64,000 nt of DNA. Source: Hemiscyllium ocellatum (lineage: Eukaryota). The DNA is taken from NCBI RefSeq assembly GCF_020745735.1, contig NC_083413.1:20274001-20338000 (forward strand), in the 5' to 3' direction. Positions within the stretch are counted from its first letter, which is position 1. The number at the start of each line of letters is the position of its first letter. Both the position numbers and the translations under genes were made by a program. Below, one piece after another: positions 1 through 64,000 of the stretch. The notes under the pieces are model-generated. The model saw only the letters and a list, made by a program, of their open reading frames with translations. It had not been told where the DNA came from and ran no database searches.

Positions 1-183
1 AATAGAAATAAAACAACTGGACTTTGAACTGAGAGAGTTATATCAAGCAGCCTACTCAGAAATTCAATCAGAACCACTCCTTTTATTAATTGAAAGACAA
101 AACGTACATGAAAAAAATGGAAGTGGCCAGAATTATATAAAGCCATGGTCAAATTTTGATGGACATGCCATATATGGCAGGTA

Positions 184-380
184 ATGGAGACATCCTGGCA
201 ACATCCCATTAAATCTTTTCTAAACTCTCTCCAATTTAATCATATCATTCCTACAGCCAGACGATCAGAACAGTACACAATGCTCCAAAAGTGGCTTCAC
301 CATTGTCCTATACAACGTCAAAATGACATCCCGACTCCTATGCCCAGTGGTATGAGCAATGAAAGCAAGGTCATATTATT
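184..380 (-). mobile_element. CR1 LINE fragment (RT C-terminal region)
   Basis: Reverse strand matches the YRTLV.P.LEYCVQFW-type region found in other CR1 copies in this window (e.g. 46330-46460); abuts the truncated 7TM exon. Confidence 0.65.
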
Positions 381-382
381 TT

Positions 383-799
383 ATTCCCAAAAAGGTTGAA
401 TTTCTTTCCTTTCAAGAGGTTCTGGGCTACGTCTTCGTGGCACTTGCTTTAGTGGGAGCAAGCCTCGCACTGGCGACAGCTAGCGTATTCTACCGGCATC
501 GGGAAACCCCTATTGTTAGAGCGAACAATTCAGAGCTGAGCTTCCTTCTTCTCTTTGCACTAACGCTTTGCTTCCTGTGCTCACTTACCTTCATTGGGAA
601 ACCGACCGGATGGTCCTGCATGTTGCGGCGGACTGTGTTTGGAATTGTATTTGTTCTCTGTATTTCCTGCATTTTGGGGAAAACTTTTCTTGTTGTGGTC
701 GCTTTTAAAGCAACTCTTCCCAGCAACAACTTGATGAATTGGTTTGGACCCATGCAGCAATGGTTAGGCGTGTTCGTCCTTGCATTTCTTCAAGGTTTC
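383..799 (+). pseudogene. V2R/OlfC receptor 7TM-exon fragment, truncated at both ends
   Basis: [15 protein letters not shown]...[18 protein letters not shown]...FLQG is near-identical to exon 6 of the three intact genes. There is no splice acceptor or exon start (replaced by CR1), and homology stops after CTTCAAGGTTT (~799), followed by PLE repeat. Confidence 0.85.
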
Positions 800-837
800 T
801 GTACCGAGATAATGACTTCGAGGGGCTGGTATTGGGC

Positions 838-3800
838 AAAGTTAAAAATCACGCACCAGCTTATGGTCCAACAGGTTTATTTGGAAGCATTAGCTTTCGG
901 AGCGCCGCTCTTTCATAGGAGGTTGTGGAGAATAAGATAATTCTCACAGAATTTATAGACAAAGGAGCCAACGGAGATGTGGTACAGTAAATAATCTTAG
1001 ATTAAAACTTTCATCTTTTACAATGTGACATGCCGGTTTCTGTTCTTTGATATGTAAATCCAAGAGCTTCTTTTAAATTATATTCTCAAGATAACTCAAG
1101 TATTTAAACAATTCGTATGAAGTCTGTCTGTGTCCTAATGCTGTCAGATTGACAACCCTCTGTATAGTTTCACACGGATTCATGCAGTTTTTGAGCAAAA
1201 TAAAATGTAATTCTGCAAAAGCAAATTCACCACTTAAGCATATAGGTGTGCGCATGTAGGAGCGACAGGTTGAGTGTGCATGTGAGTGCGTGCGTGTGAG
1301 TGTGAGTGTACGTCATAGAGTGTGTGTGTGTTATGTATATGCGTGTGCATGCACAAAGTTAAAAAGCACACAACATCAGGTTATAGTCCAACAGGTTTAT
1401 TTGGAAGCAAAAGCTTGCGGAGCGCTGCTTCTTCATCAAGTGGTTGCCGAAGAGGGAGAGGTGAATGGATAGGTATAAGATCGTAAGACACAGAATTTAG
1501 AGCAAAAGGTTACAGCGTGATGTAACTGAAATTACCTTTTGAAAAAGACCTGGATTGTTTAAGTATCTCATCTTTTCGAATGAACATGTTGGTTTCAATT
1601 CTTTCAGATGCAAATCGCAGAACTGTTTTTCTTAAAGTTATATTCTCAAGGGCACTTTAACAGTTGGGGCCACGTCGGCCTATACAATGCATTTAAGGTG
1701 TGAGATGCTCTGTGTGAGACTGTGCCACAATGGTCGGACTGATTCTAATCTAAAAGACGGATTTAAAGAATCTTACATAGATTCACGCAGTTTTTGAGCA
1801 AGGTAGTATGTAATTCTGCAAGTACAAATTCACCCCACAAACTTATATGCGTAAATGTGCATGTGGGCGTGTGAGGGAGGGCAGAATAAGCAGAGGATAC
1901 GGCAACGGATGAATGGACACCGCACAACAATCAACGGACAGGAGTGTTCCCTCCCAGTCGGAGAACACTTCAGCGGTCCGGGACATTTGACCTCAGACCT
2001 TCTGGTGACCGTCCTCCAAGGCGGACTCCAGGGCAGGCATCAAGGAAAAGTGGCCGAGCAGTGGCTGATAGCCAAGTTTCGTACCATGGGGATGGTCTCA
2101 ACCCTGACCTTGGGTTCATGTCACACAGGAAAAAGTGAGGACTGCAGATGCTGGAAACCAGAGTCTAGATCAGAGTGGTGCTGGAAAGGCACAACAGGTC
2201 AGGCAGCATCCGAGGTGCAGGAAAATCGATGTTTCGGGCAAAAGCTCCATCAGGATTGGAGGCAGGGAGCCTCCAGGCTGGAGAGATAAATGGGAGGGGG
2301 GGGGGGGGGGGGGGGATGGCGGGGGGGAGTAGCTGAGATTCTTGTAGAGAGAGGAGGAGAACTTCTTTCAGGTACTCTACAGACTTGTACAATCACGCAG
2401 GCCCTCTCTCATACACTCACACGTACACTCCCACACACACACACACACCCTCTCACAGATTTATACCACTTTACTCACAGATACACACACTCTCTCGCAG
2501 ACATTCATAACCCCCTCACCCCCCATCCCAACACATGCACCCATATGCACACATACACAGATATGTTTGTGGGATGAATTTGTTCTTGAAGAATTATATT
2601 TTACTTTGTTCAATAATTGCATGAATCCATGTAAGATTCTGTAAATCCGTTTTTTAGATTAGAATCGGTCTGACCATTGTGGCACAGAATGTCTCACACA
2701 AGACAACTCACACTTTAAATGCATTAACTGAGCCGTCTAGACACCAATTGTTAAAGTTGACTTGAGAATGTAACTTTTATTTTTAAAATTCTGCGACTTA
2801 TATATGAAATAACTGAAAGCAACATGTTCATTCTAAAAGCTGAGAGACTTCGTACACCCCAGTCCAACACCGGCATCTCCAAATCATGTGCATGCGTGTA
2901 AGCTTGGTTGAGTGCTTGTGTGAGTATGATGAGGTTTGTGTGAGAGGGTGCATGTATCCATGTGTGCGGGGGTGTATGTGTGTGTATATGAGGGAGAGAT
3001 TGTCTATGAGGGAGGGTATGAGAGATAAAAAGTTGCGTCTGCTGAACGAAATACATCTGAACAAATAATGGACTTTAAAGTAGGTTAAAAATCACACAAC
3101 ACCAGGTTTTAATCCAACAGGTTTAACTGGAAGCAGTAGCTGTCAGAGCACTGCTTCTTCATCAGGCGATTGTGGAGAATAAGATCGTAAGACACAGAAT
3201 TTATGGCAAAAGTTTACAGTGTGGTGTAACTGAAATTAAATGTTGAAAAACCCGTGTTGTTTTTTACATATGCAAATCGCAAACGGTTTTTTTTAAAAAA
3301 GTTACATTCTCAAGTGCACTTTAACAATTAGTGTCTTGTTGGCCCAGATAAGGTATTGAAGGTGTTAACTCCCTGTGAGGCTGTCTGTGCCACAATGGTC
3401 AGACTGATTCTAATCTAAAAAACGGATTTACAGATTCTTACATGGATCCATGCAGTTTTTTAGCAAAGTAAAATGTAATTCTACAAATACAAATTCACCC
3501 CACAAACCTATATATGTGTGCGTGCACGTGGGTGTGTGTATGCTGGGGGTGGGGGGGTGGGGGGGGGGCGTTATGAGTGCCTGTGAGTGGGTTGTGTATA
3601 TGTGAGAGTGTGAGTGTAAAGAGGTTTAAGTCTGTGGCAGGGTGTGTGTGGGAAAGTGTGTATGAGTGTATGAAAGAGGGTCTGTGTGTGTGTGTGTGCG
3701 TGTGCATGTGTGTGTGTGTATGTGTGTCTATGGTGCAATGGGGTCACCTGTAGTGTGGCATGAACCCAAGGTCCAAGTTGAGATCATCCCGATGGGTACT

Positions 3801-4920
3801 GAACTTGACTACCAGCCACGGCTCGGCCACGTTTTGTTTTTGCTTGTCCCGAAATCCGCCTTGGAGGTCACCCGAAGGTCCGAAAGTCACGGACCACTGA
3901 AGTGCTCTCCGACTGGAAGTGAACACTCCTGTCTGTTGATTGTTGTGCGGTGTCCATTCATCCGTTGCCCGTATCCTCTGCCGGACCAAACAGAGGCCAC
4001 GGCAATGGATGAATGAAAAAGAACAAGTCGAAGCTACGGTCAATGGATGAATGGACACCACAGAACAATCAACATACATGAGCGCTCCCTCCCAATGGGA
4101 GAATATTTCAGTGGTCTGGGACATTTGACCTCGGATCTTCGGGTGACTATCCTCCAAGGCGGACTTCGGAACAGGCAACAATGAAAAGTGGCTGAGCAGA
4201 CGGTGATAGCCAAGTTCAGTACCCATAAGGATGGCCTCAGAAGGGACCTAGGGTTCATGTCACACTACAGGTGACCTCATCGCACTGTATACACACATAG
4301 ACACACACATTCAGACATACACACACTCTCTCTTCCCTCTCTCTCTCTCACACACACGCACACACTCAAACCCTCTCTCACACACTCACGCATACATTCC
4401 TACGCACACCCTGTCACAGACGTAAACCCCTTCACAACCACACTCACACACGTACACACACTCTCATAGGCACTCATAAACCTTCTCCCCCACCACGGCC
4501 CCACACACACCCACATGCACACGTACACATACATAAGTTTATGGGGTGAATTTGTACTTGCAGAATTACATTTTACTTTGCTCAAAAACTGCATGAATCC
4601 ATGTAAGATTCTGTTAATTCATTTTTTAGTTGGGAATCAGTCTGACCATTGTGGCACAGACAGCCTCACAGGGAGTTAACACCTTCAATACCTTATCTGG
4701 GCCGACAAGACACCAATTGTTAAAGTGCACTTGAGAATGTAACTTTTAAAAACATTTTGCGATTTACATATGACAGAAACAATCTGGATCTTTTTCAATA
4801 TATAACTTCAGTTATATCACACTGTAAACTTTTGTTATAAATTCTGTGCTATAAATGATTCTCCACAATCACCTGATGAAGGAGCAGTGCTCTGAAAGCT
4901 ACTGCTTCCAAATAAACCTG
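838..4920. mobile_element. Cluster of non-autonomous Penelope-like element termini (pLTRs) in alternating orientation, with (CA)n/(TG)n tracts and GIY-YIG C-terminal fragments
   Basis: Repeated unit AAGTTAAAAATCAC..CAACAGGTTTATTTGGAAGC..TTCATCAGG at ~838, ~1356, ~3080 (-) and ending 4920 (+). GIY-YIG tail peptides RQRMNGHR..PVGEHFSGPGH..LIAKF at 1885-2128, 3744-3970 (-) and 4040-4270. Confidence 0.8.
4870..4904 (+). ncRNA. Minimal hammerhead ribozyme motif, family 1 (AGCT palindrome)
   Basis: cac-CTGATGA(4873-4879)-a-GGAGC-agt-GCTCT-GAAA(4894-4897)-GC-TA-ctg: intact catalytic core, 5-bp stem II, imperfect short stem I. Confidence 0.7.
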
Positions 4921-7900
4921 TGAGGCAGTGCCCCCTCAACCATGACCCCACCCCCCATCACCAAGCCATCACCTTCCAGACCATACAGAACCTCATCGCC
5001 TCAGGAGATCTTCCACCCACTGCTTCCAACCTCATAGTCCGGGAACGCCACACTGCCTGGTTCTACCTCCTTCCCAACATCCACAAGCCTGACCACCCTG
5101 GCCGACCCATTGTCTCAGCATGCTCCTGCCCCACTGAACTCATCTCTACCTACCTCAACACTGTCCTATCCCCCCTGGTCCAGGAACTTCACACATACGT
5201 TCGAGACACCAACCACGCCCTCCACCTCCTCCAAAACTTCTGTTTCCCCGGCCCCCAACGCCTCATCTTCACCATGGATATCCAATCCCTCCACACCTCC
5301 ATCCGCCATGACCAAGGCCTCCAAGCCCTCCATTTTTTCCTCTCCAGACGTCCTCAACAGTACCCTTCCACCGATACTCTCATTCATTTGGCCGAACTGG
5401 TCCTCACCCTTAACAATTTCTCCTTTGAATCCTCCCACTTCCTCCAGACCAAAGGGGTAGCCATGGGCACATGTATGGGTCCCAGCTATGCCTGTCTCTT
5501 TGTTGGCTACGGTAGAACAGTTGATCTTCCATAATTACACCGGCACCACTCCCCACCTCTTCCTCCGCTACATTGATGACTGCATTGGTGCCACTTCGTG
5601 CTCCCGCGAGGAGGTTGAGCAATTCATCAACTTCACCAACACATTCCACCCTGATCTTAAATTTACTTGGACCATCTCTGACACCTCCCTCTCCTTCCTG
5701 GACCTCTCCATCTCCATTAATGATGACCAACTTGACACTGACATTTTTTACAAACCCACCAATTCCCACAGCTACCTGGATTACACCTCTTCCCACTCTA
5801 TCTCTTGCAAAAATGCCATCCCATATTCCCAATTTCTCTGCCTCCACCGTATCTGCTCCCAGGAGGACCAATTCCACCAAAGAACACACCAGACGGCCTC
5901 CTTCTTTAGAGACCATAATTTCCCTTCCCACGTGGTTAAAGATGCCCTCCAATGCATTTTGTCCACATCCTGCATCTCTGCCGTCAGACCCCACCCCTCC
6001 AACCGTAACAAGGACAGAACGCCCCGGTGCTCACCTTCCACCCTACAAACCTTTTCATAAACCAAATCATCTGCCGACATTTCCACCACCTCCAAAAAGA
6101 CCCCACCACCAGGGATATATTTCCCTCCCCACCCCTTTCCACCTTCCGCAAAGACAGTTCCCTCCATGACTACCTGATCAGGTCCACGCGCCCCTATGAC
6201 CCACCCTCCCATCCTGGCACCTTCCCCTGCCACTGCAGGAATTGCAAAACCTGTGCCCACACCACCTCCCTCACCTCTATCCAAGGCCCTAAAGGAGCCT
6301 TCCACATCCATCAACGTTTTGCCTGCACATCCACTAATATCATTTATTGTATCCGTTGTTCCCGATGCGGTCTCCTCTACATTGGGGAGACTGGACGCTT
6401 CCTAGCAGAGTGCTTTAGGGAACATCTCCGAGACACCAGCACCAATGAACCACACTGCCCCGTGGCCCAACATTTCAACTCCCCCTCCCACTCCGTCGAG
6501 GAGATGGAGGTCCTGAGCCTCCTTCACCGCTGCTCCCTCATCACCAGACACCTGGAGGAAGAACGCCTCATCTTCCGCCTCGGAACCCGTCAACCCCAGG
6601 GCATCTATGTGAACTTCAACAGCTTCCTCATTTCCCCTTCCCCCATCTCATCCTAATTTCAAACTTCCAGCTCAGCACTGTCCCCATGACTTGTCCAGAC
6701 TTTTCCGACCTGCCTAGCTCCTTTTCCACCTATTCACTCCACCCTCTCCTCCCTGACCTATCACCTTCATCTCCTCCCCCACTCACCCATTGTACTCTAT
6801 GCTACTCTCTCCCCACCCCCACCCTCCCCTAGCTTATCTCTCCATGCTTCCGGCTCACTGCCTTTATTCCTGATGAAGGGCTTTTGCCCGAAATGTCAAT
6901 TTCGCTGCTCGTTGGCTGAACTGCTGTACTCTTCCAGCACCACTGATCCAGAATCAGGTTTCCAGCATCTGCAGTCATTGTTTTCACCTCGTTGATTTTA
7001 ACCCTACTGTGAATCTTCTTGCAAGGATGCCTGCCTTGAAGAAGTTTTCCTCCTCTCTCTACAAGAATCTCAGGGAGTCCCTCTCCCACTGCAACTCCCA
7101 GGTCATTTCCTCTGCCCTGAAGCTCTTCAACCATGTCGTGAAACAAACTTAGTACCACAGCCATATTTGCTTCCTCAGTGCCTGCCTCCGTAACCAACTC
7201 ATCCCACATGGACTCCAAACCACCTTTAAACCAGCAGAGTTCGGACCCGAACAGGGCAAACAGTACAGACTACAGATTCCAAAACACCAGCAACAGTTCT
7301 CTTTCAGGATCCTCCTTTCCACGCTTGAAGCAATGCGCCGGCACCTGACCTCTCTACAGTCAGCATTGCCTCAGCTGAGGGCCACACTCTCTCAGAATTG
7401 CAAAGGATCCATTCTGTACTACATCCTCAGGAGAATTAATACTCTCAACAAACAGTATTTCAATTCCATCTCAAACATCAAAAACTGTAAGTACAACAAA
7501 CTTTTATCCACCCACCTCCATAACCAGCGCTCCTCAAACATTCCAGAAGATTCCCCTGACCTCCGAAACGCAATTAGCCATGCCGCTGATGCAGCTACCA
7601 CCCTCACGCTGATTGATAATGTCACTTCCGCACTCATCATGGCCCCTCCCACAGCCACTTCCGGCCCTCACATCATCGCTTATACCACACGCTCAGTGAC
7701 TTCTGCCAGCCCTACTGCGTGTCTGCCACCACTTCCGCCCGCACTAGCGCCACTCACCTGCATTCTGCTGACACGCCCCCCACAGACCCCACTGTCACTA
7801 CCCCACCCCCCCAAAACCCTGAGGGGAGCACTACCCCTGCTCATGACTCCACCCCCCATTCCCCCCACCATCACATCCACTCTAGGTACTGGCTCTGACC

Positions 7901-8376
7901 CCATTCCCAGCTCCACACCCACAGCAGATCCCAGCTCCCAGCCCTGCTATTTTCACCATCCCTCCAGACCTCTCCCTCACTGAGGACGAAAATCAGTCCT
8001 CAGCATAGGACTCACCTTCATCCCCCTCAGTCCACGTATCAATGAATTTAATATACGCCGTGATGTCGAACAATTCTTCCGTCGCCTCCGCCTCCGACTT
8101 ACTTTCACAATCTGGACACCCGCTCACCTTCCGAGGCCCCCTTCGCCCACCTCCAACACATTGCATCCATCTGGACACCCTGTACTGGCCTATTACCTGC
8201 CCTCGACCTCTTCATTTCCAACTGCCGCCGGGCCATTAACCGCCTCAACCTGTCTACCCCCCCTGCCCCACTCTAACCTCTCACCCTCACAACACGCAGC
8301 CCTCCAATCCCTCTGTTCCAATCCCAACCTCACCATTAAGCCAGCGGATAAAGGGGGCGCAGTGGTAGTCTGTCGC
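4921..8376 (+). mobile_element. Penelope-like retroelement (RT + GIY-YIG endonuclease), frameshifted, circularly permuted
   Basis: RT motifs FYLLP.IHK..PGRPIVS, TMDIQSL, QTKGVAMG, LRYIDD, FLD, FYKPT; Cys/GIY-YIG C..CKTC, YCIRC.RC.LLYIGETG, HFN, LGT.QPQG (to 6656). Then 3'UTR, hammerhead, ATG at 7027 and the N-terminal ORF (HICFLSACLRNQLIPHGL...) ending at KPADKGGAVVV (~8370). Confidence 0.9.
6866..6900 (+). ncRNA. Minimal hammerhead ribozyme motif, family 2 (ACGT-type; here ATGT)
   Basis: attc-CTGATGA(6870-6876)-a-GGGC-tttt-GCCC-GAAA(6890-6893)-TGTC-aat, lying between the PLE 3'UTR and the ATG at 7027. Confidence 0.7.
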
Positions 8377-9010
8377 ACTCAGAATAGGGGAGATGAGACG
8401 GGATCTGATTGAAATATATAAAATAACGAGGGGCATAGATATGGTAGACAGAACGAAGCTTTTTCCTTAATGGAGGAATCGATGATCAAGGGAGTAGATG
8501 TAAGATAAGGGGTAGAAGCTTTAGAGGAGATGCGCGGAAAAATGTCTTTATGCAGCAGTGATGGAATTCTAGGACTGACTGCCTGTTAGCGGGGTTTGGG
8601 CAGAAACCTTCAGAAAATTGAATGAGTATTTAGAAGTGCACTTAACATACCAAGCTATGGGCCAAGTATTAGATAATGTGATTAGAATGTTTAGACGCTT
8701 GCATTTTACCAGCACAGATGTAATGAACTGAAGGACCATTATTTGTGCGTAGACTTCACTAACACTGTGAGTGTCTTCACTCGGAGCGTAGTGAATCTAT
8801 GGGATTATTTACCACAGAGAGTTGTGGAGGTTGCTCTGGAAATAAATTTGAGTATATGAGAGAGTCCGATTTTTAATTAATAAGAGAATCAAGGGCTTTA
8901 GATGAAAGGAATGAATCTGGAGTTGAAGAATATACGAAGTCAAGACCAGATCAATGAGGCGAATGACCTAGGTTTGACCTAATCTTAGTGATGATCATGA
9001 ACATGATTAA
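8377..9010 (+). mobile_element. Old CR1 3'-end fragments shared by paralog upstream regions
   Basis: RRDLIEIYKI.RG.D-type sequence; homologous to 50505-51600 (gene D) and 30530-30900 (gene C). Confidence 0.6.
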
Positions 9011-9094
9011 TGTTTTCTACAATCTTGTTTCTGAATCGAAAATGTTGACGCTCTTGGGATTTAAAAGTTGAAAGTTTAATTTTTAGTGACATCT

Positions 9095-9323
9095 ATCTGC
9101 AGAAATAGCGATCCATTAATTATGATTGTCCTCACAAGTGCAAATGTCCCGTAAACAAATTGATTGAGCATTGTTTCAGCGATGCAATCCATTCGATCAG
9201 ATTTAAGGTGATTCATTGGCTGTAAGGCGCTCTGGGATATCCTCAGGTCCTAACAGGCGCTATATAACTCCACGTTCTTTCTCATTCCGTTTAATCTAGT
9301 GATAGGTTGCTTGCAAGGAAGCG
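9095..9323 (+). promoter_or_regulatory. Proximal promoter of gene B with TATATAA (9261-9267) and homeodomain-like CCATTAATTATGA
   Basis: Block alignable in all three paralogs; TATA 63 nt upstream of ATG, the same spacing as in gene C; ATTGG (reverse CCAAT) at 9215-9219. Confidence 0.65.
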
Positions 9324-9532
9324 ATGACTTTGTTTCTGATATTCCTATTGCTCGCTGTTGTGCCTACGTGGAAATCTCATGGAATGGTTTGTACGCCTCG
9401 AGCAAAAGGCAACTTACCGAATTTGTCTGAAGATGGTGATATTATCCTGGGTGGGATATTTTCAGCACATTTAGATGTGATTTACGATGCTCCTTCATTT
9501 GCCGTCAGTCCATCAGACACGTACTGCGAAAG
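9324..9532 (+). CDS. V2R gene B exon 1 (signal peptide, VFT start)
   Basis: [22 protein letters not shown]..; donor AG|GTAGGT. Confidence 0.92.
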
Positions 9533-12500
9533 GTAGGTCAAACAATCATAGAATCGTGGAATCTCTACATTGCTTAGAAATGTTATTGGACATCTTTGAA
9601 GAGCATTCCACCCAGTCCAAGAACTTGAATTCCTCTCGATTTTCGCCTGTCTAGCCCACCACACTGCACATCCCTAGACAGTACCGGGCAATTTAGCATG
9701 GCCAATCCATCTAACCTAATCTTAGTACAGAGCAGTAAACGATAAAGTAATCCTGATTTCATGCAATCTCGCCGCCCCAATAATGTTCTAAATTCAGTGG
9801 TTAATCATCAATTGCGGTATTCTAACAGTTTTGTCATTGTTCTGAATATGATTACATTCTGGTATTTTGATTGGAATAACTACTTACGCAGAATAATGCC
9901 ATTCTTAGCTGCCTATTTTACCAAGTCGAATTTCAGTTTGATATTGCACACAATGTAAGGACAAAATGGAATCTCAAGAAAAGTCACAAAAGATTCGAAA
10001 CGTTGGCCCTGTTTCTCTCTCCACAGGTTCTCCAGCATTCTTTGTGTTTATGTTTGATTAAGGAAATAATGCTTACTTGTAAGGACATGGAATTGTTGAT
10101 GACTGAAATGGTAATATGGGGGACAGATTCTAAAGGAATCAAATCACTATGTTCAATGATTCGGAAGCATACTGAGTATGAACAAATGAGTATTAATTAG
10201 AAATATTCTCTGAGTTAGTGGTGATGTAACTGGAATTCGTTACACAATATTTTGTGTTTATCTGCAAATCAAATCTGAACAATATTCGGCAAAGGTGTAA
10301 TAATTTGGACAGAATCTAAAACAGAATTTCTAAAGATGGCGATGATAGAAACCTGGGGTTGAGATTTTGCAACAAACTGCAACAAATTGCTGGAGAGATT
10401 AACAAATTTGCAAAACGAGCAAGTAAATGCAATGCCATTGAACACAGTAACGTATGAAGTAGTACATTTAGCTGCGAAAAATAGAGACATCATTGATCAG
10501 TTTGCATGTGCATGTCTATGTAGAGTAGAAGGAGAAAAAGGATCTTGAATTACATGTAGATAGTTCACTGAGTACTTTGTCATCTGTTTGGAATGTGATT
10601 ACTAAAGCAAACCAAAACAAGAAGTTTCATTTCAAACGGGGGAATATTCTGATAAATCTGCATTGAACATTGGTTAGACCGCACTTAGTGCGCAACGTGC
10701 AGTTTTTTTCATCTTCTGGAGAAGCAAGACAGTGAGGATGCTGCAGAGATCATTTACAAAGATGATGCCGAAAATGTGTGAGCCTATATTTCAGAAAGGG
10801 ATTGACCGGCTGGTTTATTTTCCTTGTGGAACTGAAAACTGAATGACCTACAGAAGACTTAATGTGATAAACGGCGTTTAAGTAGTGGATATACAGTGAA
10901 TTTCTCATTTTAAGTGGGAGTATATCACTAGACGCCACCAATTCATTAACATTACCGATATAGATACTCACATTTTGGTCAGGAGCAAAGCAGTGGAAGG
11001 CGCTGTTGAACGTATTTTAAACTACACCTTTAGCTTGCTACTTTGGTGAGGCATTGGACCTTCCTGTCTGTGTGCTCAGTAACATTGGAAGGAATTGGCG
11101 AGGGCCAGTAAGTGAACTCGGATATAGTGGAGTTATGTTTCCTTTGAGGTTATTGGAACAATCCATGAGGGTAAAGAATGCGCAGTTTTCAAGTTTTCTA
11201 CTGGGTACAGTGTATATCTGTTATGTTGTGCGCATTTTGAAGTGTTTAAAATATTTCTAAGCCTTCTAAGGTTCTGACAGTTGTTTGCAAATATTTCCAG
11301 GGATTTCTAATTATTAACAGATATTTTGTGTGCCTCTTGGTATTTGCAGGCATTTGCATGGGTTTATTCATCCAACGATTTAATTACAGCTCAAGCATCT
11401 GTGAATCAGCGAAAAAGCGCAGGGAAGGGTGGGGAATAGATAATCAGCTCTGTTTTTGGGTGGGGTAAGGGAAGTCGGCTGGTGAGCAGATTCGGCGTTG
11501 AATCAGAATGGGATAATGGATGTTGATATTGGTGGGTCAGTAGATGTCAGCGGAGCCCGGATATAAAACGGTCCCATTGTGTTAGTCGTACACCGCACTG
11601 AATACATGCAGAATGCCATGGTAACGAAAGGTATGAATCGGGCGCGACATTGCCAATCAGTTGCAGTGGGTATCAGCATGAAGTTAGGAGTGCCGGGGCT
11701 GATTTGATAGTCCCACTGGCGAGACCCTTTTAAACAATTGTAACCCCGACACGAATCAGGGTATATAGCTGGCCATGAGTCGGACAATAGACCCAAATTT
11801 GTTCATGACATGATCCGTCCGGATCGTGGCCACTGGTTCCCAAGAAGGCCTTTCTGGCAAACCACAAGCTGCAGCATAAGTCGGGTACTTGGAATTTGCG
11901 TTTCCATCACGGATTTCAATTCAGGCGGGCATCTCAGCGGGGCTGGAAGATCTGGATGAATTAGATCTGGATAATTGGATGGTGAATGTATTACGTATAT
12001 CGTTTCCTTTTATATCTCACCCGCAGTTTTGATATCGCAAGCTTTCGCCTGATGCAGACCATGATATTTGCTATCGAAGAAATAAACCGGAGCAAAACTC
12101 TACTTCCGAATATCTCTCTGGGGTATGAGATCTACGATGACTGCTCGATCTCCGCGATAGCGGCCAAAGCAGCGCTGGCTTTGGTGAATGGAGAACAAGA
12201 ACTAATTGAATACCCTGAATGTAAAGGTTCTTCTAATGTGGCAGCCATTCTTGGTTGTGAAACATCCACGTCCTCCATTGCAGCCGCAAGAACGGTTGGA
12301 ACGTTCGGAATTCCAATGGTATCGCGTCTAGTACTTGACTACATATTTGCAACGCCTTTAGAATCATAGTATCTCTGCAGTGCAGGTAGAGGCAATTTGT
12401 ATCATGGATGGGCACTCACCCACCAAAGAGCATTCCATCCCTGTCCCTATCCCAGCATTTATCATGCCTACCACCTAATCCACCAAACCTGCACATCTTT

Positions 12501-15500
12501 AGACTCTAGGTCACCCAACGTCAAATTCGAAACCTGGTCCCTGGTGTCGTGAGGCAGCAGTGCTAACCACTGAGCCACGGTGCCGCCTAAAGTTTCATGA
12601 TGATAGCTTTTTGTTAATCCCAGACTTTTGGAACGCAAATTCTGCTATCTACCATAGCGTATTTTTAAAACCCAAATCCCCACGACCTTGTGTTTTCGTT
12701 TACTCATCTAATGTTATTACCAGTATGCCACCAACTCCCACATACCGTCCGTTTCCTCTTGAAAGCACAGTTACAATGGGTAGTGAAATTACCGTTATTA
12801 GATTAGATTAGACTTACAGTGTGGAAACAGGCCCTTCGGCCCAACAAGTCCACACCGACCCGCCGAAGCGAAACCCATCCATACCCCTACATTTACCCCT
12901 TACCTAACACTACGGGCAATTTAGCATGGCCAATTCACCTGACCCGCACATCTTTGGACTGTGGGAGGAAACCGGAGCACCCGGAGGAAACCCACGCAGA
13001 CACGGGGAGAACGTGCAAACTCCACACAGTCAGTCCACACAGTTATAGGAAAGAACATTTCAGACTCAGACAATCTTTATGATTCCAATAGTACATTCGC
13101 CTGTTTACTTCAGAAATATAGTTCACATGCAATCTCATGTTCTGACCAGCGTAAATTTCAGCTTGCCACTTGTCCTTTCTTTGAAAAACTCGACCAATAA
13201 TTAACTTTGTTCGATTAGTTCCAATCACAGGCGTACATACTTCGTATAGTACTTAATAAAATACATCAACAAATAAAGTACATTCATGCTGAAGATATAA
13301 CAGAGTAACATTTTAAAAACATATTTCAAAAACGACGAATGCATATTTAAATATATTTACTCGTTTTCAGCAGATCAGTTACTTCTCGACTTGCTCCTGT
13401 CTGAGCGATAAACAAGAATACCCGACTTTCTTCAGAACAATACCAAGCGACAAATATCAGTCCAAACTTCTTGCTGAACTCGTGAAAACGTTTGGTTGGA
13501 ATTGGATTGGCACGGTTAGAAGCAACACAGAGTATGGGAATTTTGGGATGAGAACATTTATCGAAGAGGCCCAAAAAATTGGGGTTTGCATCGCGTATTC
13601 TGAATCGTTTTACAGAACCGACCCCGCCGAGAAAATCAGCAAAATAGTGCAGGTGATGAAAGAGGCAACCACAAAGGTTGTGGTTGGATTCTTGCAAAGC
13701 GGCGATATGCGAGTGCTAATTAAGGAGATCTTGCGCCAAAATGTAACGGGGATACAGTGGATTGGAAGCGAAGGATGGCTTACAGAAGACATATTGTTAC
13801 CTGAAGAAAGAGCAAGGGTTCGCGTTGGGGCCATTGGTCCAACGACCCGTAGAACAGAAATAGCCGGCCTCAGAGATCACCTTCTGAAAATTCACCCTTC
13901 TAGGTTTCCTGACAGCATTTTTGTGAAAAAGTTTTGGGAAAATCTCTTCTCGTGCTCTTTAACGACAGGCGACGCGACAGAACCCGGAAGTTCTGCATTT
14001 CATTTGCAGCCATGCACAGGGAATGAACATTTAGATGGTTTAGAAAACGCTTACCTTCCAGCGATAATGGACGGAAGTTCCTACCATGTGTACAAAGCGG
14101 TCTATGCTGTCGCTCATGCACTTGACGATATGCTGTCTTGTGAAGAAGGCTATGGCCCCTTTACGAATAATACGTGTGCTCACATTTCAAGCTTTGAACC
14201 CTGGCAGGTAGGAAAATACTTAATAATGTTTCAGATCGATCCCATAGACGCCATCCACCTTTGAAGTGTGTACTGTTCTATTTCTACTTGAAGTTTTTTC
14301 ATGGCTCTATTTTCACAACCATTATTCCTGTAAGAAAATGAGAGAAAAGCATGCCAAGTGGACAATTCTGCATCAAAAGTAAAAAAAAATGAATATCGTA
14401 AATATTCAAATTTACGCATACACAAATATAGGTAACAAACCTAAATAGATCATTGTAAGGATATCCAAGGCCTGAAGCTCTTCAGGCAGCATAGTATTGA
14501 CTGAAGTGCTTGCGAGGTTTAATCACTATTGTGACGTAGAAAAAGAAAAGCTAAATTATAACAAAGGACATGTCACTAATAATAATGTGATAAATGCTCA
14601 GAATATCGGTGTTAGTTTTGGTGTTGGATGGGTATTTGTGAGCTTCGTCTTTTCGCTGTATTACAGAGCCTTAGTTCTCAGTGGAATGCTATATTTAAAA
14701 CATATCATTCCGACAAATCCGCACTCAGTGGAAGCTAATCTGCATTGTCTAATAAGTCTCAGCGGTGGGCAAGACTCCACATATTCTCAATCAGAGTCAT
14801 TCCTAATATTAGAATCATAAATCCCTACAGCGTGGATGCAGTCTATTTGACCCATCGACTTCCAAGTAGTATCCCAAACAGACACTCCCTACATTATCTC
14901 TATAACCTTGCATTTTCCATAGCTAACCAACTGAGTCTGCATACCCCTCAACACTAAGTGCAATTTAGCATAACCTTGCAAGGAAACTGGAACAAACACA
15001 CGCAGACACGGGAGAATGTGCAAACGCCACACAGACAGGCGCTCGGGTATGGATTCGAACCCGGCTCCCTAGTGCTGTAAGGCAACTGTGCTAACTACTT
15101 AACCACCGAGCCACCATTGATGGAAACATGTGCGACGGAAGATCAGAAACTTGCAAAAACGGAAGATGAATCTCCAAAGTCTATTTGTTCATGGCCGGAT
15201 GCTAATTTGTGATACAATTAATTTCTAAATTATCGGTGTTCATTTGTTTAAATTAATTTTAATGTATGTATCAAAATGACAGCCAAATGCTTATATGTCT
15301 TGCATTGTTCTCCTGCAGCTGCTTCACTACCTGCCCTCAGTAAATTTCACTGCTCACACTGGGGAAATCGTGCATTTTGATGAAAATGGTGATCCAGTCC
15401 CAACATATGACTTAATAAATTTACAAATAAATTTAGAAGGTTCACTTGATATTGTTAAAATTGGATACTATGAAGGGTCATCGCCGGAGGGACAAGAGCT

Positions 15501-18500
15501 TGTCCTGAATTTCGGAGATATCGTGTGGAGCTCCACTGGAAAGCAGGTATTTTCGTTGCGATTTGCATTAACAAATTATGAGAAAAAAAGTGACGTTAAA
15601 ACGCGAAGAATTGTTTAGACATGCAAGTATTTTTGTGAACTGTTAGAGCATGGGCGCCAATGGCAATGCCATTAAGCATTGTCCTTTCTCGCAGGCCTGG
15701 TTTTGCACACAACTACTTTGTTTTGCAGAACATCTGCTCCGATTTTCATTTTCCCCTTTACCCCTCAAAGCCTAAGATTTGTTTGCCCTTTCATTGGTTA
15801 TTTCTGTGCGATTCAACAATTGGGAATGCTCTTTTCATTCTCAATTTTGAATTGCCTTTTTATTTTGTCACAAACCTGGTTTCTTTTTTTTCAAAGTTAT
15901 TCCTTTTCTCAAGGATATTATGTCCTTGGTTTTTTTCATAGGGATAATAAACTGCTTTTGATTCCGATTAGTCTGCTTTGCTGCAGAGATTAAAAGGTAT
16001 TGAGAAGCCTTTTTGTTTATAAGTAAACAGATGAGACATCAGGCCAAAGTGGTCATGTTTTCGAAGTGACCTGTATAATGAAAGGGGAATGGTTAGCTCT
16101 CAAGCTGAGCAGTTTAGTTCAGACCAGAACTAGTTGGGAGTTCAACAGGGAGCTGTGTGGAAACAAACTCTCTCTCTCTCTCTCTGCCCTTCTAACTTCA
16201 ACCTGTAAGCATATGTTACATTCTTTAACCGAGTTTCAAGAGGGTTTGCTTATTAAGACTGTTGTGTATATTCGGAACAGCATAATTAGATCTAGTTCTG
16301 TAGGGGTTCTTGATTCTGTTCTTTGAGTTTCGTTGTGTAATCTTTTGAATAAATTGCTGTCTGTTTTAAAACCTGGTAATCAACCTAGTTACCTCATGCT
16401 GGGTAATTTTCAGTGTAGGCAGACCCAAAACAAATTGCAAATGTATCATCTGGTATGCCTGGTTAAGAATGCTCTGAGTGGTCTGGCCTAGTCCATATCA
16501 ATTGCCATACACTGGACGTGAGATCAATGCATGAAATGTTGAATTTTTTATTATAATCCTTCATGGAATTGGAATATTTTTGTATGCATTATTTCTATCT
16601 ACCTGGAAACTTTAGAGCCAAGAAAATTGGTCTCTGGACTCTGGTCTCTGTTTTCTCTGCAGGGAGCTACAGGTCTTGCTGAGCTTCTCCGGCAATCTCT
16701 CTTTTTAGTTTGTTGTCGCCCATTGTTTTCTTTCAGAGTAGTGAGCTGAGATTCGGTTTTAGATTACTAAAGGCCTTAACAGAATAGACGTAGAAAAAAT
16801 ACATACTCTTCATTCATCAATTTCGTCAACTTAGCCAGCGAACACTCACATGCAACCTCACAAATGCCACTGGATGTTATGATACAGATGGATTTAATAC
16901 GAAGATGCAGAAAGCGCCGAGAGAGAAAACAATTGACACCTATGGTGTTGGTTAAGCTTTCATGGAGTATAGTTTCCGTGTAATTTATGTAAGTGACGTC
17001 ACATGTACGCAAGTTTGTGTTGTTACCTCCTCTTAGTAACAATCTTATGCAGGTACAGCGTGACTACTTTATGTTGGATTATACCAGCTGCAGAGTTCGT
17101 TCAGGGAACCGCGCAAAGCATTCGGAGCTGACAGACGATAATTACCATTATCAGTTGAAGAAAAAGGTTCCCACATTGAATGGATAACAGACTTTCATCG
17201 ATAGGCCTCAACTTTACATTATCGAGATTCTTCCTACTTCACATTTTACAAAATGTGTTCTTCAAATTAACAATAAATTTGAATGATTACAATGTGTCCA
17301 CGACGACGAATTCCTCAACTATGACTTCCGAACGTTTGTTTGAACTGGATGCTGTTTTTTGTCATTGACCACAGCGTCAAGTTTTGATGAGTACACTGGA
17401 AAGGAATCATTGGTGGTAATGCGTTTACCTTGCAGTCCTTTCTCTATTTCTCGTCGGTTTCCAGCAAATATTTTATGAACGTTCAGAATGTCAAATGCAC
17501 AATTTGTTAAAACAGTGTTGGTCAAAATTATGTTCCAAATATTCGCTTAAAGTTGACTATGCACTCATGAAGATTTTACCAGGCAGAGTAATGTTGTTTA
17601 TACTTTGCCCAAATTTATTTATTTGAAAGCAATCATAAAATGATGCTTATATAATTACCAATAACTTCATTTTTTTCAACAAAGAATCCGTTAATTAAAT
17701 CAGTAGTTGTCTTTGCAGCATTATTTTATTTTGAGATGTTCCGTGTGAGTCGTTTGCAAGAAAAGGATTTATCCATAACTACTGCTGAGGAAACGTTGGT
17801 GAATTTTCTTGTACAAACACCACAATAACTTGGTCGTGGTCCACCTCCAGTGTTGTTCGCAGGAAGGCGAAAGACATCGATTCAACTTGAATGAACTAAG
17901 AGCAATAAACTGTCAAACTAAAGCTGTCCGTGTTTTGTTTGGACGGCAATTACGTATGTTCTATTCATTCTTTTGGCAAATGGTCAAGACCTGACACTTG
18001 CGTGACATGGATGTTACTCAACAGCAATATTTTTAAGGCTCGATGCTTTCTGGGTCTGCGTGCATGTGGGTGAGACTTCTTCATTATCTGAGTAAAAACT
18101 GTTAAGTTCCCGTTTTGATCTCCAAGATGCTGGCCGAGTAGTAGCGCAGCGTGCTAGCTCCTGACCGTAGCCGATCGCCCGCTTTTTCTTCTCTTTTCTT
18201 CCTTCACAGCTTTTTTTTTACTTAACTACCGGTAATTACCTTCTGTGGAGTGATCGAGCCAGAACATGGGATAGTGAGGGAGCAGTCGCAGGGGAGAGCG
18301 AGCCACAGTAGATAAGAGGGAGAAAGCGAGCCAAACGCGGAGGATAGACAGCCTAGCGCAGCAGCAATAGATGTTCCCCCATTATCTACGGGATCGAGAG
18401 CAGCGGGTATGAGGTCTCCTGGTATCTGCGGCGGAGTCAAGCGATAAATATCTAGCCAAATATGCAGGCCAGCACGGAGGAGATGAAACCCTTGTGGGAA

Positions 18501-20641
18501 ATGCCAGCTCAGAATGGCTAAGCACTTAAGAGGAAGTGTTGAAACAATGTTGAACGTTTAACTTTATTTATTTTTTCTACGTTATACTAAGAATAGCTAT
18601 AATGCTGAACTTTTGAGATTCTTTCCTTATGTTTCTACTTTATAACTAAGATTTTTTACCTGGTTACCTTTGTACACAATGTGCTCTGGGTATGGCGACA
18701 TTGTACACTCCTACATCAAAATCGAATTCAAAATCGAAATCCAAAATGAGAAATTATGAGGTATTGTTGAGCCAGTGAGGTTTGACAGCACTATTGATAT
18801 TACGATTTTGCTTCCTATGGCGTTTGAACTGGGGATGGTATTTGGCTGGACGGGAAACGAAATTGATATGTTTGACGGGCAGGACATATTCAGCTAATCT
18901 TCAAGAAATGTTGTATATGTACCGGAGAGCTTGGCGTTTCTGTTCTATCTACTCCGTTCAGCCACTTCTCGATATCATGATGGATGGATAGCTGAATTGC
19001 TGAATTGTTGAAGTCTGAGATCTGTGAAGGTCGGGATCTTAAGGCCGGGTAGCGATGTTGGTTTTCTAGGTAGCTTGCTTCGGCTGAAGATGTTTGAAAA
19101 ACACTTGGACTCATACCTAATGCGTTCCACTAATATTGACGTTGGTGTATTCAGGGATCCTCTATTCCCTTTGGCTTGATACTTGACCACCACCAGACAC
19201 GACGCATGCGGCAAATAGAAAATTGCGGGCAAACAGTTTGCAGTGGTAGAAAATTGGTCACTTATAGGACTAAAGCTTCAGATGCAAAATATAGTAAAAG
19301 AGAATTGCCGTAATTTGCAATGCACTGCCTGCTGGGATGTTAGCAATGCATTGAACAGTCAACACTCAAAAGACTTTTTGTTTAGTATTTGAACAGAAAA
19401 AGTGCCGGGTGCCCGGCCTTGCACATACCTCTCCAAGTGACAAAATATTAACACCTCAACGTCTTTAAGCTATGATTCCATTATATGAATAACCCAGGTA
19501 TTATTTCCTTTGTCTTAGATTCCACGTGCCCTTTGTTCCGAGCCTTGTCCTCTCGGATCAAGAAAGGTCAGTAGAAAAGGTCAACCAATATGTTGTTTTG
19601 ACTGTGCAGAGTGCGCCGATGGAGAGATTAGCAACATCACAGGTATGTACAAACATGGGACCAAGTACGACATACGTTGGTATGTAGCCAATATAAATTT
19701 CGAACTAAAAAATTGATTCTCTCATTCTTTCAGATTCAACGGATTGTATCAAGTGCCCTTTGGATTACTGGTCGAATCAGCAAAAGGATCGATGTGTTCT
19801 AAAAATGATTGAATTTCTTACCTTTCAAGAGGTTCTGGGCTCCGTCTTAGTGGCGCTTGCTTCAGTGGGAGTGTGTCTTGCACTGGGTACAGCTGCTGTA
19901 TTCCTCCGGTATCGGGAAACACCTATCGTTCGAGCGAACAATTCGGAGCTGAGCTTCCTCCTTCTCTTTGCACTAACGCTTTGCTTCCTGTGCTCACTTA
20001 CCTTCATTGGGAAACCGACCGGATGGTCCTGCATGTTGCGGCGGACTGCGTTTGCAATTGTATTTGTTCTCTGCATTTCCTGTATTTTGGAGAAAACTGT
20101 TCTTGTTGTGATCGCTTTTAAAGCAACTCTTCCCAACAACAACTTGATGGGTTGGTTTGGACCCATGCAGCAACGGTTAGGCGTGTTCGTTCTTACATTT
20201 CTTCAAGGTTTAATTTGCACAATCTGGCTCATTGTATCACCTCCTTATCCAGTGAAAAACATGACCTATTATAGAGACATCATTATTTTGGAATGTGAAG
20301 TGGGCTCTTTAAAAGCCTTTTATTTTGTATCAAGTTATATTGGTCTTCTCTGCACTGTATGCTTCCTGCTAGCTTTTCTTGCCCGGAAACTTCCAGATAA
20401 TTTCAACGACGCGAAGTATATAACTTTCAGTATGCTGATCTTCTGTGCTGTTTGGGTCACTTTCATTCCGGCTTATGTCAGCTCTCCTGGAAAGTACACG
20501 GTGGCCGTCGAAGTGTTTGCCATTTGGGCGTCAAGCTTTGGTTTACTTGTCTGCATTTTTGCTCCGAAATGTTATATTATCTTAGTGAAACCGGAGAAAA
20601 ACACAAAGAAAAAAATGATGGGCAGAGGCTCTTCACAGTAG
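9324..20641 (+). CDS. V2R/OlfC (CaSR-like class C GPCR) gene B, 6 exons, 864 aa
   Basis: join(9324..9532,12027..12318,13374..14207,15319..15546,19519..19642,19734..20641); all introns GT-AG, phases 2/0/0/0/1. Signal peptide, Venus flytrap domain ([39 protein letters not shown]), Cys-rich NCD3G domain, 7TM ([20 protein letters not shown]). Confidence 0.95.
12027..12318 (+). CDS. V2R gene B exon 2
   Basis: ccgcag|[37 protein letters not shown]|gt; 292 nt. Confidence 0.93.
12799..13035 (-). mobile_element. HE1-like V-SINE (young, 5' truncated)
   Basis: V-SINE core GTGTCTGCGTGGGTTTCCTCCGGGTGCTCCGGTTTCCTCCCACAGTCCAAAGA on - strand with (TCTAA)n tail; near-identical to 61795-62030; absent at the paralogous site in gene D intron 2. 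Confidence 0.85.
13374..14207 (+). CDS. V2R gene B exon 3 (VFT)
   Basis: [43 protein letters not shown]|gtagga; 834 nt; alternative acceptor at 13371. Confidence 0.93.
14810..15116 (-). mobile_element. Degenerate V-SINE
   Basis: tRNA-like head (GGTGGCTCGGTGGTTAAG..GGTTCGAATCC on - strand) plus V-core remnants. Confidence 0.7.
15319..15546 (+). CDS. V2R gene B exon 4
   Basis: [28 protein letters not shown]|gt; 228 nt. Confidence 0.93.
15866..16500 (+). mobile_element. Solo LTR related to the LTRs at 20944/25415
   Basis: TG...CA ends (TGTCACA...CATATCA), flanks ATTT/ATTG; shares TGTA(T/C)AATGAAAGGGGAATGG and terminal TCT(G/A)GCCTAGTCC with the full element; absent in genes C and D intron 4. 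Confidence 0.7.
19519..19642 (+). CDS. V2R gene B exon 5 (Cys-rich domain)
   Basis: [35 protein letters not shown]; 124 nt. Confidence 0.93.
19734..20641 (+). CDS. V2R gene B exon 6 (7TM)
   Basis: ttcag|[22 protein letters not shown]..7TM..GSSQ*. Confidence 0.95.
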
Positions 20642-20766
20642 TTCTTAAGTTTCTCTATTTCTGGTCTCAAAATGTTCATTCTGGAGATTGTTGTACCAAT
20701 ATTAATATTTCTTGTTGATTAAATAATTTTCACTCAAGTTCGACGCAGTTGTGTTTTGTTCTAATG

Positions 20767-20772
20767 AATAAA
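20767..20772 (+). terminator. Poly(A) signal AATAAA of gene B (putative)
   Basis: AATAAA ~125 nt after the stop, followed by T-rich sequence; the aligned position is AATACA in gene C (45363). Confidence 0.55.
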
Positions 20773-20943
20773 ATTAATTTACTTCGATTTTATATCAATT
20801 TTCTTGTTATTTTTGAAGAGTGCATTGCTGGAACTCTTTGCCGCCGTTGTCTTAGGTTGGTTTGGAGATGAATTGCAGGCACAAGCTGCTCTGATAGTAA
20901 GTAAACAGAAGAAGGAAGATTTGCGGGTGCTCAAAATCAGAAA

Positions 20944-23900
20944 TGCGATGGTGCTGCTCGTTCAGAATTTGAATCCTTACTGCGTGGAAACAGGCCTTTC
21001 GACCCAACAATATCACACCGACCCTCGGAAGGCTATCTCACCCAGACCCATTCCCCTGCATTTACCCCGACTCATACACCTTACCTATACGTCGGTGAAC
21101 GCTTTGGGTAATTTGGTATGGCTGATTCACCTAACCTGCACATCTTTAGATTGTGAGAGGAAAACGGAGCACCCGGAGCAAACCCATGCAGACAGGGGGA
21201 GAATGTGCAAACTTTGCACAGACAGTCGCCCGAAGCTGGAATCGAAGCTGGTGCTGTGAGGCAACAGTGCTAACCACTGTGCCACCGCGCCGCCCGTTGA
21301 ACGAGGTTATGTTGTCCTTGCTTTTTTTTTCGGGAGGTCGTATAAACGCAGTTCCCAAACGTTTAGGGCCAATGGATTTTAAGGCCAATTTGATTATAAC
21401 TTACAGGTACGGCCTCAGACAAAAGGCTTTCAAATAAAAAGAAACTTGTACAATGAAAGGGGAATGGCCAGTTCTCCCATCTCAGCTTTCGTCTGGTTGC
21501 ATTTGTTTTTTCTTTGGCAATATTACTATTCACTGAAAGCAGTCAGGCAGTTGTGAAGCTGCTGGACCCAAGAAGCAGCTCCATACCGGCCCTCTTTCTC
21601 TCTGACTTCTCTCTTGTAAGAACCCGTCTTTGTTTTTACCTGTTTTGCCAAGGGTTGTTAACAGGGATTGTTGCGAGTGTTGGGAACAGCATCATTAAGT
21701 GGGGATAGTCGGTTGGCTTTTCGGATAAGTTAAGTTATTCTGTATTCTGTTGTCTTTTGTTTGTGTTTCATTCTGTAATCTTGTAAGTAAATTCTGTTTT
21801 GTTTAAAAGGGGGTTGTTTGACCAGCTGCATCCCTCCTGGAATATCCACGTTACACTTGCTTAAAACAACTATCAAAGTTAGGGTCTTGGCTTCTGTTTT
21901 GAAATGTGTTGAGAGGATCTAGCCTAGTCCGTAACAGATTGGATGTTTTGCGTGATTGGTTCTATAGTTCCAAATTGGGATAGGATTGCTGGGCTTGAAG
22001 GCAGTGAGTGGTAGGTGTTAACGTCTTTTGTTCTGGGTGTTGAATTCAGTTGGTTTAAACAGTGCTGGGGATAGCAATGGCTCTTTCAGACACTAAGAGT
22101 TCCTGCGGCTGAAAGAAGTGACTTTGGAGGTTTTGCAAAAGACGATTGAGGCCAAGCTGCTGGGATTAGCAGACAGGCTGGAAGTGGAACTGCTTCCGTC
22201 CGTTATGAAAGGAGAGATAATTACAGTCGTAGCTCAACATTTAAATTTGCTGGAGACCCAATCAGATTCTTTAGAGCGGCCTAAAATTCAATTGAAAATG
22301 AAGCAGCTTGAGTTAGAGGCAAAAAGACAAAGAAAGGGCAATAGAAATGGTGCGGTTTGAATTATAATTAAAAACATATGCAAGAGAAAAAGAATGAATC
22401 ACTTTAGCGGATCAAAAAGAAACAGAGAGTGAGAGAAAAGAAGAAACAGGAAAGGAAGGAAGAGGAGCTTGAACTTCAGAAGTTGGCATTTCCTCAGGAA
22501 CTCTAAAATTCGCTTTCTGAAGTGGTGGGTACCCATTTGGAAGAGCAGAGAGTTAAACGGCAAGATTAGCAGCTGAAATGGCTTATGATTTTGAGTTGGT
22601 CCATAAATCAAAGTTTGGCTTCCAAAGTCAATTTCAATCCATGAGGGATAGAATTTGGGGAAAAGAGAAATCCTCACGAGGAAAGGGAAAGGTAAACCTC
22701 GGTGAAGATCTTAAGAATAACGTACCACGGGGTAAAAAGGAAACCCTTGAAGGGGAAATAGAAGTTAAAAACTTCTGGTATTTTCACTGCTAGAAAGTAG
22801 GTCACATTGAATCACAGTGTTGGTGTATTAGGAAAAGTACTGTGAAGCCAAATGCAGGAAAATAGCATAAGGCAGTGAAGTTTGTTAGAGTGGTGACAGA
22901 AAGCACAGTGTACGCTAGAAAGCTGCACCAGAATCTATAATCTGCTCAGAGGTTGGTTACGGAGCAAGTGCCAAACCTTCTTAAACCACATGCCTGCAAA
23001 GGTAAAGTTTACTCGTATAGGACAGGTGCAGCAGGTAAAGAGGTTACAATATTAAGAGATTTTGGATTCCCTCCATCCGTGATGTTGAAAGACGTGAAGA
23101 TATTGACTTCTGAAGGACTATTGTCAGAAAAAAGTGCTAGTAACGGGAATTCACGGTGCGATAAAAAGTGCTCAATTATTTAGAGTGTACAGTTAAGAGT
23201 TGAGAGGTCGTGGTAGGAGTACTGGACACACTCTCAGCTCCAGGAATATAATTGATTGTTGACAAGGTGGTAGTGCTGCCTACTGTGGTTGAAATGCCGG
23301 TGGAAACTCGGGCAACTGAAATAGTGCAGGAAACATATTCTGGAATTTTCCCTGACTGTGTGGCAACGAGGTCTCAAATTCACCAATTGAAACAGGAGAT
23401 ATCAAAGAGTACAGAGAAGAATTAAAGTGGAAATAACAAAGACCATGCTTGAAAAGAATCTGAATGTCTCCCTCAATGTTAAAATCTTAAAAGTGATGTC
23501 CTAATGAGGAAATGAAGACCTTCACATATTCAGGCAGCTCGAAAATGGACCGAGTTCATCAAGTTGTATTGCCGGAGATGTTGTGAGTGGTACAAAGGCT
23601 ATCATTAGGGTCGTATTTAGCAGTGAGGAAAACTTAAGGTAAAATACAAAACAACGTTTTTACTGGTTTGGACTGATCAAGGATTTAGTTGAATTTTAGC
23701 AGATGTCAGGTAATTGGAATACATGCCAAGTAATTGGAAAACCACTGACAGCAATAAAATATGCACCTTTAATACCTACTCCTGTATTTCGTGAATCTTT
23801 TACAAGAGTCTTGATTTATTGCATAGTACCCCTTCCTAAAAGGAAAAGTTTACATCCGTATTTGTTAACAATGATTGATGTGTAGATTACATTTCCTGAG

Positions 23901-26056
23901 GTTATTCCATTGCGCAATATCACAGCTAAGAGGATTGTAGAGGAATTGCTCAATTTTTTTTTTCACTCAATATGGACTACCCACAGAGATACAACCAGAT
24001 CAAGGGTCAAACTTTACATCAAAATTATTCAAGGAAGTTAGGAAAGCTTAAGAATAAAACAATTCAAATCTACTGTGCACCATTCAGAATCGCAGGGAGC
24101 GCCAGAACAGTGGAATTAGACATTAAATACTATGCTGGGTGCTTTTAGACTATCCAGATGTTTGGGATAAGGGGATTCCTTGTGTGCTCTTTGTGACAAG
24201 AGATGCACCAAACGAATCGACCAAATTCAGTCCATTTACATTTGTTTGGGGGCATAAACTGAGAAATCAGTTAAAATTAATAAAGGAGAAATTGGTAAGT
24301 CAGAATTGAGAGACTACATATTTGGACTTTGTGTTAAATTTTCGAGAATGATTAAATGGAATAGGGGAGTGGGCTGGATATTGTTCAGAAGTATCACAGC
24401 ATATAATGAAACAGGAAGCAGACAAAAATCAAAAACTCGCAATTTTGCTATTGGAGATAAAGTGTTTTATTTCCAGTGATGGGTGAATCTTTAAAAGCAA
24501 TGTTTAGTGTACCTTATCAAGTCAAAAGGAAACCGAGTGAGGTGAACATTTGATAAGGACTCCAGATAGAAATAAAAGTGAATTTACCAAACCCCAAATC
24601 ACCTTCCTGGACTGTGTTATTAAATGTGGACAAATGTCCTCACAGAATGCAAAAACAAATGTGACTGGGAAGTTTCCCATACTACTGACAAAAAAGAGAA
24701 GTACTTTGACTCCTGGGATTGAATGAATTTTATCTAAAGTTCGTATTACATTTTAGCAGTGTGGCTGCTCCACTCAATAAATTGCTAAAGAAAGGCATGA
24801 AGTTTCAGTGGACAGCAAAGAAGGCATTTGACAGCTTGAAAACTGTGCGAACAATTGCCCCAATATTAGCTACGCAGAACTCTGCAAAACCATTCCAGGT
24901 GGCTATTGATGCAAGTGATGTGCTTTTGCAAAAAGATACGGTAAGTTAAAAAGACGTATAGTGTATTTCTTCATGAAGTGGAACAATGATCAGCAGAAGT
25001 ATTCTACAGTAGAAAGAGACATTGAGCATGATGTTGGCGTTGCAACATTTCAATATTTATGTTGCTCGTAAGGTTTCTGAGACAATCACATACACTGATC
25101 ATAACCCTTTCAAGTTTGTGGAGAAATTTAAGGGCAAAAATGCCAGACTGTTTAGATGGAGCTTGTTGTTACTGCCATTTAATTTGAAAATTATGCTGGA
25201 CTAGAAAACATCATTGTCGATGCATTGTCAGGACGTGAATAAGAAACAGAAACGTTTGGTGGCAGGAAAAAAAAACAGACTGAAACAAAATGCATTAGTG
25301 CATGGTTGCATGATTAATGTGTACGTGTGTTGTAGAGTACTGACAATTTAAGATTAAGGCACTTTAAACTCATGGTGATGGTGATGGTTCTTTTTTATAA
25401 AAATAAGGGGGACGTGTGATGCTGCTGCTCCTTGAACAAGGTTATGTTGTCCTTGATTTTTTTATTCAGGAAGTCGTAAAAATACGTGTTCTGAAATGTC
25501 TGGGTTTGAAAGTGTTAGGGCTAAATCAGTTATAGCGGACAGGTACTGCTTCAGGCGAAAAAGCTTTTAAGTTTTTTTTAAAAACTTGTACAATGAAAAA
25601 AGAGTGGCCAGTTCTCCAAGGTCAGCTTTTCCTTGGTTTGATTTGGTTTGACAGTCTGGGTATTCACTGAAAGCAGCCAGGCAGTTGGAAGCTGCTGATC
25701 CAAGTAATAGCTACATGTTGTTATTCTCTCTGTCTTGTAAGACCCTGTGTTTGATTTTAACCTTTTTTAAACCAAGGCATGTTTATGGGGATGGTTGCAA
25801 GTATTTGGAACAGCATCATTAAGTATAATCTGTTGGATTTTCGGATTGGTTAAGTTATTCTGTACTTTATTTTCTTTTGTTAGTATTTCATTTGGTAATC
25901 TTGTAAATAAATTCTGTTTTGTTTAAAGCTAATTGGCTTGACCAGCTGCATCCATCCTGGAATATTCACGTTACACCTGCTTAAAAGAACTGGGAAATTT
26001 AGTGTCTGGGTTAGTTTCTTGAAATGTTTTGAGAGGTTCTGCCCATTCCCTAAACA
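20944..26056 (+). mobile_element. Degenerate Ty3/gypsy LTR retrotransposon, Gmr1-type domain order (gag-PR-IN-RT-RH)
   Basis: 5'LTR 20944-21936 (SINE-interrupted), 3'LTR 25415-26056, TG..CA ends, 4-bp TSD GAAA, PPT AAAATAAGGGGG at ~25400. Zinc-knuckle remnant (YFHC*KVGHIESQC ~22780), protease ILRD(F)G ~23050, integrase (TCQ, FTRVLI.C..PLP, FPE.IPL, DQGSNF) 23600-24300, RT C-terminus/RNaseH (AAPL..LLKK, F.V.IDAS, YTDHNP, RW.L.L) 24580-25240. Confidence 0.88.
20963..21295 (-). mobile_element. Near full-length HE1-like V-SINE inserted in the 5' LTR
   Basis: tRNA-derived head GGCGGCGCGGTGGCACAGTGGTTAGCACTGTTGCCTCACAGC on - strand, V-core; flanked by approximate TSD GCTGCTCGTT/GCCGCCCGTT. Confidence 0.85.
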
Positions 26057-26389
26057 GAAACCAAAACAGAAATTGCGAAAGCTCAGCCGGTCTGGTGGCA
26101 TCTGTGGATAAAAATCAGAGTTAGCATCATGGATCCAGTGACACTTCTTCAGAACTGCTGTGACCCCAAACATTAGCATTGATTTCCGTCCATAGATGAT
26201 GAAATCCCTGCTGAAGTTTTCCAGTAATTTCTGTTTTTGTTGCACTTCTATGAAGTTGGCCTTTTGGTTCCTATTGGTTTATTCCTTTCCTTTAACTCTT
26301 TGACTGAGGATGTATTCTTCTCATTCCGTTCATTTGCGATTTGCAGATGCATATTCTCCACGTAGACCCGAGTCAGTTATTCTACAATA

Positions 26390-28150
26390 AAACAAAAGAA
26401 AACGGTGGAAGCTGGAGATCTGAAAGTGTTGGAGAAATTCAACAGGACTGGCAACTTTTGTGGGAAGAAAACAGAGTGAAAGTTCGAGTCTGGTAACTCT
26501 TCAACACAACTGCTATTAGCTTGGAAAAGCTGGTACTCGTGTCAAAGCCGAAATGGGGGAGACGTGAGCATTTAGATGGAGACTGAGCCGAGATGGAGAG
26601 ATAGGAGCGGGATTGGTAAATAAGGAGGTAATGGTTAGCAGGACAGGACAGGCGAAAAACCGAATAAGAGATGAGAAAGAACTTAGAGTGTGAAAATCAG
26701 AAGCTGTACTGAGTGTACCCATTTCATGTGATAATGGCCTAGAAGTAGTTGAGAATAGGTAATTGTGCTAAAAATCAAACCATATCAGAACAGGACCCGT
26801 TGTAGAGTGGGTAATAATCATGGAAGGAGAGCATCACACTCTTAACTTTCTGAACACATGTGGAGCCCTGCAGACTCCAGGGTACTCAAGCAGAAAAAGC
26901 AAATCTGCGCTGAGGATCACTTAAACACTGCAGCAAGCTAGTGGCAGAGATGTAGCGTTAGCAACACACAAACATGTTGAAGTAACAGTGTCATTTTCTC
27001 AATTTCTTCATTGCACGTGTTCTGATAATGCTACCTTCCACAGGGGACCTTAGAAATGCCCGCCTGTTTCCTTAGACGACAGGGCCTTGAGCGACGTTTG
27101 AACCATCTCCCACCCTTTCTCTTCCCTTTCACAGTAACGATATGGTCTGCCTCATCTCCACTTACAAACCGGCCTTTTCATTCAATGGATTGCAACTTCC
27201 ATTCCATCATCTCCAACAGGATGCCATAACCAGACATTTCACCCCCTCCCATCCTTTGTCTACGTTCTGCAGGGACTGATCCCTCCAGGATACATTAGTT
27301 CATTTGTTCTCCTCTATCAACATCTCACATCCCCATGGCACGTTCCCATGCAAACTCAGAAGTTGTAATAACTACCCATTTGCCTCCTCCCGCCTCACAG
27401 TCCAAGGCCTGAGACAAAGCTGCCAGTTGAAGCAGTGATTCATGTGCACTTCATTCAGTCTATTCTATTATATTTGCTGTTCACAATGTGGTCGTCTCCT
27501 CTTTGAGGAATCAAACCACAGACTGGGCACTGATCTGCAGAAGTCCTATGCTCTGTCCACAAAAATGACTCTGTCACTTCAACACAGCATGTAATCATGC
27601 CAACACACAGTCGCAGGCCTGCTGTTCCAGCATGCCTGAGTGCAGGTTCGACGAACAACATCTCATTTTCATCTTGCAGGTGTCCTTTCAGTCTCTAGAG
27701 CTCAACATTGCCTTCAAAATCTTTAATACCTGATTCGACCCTTCTATTTTCATTACCCAGTTCACAGCCAGTTCTATGGTGACATGGTTTGCTTTCTGCA
27801 CAGTCATCCATTCTTGCCTACTTGTAGGCCCATTATCACATGATATGTTGCACTACTAACCGACCGTCTTGCTCTTAGATGTAATTATTTCGTATTCAGC
27901 TTTTCTTTCATCTTGGCCTGCTTTTTTTTTACCAACTGGACTATCCACTCCTTCCATATCTTTTTCTCTCTGGTCTCTGAATCCAGCTATTCGCCCAAAA
28001 TCCCCTCTAAGTACCTCAACCCCCACCCCCCACATTGGTTTCAGCATAGATGCCAGCGTTCCTTCTTAATAATGGCTGTGATGACGACTCAATAGACTCG
28101 AAATTTTAACGTACTTTCTGCCTACTGACTTTCTCCACCAATTTCTGTTT
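26390..28150. mobile_element. Ancient PLE relic (inverted termini + GIY-YIG remnant), paralogous to 62520-64000
   Basis: Degenerate HHLQ.D, FPC, GP...V.Q.F.C.S, CSQC motifs at 27200-27720; aligns to the downstream flank of gene D. Confidence 0.6.
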
Positions 28151-28289
28151 TTTGCTTCATCATACTGCAGTTGTGTTGCCTAGCAGTTGTCATTAAAAAA
28201 CCTAAGAGTATCTGATACTTTTCTTCTTTCAAAATAACAACAAGAATTTAATAAATATACTTTTACGAAATAATTACTCTGATTATTTA

Positions 28290-28690
28290 GATGTTGAGGA
28301 GCTCATTACTGTTGAAGTGTTTCCCCCCAGATTTAATATTCCTTGCTGGTTAAACAATTTAGATTTACTTTGAATGCATTTTTGCTTTTGTTCTGTGAAT
28401 AAAATCAAATTGATTCGATTTTCTATCAAGTTCCTTGTTATTTGTGAAGACCATTATAGCCACAGTGTAAACACTTTGTGTCCACGTCTCATATTGAGCT
28501 GGATATGAATTCCATGCATAAGCTGCACTTTTATTAAGTTGACCTTCTCATCTGTTAATATTGGCTTTCTTTTAGCTCTTTGATTGGGATAATTTTCTTC
28601 TCAGTCTTTTCATTTATGATTTGTATATTCATATCCTACACACAGAACGAAGTCCATTATTCGGCATTGAAACAAAAAACCTGCGGGTCT
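28290..28690 (+). other. Orphan copy of V2R 3'UTR/3' flank with AATAAA (28398-28403) but no coding exon
   Basis: Aligns by eye to 20680-20890 and 45290-45590. Confidence 0.65.
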
Positions 28691-29714
28691 GGAGATCTGA
28701 AACAAACCAGAAATTGCTAGAGAAACTCAGCATGTCTGACAACATTTGTGGGAAGAAAACAGAGTCAACATTTCGAGGTTCAATGACTCTTCATTAGAAC
28801 TGTTAACAGGGAAGAAAACCTGAAGCCAAAGTGGAGAGTAGTGAGCGGATAGGTGGAGACAGATCCCAGAAAGAGAGAGTAATGAAACGGGTCAGCAAAG
28901 AAGGAGACACTGGATCGCAAGCCAGGACAGAGGAAAATCTGAATAAGAGATAAGAAGAGCTAAGAGTGCGAAGGTGAGTGCATTCAATTACATTCTATTA
29001 TATGACAATTGAGCAAAAAGGTGAGAATGGGTGATTGTGAAAAGTAAACCATCTCATAACACAACTTGTTTTTGGAGTGAGTACAAAAATAGAAAAACGG
29101 AGTCAAGCTCTAAAGTTATTGAACTAGATGTTGAGCCCGAGAGGCTTTAGGGTATTAGAGTGCAAAATGAAATTGAGGGGTTGTTGTACCTACGTTTTAT
29201 ATATAAAAAAAGTTCAACAAGAAATAGGAAGTCAATTGAAAATAGGACTTTATTTCGAATGGAATGGAATACAGTGGGCCTGTATTCATAGAGCTTTGAA
29301 GAAATGATTGATTTGATTTATTTATTGCCATGTGTGTTTCGTAACAAAGTACAGTGAAAAGTTTCTATCTCTTAGCCAGTCTCCGGCATCACTTCAAAAA
29401 AATAAACCAAAGCATAGAATATGAGATAGAAGAATAAAGAAAAAGCGTTGAACATTACAATCCTTCTTGTTAACTGCTTCGCCACGGCCTACAGACTTGG
29501 TACTCAGACAAGTGTCTCTTTGGAGTGCGCCACTACCGGAATGAAAGCCACTTGTTTTCAGCACCGTCTCCACCAACGGCCTGGCCATCCACTGGACTTC
29601 GCAATGCAGCCGCTGCCGATGTCACAGGGTCTCGTACTGGGCCCACACTCACCTCTTCAGCAATGAATCTGCATTGTACATGCAAACTCGCCCCTGCCAC
29701 ACCAGCCTGAGTCA

Positions 29715-30430
29715 GAATTGATGTCCAGGGAGATCTGGGTTCTCTGATTGTATCCTGCAGGTAGCAACGCAAGTAATCAGAGTGGTCAAGAAGGCATTCA
29801 GCATGCTTTCCTTCATCAGACAGGGTGTTGAGTGCAAGAGTTGACCGGTCATGTTAAAGGCTTTAGTTCGGCTACATTTGGAATACTGCGTACAGTTCTG
29901 GTCGCCACCTTACCAAAAGGATGTGGATGCTTTGCAGGCGGTGCAGAGAAGGTTCACCATGATGTTGCCGGGTATGACTGGCGCTAGCTATGAAGAGAGG
30001 TTGAATGGACTCAGATTATTTTCATTAGAAAGACGGAGGTTGGAGGATGGGGGCGGTGGTGGTGGGGGGTGGGGGGGCGACCTGTTTGAGGTCTACAAAA
30101 TCATGAGAGGTATAGATAGGGTGGAGGTCAAACATCTTTTTACCAGAATGGGAGACTCAATTACGAGGGTCACAAGTTCAAAGTGAGAGGGGAACTGTTT
30201 AAAGGAGATATGCATGGGAAGTTGTTTACACAGAGGATGGTGGGTATCTGGAATACATTGCCAGCGGAGGTGGTAGCAGCGGGCATGATAACATCATTTA
30301 AGATGTATCTGGACAGACACATGAATGAACATGGAGCAGACGGATACAAATAGGCCACAGGTTTGGATAGAGGATCTTGATTGGCGCAGACTTGGAAGGC
30401 GGAAGGCATGTTCCAGTGCTGTAATTTTTC
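29715..30430 (+). mobile_element. CR1 LINE 3' fragment
   Basis: [38 protein letters not shown]. Confidence 0.9.
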
Positions 30431-31009
30431 TTTGTTCTTTGTTAGAACTGGGATCGATCACAATGTGTCCATGTTGAGAATACTTGTCGACCATCACGAC
30501 AATGTGCTGGAGAGGCAGTAACAGACATCTCCAATGAAGGGGCAAATGGTTCTGAGAGGATGTGAGGATAAAGGTCGTTAAGTTGGGGGCATTTGGATCT
30601 CGCTCTCTGCCAGGGTGTTAGAGGCAGAAACCCTCAGAACATTTATTTAGATGTGTAAATACAAGGCCAAGTTTACAAGGCAAGTGTTGATTAAGGTTGA
30701 TTACTGGTGCTTGGTTTTGACCAGTACTGATATAATGGGCTGAAGGGCCATAGTCTGTGTTATAGATCTGTCTAGGTCCATAAATGTCTTCCCTCGGAGA
30801 ATAGTGGATCCATGGAATTCTTTACAAAAGAGGATTGTACAATTTGATCGTGAAGTATGTTCGCTTATATGGCTATATGTCCTGCTTTTGTTGGTAGTTT
30901 TTGCAAACATCATTCGCAGGATTACACCTTCTTGCATTCCTGTTGGCTGTTTAGAAAGTAATAACTCACTTGTGGTTTTCAACTGCACTTACTTTTATTT
31001 CATGTGAAT

Positions 31010-31238
31010 TCAATGTGCAGAACGAGCGATCCATCAATCACGATTACCTGCATGAATGAAAGTGTGCTGGAAACAACTTGATTGTGCAGTGTCTCAGAGA
31101 CTGAATCTATTTCGCGATTTTATGTGACTCATTGTTGTGAGGCGCTGAGGGATGTCCTCAGGTCGTAAGGGACGCTATATAATATCACGTTCTTCCTTAT
31201 TCAGTTTAACCTAGTGATAGGTTCCTTTCAAGAAAGCA
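31010..31238 (+). promoter_or_regulatory. Proximal promoter of gene C with TATATAA (31176-31182)
   Basis: Aligns to gene B and D promoters; TATA 63 nt upstream of ATG. Confidence 0.65.
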
Positions 31239-31447
31239 ATGACGTTGAATCTGATATTCCTATTGCTAGCTGTTGTGCATACGAAGGTATCATATGGAGT
31301 GATTTGCAAATCTCGAGCAAAGAATGACTTGCCAAATTTGTCTGAAGATGGTGATATAATCCTGGGCGGGATATTTTCAGCACATTTCGATGTGATTCAT
31401 GATGTTCCTTCATTTGCCGTTAGTCCATCGAGCATGTATTGCGAAAG
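31239..31447 (+). CDS. V2R gene C exon 1
   Basis: [21 protein letters not shown]..; donor AG|GTAGGT. Confidence 0.92.
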
Positions 31448-34400
31448 GTAGGTCAAACTGTCATAGAATCGTAGAATATTGGACAAACGAAACACTGGAG
31501 ACACTGCAGAGATGATTTATAGGGCTGATACCGGAAATCACAGTGATAGAATCACAGTTACACAGCACAAAAGTTCCAACCAATCCACGCCTAACGGCGT
31601 GTGGTTTAATATATCAGAAAGGGTTAACCGGCTGTTTCATTTTTCTAGGTAGAAAAAAAAGCTGCGGGCGACCTTACAGACGTCTTTATGCCAGAAAGGG
31701 CTCTAAAAAAGTGGATAGAGAGTGAATGTCTCACTTTATGTGAAAGAACATCACTAAAGACTATTAAGTCTTCAATACTACCAATATGGATACGCACTTC
31801 TTGGTCAGGAGCAAAGGAATGGCATACCCAGTTGAATAATTCAGTTGTAGCTTCTCAGGCTTCTCAACCCTATTGGAAGAATGGTGTGAAACTTGAAAGG
31901 GTTCAGAAAAGATTTACAAGGATGTTACCAGGATTGGAGGATTTAAGCTATTGGGAGAGGTTGAAAAGGCTGGGGCTGTTTTCCCTGGAGCGTCGGAGGC
32001 TGAGGGGTGACCTTATAGAGGTTTATAAAATCATAAAGGGTAAATAGCCAATGTATTTTCCCTGGGATGAGGAAATCCAGAACTAGTGGGCATAGGTTTA
32101 GGTTGAGAGGGGAATGATATAAAAGAGACCTCAGGGGCAACCTTTTCACGCACAGGGTGGTGCGTATATGGAATGAGCTGCCAGAGGAAGTTGTGGAAGG
32201 AGCTACAATTGCAACATTTTAAAAGTTATCTGGATGGGTGAATAAAGTGTTAGGAGGGATATGGGCCGGGTCCTGTCAAGTGGGACTAGATTAGATGGGA
32301 TATCTGGTCGGCATGGACGGGTTGGACGGAAAGGTCTGAGCTGTACATCTCGATGACCCTACAAGTCAAATCGTGAAGGTTGGTGGGGGAGGGTTGGACG
32401 GGGTGTAGAGTTGAGCAACTCTTGCTTTGGAATAGGGTGAAGTGGGGGATCTCGGTTGGCGTGTGTCGTCGGGTTTGATAAATAAAGGAATGCTGGATGT
32501 TGTTCATGTTCGGGTGTTGGTGTTAGTGCAGCCCGGAAGTTGACCGGATTCCAGTGTGTCGGAGAAGCATGGGTCTGCAGCCTTGTCGATTAGTTGACGT
32601 TGAAGTCATCTGTGCTTGGGGCTACCCTGGCTGGTTTGACACTACCGGTGACGACAAGACTTGTAATCACTACATGAATCAGGGCAAATAGCGGAGCATG
32701 TGGCGGGTAACCCGCTCACCAAAATTACCCGTCGGGTTCGAGATCATGGGTTCCCAAGAACCTCTTTCCGGTAAACTGCAAGTTCCTGCCTAAATCTGTT
32801 GGTCAGAATTTTTGTTTCTATTGTGATTCTCAATTGAGTTGAGGTAGGGGCAGGGGAGGGGGAGGGGGAGGGGGCTGGTGCGGCGTGTCTGGAATATCTG
32901 GGTGAAAGTCATCTACAAAGTTGGATGTTGAATTAAATATGCACATAATTTCCTTTCTCATCTCACCATGCAGTTTTGACATCTCAAGCTTTCGCCTGAT
33001 GCAGACCATGATTTTTGCTATTGAAGAAATAAACCGGAGCAAAACTCTACTTCCGAATATCACTCTGGGATATGAGATCTACGATGACTGCTCAATCTCC
33101 GCGATAACGTCGAAAGCAGCGCTAGTCTTGGTGAATGGAGAAGAAGAACTAATTGAGTACCCGGATTGTAAAGGTTCTTCCAATGTTGCAGCCATTATTG
33201 GCTGTGATATATCCACCTCATCCATTACAGCCGCAAGGACAGTTGGAGCGTTCGGAATTCCACTGGTAATATTTCAAGTATTTGACTGCACTTTTACAGT
33301 GCCCTTAGGATCGTGGCCCGACAGTGTGAATAGATGCCAGTTGGAGCCTGGAGTGAAGGGTGACGCTGACACTCCGAAGAGCATTCCTCCATGTCCCAGC
33401 ATTTATAGCGCCGACCACCTAGCATGCAGAGACCTGGATAGTACGGGGCAATTTAGCATTACTAATCCACCTGACAGCGCATCTTTCAATTGATGGAGGA
33501 CAGCAAAGCAACTGGAGTAAACTCACAACGACATGGGGAGGACGCGCAAACCAGTCACCCAACTGTGTCATCGAAACCGGTTCCCTAGCACAGTGATGCA
33601 GCAGTGCTAACCACTGAGCTTCCGTGCCACCCAAAATGTAACCAGGGTAGCTTTTTTTGTGTATTCCTGATTTTATTTAATTCAAATATTATTATTTGCT
33701 ATAGTGGGATTTGTGGATATCACGCATATCTATTGTATATCCCCAGAATCAATTTCTGTGGATTGCTTATCTCCGGATATTAGATCCATGCCGCAATCTC
33801 CTGCGTTTGGTTTATGAGCGCACTGCCACAACGTGTAGCGACACTGCAGTCAGAGGAATAGAGGTTATTTCAGACTATCTTAAATATACTAGTAGAAAAG
33901 TCCATTGCCAGAACGCTGAAGGAAGATCGTTCCCACGCAACCACGGTGTTGATGATTGTAAATTTCAGCTTCTCATTTGCTGTTTTACCAACTCTGCAAA
34001 GGATTTATTTTGTTTGATTACTTCCAACAATCGGTGGTAAGATTTGATATTGCGGTAATGTGCAAACATAAAATTCATTCATAATGAAAATCTTGACGAG
34101 TGTTTCAAAAATATCCAAATGCAGGGAAGGAATGTCTTCATATTTTCACTCTTTTCGTTGCAGATCAGTTACTTCTCGACTTGCTCCTGTCTGAGCGATA
34201 AACAAGAATACCCGACTTTCTTCAGAACGATACCAAGCGACAAATATCAGTCCAAACTTCTCGCTGAACTTGTGAAAACATTCGGCTGGAATTGGATTGG
34301 GACGGTTAGAAGTAACACAGATTATGGGAATTTTGGGATGAGAACATTTGTTAAAGAGGCTCAAAAATTAGGGATTTGCATCGCGTACTCGGAATCGTTT

Positions 34401-37400
34401 CACAGAACCGATTCTGCCGAGAAAATTCACAAAATAGTGCAGGTGATGAAAGAGGCGACAATAAAGGTTGTGGTTGGATTTCTGCATGGCACCGATATGC
34501 GAGTGTTAATTAAGGAGATATTGCGCCAAAACGTAACGGGGATACAATGGATTGGGAGTGAAGGGTGGATTACAGAAGATATATTCTCACCTGAAGAGAG
34601 AGTAAGGTTTCTCACTGGGGCCATTGGTCCAGCCACCCGTAGGACAGAAGTAGCCGGCCTCAGAGATCACCTTCTAAAAATACATCCTTCTAGGTTTCCT
34701 GACAGCGTTTTCGTGAAGACGTTTTGGGAGACTCTATTTTCGTGCTCTTTAACAATGGGCAACGCAACAGAGACTCGAAGTTCTACATTCCAACTGCGGT
34801 CATGCACAGGGAATGAACATTTGAATGGGTTAGAAAATGCCTATCTTCCAGCTATCATGGACGGAAGTTCCTACCATGTGTACAAAGCGGTTTATGCTGT
34901 CGCACATGCACTTGACGATATGCTATCCTGTGAAGAAGGCAATGGCCCGTTTATGAATAATGCTTGTGCTCACATTTCAAGATTTCAACCCTGGCAGGTA
35001 GGAAAATATTTAATTTTGTTTCAGATAGAGCCCACTAACGCCGTCAAGCATGAATGTGTGTACTGTTCGACTTTCAATTGTAGTTTTTTTAAAGGCTCCC
35101 TTTTCGCAACCAATCTTATTTGGATGGACCCAATGTTCCCTCAGAGAATGAAAGAAAAACACACCAATAGCGCAAGTCTGTTCCAATATATAATTTGGAT
35201 ATGAGAAATATGGAAAATTCGCTTAAAACAGAAAGTTGGTATCAAATCGAATAGGATGTCCTTGCAAAGACCTCCAAATCCGTAAGCCCTTCAGTAGCAT
35301 CCTACAGACAAAGAGGGACTTGTGAAGGTCAGGCACTGCTGTGATGTTGAAAGCAATAAAAACCCTGTATAGTTCCCAATAACATGCCACAAATAACATC
35401 AGAGTATCGGTCCTAGTTTTTGTTCTGCAGTAGACAGTGGAGAGTTTCAGGGTGTTGTTTGGGCCTTAATTCTCAGTAGAGTGCTTAATTTGAAACATGT
35501 CCTTCCAACAATTCAGCACTCCCTGGCAGCTATTCTGCGCTGTCAGAAAAAAAACCTCTTTATTGGATATAATGTCCACATTTTCTCAATCAGAGCAATT
35601 CTGAGTACGAGGATCAGAAACTTACAAAAATGTAGGATGGATCCCTAAGCATTGTTTGTTTCCCTCCAGATGACAGTTTGTGATAGCGTTCCTTTCTAAC
35701 TTCAGTGTTCATTTGCTGAAATGAGTTTAAATTAATTTTAATGTATGGATCCAGCTGACGGCCAAAGATCTACATGTCTGGCATTGTTTCCCTATAGCTG
35801 CTGCATTACCTTCAGTTGGTAACTTTCACTGCTAAGACGGGAGAAGTCGTATATTTTGACGAAAATGGTGATCCAGTCCCGACGTATGATATAGTAAATT
35901 TACAAATGCGAACGGAAGGTTCGCTTGAAATTGTAAATGTTGGATATTATGAAGGATCAGCGCCAGAGGGACAAGAACTTGTCCTGAATATCGATGATAT
36001 CGTGTGGAGCTCCACTGATAAGCAGGTATGATCCTTATAATTTGCACTGAGAAGTCATGGCAAAAATTGAAATTTATATGTGAAAAAATTGGAAAGAAGC
36101 TGCATGTGCTCTTATGTATCATTAGACCATGAGCATCACAGGCAAGGCCTTATTTTCCCTTCTTATAGCTTTGCATACAACTGAAGAGTTTTCTAGGCTA
36201 CTTCTTTTAATCTTAACTCTTCCTCTACCAGTAAAGCATAACGTTTTGCTCCTGCTTTTCACAATGAGTATTCTGTACAGTTCAACAGATAGGAATGCAG
36301 TTTTCATTCTCCACTTCTGATTACCTTTTTGTTTGCAAAACATCTGACATGAAATAAATCATGTTTTTGTCAAGATTTTGGATTCCCATTTTAATTCTTA
36401 TCTGGAAATAAGGATATTTCTGTGTTCATTATGTATATCGAATCAGAGAATTAACAGTCAAGAAGACAAATGACTGGATTCAAAATAGTTGGCTCTGTTT
36501 CCTCATCGTAGACATTGATAGACCTATTATTTTTCTCCAGGAAGTTCTGTACCTGTTTGTTGTAGCCAATCGTCAAGTTTGCTTTCTTTCCAAGTGGTGA
36601 GCTGATAGGAGGATTTTAAAATTGTGAAAGGCCTTGATGGAATTAACATACAAAAAATACAAGCTCTTGAATTCATAAATACGGTTAACACACCGATGGA
36701 ACTATAAGAAAGGAAAATAAATAAAGGCCTTGTCAGTGATGCTCATGGTCTAATGATGCACAAAAGCACATACAGCTTCTTTTCATGCCTCCAATATTCT
36801 CATCCAAATCGTTTATATGAATGGCAAACAACTGTGGAACCAAGATCTTTGTGGTACACTGCTGGTCATAGGCATCAAGTCCGAAAGACGACTCTCTAGC
36901 ACCACATTCAGTTAACTATTGCCAGGCCACTTTTGTAGCCATTTGGCTAGTTTTCACTGGATTGTGTGTAAACTAACCTTACCAAACAGACTACCATGCA
37001 GAATCTTATCGAAGTCCTTAATAAGGTCCATGTTCCCAAATGTCTCCCTCCATCTATCTTCATGGTCAAGTCTTAAAAAAAAACTCAAGTACGTTTGTAA
37101 GACACAATTTCCACCCACAACGCTTTGCTGACTACTCCTATTAATTCCTTGCTTTAGTAAATACATTTAAGTCTTGTCTTTCAAAATCCCCTCCACCAAC
37201 TTACCTCTGACATCAGGCTCACCAGCTGACAGTTACTTAGATTTTCCTTGTAGCCTTTCTTAAATAATGGCACAATATTAGTCCCCCTTCTGTCTTCCAT
37301 CTCCTCATCCTCGGCTGTTGATGATACAAACATCCCCAATAAAGGGCCCATAATTTCTTCCTTCATTTCCCAAAACGTCCTTGATAGACTTCATCACCTT

Positions 37401-40400
37401 CTGGGGATTTACTTACCTTTCCTTATTTTAAGATCTCCGCTTATGTAATTTTGGACTCTATGCAAGTCATTATTACTTATTTTCCCAAATTTCCGAGCTT
37501 CCATGTCTTTCTTCATAGTGAATACTGACATGAAACATTCATTTCGGATATTACTAATCTTCTGCAGTTCGTCACATAGATTGCCTCAATGGTCTTTAAT
37601 GGGGCCTTTTCTCGTCTTAGTTATTCTTTTACCCTTAATATACTTGCACAATTTCTTTGGATTCTCATATACCTTATCTGTCAAGATTACCTGATGCCCC
37701 ACTTTTGCCCTCCTGACTTCTCTCAAGTGTACTCCTACACTACCTAAATTAATGAAGGGATTAACATGATCACAGCTGTCTGTAGGTGACATATGCGTAC
37801 TTTGTTATCTTGACCAGTACCTCAATATCTCTAATCATCCTGTTTTTGCTTACATCTGCCAGCTTTGTCCTTACATACAGGAACATACTATCCCTGAACT
37901 CTCAATATTTCACCTTGGAGAGTTCCCCACTTGGGAGACATTCCTTTACCTGCAAGCAGCCTACCAAGTTAACTTTTCAAAGTTCTTGTCTGATACCATC
38001 AAAATTGCTCTTGCCTCAGTTCAGAGGTTTAACTTGTGGGCCAGGCCTATTCTTTCCCATAACAATTTTGAAGCTCGAGAATTATGGTCACTGGTCCCAA
38101 AGTGCTACCCCACTAACATCTCAGATTCTTGCCATACCTCATTTCTGAAAAGGAGGCTGACTTTTGTCCCTTCTCTAATGAGTCCATCTACATTTTGATC
38201 GAAAACATTTTCTTGAACAAACTTAACAAATTCCTGCCCATCCAAACCCTTAACCCAATAGCAGTCCCAGACCGTTTGGGAAGTTAAAATCCCCTTCTAC
38301 TCCAACCTTATTATCCTGACAGCTGTTTGATATATCCTTCCATATGTGTGCCTCAATTTCCCTCTGACTACTTTGCAGCCTATAGTACATTCTCTTCAAA
38401 GTGATCAACCCCTTCCAATATCTCAGTTGCAGCCATATATCTTCACTGGACAATCTTTCAGGAATATCATCGCTCAGTATTGCCTTAATGTTTTCCCAAA
38501 TCAGGAACACCATTCCCCTTCCTCTCTTGCCTTCCTATCCTTCCAAGGGATTTGTACCCTGAAATATTGAGCTACCAGTGCTGCCCCACCCTCAGCCATG
38601 TTTATGCAATAGCTATAATATGCCAGTCACATGTTTAATCCACGCCATGAATTCATCTGTCTTACCTGTCAGGCCTTTTGCTCTGAAATTAATACATGTT
38701 AATTCACCAATATTTTCTCATTCTCTGCTTTGCTGTTGCCTGCCTTGTCCATACAACTTGCTCTCTTTAACTTCTGCCCAACATTAATCTCCTGTTTTGT
38801 CTTCCTACTACTTAAGGTCCTACCCTCGTGTCAGACCAGTTTAAATCCTGCTGAGTAGCTCTCGCATATCAGCCCATCAGGATATTGGTCCCCATCCAGT
38901 TCAGGTGTGACCTTACTCTCTTGCACATGTCACTTTGACCCCAGGAGAGATCCGAATGTCCCAAAAATGTGAATCCCTTCCCACTACACCAACCCTTCTG
39001 CCACACATTCTTCTGACCTATTTGTTATTCCTACTCCCACTCGTACATGGCATGGGGAGTAAGCCAGATATTACTCCCACTGAGGTCCTTTTTTATAAGC
39101 TCTGGCCTAGTTCCCTGTATTCCATAGCAGGACTTCATCCCTTTTTCTACATATGTCTCAGATACCAATATGTGTAATGACTTCAGGCTGCTTACATTTA
39201 CCTATGTGGGATTTTCTGCAACTGCTCTGAGATGCTCTTAACCGTGGCACTAAGGAGACAACACACCATCCTAGAACATCGCCAGTGGCCACAGAATTAC
39301 CAACTGCGTCGCTGACTCGATTAACTATCACAATTACTCTCACAACTATGATGTTGTGGCCATAATGAAGACATGGATTTCACAGGGGCAGGAATGATTG
39401 CTGGATGTTCCAGCGATTAGGTGTTATAAAAAGAACAGGGAGGAAGGTAAAAAAAATGAGGGGGTGTAGCATTGTTAATTAGAGAGTGCATCACAGCTGC
39501 AGAAAAGATAGTTGTTGCGGAGCGTTTGTCTACCAAGTCATTATGGGTGGAAGTAAGTAACAGGAAAGGAACAGGCACTTTATTTGGTGCTTTCTATAGA
39601 CTCCACAATAGCAGCAGAGAGATGGAAGAACAGATGGGACAACAAATCTTCGAAAGGTGTAGATGTAACAGATTTGTTATTATGGGTAATTCAACTCCCT
39701 AATATTGATTGGAACCTCCTTAGTGCTGATGATCTGGATTGAGCCGATTTTGTCATGAGTGTCCAGGAAGGATTCGGGACTCAATATATAGATAGGCCAA
39801 CGGAGTGGGGTGGGGCATGTTGAGAGACCATATTGCATTTGGTGCTATGCAACAAGCCAGGCTGGGTGTCGGATCTCTCAGTGGGAGAGCATTTTGTGAC
39901 AGTGACAACTGCTTCATGCTTACCATAGCCATGGAGAAGGATAGGAACAGACCATGTGGGAAGGTATTTAAGTAGGAGAGGAGATTAGACAGGAGTTTTG
40001 GAGCATAAATTGGCAACAGTTGTTCTAAAGGTAATGCACAACTGAAATGTGGAGGCTATTTAAGGAACACTTGTGAGTGTTGGATAACTTTGTCCCACTG
40101 AAACGGGCAAGGAATGAAAAGGTGAAGGAGCCTTGGATGACAAGAGAAGAGGGACCTCTCGTCCAGAGGAGGAAGGAAGCTTACTTAAGGTTGATGAAGC
40201 AAGGGTCTGGCACAACATTAGAGGATTACAGTGTAACTAGGAAAGATCTCAAAAATTGACAAGAGTGCTAGGAGTGGTAAGGTGTAGGAATGGTAAGGCG
40301 AAGGAGCCTTGGATGACAAGAGAAGAGGAACCTCTCGTCAAGAGGAGGAAGGAAGCTTACTCAAGGTGGATGAAGCAAGGATCTGGCACAACTTTAGAGG

Positions 40401-43400
40401 ATTACAGTGTAACTAGGAAAGATCTCAAAAAATGACTTAAGAGTGCTAGGAGTGGGCACGAGAAAGAGTTGGTAGGAATGATTAGGAAGGCATTCTAGTT
40501 TATGTGAGGAATATGAAAATGGTCAGATTGAGGGTAGGGCTGCTCAGAGATAGTGGAAGGAACTTGTGCCTGGACTCTGAAGAGGTCAGGGTGTCCCAAG
40601 TTAGTTTTTTGCTTCAGTGTTCACTAGAGAGAGGGACTTTGTTGATAATGGGAACGTCATGGCCCAGATTACTAGGCTTGAACAGACTGATATTTTAAAA
40701 AAAGTGGATGTGCTGGAAATTCTGGGAAGCATCAAGAAAGATAAGTCCCCATGGCCAGACCAGATATATCCAAGGTTACCACAGGAAGCGAAGGAATAAG
40801 ATTGCTGCGCCTCTGGCAATGATATTTGCATCATCACTCTCCACAGCAGTAATATCAGGTGATTGGAGGGAGGCGAATGTTGTTCCTTTGTTAAAGAAAG
40901 GGGTTAGGGAAATCCGTAGGAATTACTAACTAGTCCGTCTTATGCCTGTGGTAAATCTGATACTAGAGAGGATTTTGAGAGATAGGATTTCTGACTATTT
41001 GGAAAATATAGCTTGAGTAAAAATAGTCAGCATGGCTTTGTGAGAGGAGTTCATGCCTCACAAGCCTTATTGAGTTCTTTGAGGATGTGATGAGACAAGT
41101 TGACTAAGGTTGAGCAGTGGTTGTGGTATATATGGATTTCAGTTAGTTATTTGATAAGGTTCCCCAAGATAGACTCATTCAGAAAGTTAGGAGATATGGA
41201 ATACAGGAACATTTGTCCATGTGGATACAGAATTAGGACATAGAACATCGAACATTACAGTGCAGTAGAGGCCCTTTGGCCTTCAATGTTGTGCTGACCT
41301 GTGAAATCAATCTGAAGCCCATCTAACCGATAGTGCTCCATTTTCATTCATATGTCTATCTAATGACCAGTTAAATGTCCTTAAACTTAGCAAAGCTGAA
41401 AATGTGTTGCTGGTTAAAGCACAGCAGGTTAGGCAGCATCTCAGGAATAGGGAATTCGACGTTTCGAGCATAAACCCTTCATCAGGAACGAGAGAGAGTA
41501 GCCAAGCAGGCTAAGATAAAAGGTAGGGAGGAGGGACTGGGGGAGGGGCGATGGAGGTGGGATAGGTGGAAGGAGGTCAAGGTGAGGGTGATAGGCTGGA
41601 GTGGGGTGGGGGCGGAGAGGTCAGTAAGGAGATTGCAGGTTAGGAGGGCGGTGCTGAGTTGAGGGAACCGACTGAGACAAGGTGGGGGGAGGGGAAATGA
41701 GGAAACTGGAGAAATCTGAATTCATACCTTGTGGTTGGAGGGTTCCCAGGCGGAAGATGAGGCGCTCCTCCTCCAGCCATCGTGTTGTTATGTTCTGCCG
41801 GCGGAGGAGTCCAAGGACCTGCATGTCCTCGGTGGAGTTTAGCAAGTCAACTATTGTTGCAGGCAGTGCATTCCATGCCCCTACTATTCTCTGTGCAAAG
41901 AAACTACTTCTAACATCTGTCCTATATCCATCACCCCTCAATTTAATGCTATTCCCCCTCGTGCTAGCCATCATCATCGACGAAAAAAAGCTCTCATTGT
42001 CCACCCTATCTAACCCTCCAATTATCTTTTATATCATAATTATGTCAACTCTCAACCTTTCTCTCTCCAACGAAAACAACCTCAAATCCCCCAGGCTTTC
42101 CTCGTAAGACCTTTCCTCCATATCAGGCGGCATCCTAGTAAATCTCCTCTGAACCCTTTCCAAAGCTTTCACATCCTTCCTATAATGTGGTATATACAAT
42201 GGTTGGCCGAAAGAAAATAGCACATGATAGTGGATGGAAAGCGCTCTGTCTGGAGGTCAGCGACCAATGGTGACCCGCTAGGAGCTGTCCTTGGGCCTCT
42301 GCTCTTTGTAATTTTTGAAGTAGTGGAAGTGCGGGGTTATTAAGTTTGCCGATGACACAAAGATCGGTGGTGCTGTACATTGTGTTCAGGGCTGTTGGAG
42401 GTTTCAACAAGACGTTGACAGGACGCAGAGCTCGGCTGAGAAGTGGCAGATGGAGTTAAACTTGGATAAATGTGAAATGGCTTATTTTGGAAGATCGAAT
42501 TTGAATGCTGAACACTGGTTTAAAGAGAGGATTCTTGGCAGTGAGGAGGAAAAGCGGGATCTTGGGGATCCACATACATAGATCCTTCAAAGTTGCCACC
42601 CAAATTGATAGGGCTGTCAAAACGGTGTGTGGAATTTTGGCTTGCCTTAACAGGGGGATTGAGTTAAAGAGCCTCGAGGTTTTGTTGCAGCTCTATAAAA
42701 CCATGGGTAGACCACAATTGGAATATTGTGTACAGTTCTGTTCACCTCATTATTGGAAGGATGTAGATGCTATAGAGATGATGTAGAGGACATTTACCAA
42801 AATGCTGATTGGATTGAAGGGCTTGTCTTATGTAGAGAGGTTGACGGAGCTAGAGCTTTTCACACTGGACAGATGAAGGAAGAGAGGTGAATTGACAGAG
42901 GTGTGCATGGTAGTGAGAGGCATAGATAAAGTAGACAGCCAGAGACTTTTCCTCCTGGCACAAATGACTGTCACGAGGGGTCACAATTTTAAGGTGAATG
43001 GAGGAAGGTATGGTGCAGATGTCAGAGGTAGTTCCTTTACACAGAGAGCTTTGGGTGCGTGGAATGCACTGCCAGTGTTGGCAGTAGAGTTAGAAACATT
43101 AGGGACATTTAAGAGACTACTGGACAAGCACATGGACCGCAATGAATTGAGGCATATGTACTTTAGGTTGATCTTGGATTAAGGTAAATGCTTGACACAA
43201 AATCGTGGGCTGAAGGGCCTGTTTTGTGCTACACCATTCCATGTTCTAATGGCATGCGTGGACTCTTCCATACCCCGCCATAGTCATACGAGACTCTTGC
43301 ACTATCTGCATTGTTGTCACTTGTCTTCCTAACTATGCCTGCGGTGTGACCACTTCTCTCAAGCTACTCCGTGATCTCCCACATCTGACAGATAGAGCAT

Positions 43401-45252
43401 ACCACTCACGCCATCTCTACCCCATTGACAAAACAGATTTCTCGGGGTGGGGGTGAGGGTGGGGAATGGGTCTTGGGGGGGAAGGCGTCTGATCTAACCT
43501 TTGCCATGTAGCAGCTCGCCATCCTCAATAAAGTCTGGTTTTCACCTAGATCCGCTCATTTTAAAACAAAATATCTGTTAAGTAAAATGGCAGTTGTCAT
43601 TGCAGGGCTTCATAAAAGTTCACAATGATCCGTGTGAGTCGTTGGGCAGAAAAAGATTTAAGCCTAATCATTGTCAAGAAAACATTCTTGTATCTTCTCC
43701 TACAAGTACCACAGCCAGCTGGTGCTGGTACATCTCCAGCGTTGTTGGCAGGAAGTTCAATGACTTTGATTCAATGTGAATGAAATAAGAGCAATAAATT
43801 GTCAAATCAAAGCTCTGTGTGACTTGGATTGCAACTTCCACTGGCAGAAGTTTAGCCAATCCTGGAGCGAATGAAACAGATTTAAAAGGCAACACCTAGA
43901 GAATTGTCATGATCTTAAATGCACTGCTTGAGGGAATGGTAGCAACACATCGAACAGTCAACATTAAAAAAGACTATTGGTTCAAGATTTTAAGGGTAAA
44001 CGTACAGTTCACAGTGGAAGAGTAGGCTACCCGGTCTTGCAGTATACCTCTCTTGACGGCAAAGTACGAAAATTTCCACGTGTGTTACGCTGTGAATCTA
44101 TTATGTGGATAACATGGCATTATTTCCTTTGTTTTAGATTCCACGTGCGCTTTGCTCAGAACCCTGTCCTCCTGGAAAAAGAAAGGTCAGCAGGAAAGGT
44201 CAGCCAATATGTTGTTTTGACTGCGCAGAGTGCGGCGATGGTGAGATCAGCAACACCACAGGTATGCATGGCGGGACCGAATACCATGTTAGCTCGTGAC
44301 AATATCATTTTCATAATAAAAGGAAGATTCTTTCATTCTTTCAGATTCCATCGATTGCGTCAAGTGTCCTTTGGAATACTGGTCGAATCAGCAAAAAGAT
44401 CGATGTGTTCCCAAAAAGATTGAATTCCTTTCCTTTGAAGAAGTTCTCGCTTACGTCTTAGTGGCACTTGCTTTCATGGGAGCGTGTCTTGCACTGGCTA
44501 CAGCTATTATATTCTTCCAGTATCGGGAAACTCCTATCGTTCGAGCGAACAATTCGGAACTGAGCTTCCTCCTTCTCTTTGCACTAACGCTTTGCTTCCT
44601 GTGCTCACTTACCTTCATTGGGAAACCGACCGGATGGTCCTGCATGTTGCGGCGGACTGCATTTGCAATTGTATTTGTTCTCTGTATTTCCTGTATTTTG
44701 GGGAAAACTATTCTTGTTGTGGTCGCTTTTAAATCAACTCTTCCCAACAACAACTTGATGAACTGGTTTGGACCCATGCAGCAACGGTTAGGAGTATTCG
44801 TCCTCACATTTCTTCAAGGTTTAATTTGCACAATCTGGCTCATTGTATCACCTCCCTATCCAGTGAAAAACATGGCGTATTATAGAGACATTATTATCTT
44901 GGAATGTGACGTGGGCTCTTTAAAAGCCTTTTATTTTGTATCCAGTTATATTGGTCTTCTCTGCACTGTTTGCTTTCTGTTAGCTTTTCTTGCCCGGAAA
45001 CTTCCAGATAATTTCAATGACGCGAAGTATATAACTTTCAGTATGCTGATCTTCTGTGCTGTTTGGATCACTTTTATTCCGGCTTATGTCAGCTCTCCTG
45101 GGAAGTACACGGTGGCCGTCGAAGTGTTTGCCATTTGGGCGTCAAGCTTTGGTTTACTTGTCTGCATTTTTGCTCCAAAATGTTACATTATCTTAGTGAA
45201 ACCGGAAAATAATACAAAGAAAAATATGATGGGCAGAGGGTCTCCACTGTAG
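31239..45252 (+). CDS. V2R/OlfC gene C, 6 exons, 864 aa
   Basis: join(31239..31447,32974..33265,34164..34997,35798..36025,44138..44261,44345..45252); GT-AG introns; exon sizes identical to gene B; open frame. Confidence 0.95.
31866..32360 (+). mobile_element. CR1 LINE 3' end (young)
   Basis: [34 protein letters not shown], plus the 3'UTR shared with 50615-51095 and 59076-60110. Confidence 0.9.
32974..33265 (+). CDS. V2R gene C exon 2
   Basis: tgcag|TTTTGAC..GIPL|gt; 292 nt. Confidence 0.93.
33330..33632 (-). mobile_element. Old V-SINE in intron 2, shared with genes B (12362-12586) and D (55100-55410)
   Basis: tRNA head GGTGGCACGGAAGCTCAGTGGTTAGCACTGCTG on - strand at the same intron position in all three paralogs. 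Confidence 0.7.
34164..34997 (+). CDS. V2R gene C exon 3
   Basis: ttgcag|ATC..FQPWQ|gtagga; 834 nt. Confidence 0.93.
35798..36025 (+). CDS. V2R gene C exon 4
   Basis: tatag|[20 protein letters not shown]|gt; 228 nt. Confidence 0.93.
36770..39343 (-). mobile_element. Degenerate CR1 LINE (ORF1 esterase remnant, endonuclease, RT part)
   Basis: On - strand: ..QPEVITHIG (ORF1 SGNH-like), YYR..S.RE..GDFNFP (EN), KYIKGKR, N.VPLFKKG..N...VSL, MD..K.FDK..H (RT). Confidence 0.8.
40110..40455 (+). repeat. ~176-bp tandem duplication inside CR1
   Basis: GAAGGAGCCTTGGATGACAAGAGAAGAG..GAGTGCTAGGAGTGG occurs at ~40124-40277 and ~40300-40455. Confidence 0.9.
41394..41838 (-). mobile_element. 5'-truncated PLE (GIY-YIG tail + pLTR) with 7-bp TSD TTAGCAA
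   Basis: [22 protein letters not shown] on - strand; TSD at 41387-41393 and 41839-41845. Confidence 0.88.
41455..41488 (-). ncRNA. Minimal hammerhead ribozyme motif, family 2, intact
   Basis: Reverse complement: TTC-CTGATGA-a-GGGT-ttat-GCTC-GAAA-C-GTC-GAA; stem I TTC/GAA, ACGT palindrome, GUC triplet. Confidence 0.78.
44138..44261 (+). CDS. V2R gene C exon 5
   Basis: [33 protein letters not shown]; 124 nt. Confidence 0.93.
44345..45252 (+). CDS. V2R gene C exon 6 (7TM)
   Basis: ttcag|[18 protein letters not shown]. Confidence 0.95.
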
Positions 45253-45589
45253 TACTTAGCTTCCTCTCTTTCTGCCCACAATATGTTCATTCTGGAAATT
45301 GTTGTTGCAATGTCAATATTCCTTGCATTCATTTTAAATATATTTGTGCTTTTGTTCTAATGAATACAAATGTAATTAATTTCGACATTGTATCAAGGTT
45401 ATGAAGCCTATTTTGTCGTCTGACTCATTGGCGACCTTTCATATTGGTCTGGATATGAATTCCATGCACAAGTTACACTTTTTACGTTGGCCTTACTATT
45501 CGTTCGTAATCATGTTCATTTAATTTATTACTTGGAGTAATTTTCTTCTCAGATTGCCTTTTTTTGATTAGCAGATGCACATTCTCCGC

Positions 45590-47645
45590 ATATTTTTGGA
45601 AGGAGTAACAGGAATGCAGACTAGTAGGCTACTGGTAAGCTTCTTGGTAGCGTAGGTGAGCAGAGGGTTCTCGGTGTCCAGGTACATAGTTGTCAACTAC
45701 GTTGATGGAGTTTTTAAAGAGGCACAGGATGTGTTAGCTTTTATTGACAGAGGGATTGAGTTTCGGAACCACGAGATCATGCTGCAGGTGTACAAAACTC
45801 TGGTGTAGTAGCACTTGGAGTATTGCGTACAATTCTGGTCACTGCATTATAGGAAGGATAGAGTCATAGAGATATACAGCACGGAAACATACCCTTCGGT
45901 CCAACCAGTCCATGCCGACCAGATATCCTTACCCAATCTGCTCCCACCTGCCAGCACCCTGCCCATATCCCTCCAAACGCTTCCTATTCATATACTCATC
46001 CAAATGCCTTTTAAATGTTGTAATTCTATCAGTCTCCACAACTTCCCCTGGCACCTCATTCCATACACGCACCACCCTCTGCGTGAAAACGTTGCCCCTC
46101 GGGTCTCTTTTATATCTTTACTCTCTCACCCTAAACATATGCTGTCTAATTCTGGACTCCCCGCCCCATTCCGCTCATGATTTTGTAAGCCTCTATGAGG
46201 TCATTCCTCAGCCTCCGACGCTCCAGGGAAAACAGCCCCAGCCTGTTCAGCCTCTCCCTATAACTCAAATCCTCCAACCCTGGCAACATCCTTGTGAATC
46301 TTATCTGAACCCTTTCGAGTTTCACAATATCTTTCTGATAGGAAGGAGACCAGAATTGCACGCAATATTTCAACAGTGGCCTAACCAATGTCCTGTACAG
46401 CCGCAACATAACCTCCCAACTCCTGTACTGAATACTCTGACCGATAAAAGAAAGCATACCAAACGCTTTCTTCACTATCCTATCTACCTGCGAATCCACT
46501 TTCAAGGAGCTATGAACTTTCAGTCCAAAGTCTCTTTGTTCAGCAACACTCCCTAGGACCTTGTCATTAAGTGTATAAGTCCTGCTAAAATTTGCTTTAT
46601 CAAAATGTAGGTTCACGAGGACAATTCCTGGAATGGCGGGATTACCTTACATGAAAGACTGAAGCGACTGGGCTTGAATACCCTTGAGTTTAGAAGACTG
46701 AGAGGGGTTCGGAATGGGACATATGAGATTATGAAAGGATTGGACAGTCTGGCAGCAGGAAACATGTTTCCGCTGATGGGTGAGTGTGGAACCAGAGGAC
46801 ATAGCTTAAAAATACGGGGTAGACCATTTAGGACAGAGATGAGGAGAAACTTCTTCACCCAGAGAGGGGTGGCTGTGTGGAATGCTCTGCCCCAGAGGGC
46901 AGTGGAGGCCCAGTATCTGGATTCATTTCAGAAAGAGTTGGATAGAGCTCTCAAAGATAGTGGAATCAAGGGCTATGGAGATAAGGCAGGAAGAGGATAC
47001 TAATTAGGAATGATCAGCCATGATCATTTTGAATGGCGATGCAGGCTCGAATGGCTGAATGGTCTACTCCTGCACCAATTGTCTATTGCCTATTGTCTAA
47101 CCTCACATTTACCTGAATTAAACTCCATTTGCCACTTCTCAGCCCATTGGCCCATCTGATGAGCAAGCTTTGGAAAGGATTCAGAAGAGGTTTACTAGGA
47201 TGTTGCCTGGTATGGAGGGAAGGTCTTACGAGGAAAAGCTGGGGGACTTGACGCTGTTTTTGTTTGAGAGAAGAAGGCTGAAAGGCGACTGAATTGAGAC
47301 ATATAAGATAATCAGGGGGTGAGAAGTGGTGGACAGTGACAGCAATGTTCCTCGAGTGGCAATGACTAGCACGAAGGGACATAGTTTTGAATTGAGGGGT
47401 GTTAGATATAGGACAGATGTCAGAGACAGTTTATTTACTCAGAAAGTGGTTGGAGCATGGAATGCACTGCCTGCAACAGTAGTAGACTCGCCAATTTTAA
47501 GGACATTTAAATGATCATTGGATAGACATATGGACGAAAATGGATTAGTGTAGGAAGGATGAGCTTCAGCCTGGTTTCACAGGTTGGCTCAACATCGAGG
47601 GCCAAATGGCCTGTACTGCGCTATAATGCTCTGTGTTGTATGTAA
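45590..47645. mobile_element. Three nested CR1 fragments
   Basis: A + copy (45590-45858, resuming ~47165-47645) contains a - copy (45859-46612, resuming ~47100-47160), which contains a + copy (46613-47098). Confidence 0.8.
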
Positions 47646-48425
47646 TGTTCTGCAATCAACCAAAAACGTCAAACACTGAAAACCTGAAGCAAAAACAGAT
47701 ATTGCTGCGCAAACTCAGTAAATCCAGTAATATCTATTAAAAGAAAACTGAGTTCACGCTTTGACTCCCATGACTTTCATGAGAATTGTTAATAGCTCGA
47801 AAATCCTGGTATTTGCGCCGAAGTCAGGGTGGGGAGTGAGTGGATATGTGGAGACCTAGTTGAGGCAGAGAGATATATGAAGGGGTCGGTGAACAAGAGA
47901 TGATGGCCAACACATTAGGAAAGAAGAAAAGCAGAATAACAGATAAGAAGGGCTGAGAGTGTGAAGATTGGTGAGATCTGCTGAACACAACTCTTAAAAA
48001 GTGATCATAGGCCTGGACGTTGGAGACACTGAATCACTGTGCTAAATGCAACGCATATCACGACAGGAAGCGGTGTGGCATGGGTACAAAACATGGAAGG
48101 ATGGAATCAGGCTCTAAAATTATTGAATTCCATGTTGAGACTGCGAAACCGCAGGCAGTCGAAGTGGACAATTATATTTAGGGGTTCTCGTGCACAGGTT
48201 ATGAACAAAAATACACGTTTAGCAGGTAATACAATGATAAATGGAAAGTTGCCCTGTGTTTTAAAAGTTCGAAAAGTGTGGCACTTGAACAGCACTGCAG
48301 GTCAGCCAGCAACCAAGGAGCAGGAGATTCTACGTTTTAGGCATAAGGCCTTCATCAGGAATTTGCGGGGCGTGGAGCGGGGTGGGGGAGGGGGAAGGGG
48401 TTGGGGGGTGAGAGAGAGGGGGAGG

Positions 48426-48710
48426 TTCAAATTTTGGGAGAAGATTTGTAGCTCGGATGCTTGTTGTTGTGGTTCTGTTCGCCGAGCTGGGAATTTGTGT
48501 TGCAAACGTTTCGTCCCTGTTTAGGTGACATCCTCAATGCTTGGGAGCCTCCTGTGAAGCACTTCTGTGATCTTTCTACACTACAAATGCCGGAGGAAAG
48601 ATCACAGAAGCGCTTCACAGGAGGCTCCCAAACACTGAGGATGTCACCTAGACAGGGGACGAAACGTCTGCAACACAAATTCCCAGCTCGGCGAACAGAA
48701 CCACAACAAC
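48426..48710. repeat. Fold-back insertion: ~114-bp inverted arms (48463-48576 / 48596-48710), 19-nt spacer
   Basis: Arms differ at only ~6 positions; flanked by AGAGGGGGAGG/AGAGGGGAAGG (10/11 TSD-like). Confidence 0.9.
48633..48670 (+). ncRNA. Minimal hammerhead ribozyme motif, family 3 (CTGAGGA core)
   Basis: ca-CTGAGGA(48635-48641)-t-GTCACCT-agac-AGGGGAC-GAAA(48661-48664)-C-GTC-tg. Confidence 0.68.
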
Positions 48711-50614
48711 AGAGGGGAAGGTGTCTGAGAGATAAACAGGAGGTAGTGGTGGGGCTGGCGTGTGATAGGTGGGAAGGTACGGTAAGTGCATACAGGTGGG
48801 GGTGATGGTCAGAAGGGAGGATGGAGAGGATAGGTGGGAAGGAAGGACAGTTCAAGAGGTCAGTGCTGTTTTGGAAGGTCGAATCTGGGATAATGTGGGG
48901 GGAGTGGAGTTGAGGAAACTGGTGAAATCAAATTGTTGCCGTGTGGTTCGATAGTCCCAAGGTGAGAGATGAGGCATTCTTCCTCCAGGCGTTCAGCTGG
49001 ACCATCTCCAACAGCTCCCTCCCCTTCCTGGACCTCTCTGTCTCCATGTCTGGCAACCAATTCAACATGGACATCTACTTCAAACCCACCGACTCCCACA
49101 GCTACTTGGACTACACATCCTCCCCAAACCCCTCCGGTAAAAATGTTATCCTTTGCACCCAAATCTTTCACCTTCACCTTATCTGCTCCCAGGAGGACAA
49201 ATTCCACTCCAGGGCTTCCTAGATAGCCTCTTATTTTTAGGACCACAATTTCCTTCCACGTAATCAACAATGTCCTCCTCTGCCCTTCCAACCACAAAGA
49301 TAGAACCCCTGGTCCTCACCTTCCACCTCACCAGTCTTTGGATACAACGCATTACCCTCCGCCATTTCCACCACTAGACCACCATTAGACCCCACCACCA
49401 GAGAAATATTTCCTCCGCACTCCAACCAGTATTCCAAAGAGACCATTCGCTCTCTGACTCCCTGGTTAGGTCCACACCCGCCACCAACCCACACTGCCCT
49501 CCTGGCACCTTCCCATGCTGCTGCAAGATATGTAAAACCTGCACCCACACAACCTCCTCACCTCCTGCCAAGGCCCCAAAGGATCTTTCCACATCCAACA
49601 GAGATTTTCTGTGCATCCAAACACCTCATCTACAATGTCCATTGCTCTCGAAGTGGTCTCCTCTACATTGGGGCAAAAGGACGCCAACTCGTAGAATGTT
49701 TTAGGGAAGATCTCTGGGGCACACGCATACAATAACCCCACCACCCCGTGGTCGACCATTTCAATTACCCTTCCCAGTCCGCCAAGGACATATGAGTCCC
49801 AAACCTCCTGCATTGCCAAATCCAAGCCACCTGCTGCTAGAGGAAGAATGCCTCAATTTCCGCCTTGGGATGCTCCAACCGCACAGCCCCAACATCGATT
49901 TCACCAGTTTCCTCATCTCCCCTCCCCTCTCCTCATCCCAGACCCAACCTTCCAACTCGGCTCCACCTTCTTTAACTGTCCTCCCTGCCTATCTTCATTC
50001 ACACGTATCTGCTCCACCCTCTCCTCTGACCGATCACCCTCATGCCCATCTGCATCTACCTATCACGTTCCCAGCTACCTTCTACCCTGCCCGAGCTCCA
50101 CTTCTACCCTCTTATTTATCTCTCAGCCCCCTTCCAACCCCCCAGTTCCTCATGAAGGGCTTATGCCTGAAACGTCGATTCTCCTCAGATGCTGCCTGAC
50201 CAAACTTTGATTTTCCAGTGACACATTTTTTGACTCTGATATCCAGCATCTGTACACATCCCTTTCTCTTTTACTTCAAAGGGAAATAAATGTGGGCCTG
50301 CAATCATACAACATAGAAGAATGAAAGGGGGCCTTATCAAAACATACAAAATTTTTAGGGAACTTGACAGGGCAATTACTGAAAGATTAGCTAATCAGAA
50401 ATACCAGAACAGAGGACTTAACCTCAGGATAATTAGCAACTTATATAAGACAGAGATGAGGAATACAAGAACTGAAGAGTGATTAGACAGACTGTTTTCC
50501 TTCGAGTACAGGACATGAGACGTGACCTGACTGAGATATATAAAATAATGAAGGGAATAGTTGTGGTACACTGGAAGAAACATTTCCCCTGATGGAGGAA
50601 TCAGTGACCAAGGG

Positions 50615-51095
50615 CGTAGATTTACAAGGATGCTGCCAGGGTTGGAGAATTTGAGCTATAGGGAGAGGCTGAACAGGCTGGGGCTGTTTTCCCTGGAACG
50701 TTGGAGGCTGAGAGGTGACCTTATAGAGGTTTACAAAATTATGAGGGGCATGGATAGGATAAATAGACAAAGTATTTTCCCTGGAGTCGAGAAGTCCAGA
50801 TCTAGAGGGCGTAGGTTTAGGGTGAGAGGGGAAAGATATAAAAGAGACCTAAGGGACAACTTTTTCACGCAGAGGGTGGTATGTGAATGGAATGAGCTGC
50901 CAGAGGAAGTGGTGGAGGCTGGTACAATTACTACATTTAAGAGGGGTTTGGATGGGTATATGAATAGGAAGCGTTTGGAGGGATCTGGGCCAGGTGCTGG
51001 CAGGTGGGACTAGATTGGGTTGGGATATCTGGTCAGCATGGACAGGTTGGATGGAAGGGGTCTGTTTCCATACTGTACATCTCTATGACTCTATA
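50615..51095 (+). mobile_element. CR1 LINE 3' end (young)
   Basis: [34 protein letters not shown], (CTCTATGA) tail; splits older CR1 sequence that is contiguous upstream of gene B (~8500). Confidence 0.92.
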
Positions 51096-51694
51096 TAAGT
51101 TGCGGTAGAAGCTTTACAGGAGATGTGAGGAAAAAATATTTTTCGGCTGCAGGTGGTGCATACCTGGAACTCACTGCCTGTTAGGGTGGTAGAGGCAGAA
51201 ACCCACAGAACATTGAACAAGTATTTCGATGTGCACTTAAAATTCTAACGCTATGGGCCCCATGTTAGGTAATGGGATTAGAATAGTTTGACGCTTGATT
51301 TTGACCAGCGCAGATGTAATCGCTGAAAAGTCATTTTCTGTGCTGCAGATCTCTGTGGTTCTTTGAGTGTCTTCAGTCAGAGTGTCGTGCGCTGTGGAAT
51401 CCGTTACCACGGAGGGTTGTGCAGATTGTTCGTGAAGTATATTTTTGTGTATGAGAGAGACCGATTTTGAATTATTACGCGAATCAATTATTTTGGAGAA
51501 AAGACAGGAAACTGGATTTGAAGATAATGAGATCAGACACGATCAGATCGATGGGGTGAATGACCTACTTTTGGTCTAGTCTTAGAGATGATCATAAGCA
51601 GGATTAAGGCTTCTTACAACCTGTTTCTGAATCGAAAGCTTGGACTCTCTTGGGGTTTAAAAGTTGACTTATTTTTTATTTCACATGAATTCTG

Positions 51695-51922
51695 TTTGCA
51701 GAAATAGCGATTCATTAATTACGAACGGCCGCATGACTGAAAATTCCTCATTAACAAGTTGAGTGAGCAATGTCTCAGAGATGTAGGCTATTTGATCAGG
51801 TTAAGATGGCTTGTTAGCTGTGAGGCGCTGTGGGATGTCCTCGGGTTATAACAGTCCCTTTATAACTTCACCTTTTTTTTCTCATTTCGTTAATCTAGTG
51901 ATAGGTTCTTTGCAAGAGCGCC
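51695..51922 (+). promoter_or_regulatory. Proximal promoter of gene D with TTTATAA (51859-51865) and TCATTAATTA
   Basis: Aligns to gene B and C promoters. Confidence 0.6.
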
Positions 51923-52131
51923 ATGATTTTGTTTCCGATATTCCTATTGCTAGCTGTTGTGTCTACGCAGCAATCACCTGGAATGGTTTGTAAGTCTCGA
52001 GGAAAAGGTGACTTGCCTAATTTGTCTGAAGATGGAGATATTATCGTGGGCGGGATATTTGCAGCACATTTAGACGTGATTCATGATATTCCCTCATTTG
52101 CCGTCAGTCCGTCAGACACGCATTGCGAAAG
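51923..52131 (+). CDS. V2R gene D exon 1
   Basis: [21 protein letters not shown]..; donor AG|GTAGGT. Confidence 0.92.
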
Positions 52132-55100
52132 GTAGGTCAAACAATCAAAAAAATTATAGAATCCCTACAATGCAGAAAGAGGTATTCGACGTCTCTGAAG
52201 AGCATCCCGCAAGGTCAAAACCCCACTTTCTCGCTGTAAATCCGCATTTAGCACAGACAACCCACAGAACCTGCACATCCTTAGACAGTACGGGGCAATT
52301 TGGCGGCCAATCTACCAAACCTCAGGACATAGCAGTAAACGATAAAGAAATCCTGATTCCACGAAACCACAAATCCCGAATAATTTTCTGAACTCAGTGA
52401 GTAATGCAGCATTTAAACAGTATTGTGTTTGTTCTGAACATGATTATGTTCTGATATCTTGATTGCATAAAGTAATTATGCAGACTAATGACCATTCTTA
52501 GCTGTCTACGTTACTCTTGGATGTCGAATTTCACTTTGATATTGCATACCACGCAAAGACAAAATTAGATCTCAAGAAGAGTCATAACAAACTTGAAAAA
52601 TTTGTCCACGGATGCGGCAGATTTGCCCCAGCATTCTTTGCGTTTGTGCTTATTTAAGGAAGTAATGCTTACTTATAGCGACATGGAATTGTTGATGACT
52701 GGTTTTGTTGTCCTTGCAATGTGAAAATGCTTATTTGGGGGGCAGAAACGAATCTGAAACAGAAGGTACAAGGTATCAAAAGTACACTGAAAATAAACGA
52801 CCGTGGATATTAATTAGAAATAATCTGTGTGCCGTCGGCGGTGGTATTGGAATCCGTTACGCAATGGAAATAAAATCTAAACAACATTCGGCAAAAGTGT
52901 AATGATTTAGGCAGAATCCAAAACAGAGTTTCTACGGATGTTGATGACAGAAACGTGGAGTTTTAGATTTTGAACGTTGAGCAGACTGCATCAAATTAGA
53001 AGATAGATTTTTAAAATTACAAAACGGGCAAGAAAATGCAATAAAGCTGAACACAGAAATGTATGAGATAGCACATTTAGCTATGAAGAATAGAGAGATC
53101 ACTAACTACTTTGCAAGTTCATATCTGGATAGAGAAAAATAAAATGGTATTGAACGGCAAGTAGACGGGTCACGAAATGCTATGTCATATGTTTGGAATG
53201 TGATTACTAAAGCAAACCAAAACGAAAAGTTTCATGTCAAAAGACTTAAAACTGATTCTTGGGAGGATTCTAATAAGCCATCATTGAACATTGGTTAGAC
53301 CGCACTAACTATACCACGAGCAATGCATTTCAGCTTCTTAGACAAATGGGACAGTGGAGATGCTGCAGAGATGGTTTGCAAGGATGAGTCAAGGAAATGT
53401 TTGGAGTTTGTTATGGGAAGGGAACAGATAGTTTACTTTCCTCGTGGAAATGAAAGCTGAGTGTGACCTAACGGAGGACTTAATGTGATTCCAGGCTTTC
53501 AAAGAGTAAATAGAGAGAGAATTTCTCATTTTATGTGGGAGTATGTCACTAGAGGTGATCAATTAATCAACATTACTGATATTGATACATACGTTATGGT
53601 CAAGAGCATGGCAGCGGCATAGGCGGTTGAACATGTTTTTAACTGCACCTTTAGCTTGTATTTTTGGTGAGGCATTCGAACTTCCTCTCTATGCTGTCAG
53701 TAATCTTCGAAGGAATTCGCGGGGGGAATTTCGCGGTGGCGGTGTTGACGGGAGTTTACAAAGTTAAAAATCACACAACGGCAAGTTATAATTGAACAGG
53801 TTTATTTGGAAGTAGAAGCTTTCGGAGCGCAGTTCCTTCGTCGGGTAGAATTTGCGAGGGGCAATAGCGGGTGGCAGATATGGCGGAGCTGCCTTTCAGG
53901 TCATTAGAGGAAACCGTGAGTGTAAAGATTGCGCAGTTTTCCAGTCTTCCACCGGCTAGTATTAATTTCTGTGACGTTGTGTGCATTTTTAAAGTGTTTT
54001 AAACATTTCTAAGTCTTCTAGGGTATTGATAGTTGCTTGCAAATATTTCCAGGAGTTTGTACGCGTTTCCAGATGTCTTGTTTGCCTCAGGGTAGTTGCA
54101 GGCAGTTGGACGGGTTCATTGATACAATAAATTAATTATAGCTCATTATGCCTGGTAATCAGAGAAAATGGGCGTGGAAGGATAGGGTTTTGGGTGGCGT
54201 GGGAAAAGTCGGCTGGTGAGCGGAATGGGCGTTGATGTACAACGGGATAATGGATGGTGAAATTGCTGGGCCGTGGGTGTGAGCGGAGTTTGAAATACAC
54301 AAGGGGTCCAGTGTGCCGGCTGTACACTGCGTTGAATACATGCAGAATATCAGGGGAACGAGAGGCGTGAGTGGGGCGGCTTTGCCGATCGGTTGCCATG
54401 GGTGCTGGCAGTAGGTTGGGGGTGCCTGGGCGGATTTCATAGCCCCACTGGCGGAGAGCATTTTAAACATTGTAAGCATGACTTGAATCAAGGTATATAG
54501 CTGGGTATGTGGTGGACAACCGACCCAACTTTTCTCACTAATTTGTACCGTAGTAAGGCCAAGAAGGCCTTTCTGGCAAACCGTAAGTTTCAGCAGAAGT
54601 CTGATGCTCGGAGTTTGTGCCTCTATTGTGGTTATCAATTAAGGCGAGATTCTCAACGGGGCTGCGTGATCTGGGTGAATGAGGCTTGCATAATCGAATG
54701 GTGAATATAATATGCATGTCATTCTCTTTCACATCTAACCCCGCAGTTTTGATATCGCAAGCTTCCGCCTGATACAGACAATGATATTTGCTATTGAAGA
54801 AATAAATCAGAGCAAAACGTTACTTCCGAATATCACTCTCGGGTATGAGATCTACGATGACTGCTCGATCTCCGCGATAGCTTCGGAAGCCGCACTGGCT
54901 TTGGTGAATGGAGAACAAGAACTAATTGAGTACCCAAATTGTAAAGGTTCTTCTAATGTTGCAGCCATTATTGGTTGTGATTCATCCACATCATCTATTG
55001 CCGCCGCAAGGACAGTTGGAACGTTTGGAATTCCGATGGTAACGTGTTTAGTAGCTTACTGCATGCTTCCTACGCCTAGGATCTTCAATTCCCCACTGTC

Positions 55101-58100
55101 CAAATAAAGACCATTTGAACCATGGAGTGGGAACAGCCTCTCCTAAGAGCATTCCATTCCCATCCTGACATTTATTACGTCTACCACCTTGCCAGCGCAT
55201 ACCTGGACGCTATGGGCCATTTTGCATGGTCAATCCACATAAGCTGCACATCTTTTGACTGTAGGAGGAGACGGAAGCCCCCAAAATAAATCCTCGCAGA
55301 CACGTGGAGAATGCATATCCTTCACATAGTCAGTCGCCCAAAGGCGAAATGGACACCCGGTCTCTGGATCGGTGAGGCAGCAATGCGAACCTGATTCTCC
55401 GTGCTGCCAAAAATTTTGTCTTTTTTTTTGCTTATTGCAGGCATTATTGAATTCAAATATTGCTGTCTATAATAGCGGGATTTAAACCCAAATCCCCACA
55501 ATCATATGCTTTGGTTTACTTATGCAATGATATTACCATTATGCTACTACCCCAACATACCACTCATTTTCTCGTGAGTGTACAGTTACAACATGTAGCG
55601 AAATTGTCATCATAAAAAGAAAGGTTATTTCAGACTCAGGCCATCTTTTAAATTCCAGTAGAATATTCAACACGTTCCTTCAGGACGATAGTTCTCATGC
55701 AACCACAGTGCTAACCAATGCAAAATTCAGTGCGCCACGTCTTTTTTTTAAACTCGATTTACGATTTACTTTGTGTGATCATTTCCATTCATAGGCATTT
55801 GTGTTTGATACTGCACTTGATGAAATTCATAATTAAGAAAAATACATTCATATTGAAGGTAAAGGAGTGAAGCTTTTCAGAATTAATTCCAAAAAACCAA
55901 TGAAAGCATATTTGCATATATTTTCCCGTTTTCTGCAGATTAGTTATTTCGCCACTTGCTCTTGCCTGAGCGATAAGCAAGAATACCCGACTTTCTTTAG
56001 AACGATACCAAGCGACAAATATCAGTCCAAACTTCTCGCTGAACTCGTGAAAACCTTTGGTTGGAATTGGATTGGCGCGGTTAGAAGCAACACAGATTAT
56101 GGGAACTTTGGGATGAGAACATTTATCGAAGAGGCCCAGAAAATTGGGGTTTGCATCGCATATTCTGAATCGTTCTACAGAACCGATCCTGCTGAGAAAA
56201 TCAGCAAAATAGTGCAGGTGATGAAAGAAGCGACCACAAAGGTTGTGGTTGGATTCTTGCAAAAAAGAGATATGCGAGTGTTAATTGAGGAGATTTTGCG
56301 CCAAAATGTGACGGGTATACAGTGGATTGGAACTGAAGGATGGCTTACAGGAGATACATTGTTCACTGAAGAAAGAGCAAGGGCTCGCGTTGGGGCCATT
56401 GGTCCAACGACCCGAAGGACAGAAATAGCCGGCCTCAGAGATCATCTTCTGAAAATTCATCCTACTAGGTTTCCTGACAGCACTTTTGTGAAGGAGTTTT
56501 GGGAAAATCTCTTCTCATGCTCTTTAACCACGGGCGATACGACAGACCCCCGAAGTTCTGCATTTCAAGTGCGGCCATGCACGGGAAATGAACATTTAGA
56601 TGGGTTAGAAAATACCTATCTTCCAGCGATCATGGACGGAAGTTCCTACCATGTATACAAAGCGGTCTACGCTGTCGCTCATGCACTTGACGATATGCTG
56701 TCTTGTGAAGAAAACAATGGCCCTTTTATGAATAGCACTTGTGCTCATACTTCAAGCTTTGAACCCTGGCAGGTAGGAAAATATTTCATTTTGTTTCATC
56801 ATCTTTGAAGTTTTATTTCCGCTTGTGTCTTTTTTCAGAGCTCCATTTCAACAACAAATTTCCTCTCGGAGATTGAGAGAAAAGCGTGCCAATATGTTAC
56901 TCGTGTATCAAAATGAGAATGAAATATACCAAATACTGCAAAATCAAGCACACAATAGGTGAAGAACAAACATAAATCCATTATTGCAATGATCAGACTG
57001 GTCTACACCTCTTCAGCAGCCTCTTATCGACTGTGACGTGCTTGAGAGGGTTATTCATTGCTGTGAAGTTTGAAATAGAAAAGCTAAATTGTAGCCAATG
57101 ATATGCCAATAATAACAATGTGATAAATGTTCCCAATATCGATGTCAGTCATTGTTGTTGATGACTATTGACGAGATTCGTCTTTTCACTTTATTATAGC
57201 GCCTTAGTTCTCTGTGAATGTTTAATTTAAAACATGTTTCTCCGGCAATTCAGCACACATTGCAAATTATACTGCACTATCAGTCAAAACTCAGTTGTAG
57301 TTCTAAACTCATAGAGGCTCAAGGAGATGTATAGCAGAGAAACAGGCCCTTAGGTCCAACTCGTCCATGGCGACCAGATATCCTAACCTCATCCACTTCC
57401 ATTTGCCAGCACTTGGCCCATGAAGCCCTAAACCCTTCCTGTTCCTATACACATCCAGATGTCTATTAGATGTTGCAACTGTACCAGTCTCCACCACTTC
57501 CTCTGGCAGTTCACGGCACCCCATTCCATTCAGGCACCACCCTCTGCATGGAAAAGTTACCACAAGGTCCCTTTTAATTTTCCCCCTCTCACTCTAAATC
57601 CATTCCCTCGAATTCTGGACTCGCCCGCTCCAGAGAAAAGACCTTGCTTATTTACCCTATCCACACCCCTCAGGATTTTATCAACCTCGACAAGGTCACC
57701 CTCCAGCCTCCAACTCTCGAGGGAAAATAGCCCCAGCCTGTTCAACTACTCCCTGGAGCAGCATCCTTGTAAATCTGTTCTGAACCCTTTCATGTTTCAC
57801 AACATCCTAACCAATGTCCTGTACAGCCGTAACATGACTTCCCAATTCCAAGACTCAGTGCGCTGTCCACTAAAGAAAAGCGTACCAAAAGCTCTTTTCG
57901 CTATCCTGTCTACTTGCGAAGCCCCTTTCAAGGAACAATTAACCTGCACTCAAAGGTTCACATATTCTCAATTAGAATCATTGGGACTAATAAAAAGATT
58001 TGAATGTCAGACAGATGTTCCGAAACTTGCAAAAAAATGGCAGGTAGTGATCTCCAAGCCTTATTTATTCTTTTCCGGATGCTGATTTGTGATATCATTA

Positions 58101-61100
58101 ATTTCTAAAATATCGGTGTAATTTGTTCAAATGAATTTTAATGCATTTTTAAACATGACAGGGACGATTTACATGCCTTGCTTTGCTCTCCTTTAGCTAC
58201 TGCACTATCTACACTCGGTAAATTTCACTGCTAGCACTGGGGAACTCGTGTATTTTGACGAAAACGGCGATCCGGTCCCAAAGTATGACTTAATAAATTT
58301 ACAAATGAATGCGGAAGGTACGCTTAAAATTGTAAAAATTGGATATTATGACGGTTCAGCGCCGGAAGGACAAGAAGTTGTCCTGAATATTGGAGATATC
58401 GTGTGGAGCTCCGCGAGTAACCAGGTATTTTCCTTACGATCGTCACTGAACAACAATGGCAAAAAAAGTGTCGTTAGGACGCGAAAAATTGAAAAGGCGC
58501 GTTAGATTATGGGCGTCACTGGTATTGCAGCTATGGATGGTCCTTTCTTACAGCCCTAGTTTTGCACAGAACTGATTCGTTTTGCAGAACACCTGTTCCA
58601 TTTTCTCTTCTTCCCTTTACCCCGAAACCAAGATTTTGTTCCTCTTCTCACCACGATTATTTCTGTGCAATTCATCAGTGGCAAATATAATTTCAATCTC
58701 CATTTCGAAATACCTTTTTTTATTGCAATGCAGCTGAGATAAAATCTATAATTTAAAAAGAAAACCTCCTGCTTTACTTCTTCTTGGAATTGGGGTATTT
58801 TTGCATGCATTATTTATATTTATCTGGAAAGTTTAGAGTAAAGAAAATTGGTCTTTAGACTCAAAATGTTGGCTCTGTTTTCTCTTCCGGGATGCTGCAA
58901 GACCTGCAGCAATTTATGTTTTAATTTGTTACCGCCCAATGTCAAGTCAGTTTTTTTTTCTCTCGGAGCGGTGAGGCGATAGACATTTTTGAGATTATGA
59001 AAGGCCTTGATCGAATAGACGTAAAGAAAATGCATGATCTTCAATCATTAGTATCCTCAACTTACCCAGAGAATTTCAGACTGGAGGCCTGTGACCAGTC
59101 GAGTGCCACAAGGATTGGTGCTGGGTACACTTTTCTTCGTCACTTATATAAATGATTTGGATGTGAACATAAGAGGTATAGTTAGTAAGTTTGCAGATGA
59201 CACCAAAATTGGAGGCGTAGTGGACAGCGAAGAAGATTACCTCAGCTTACAACGGGATCTTGACCAGATGGGCCAATGGCCTGAGAAGTGGCAGATAGAG
59301 TTTAATTCAGATAACTGCGAGGTGCTGCATTTTGGGAAAGCAAATCTTAGCAGGACCGATACACTTAAAGGTAAGGTGCTAGGGAGTGTTGCTGAATAAA
59401 AAGGCCTTGGAATGCAGGTTCATAGCTCCTTGAAAGTGGAGTCAGAGGTAGATAGGTTAGTGAAGAAGGCATTTGGTATGCTTTCTTTTATTGGTCAGAG
59501 TATTGAGTAAAGGCGTTGGGAGGTCATGTTGCGGCTATACAGGACATTGGTTAGGCCACTGTTGGAATATTACGTGCAATTCTGGTCTCCTTCCGATCGG
59601 AAAGATGTTGTGGAGCCTGAAAGGATTCAGAAAAGATTTACAAGGATGTTGCCAGGGTTGGAGGATTTCATCTGTAAGGAGAGGCTGAACAGGCTGGGGC
59701 AGTTTTTCTTGGAGCGTTGGAGGCTGAGAAGTGACCTTATAGAGGTTTACAAAATCATGCTGTGCATGGATAGGGTAAATAGAGAAAATATTTTCCCTGG
59801 GGTGGGGGAGTCCAGAACTAGAGGGCATAGGTTTAGGGTGAGAGGGGCAAGATATGAAAGAGACCAAAGAGGAAACTTTTTCGCACGGAGGGTGGTACAT
59901 GTATGGAATGAGCTGCCACGGGAAGTGGTGGAGGCTGGTACAATTGCAACATTTAAAAGGAATTTGGATGGGTATATAAATATGAAGAGTTTGGAGGAAT
60001 ATGGGCTTGGTGCTGGCAGATGGGACTAGATTGGGCTGGAATAGCATGTTGGCATGGACGAATTGGACCAAAGGGTCTGTTTCCGTGCTGTACATCTCTA
60101 TGACTCTATACATACAACCTCCAAAATGCTCTTGAATGTAATGATGTTGATGGATTTACGAGACCTACGGAAATCGCCATGAGAGAAAATAATTAACACT
60201 TATGGTGCTGATGCTGAATATAGAGTGTTGGATCAAACTTTTATGGAGAGTAGATACTGTGTAATTCATGTCAGTAATGTCACATGTATACAATTTATGT
60301 TGTTATCTCTTCCTGGCAACAATCGGATGCAAATGGAGGAGGACTGCTGGAGGATCATATCAGCTGCAGCCAGAGTTCATTCAGGGAACCATGCAAAGCA
60401 TTGGGAACTGACAAACGATAATTTGCATTGTCAGTTTAATATATTAAAAACCTTTCCGAACGACAAAATACTAACTTTATTTTGTCTTTAACGCTATGGT
60501 TCCATTGTATGGATAACATAGGTATTATTTCATTGGTTTTAGATTCCACGTGCTGTTTGCTCAGAGCCTTGCGCTCCTGGAACAAGAAAGGTCAGCAGGA
60601 AAGGTCAACCGATATGTTGTTTTGACTGCGCAGAGTGCGCCGATGGTGAGATTAGCAACACCACAGGTATGTACAAACATGGGACCAAATGCGATGTTCT
60701 TCTGTGGTCAATATCATCTTCGTTTTCAAAAACGGATTCTTTCAATTCTTTCAGATTCCAGTGACTGCATCAAGTGTCCTTTGGAATACTGGTCGAATCA
60801 GCAAAAGGATCGATGTGTTCCCAAAAAGATTGAATTTCTTTCATTTCAGGAAGTTCTCGGCTGTGTCTTAGTGGCACTTGCTTCAGTGGGGGCGTGTCTT
60901 GCACTGGCGACAGTTGCTGTATTCCTCCGATATCGCGAAACTCCTATCGTTCGAGCGAACAATTCGGAGCTGAGCTTCCTCCTTCTCTTTGCACTAACGC
61001 TTTGCTTCCTGTGCTCACTTACCTTCATTGGGAAACCGACCGGATGGTCCTGCATGTTGCGGCGGACTGCGTTTGGAATTGTATTTGTTCTCTGTATTTC

Positions 61101-61662
61101 CTGTATTTTGGGGAAAACCGTTCTTGTTGTGATCGCTTTTAAAGCAACTCTTCCCAACAACAACTTGATGAACTGGTTTGGACCCATGCAGCAACGATTA
61201 GGCGTGTTCATCCTTACATTTCTTCAAGGTTTAGTTTGCACAATCTGGCTCATTGTATCACCTCCTTATCCACTGAAAAATATGACCTATTATAGAGACG
61301 TCATTATTTTGGAATGTGACGTGGGGTCTTTAAAAGCCTTTTATTTTGTATCCAGTTATATTGGTCTTCTCTGCACTGTATGCTTCCTGCTAGCTTTTCT
61401 TGCCCGGAAACTTCCAGATAATTTCAATGACGCGAAGTATATAACTTTCAGTATGCTGATCTTCTGTGCTGTTTGGATCACTTTCATTCCGGCTTATGTC
61501 AGCTCTCCTGGAAAGTACACGGTGGCTGTCGAAGTGTTTGCCATTTGGGCGTCAAGCTTTGGTTTACTTGTCTGCATTTTTGCTCCGAAATGTTACATTA
61601 TCTTAGTGAAACCGGAGAATAATACAAAGAAAAACATGATGGGCAAATGGTCTTCACTGTAG
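51923..61662 (+). CDS. V2R/OlfC gene D, 6 exons, 864 aa
   Basis: join(51923..52131,54747..55038,55939..56772,58197..58424,60543..60666,60755..61662); GT-AG introns; exon sizes identical to B and C; open frame. Confidence 0.95.
53760..53848 (-). mobile_element. Short PLE pLTR fragment (family 1) with decayed hammerhead
   Basis: AAGTTAAAAATCACACAAC..CAGGTTTATTTGGAAG..CTTTCGGAGCGCAGTTCCTTCGTCGG matches the 838-4920 unit; absent from gene B intron 1. Confidence 0.75.
54747..55038 (+). CDS. V2R gene D exon 2
   Basis: ccgcag|TTTTGAT..GIPM|gt; 292 nt. Confidence 0.93.
55939..56772 (+). CDS. V2R gene D exon 3
   Basis: ctgcag|[20 protein letters not shown]|gt; 834 nt. Confidence 0.93.
57310..57955 (-). 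mobile_element. CR1 LINE 3' fragment
   Basis: [25 protein letters not shown] on - strand. Confidence 0.85.
58197..58424 (+). CDS. V2R gene D exon 4
   Basis: tttag|[20 protein letters not shown]|gt; 228 nt. Confidence 0.93.
59076..60110 (+). mobile_element. CR1 LINE 3' ~1 kb
   Basis: [38 protein letters not shown], with tail. Confidence 0.92.
60543..60666 (+). CDS. V2R gene D exon 5
   Basis: [33 protein letters not shown]; 124 nt. Confidence 0.93.
60755..61662 (+). CDS. V2R gene D exon 6 (7TM)
   Basis: ttcag|[18 protein letters not shown]. Confidence 0.95.
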
Positions 61663-61794
61663 TTCTGAATTTCCTTTTTTTCATGTCCGCGAAATGCTCC
61701 ATCTGGAGATTTTCGTTCCAATATTAACATTCCTTCTTGATTAAATAATTTGCATCTACTTTCGATACATTCGTTACTTTCGATACATTCATAC

Positions 61795-62030
61795 AGGCGA
61801 CTGACTGTGTGGAGATTGCATGTTCTCCCCGTGTCTGCGTGGGTTTCCTCCGGGTGCTCCGGTTTCCTCCCACAGTCCAAAGATGTCCGGGTCAGGTGAA
61901 TTGGCCATGCTAAATTGCCCGTAGTGTTAAGTAAGGGGTAAATGTAGGGGTATGGGTGGGTTGCGCTTCGGCGGGTCGGTGCGGACTTGGGCCGAAGGGC
62001 CTGTTTCCACACTGTAAGTAATCTAATCTA
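61795..62030 (+). mobile_element. HE1-like V-SINE in the 3'UTR of gene D
   Basis: V-core plus (TCTAA) tail; near-identical to 12799-13035; AATAAA immediately downstream (62036-62041). Confidence 0.87.
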
Positions 62031-62519
62031 AAAAAAATAAATTTTTTTCTGATTTTGTGTGAAGTTTCTTGTTATTCTTGAAGAGTATTTTATAGTCCAT
62101 TTTGGAACATTTGTTCGTCTGGATTTGAATTCCATGCACAGCCTTTGCTGATATTCATTAAATACAAACCGAAATAACTGCAGGCGCTAGACATCAGAAA
62201 CCAAAATAGAATTGCAGCAACAACTCAGTAGGTCAGGTGGACAGAAATCAGAGTTAACATGTAAGATTCATTGACGCTTCCTCCAAATTGTGCTGATCCG
62301 AATTGTTATCTTTGATATCCCTGCACAGATGGTGCAACACCTGCTGTATTTTGCACGGATTTTTTTTTTGTTTTTGTTGACCTTGCATAAAGTTGTTCCT
62401 TCAATTTATTCCTTTTAGTTTATTCCTATTCATTAGCTCTTGGGCTGGGCTAATGTTCTTCTCATTCCGTTCATTTGCTATTTGTAGATGCGCATTCCCC
62501 ATGTACAACCGAGTTGTTA

Positions 62520-64000
62520 TTCCAGAATGAAATAAAGAACCGCAGAAGGCGCAGATCTGAAACAGAAACAGTGTTGGAGAAACTCAGCAGGACTGGCAAT
62601 CTCTCTGGGAAGCATATAGCGTGAAAGTTTAAACTTCATTTGACTCTTCATCGGAACTAATAGTAGCTAGGAACAGTTGGGATTTATGTCGAAGTCGAAA
62701 TGGGGGAGAGGTTGATGGATCAGTAAATAAAGAGATAATGGATAACAGGCCACCACAGAAAAAAAGCTGAATAAAAAATCAAAAGAACTCAGCTTGAGAA
62801 AATAGTTGATATGCACTGAATGCACACATAGTATGTGATAATGGCCTGGAAGTAGGTGAGAATAGGTAATAGTGCTAAAATCAAGGCATTTCAGAGCATG
62901 ACTCGCTGTAAAGGAGGTAGAAATGATGGAAAGATGTAATCATGGTCATTAGTCATTGAACTTGATGTCGAGACCTGAAGGCTGTGGTGTCTTCAAGCAA
63001 AAAATGCAAGCTTACTTTGGGGATCTCTTGAACGCTGCAGTGGATGTATGAGAGAGGCGTTGGCGTGGAACACATTAGTATGTTTGAGTAGCTGTCTCAT
63101 TCTCCTAGTTTCTCCATTGCACGCATTCTGCTAATGCTATCTTCAACAACTCTACCTCAGAAATGTTCACTCATTCGTTCAATCGAGAATTCCTGTCACC
63201 AAGGTTGACAGGGCCTCGAGTCGTGTTCGACCCATCACCTAGACCTTGGCCCTCACTCCTTTCCTTCTGTTTACCTCCTCTCTAATCACCATCCAAGACC
63301 CGAGACAAAACTACGAGGTGAAGCAGTGATCGTATGTACTTCAGTTAATCTAGACCACCATAGTTGCTGGTCACAATGTGATCTTCCACAGTGAGGAATC
63401 ATGCCACAGACTGTTTGACTGATCTGCAGAGCACCTCTGCTCTAGCCATAACAATAACTCTGCCAGTGCAACACACCGTGTAACCATGCAAACACACTGT
63501 TGCAGGGATGTTGCAATATTCCAAAGTGCTTGACTGCAACCTTTGAAGAACAACATCTAATTTTTGGCTTGCGGGTATCCCTACAGTCTCTATGACTTAA
63601 CATTGGGTTCAATAACTTTAGAACCTGATTAAATCCTTCCATGTTCATTACCCAGCCCACATCTAGTCCTGTTAGGAAATGGGCTGCTTTCAGCAGAGTC
63701 GTCCATTCACTGCTACTTCTGACCCTTTATCACGTTACATGTGTTGCACTATTAACTGATTTGCTTACTCTTAGCTCTTCTTGTCTTTTATTCAGCTTTT
63801 CCTCTTTTCTGGCCTGCAATTCATTATCTCTTTGCCTACATACTCCTTCCACTGCTCTTTCTCTCTGAGCTGTGTGTCCACTTATCCACCCAACAATCCT
63901 TCTCCACCTCTCCACCCCCTTGTCCCACATTGGTTTCAGCATAGATACTAGGTTTTTTTCCTACTTACTAACGGTTGTGATGAAGAGTCAACAATCTCAA
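62520..64000. mobile_element. Ancient PLE relic, paralogous to 26390-28150
   Basis: Collinear similarity with the downstream flank of gene B. Confidence 0.55.

Follow-up and report, generated by a model that had tools for sequence, protein, structure and literature searches.

An interspersed-repeat tail at the putative core promoter of a V2R receptor subfamily in sharks

Promoters derived from transposable elements are a well-known category, and the Pol II promoters of this kind known in mammals include start sites derived from LTR, MIR/L2, Alu and B2 elements; the V2R genes described here add a probable example. The 3′ tails of L2-clade LINEs also mobilise SINEs, among them SacSINE1, LmeSINE1, AmnSINE1 and the CmiSINEs, which have an L2-2_CM tail. 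L2-type SINE tails fold into conserved stem-loops, the tails of bivalves and lizards being ~72% identical, and tails of this type are conserved across phyla within Metazoa (PMC4824008). SacSINE1, a Deu SINE that combines a tRNA head with an L2-2-type tail, is reported from the whale shark as well as from skate and chimaera (PMC5499810, PMC2746220), and the whale shark, a host of this element, belongs to the same order as Hemiscyllium ocellatum (PMC5499810). Relics of AmnSINE1/Deu-SINEs have been exapted as enhancers, namely AS071 of Fgf8 and AS021 of Satb2 (PMC3427154, PMC3234267). V2Rs are the main olfactory receptors in sharks (PMC6368271, PMC10116579), and no description of the V2R promoters of sharks was found in the literature searched.

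The relic that we describe upstream of a group of shark V2R genes resembles the mammalian transposon-derived promoters in that a fragment of a mobile element occupies the core promoter position and supplies a TATA box, which in the V2R genes is putative. It differs from them in three respects: the donated part comes from the 3′ end of a non-LTR retroposon, being its tail and not its own promoter; it was received by an entire shark chemoreceptor subfamily that has expanded in tandem; and the start site is a predicted one. With AS071 and AS021 it shares an ancient SINE-family relic near a gene and a presumed cis-regulatory role, but these two are distal enhancers from the Deu core, whereas the V2R relic is a proximal TATA element from the tail. 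Likewise, a match to the 3′ terminus of a repeat, a two-arm stem-loop and short terminal repeats are shared with L2 tails and with SacSINE1, LmeSINE1, AmnSINE1 and the CmiSINEs, although the V2R relic comprises the last ~80 nt only, with a Deu domain and a tRNA or 5S head undetectable. The locus would extend the theme of transposon-derived promoters to a reverse transcriptase-recognition tail as the donor, to an early-branching vertebrate lineage and to a chemoreceptor family as the recipient, one in which one-receptor-per-neuron expression depends on promoter architecture.

The window, by which we mean the whole stretch of 64,000 nt of H. ocellatum DNA that was analysed, contains three tandem V2R/CaSR-like genes (B, C and D) at a spacing of ~21–22 kb, with exon 1 starting at 9324, 31239 and 51923, respectively. 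Translations of the exons match ANF_receptor/7tm_3 proteins, the nearest of which are from Chiloscyllium punctatum (83%) and H. ocellatum (91%), and the third exon of the gene neighbouring B matches V2R/CaSR-like proteins with an ANF_receptor domain. In gene B, a GTAGGT splice donor is located ~3 bases before the end of the exon 1 span given in Table 1. For comparison, we used three loci of the bamboo shark C. punctatum: L003, which is the orthologue of B and is 96% identical to it; L001, which holds three further paralogous units of promoter plus exon 1 (a, b and c); and L002 (BEZZ01000422, reversed), which contains a more divergent V2R gene. A query with the exon 1 peptide, meant to widen the promoter survey, returned zero candidates. 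Within the window, positions 4001–8000 exhibit a strongly negative GC skew (−0.38 to −0.46) and a raised GC content.

Table 1 Features of the V2R promoter region and related copies. Positions are those of the window unless a bamboo-shark locus is named.
Feature	Position	Strand	Remarks
Upstream motif TGCAGAAATAGCGATCCATTAATTA	9098..9122	+	Aligned in C and D too; outside the relic
Relic, 5′ part, gene B (GGGATATCC)	9212..9249	+	Inverted CCAAT, first GCGC arm, inner palindrome
Relic, 3′ part, gene B (CACGTTCTTTCTCATTCC)	9250..9290	+	Second GCGC arm, TATATAA, pyrimidine-rich remnant of terminal short repeats
Putative TATA box, gene B (TATATAA)	9261..9267	+	63 nt before the ATG at 9324
Putative initiator-like element (TTAATCT)	9291..9297	+	Sequence-based; fits YYANWYY; A at 9293 is the predicted transcription start
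Leader between relic and ATG (TTTAATCTAGTGATAGGTT...)	9291..9323	+	Conserved, 33 nt; 81% mean pairwise identity in five paralogues
Exon 1, gene B	9324..9533	+	Encodes the signal peptide and the first part of the ligand-binding domain
Relic, gene C	31128..31205	+	Same relic as in gene B
TATATAA, gene C	31176–31182		63 nt before the ATG at 31239
Relic, gene D	51810..51889	+	Same relic, more decayed
TTTATAA, gene D	51859–51865		64 nt before the ATG at 51923
Exon 1 copy, bamboo shark, L001b	L001:19525-19958		Apparently dead
Exon 1 copy, bamboo shark, L001c	L001:35031-35489		Apparently dead

The block upstream of the V2R genes has the layout of a retroposon tail, with a GCGC arm, an inner hairpin, a second GCGC arm, TATATAAAT and then short pyrimidine repeats, of which a remnant lies at 9273–9287 in block B. 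When folded, block B forms an outer GCGC stem around the inner hairpin (−18.8 kcal/mol). An earlier, sequence-only reading of this DNA had quoted strings of the block, and these are present in B, C and D; the coordinates also agree with the distance of exactly 63 nt that it gave between TATATAA and the start codon of genes B and C, and the variant that it assigned to gene D is a box weaker than TATATAA, TTTATAA at −64. The reverse CCAAT that it had pointed out in gene B is likewise present (ATTGG at 9215–9219; CAGCCAATGA on the other strand), within the stretch that is homologous to the repeat. It was rejected as a promoter element under conservation, since B alone has it intact, and this lack of conservation among the paralogues suggests that it is probably not essential.

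The same reading had described an alignable block that ends ~40 nt before the ATG. Such a block is present in all three genes, but it is not a discrete unit, because the alignment of B, C and D is unbroken at 75–79% identity, beginning at least 250 nt upstream and including exon 1 (BLAST, MAFFT), so that the block forms no separate homology island; between B and D, the continuous alignment reaches ~800 nt upstream. Besides those of B, C and D, no copies of the block were found elsewhere in the 64-kb window. The two-motif pattern of the tail occurs three times in the window against 0.26 occurrences expected by chance, and since these three copies are paralogous, they count as one event.

The block was found in B, C, D, L003, L001a and L001c. 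Two of the bamboo-shark exon 1 copies appear to be dead: in L001b, the block is partly deleted, the TATA element is absent and exon 1 has an in-frame stop, and in L001c, the ATG is changed to AAG and a frameshift is present, with the TATA element kept. Because the paralogues of both species, apart from the divergent L002, share the relic, the insertion occurred before the tandem duplications that expanded the cluster, as had been proposed from the window by itself, and it is older than the Hemiscyllium/Chiloscyllium split as well. In all five intact genes (B, C, D, L001a and L002) and in the B orthologue L003, the distance from a TATA-like element to the ATG is 62 to 64 nt; among the paralogues examined, only the pseudogene L001b is without it. 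Upstream of the L002 gene, the sequence is unalignable and the block undetectable, and a CCAAT is present together with TATATAG 62 nt before the ATG (L002:9920-9945). A TATA element at −62 without the block implies either that the TATA predates the SINE-like flanks or that the flanks have eroded in L002, and the TATA might thus be older than the insertion.

To relate the block to sequences elsewhere in shark genomes, Logan DNA contigs were compared with positions 9000–9599 at a likeness of at least 80% in four runs, comprising two epaulette-shark samples and two related species. Each of the four runs (three species) contained 10–22 separate contigs that match only from 9211/9212 to 9247/9249 (38 nt, 6–7 mismatches) and then diverge from the window, the share running on unlike being 0.84–0.97. 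The other contigs on 9000–9599 correspond to the locus itself and to a few V2R paralogue contigs covering exon 1. Several of the repeat contigs continue for hundreds of bases past the match, and none of these aligns to V2R exon 1, indicating that they are dispersed repeat copies and not V2R promoters or genes. After 9248, the consensus of the repeat contigs reads TGTGAAAGATGCTATATAAAT(N)CAAAT; taken separately, the continuation is TGTGAAAGATGCTATATAAATTCAAAT (organism B) or TGTGAAAGATACTATATAAATACAAAT (organism C), where the window reads CCTAACAGGCGCTATATAACTCCACG. CTATATAAAT of the repeat and the TATA of the V2R genes are in register, 19 of 30 positions being identical to 9249–9278, and the CTATATAA of the repeat family is aligned exactly with the V2R TATA box; CpG decay of GGCGC would give the differences seen around CTATATAA. 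The window and the repeat consensus (…CCTACACTTCAAAAGTAC) are no longer alike upstream of 9212, and the V2R copy is therefore either 5′-truncated near 9205–9212 or diverged upstream.

This comparison was free of any motif assumption, and we take it as the main evidence for a repeat origin of the block. The earlier proposal that a retroposon tail was the source of the TATA block is supported in that an interspersed repeat of three species has a 3′ end collinear with positions 9212 to ~9290 and the position of the TATA is conserved. No complete shark copy of the repeat was present in ~150 kb of local shark DNA, which contained just one degenerate free tail copy at L002:16170-16245 (gaagcgccttgtgg...gacgctttataaatgtgcgttgttgttg); this copy lies in a bamboo-shark V2R intron or in intergenic sequence and ends in (GTT)n, not in a pyrimidine repeat. 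Other retroelements are also visible in the window: a common shark SINE with a tRNA-like head (GGCACGG.AGCTCAGTGGTTAGCACTG...), unrelated to the promoter relic, is located at 33400–33640 (−) and 12552–12622 (−), and a typical shark LINE 3′ end (…GGCCAAGTGCTGGCAAATGGAAGTGGATGAGGTTAGGATATCTGGTCGCCATGGACGAGTTGGACCTAAGGGCCTGTTTC…) is located at 57300–57550 (−).

A scan of metagenomes with the two-part motif yielded >120 contigs from host-associated projects (L004-L123; Ga0056xxx, Ga0209xxx, Ga0049107). These contigs carry a high-copy SINE of ~360 nt, often 5′-truncated, with a box-A-like head (TGGCACAGTGGTAGAAC), a central GGGGTCGATAAATGAGTA segment and a uniform 3′ end (…CTGAGCGCCTTGAG, ~20 nt, GGCGCTATATAAA, TCCACTTCCTTT(ACCTTT)n) that is followed by unique flanks. 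The order within the tail is GCGCYTTGAG, ~20 nt, GGCGCTATATAAAT and TCCACTTCCTTT repeats, ending in (CCTTT)n or (ACCTTT)n, and the motif pair is a genuine SINE tail. The host of this SINE is probably an invertebrate. ARAGORN found no tRNA in the SINE and Rfam found none in the heads at the gathering score; no LINE partner was recognised among the metagenome contigs, the ORFs of L042 being without an RT domain, and a scan of IMG/VR for the shark-type pattern gave 0 matches.

The V2R relic and the metagenome SINE exhibit the same tail layout and motif order and align without gaps over ~63–65 nt, but the host is another, the body is unrelated and the identity of the tails is just ~65–70%. In the SINE tails, the two motifs pair with each other (AGCGCYUU/AAGGCGCU) to give an outer stem that encloses an inner hairpin of variable sequence, and block B folds likewise. 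Past its TATA, the V2R block reads CTCCACGTTCTTTC / CTCCACGTTCTTTCTCATTCC, with the likeness running on into the TCCAC..TTC.TTT tail, and the resemblance thus exceeds the pattern that was used for fishing. When both strands of 307 kb of shark DNA were searched by nhmmer with a profile of the full SINE, the B block ranked first (E 2.4e-4) and its bamboo-shark orthologue second (5.4e-4), with 9226–9290 aligned without gaps to the last 65 positions of the profile, and in the reverse search a profile of the six V2R blocks aligned to the SINE tails across both motifs (best E 4e-7); because the SINE copies were picked by the pattern of both motifs, these E-values are partly circular and count as supporting evidence only.

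The likeness could in principle reflect chance or convergence, since an ordinary TATA promoter and such a tail both consist of a GC-rich palindrome followed by TATATAA; the profile E-values, which are only ~1e-3 to 1e-4 and partly circular, leave room for this, as does L002, in which a TATA lies at an equal distance amid unrelated flanks. However, the motif-free contig test found tens of unrelated contigs in three species with the same 38-nt end points and CTATATAA in register, an 8-mer falls in a fixed register by chance at ~1.5e-5, and the likeness extends past the TATA into the TCCAC..TTC.TTT tail, which together make a coincidence very improbable.

With regard to the class of the element, "L2-type retroposon tail" appears to be the best-supported name, given by layout. 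The block has a stem-loop with two complementary arms and, behind it, short terminal tandem repeats, which is one mark of a 'stringent' L2-type tail, and the name is preferred because neither a Deu body nor a Pol III head could be recognised at the locus. The label "Deu-SINE" refers to a presumed resemblance of the block to the tail of Deu-domain SINEs (AmnSINE1/SacSINE1 type), and the L2/Deu identity of the relic is a putative one. Searches for a Pol III head gave 0 genes with ARAGORN in the window and no tRNA or 5S match with Rfam, and Rfam returned nothing relevant, including no UnaL2-type element, for the block (E up to 10) and for the whole window. A missing tRNA or 5S head is expected if the copy is 5′-truncated, and its absence is thus compatible with a SINE origin; upstream of 9212, no match to the body of the metagenome SINE was found, and ahead of 9211 the repeat contigs no longer resemble the window. 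In the full-text literature, the sole matches to the tail sequence were salamander microsatellite primers containing GCGCTATATAAATCC beside (ATAC)n; the two primers (AGGTTCGCGCTATATAAATCC, TCGCACTTTATAAATCCCAACAC) adjoin (ATAC)n/(TACA)n repeats (PMC3002275), which anecdotally suggests that in vertebrates the motif is found ahead of microsatellites and that amphibian genomes have the same layout of tail plus microsatellite.

Collinearity alone gives, in principle, no direction, and a genomic repeat family could have taken up a fragment of a V2R promoter; nothing direct speaks for this. Against it, the tail layout recurs in a SINE whose host is unrelated, and the conservation of L2-type tails throughout Metazoa (PMC4824008) greatly exceeds the range of the V2R subfamily. 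We consider a transfer from the V2R promoter to the repeat family extremely improbable.

In Pol II core promoters, a spacing of 25–35 nt between the TATA box and the initiator is canonical. In gene B, the A of the initiator-like element (−31 relative to the ATG) lies 32 nt past the first T of the TATA. The motif TTAATCT is present in B, D, L003 and L001c, and gene C has TTAACCT and no strict initiator; TATATAA and TTAATCT occur together at the 32-nt spacing in B, L003 and L001c, and D combines TTTATAA with the same initiator. Among the sequencing runs recorded as RNA, none contained the 5′ region or the body of the gene. A promoter role is favoured because the position of the TATA is conserved even where the flanks are unalignable, the spacing to the initiator is canonical and the leader is as conserved as coding sequence. 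On these sequence features, the TATA box most likely serves as the core promoter, which yields a concrete prediction of the start site in gene B, at ~9293.

Other chemoreceptor genes commonly have a non-coding exon further upstream, and as the main alternative the relic could lie outside the promoter altogether, with transcripts beginning at an upstream non-coding exon, the pyrimidine tail and the AG at 9298–9299 (TTCTTTCTCATTCCGTTTAATCTAG|TG) acting as a 3′ splice site, the TATA being intronic and the leader being the start of the coding exon. The pyrimidine tract and the AG are located exactly where the conservation among the paralogues rises to 81%, as this arrangement would have it. In contrast, the intact paralogue L001a has CG in place of the AG, L002 is without a pyrimidine tract before the ATG and yet has a TATA at −62, and the purines at −6 and −7 together with T at +1 would make a weak acceptor; the 32-nt spacing from the TATA to the initiator is that of a core promoter. 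A splice acceptor at this position is therefore unlikely.

We consider it fairly probable that an L2-type retroposon tail was inserted before the V2R duplications and that its TATA is now the core promoter of the subfamily. An L2-type retroposon, either a SINE or a 5′-truncated LINE copy, would have landed in the sense direction immediately upstream of the subfamily's ancestor, leaving the last ~80 nt of the element still recognisable, and tandem duplications would then have given rise to B, C, D and their bamboo-shark counterparts. In the inserted tail, two GCGC arms would have formed an RNA stem-loop, with TATATAAAT and then short pyrimidine repeats behind it, and a consensus TATA box would thus already have been present in the element. 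This TATA most likely nucleates the assembly of TFIID and Pol II, which would produce transcripts with a 5′ leader of ~31 nt. The mean pairwise identity across five paralogues is 56–67% upstream of the block, 70–71% in the block and 81% both in the leader and in exon 1; that the block is just slightly better conserved than the upstream sequence and falls below the leader counts against this explanation, as do the weaker box of gene D and the TATA of L002 at an equal distance in the absence of the block.

More tentatively, the L2-type tail could be a ready-made Pol II cassette, in which an NF-Y-type inverted CCAAT ~45 nt before the TATA is combined with a pyrimidine-rich start region, such that one insertion founded the promoter of the subfamily and the repeat family has seeded promoters repeatedly across shark genomes; we regard this broader scenario as rather doubtful. 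Outside the relic, all V2R paralogues share the motif TGCAGAAATAGCGATCCATTAATTA, which has a homeodomain-type TAATTA at its core and lies ~160 nt before the TATA. In the DNA contig comparison, the bin 9100–9119 was covered by extra paralogue contigs, and TGCAGAAATAGCGATCCATTAATTA is a possible candidate for a proximal regulatory site.
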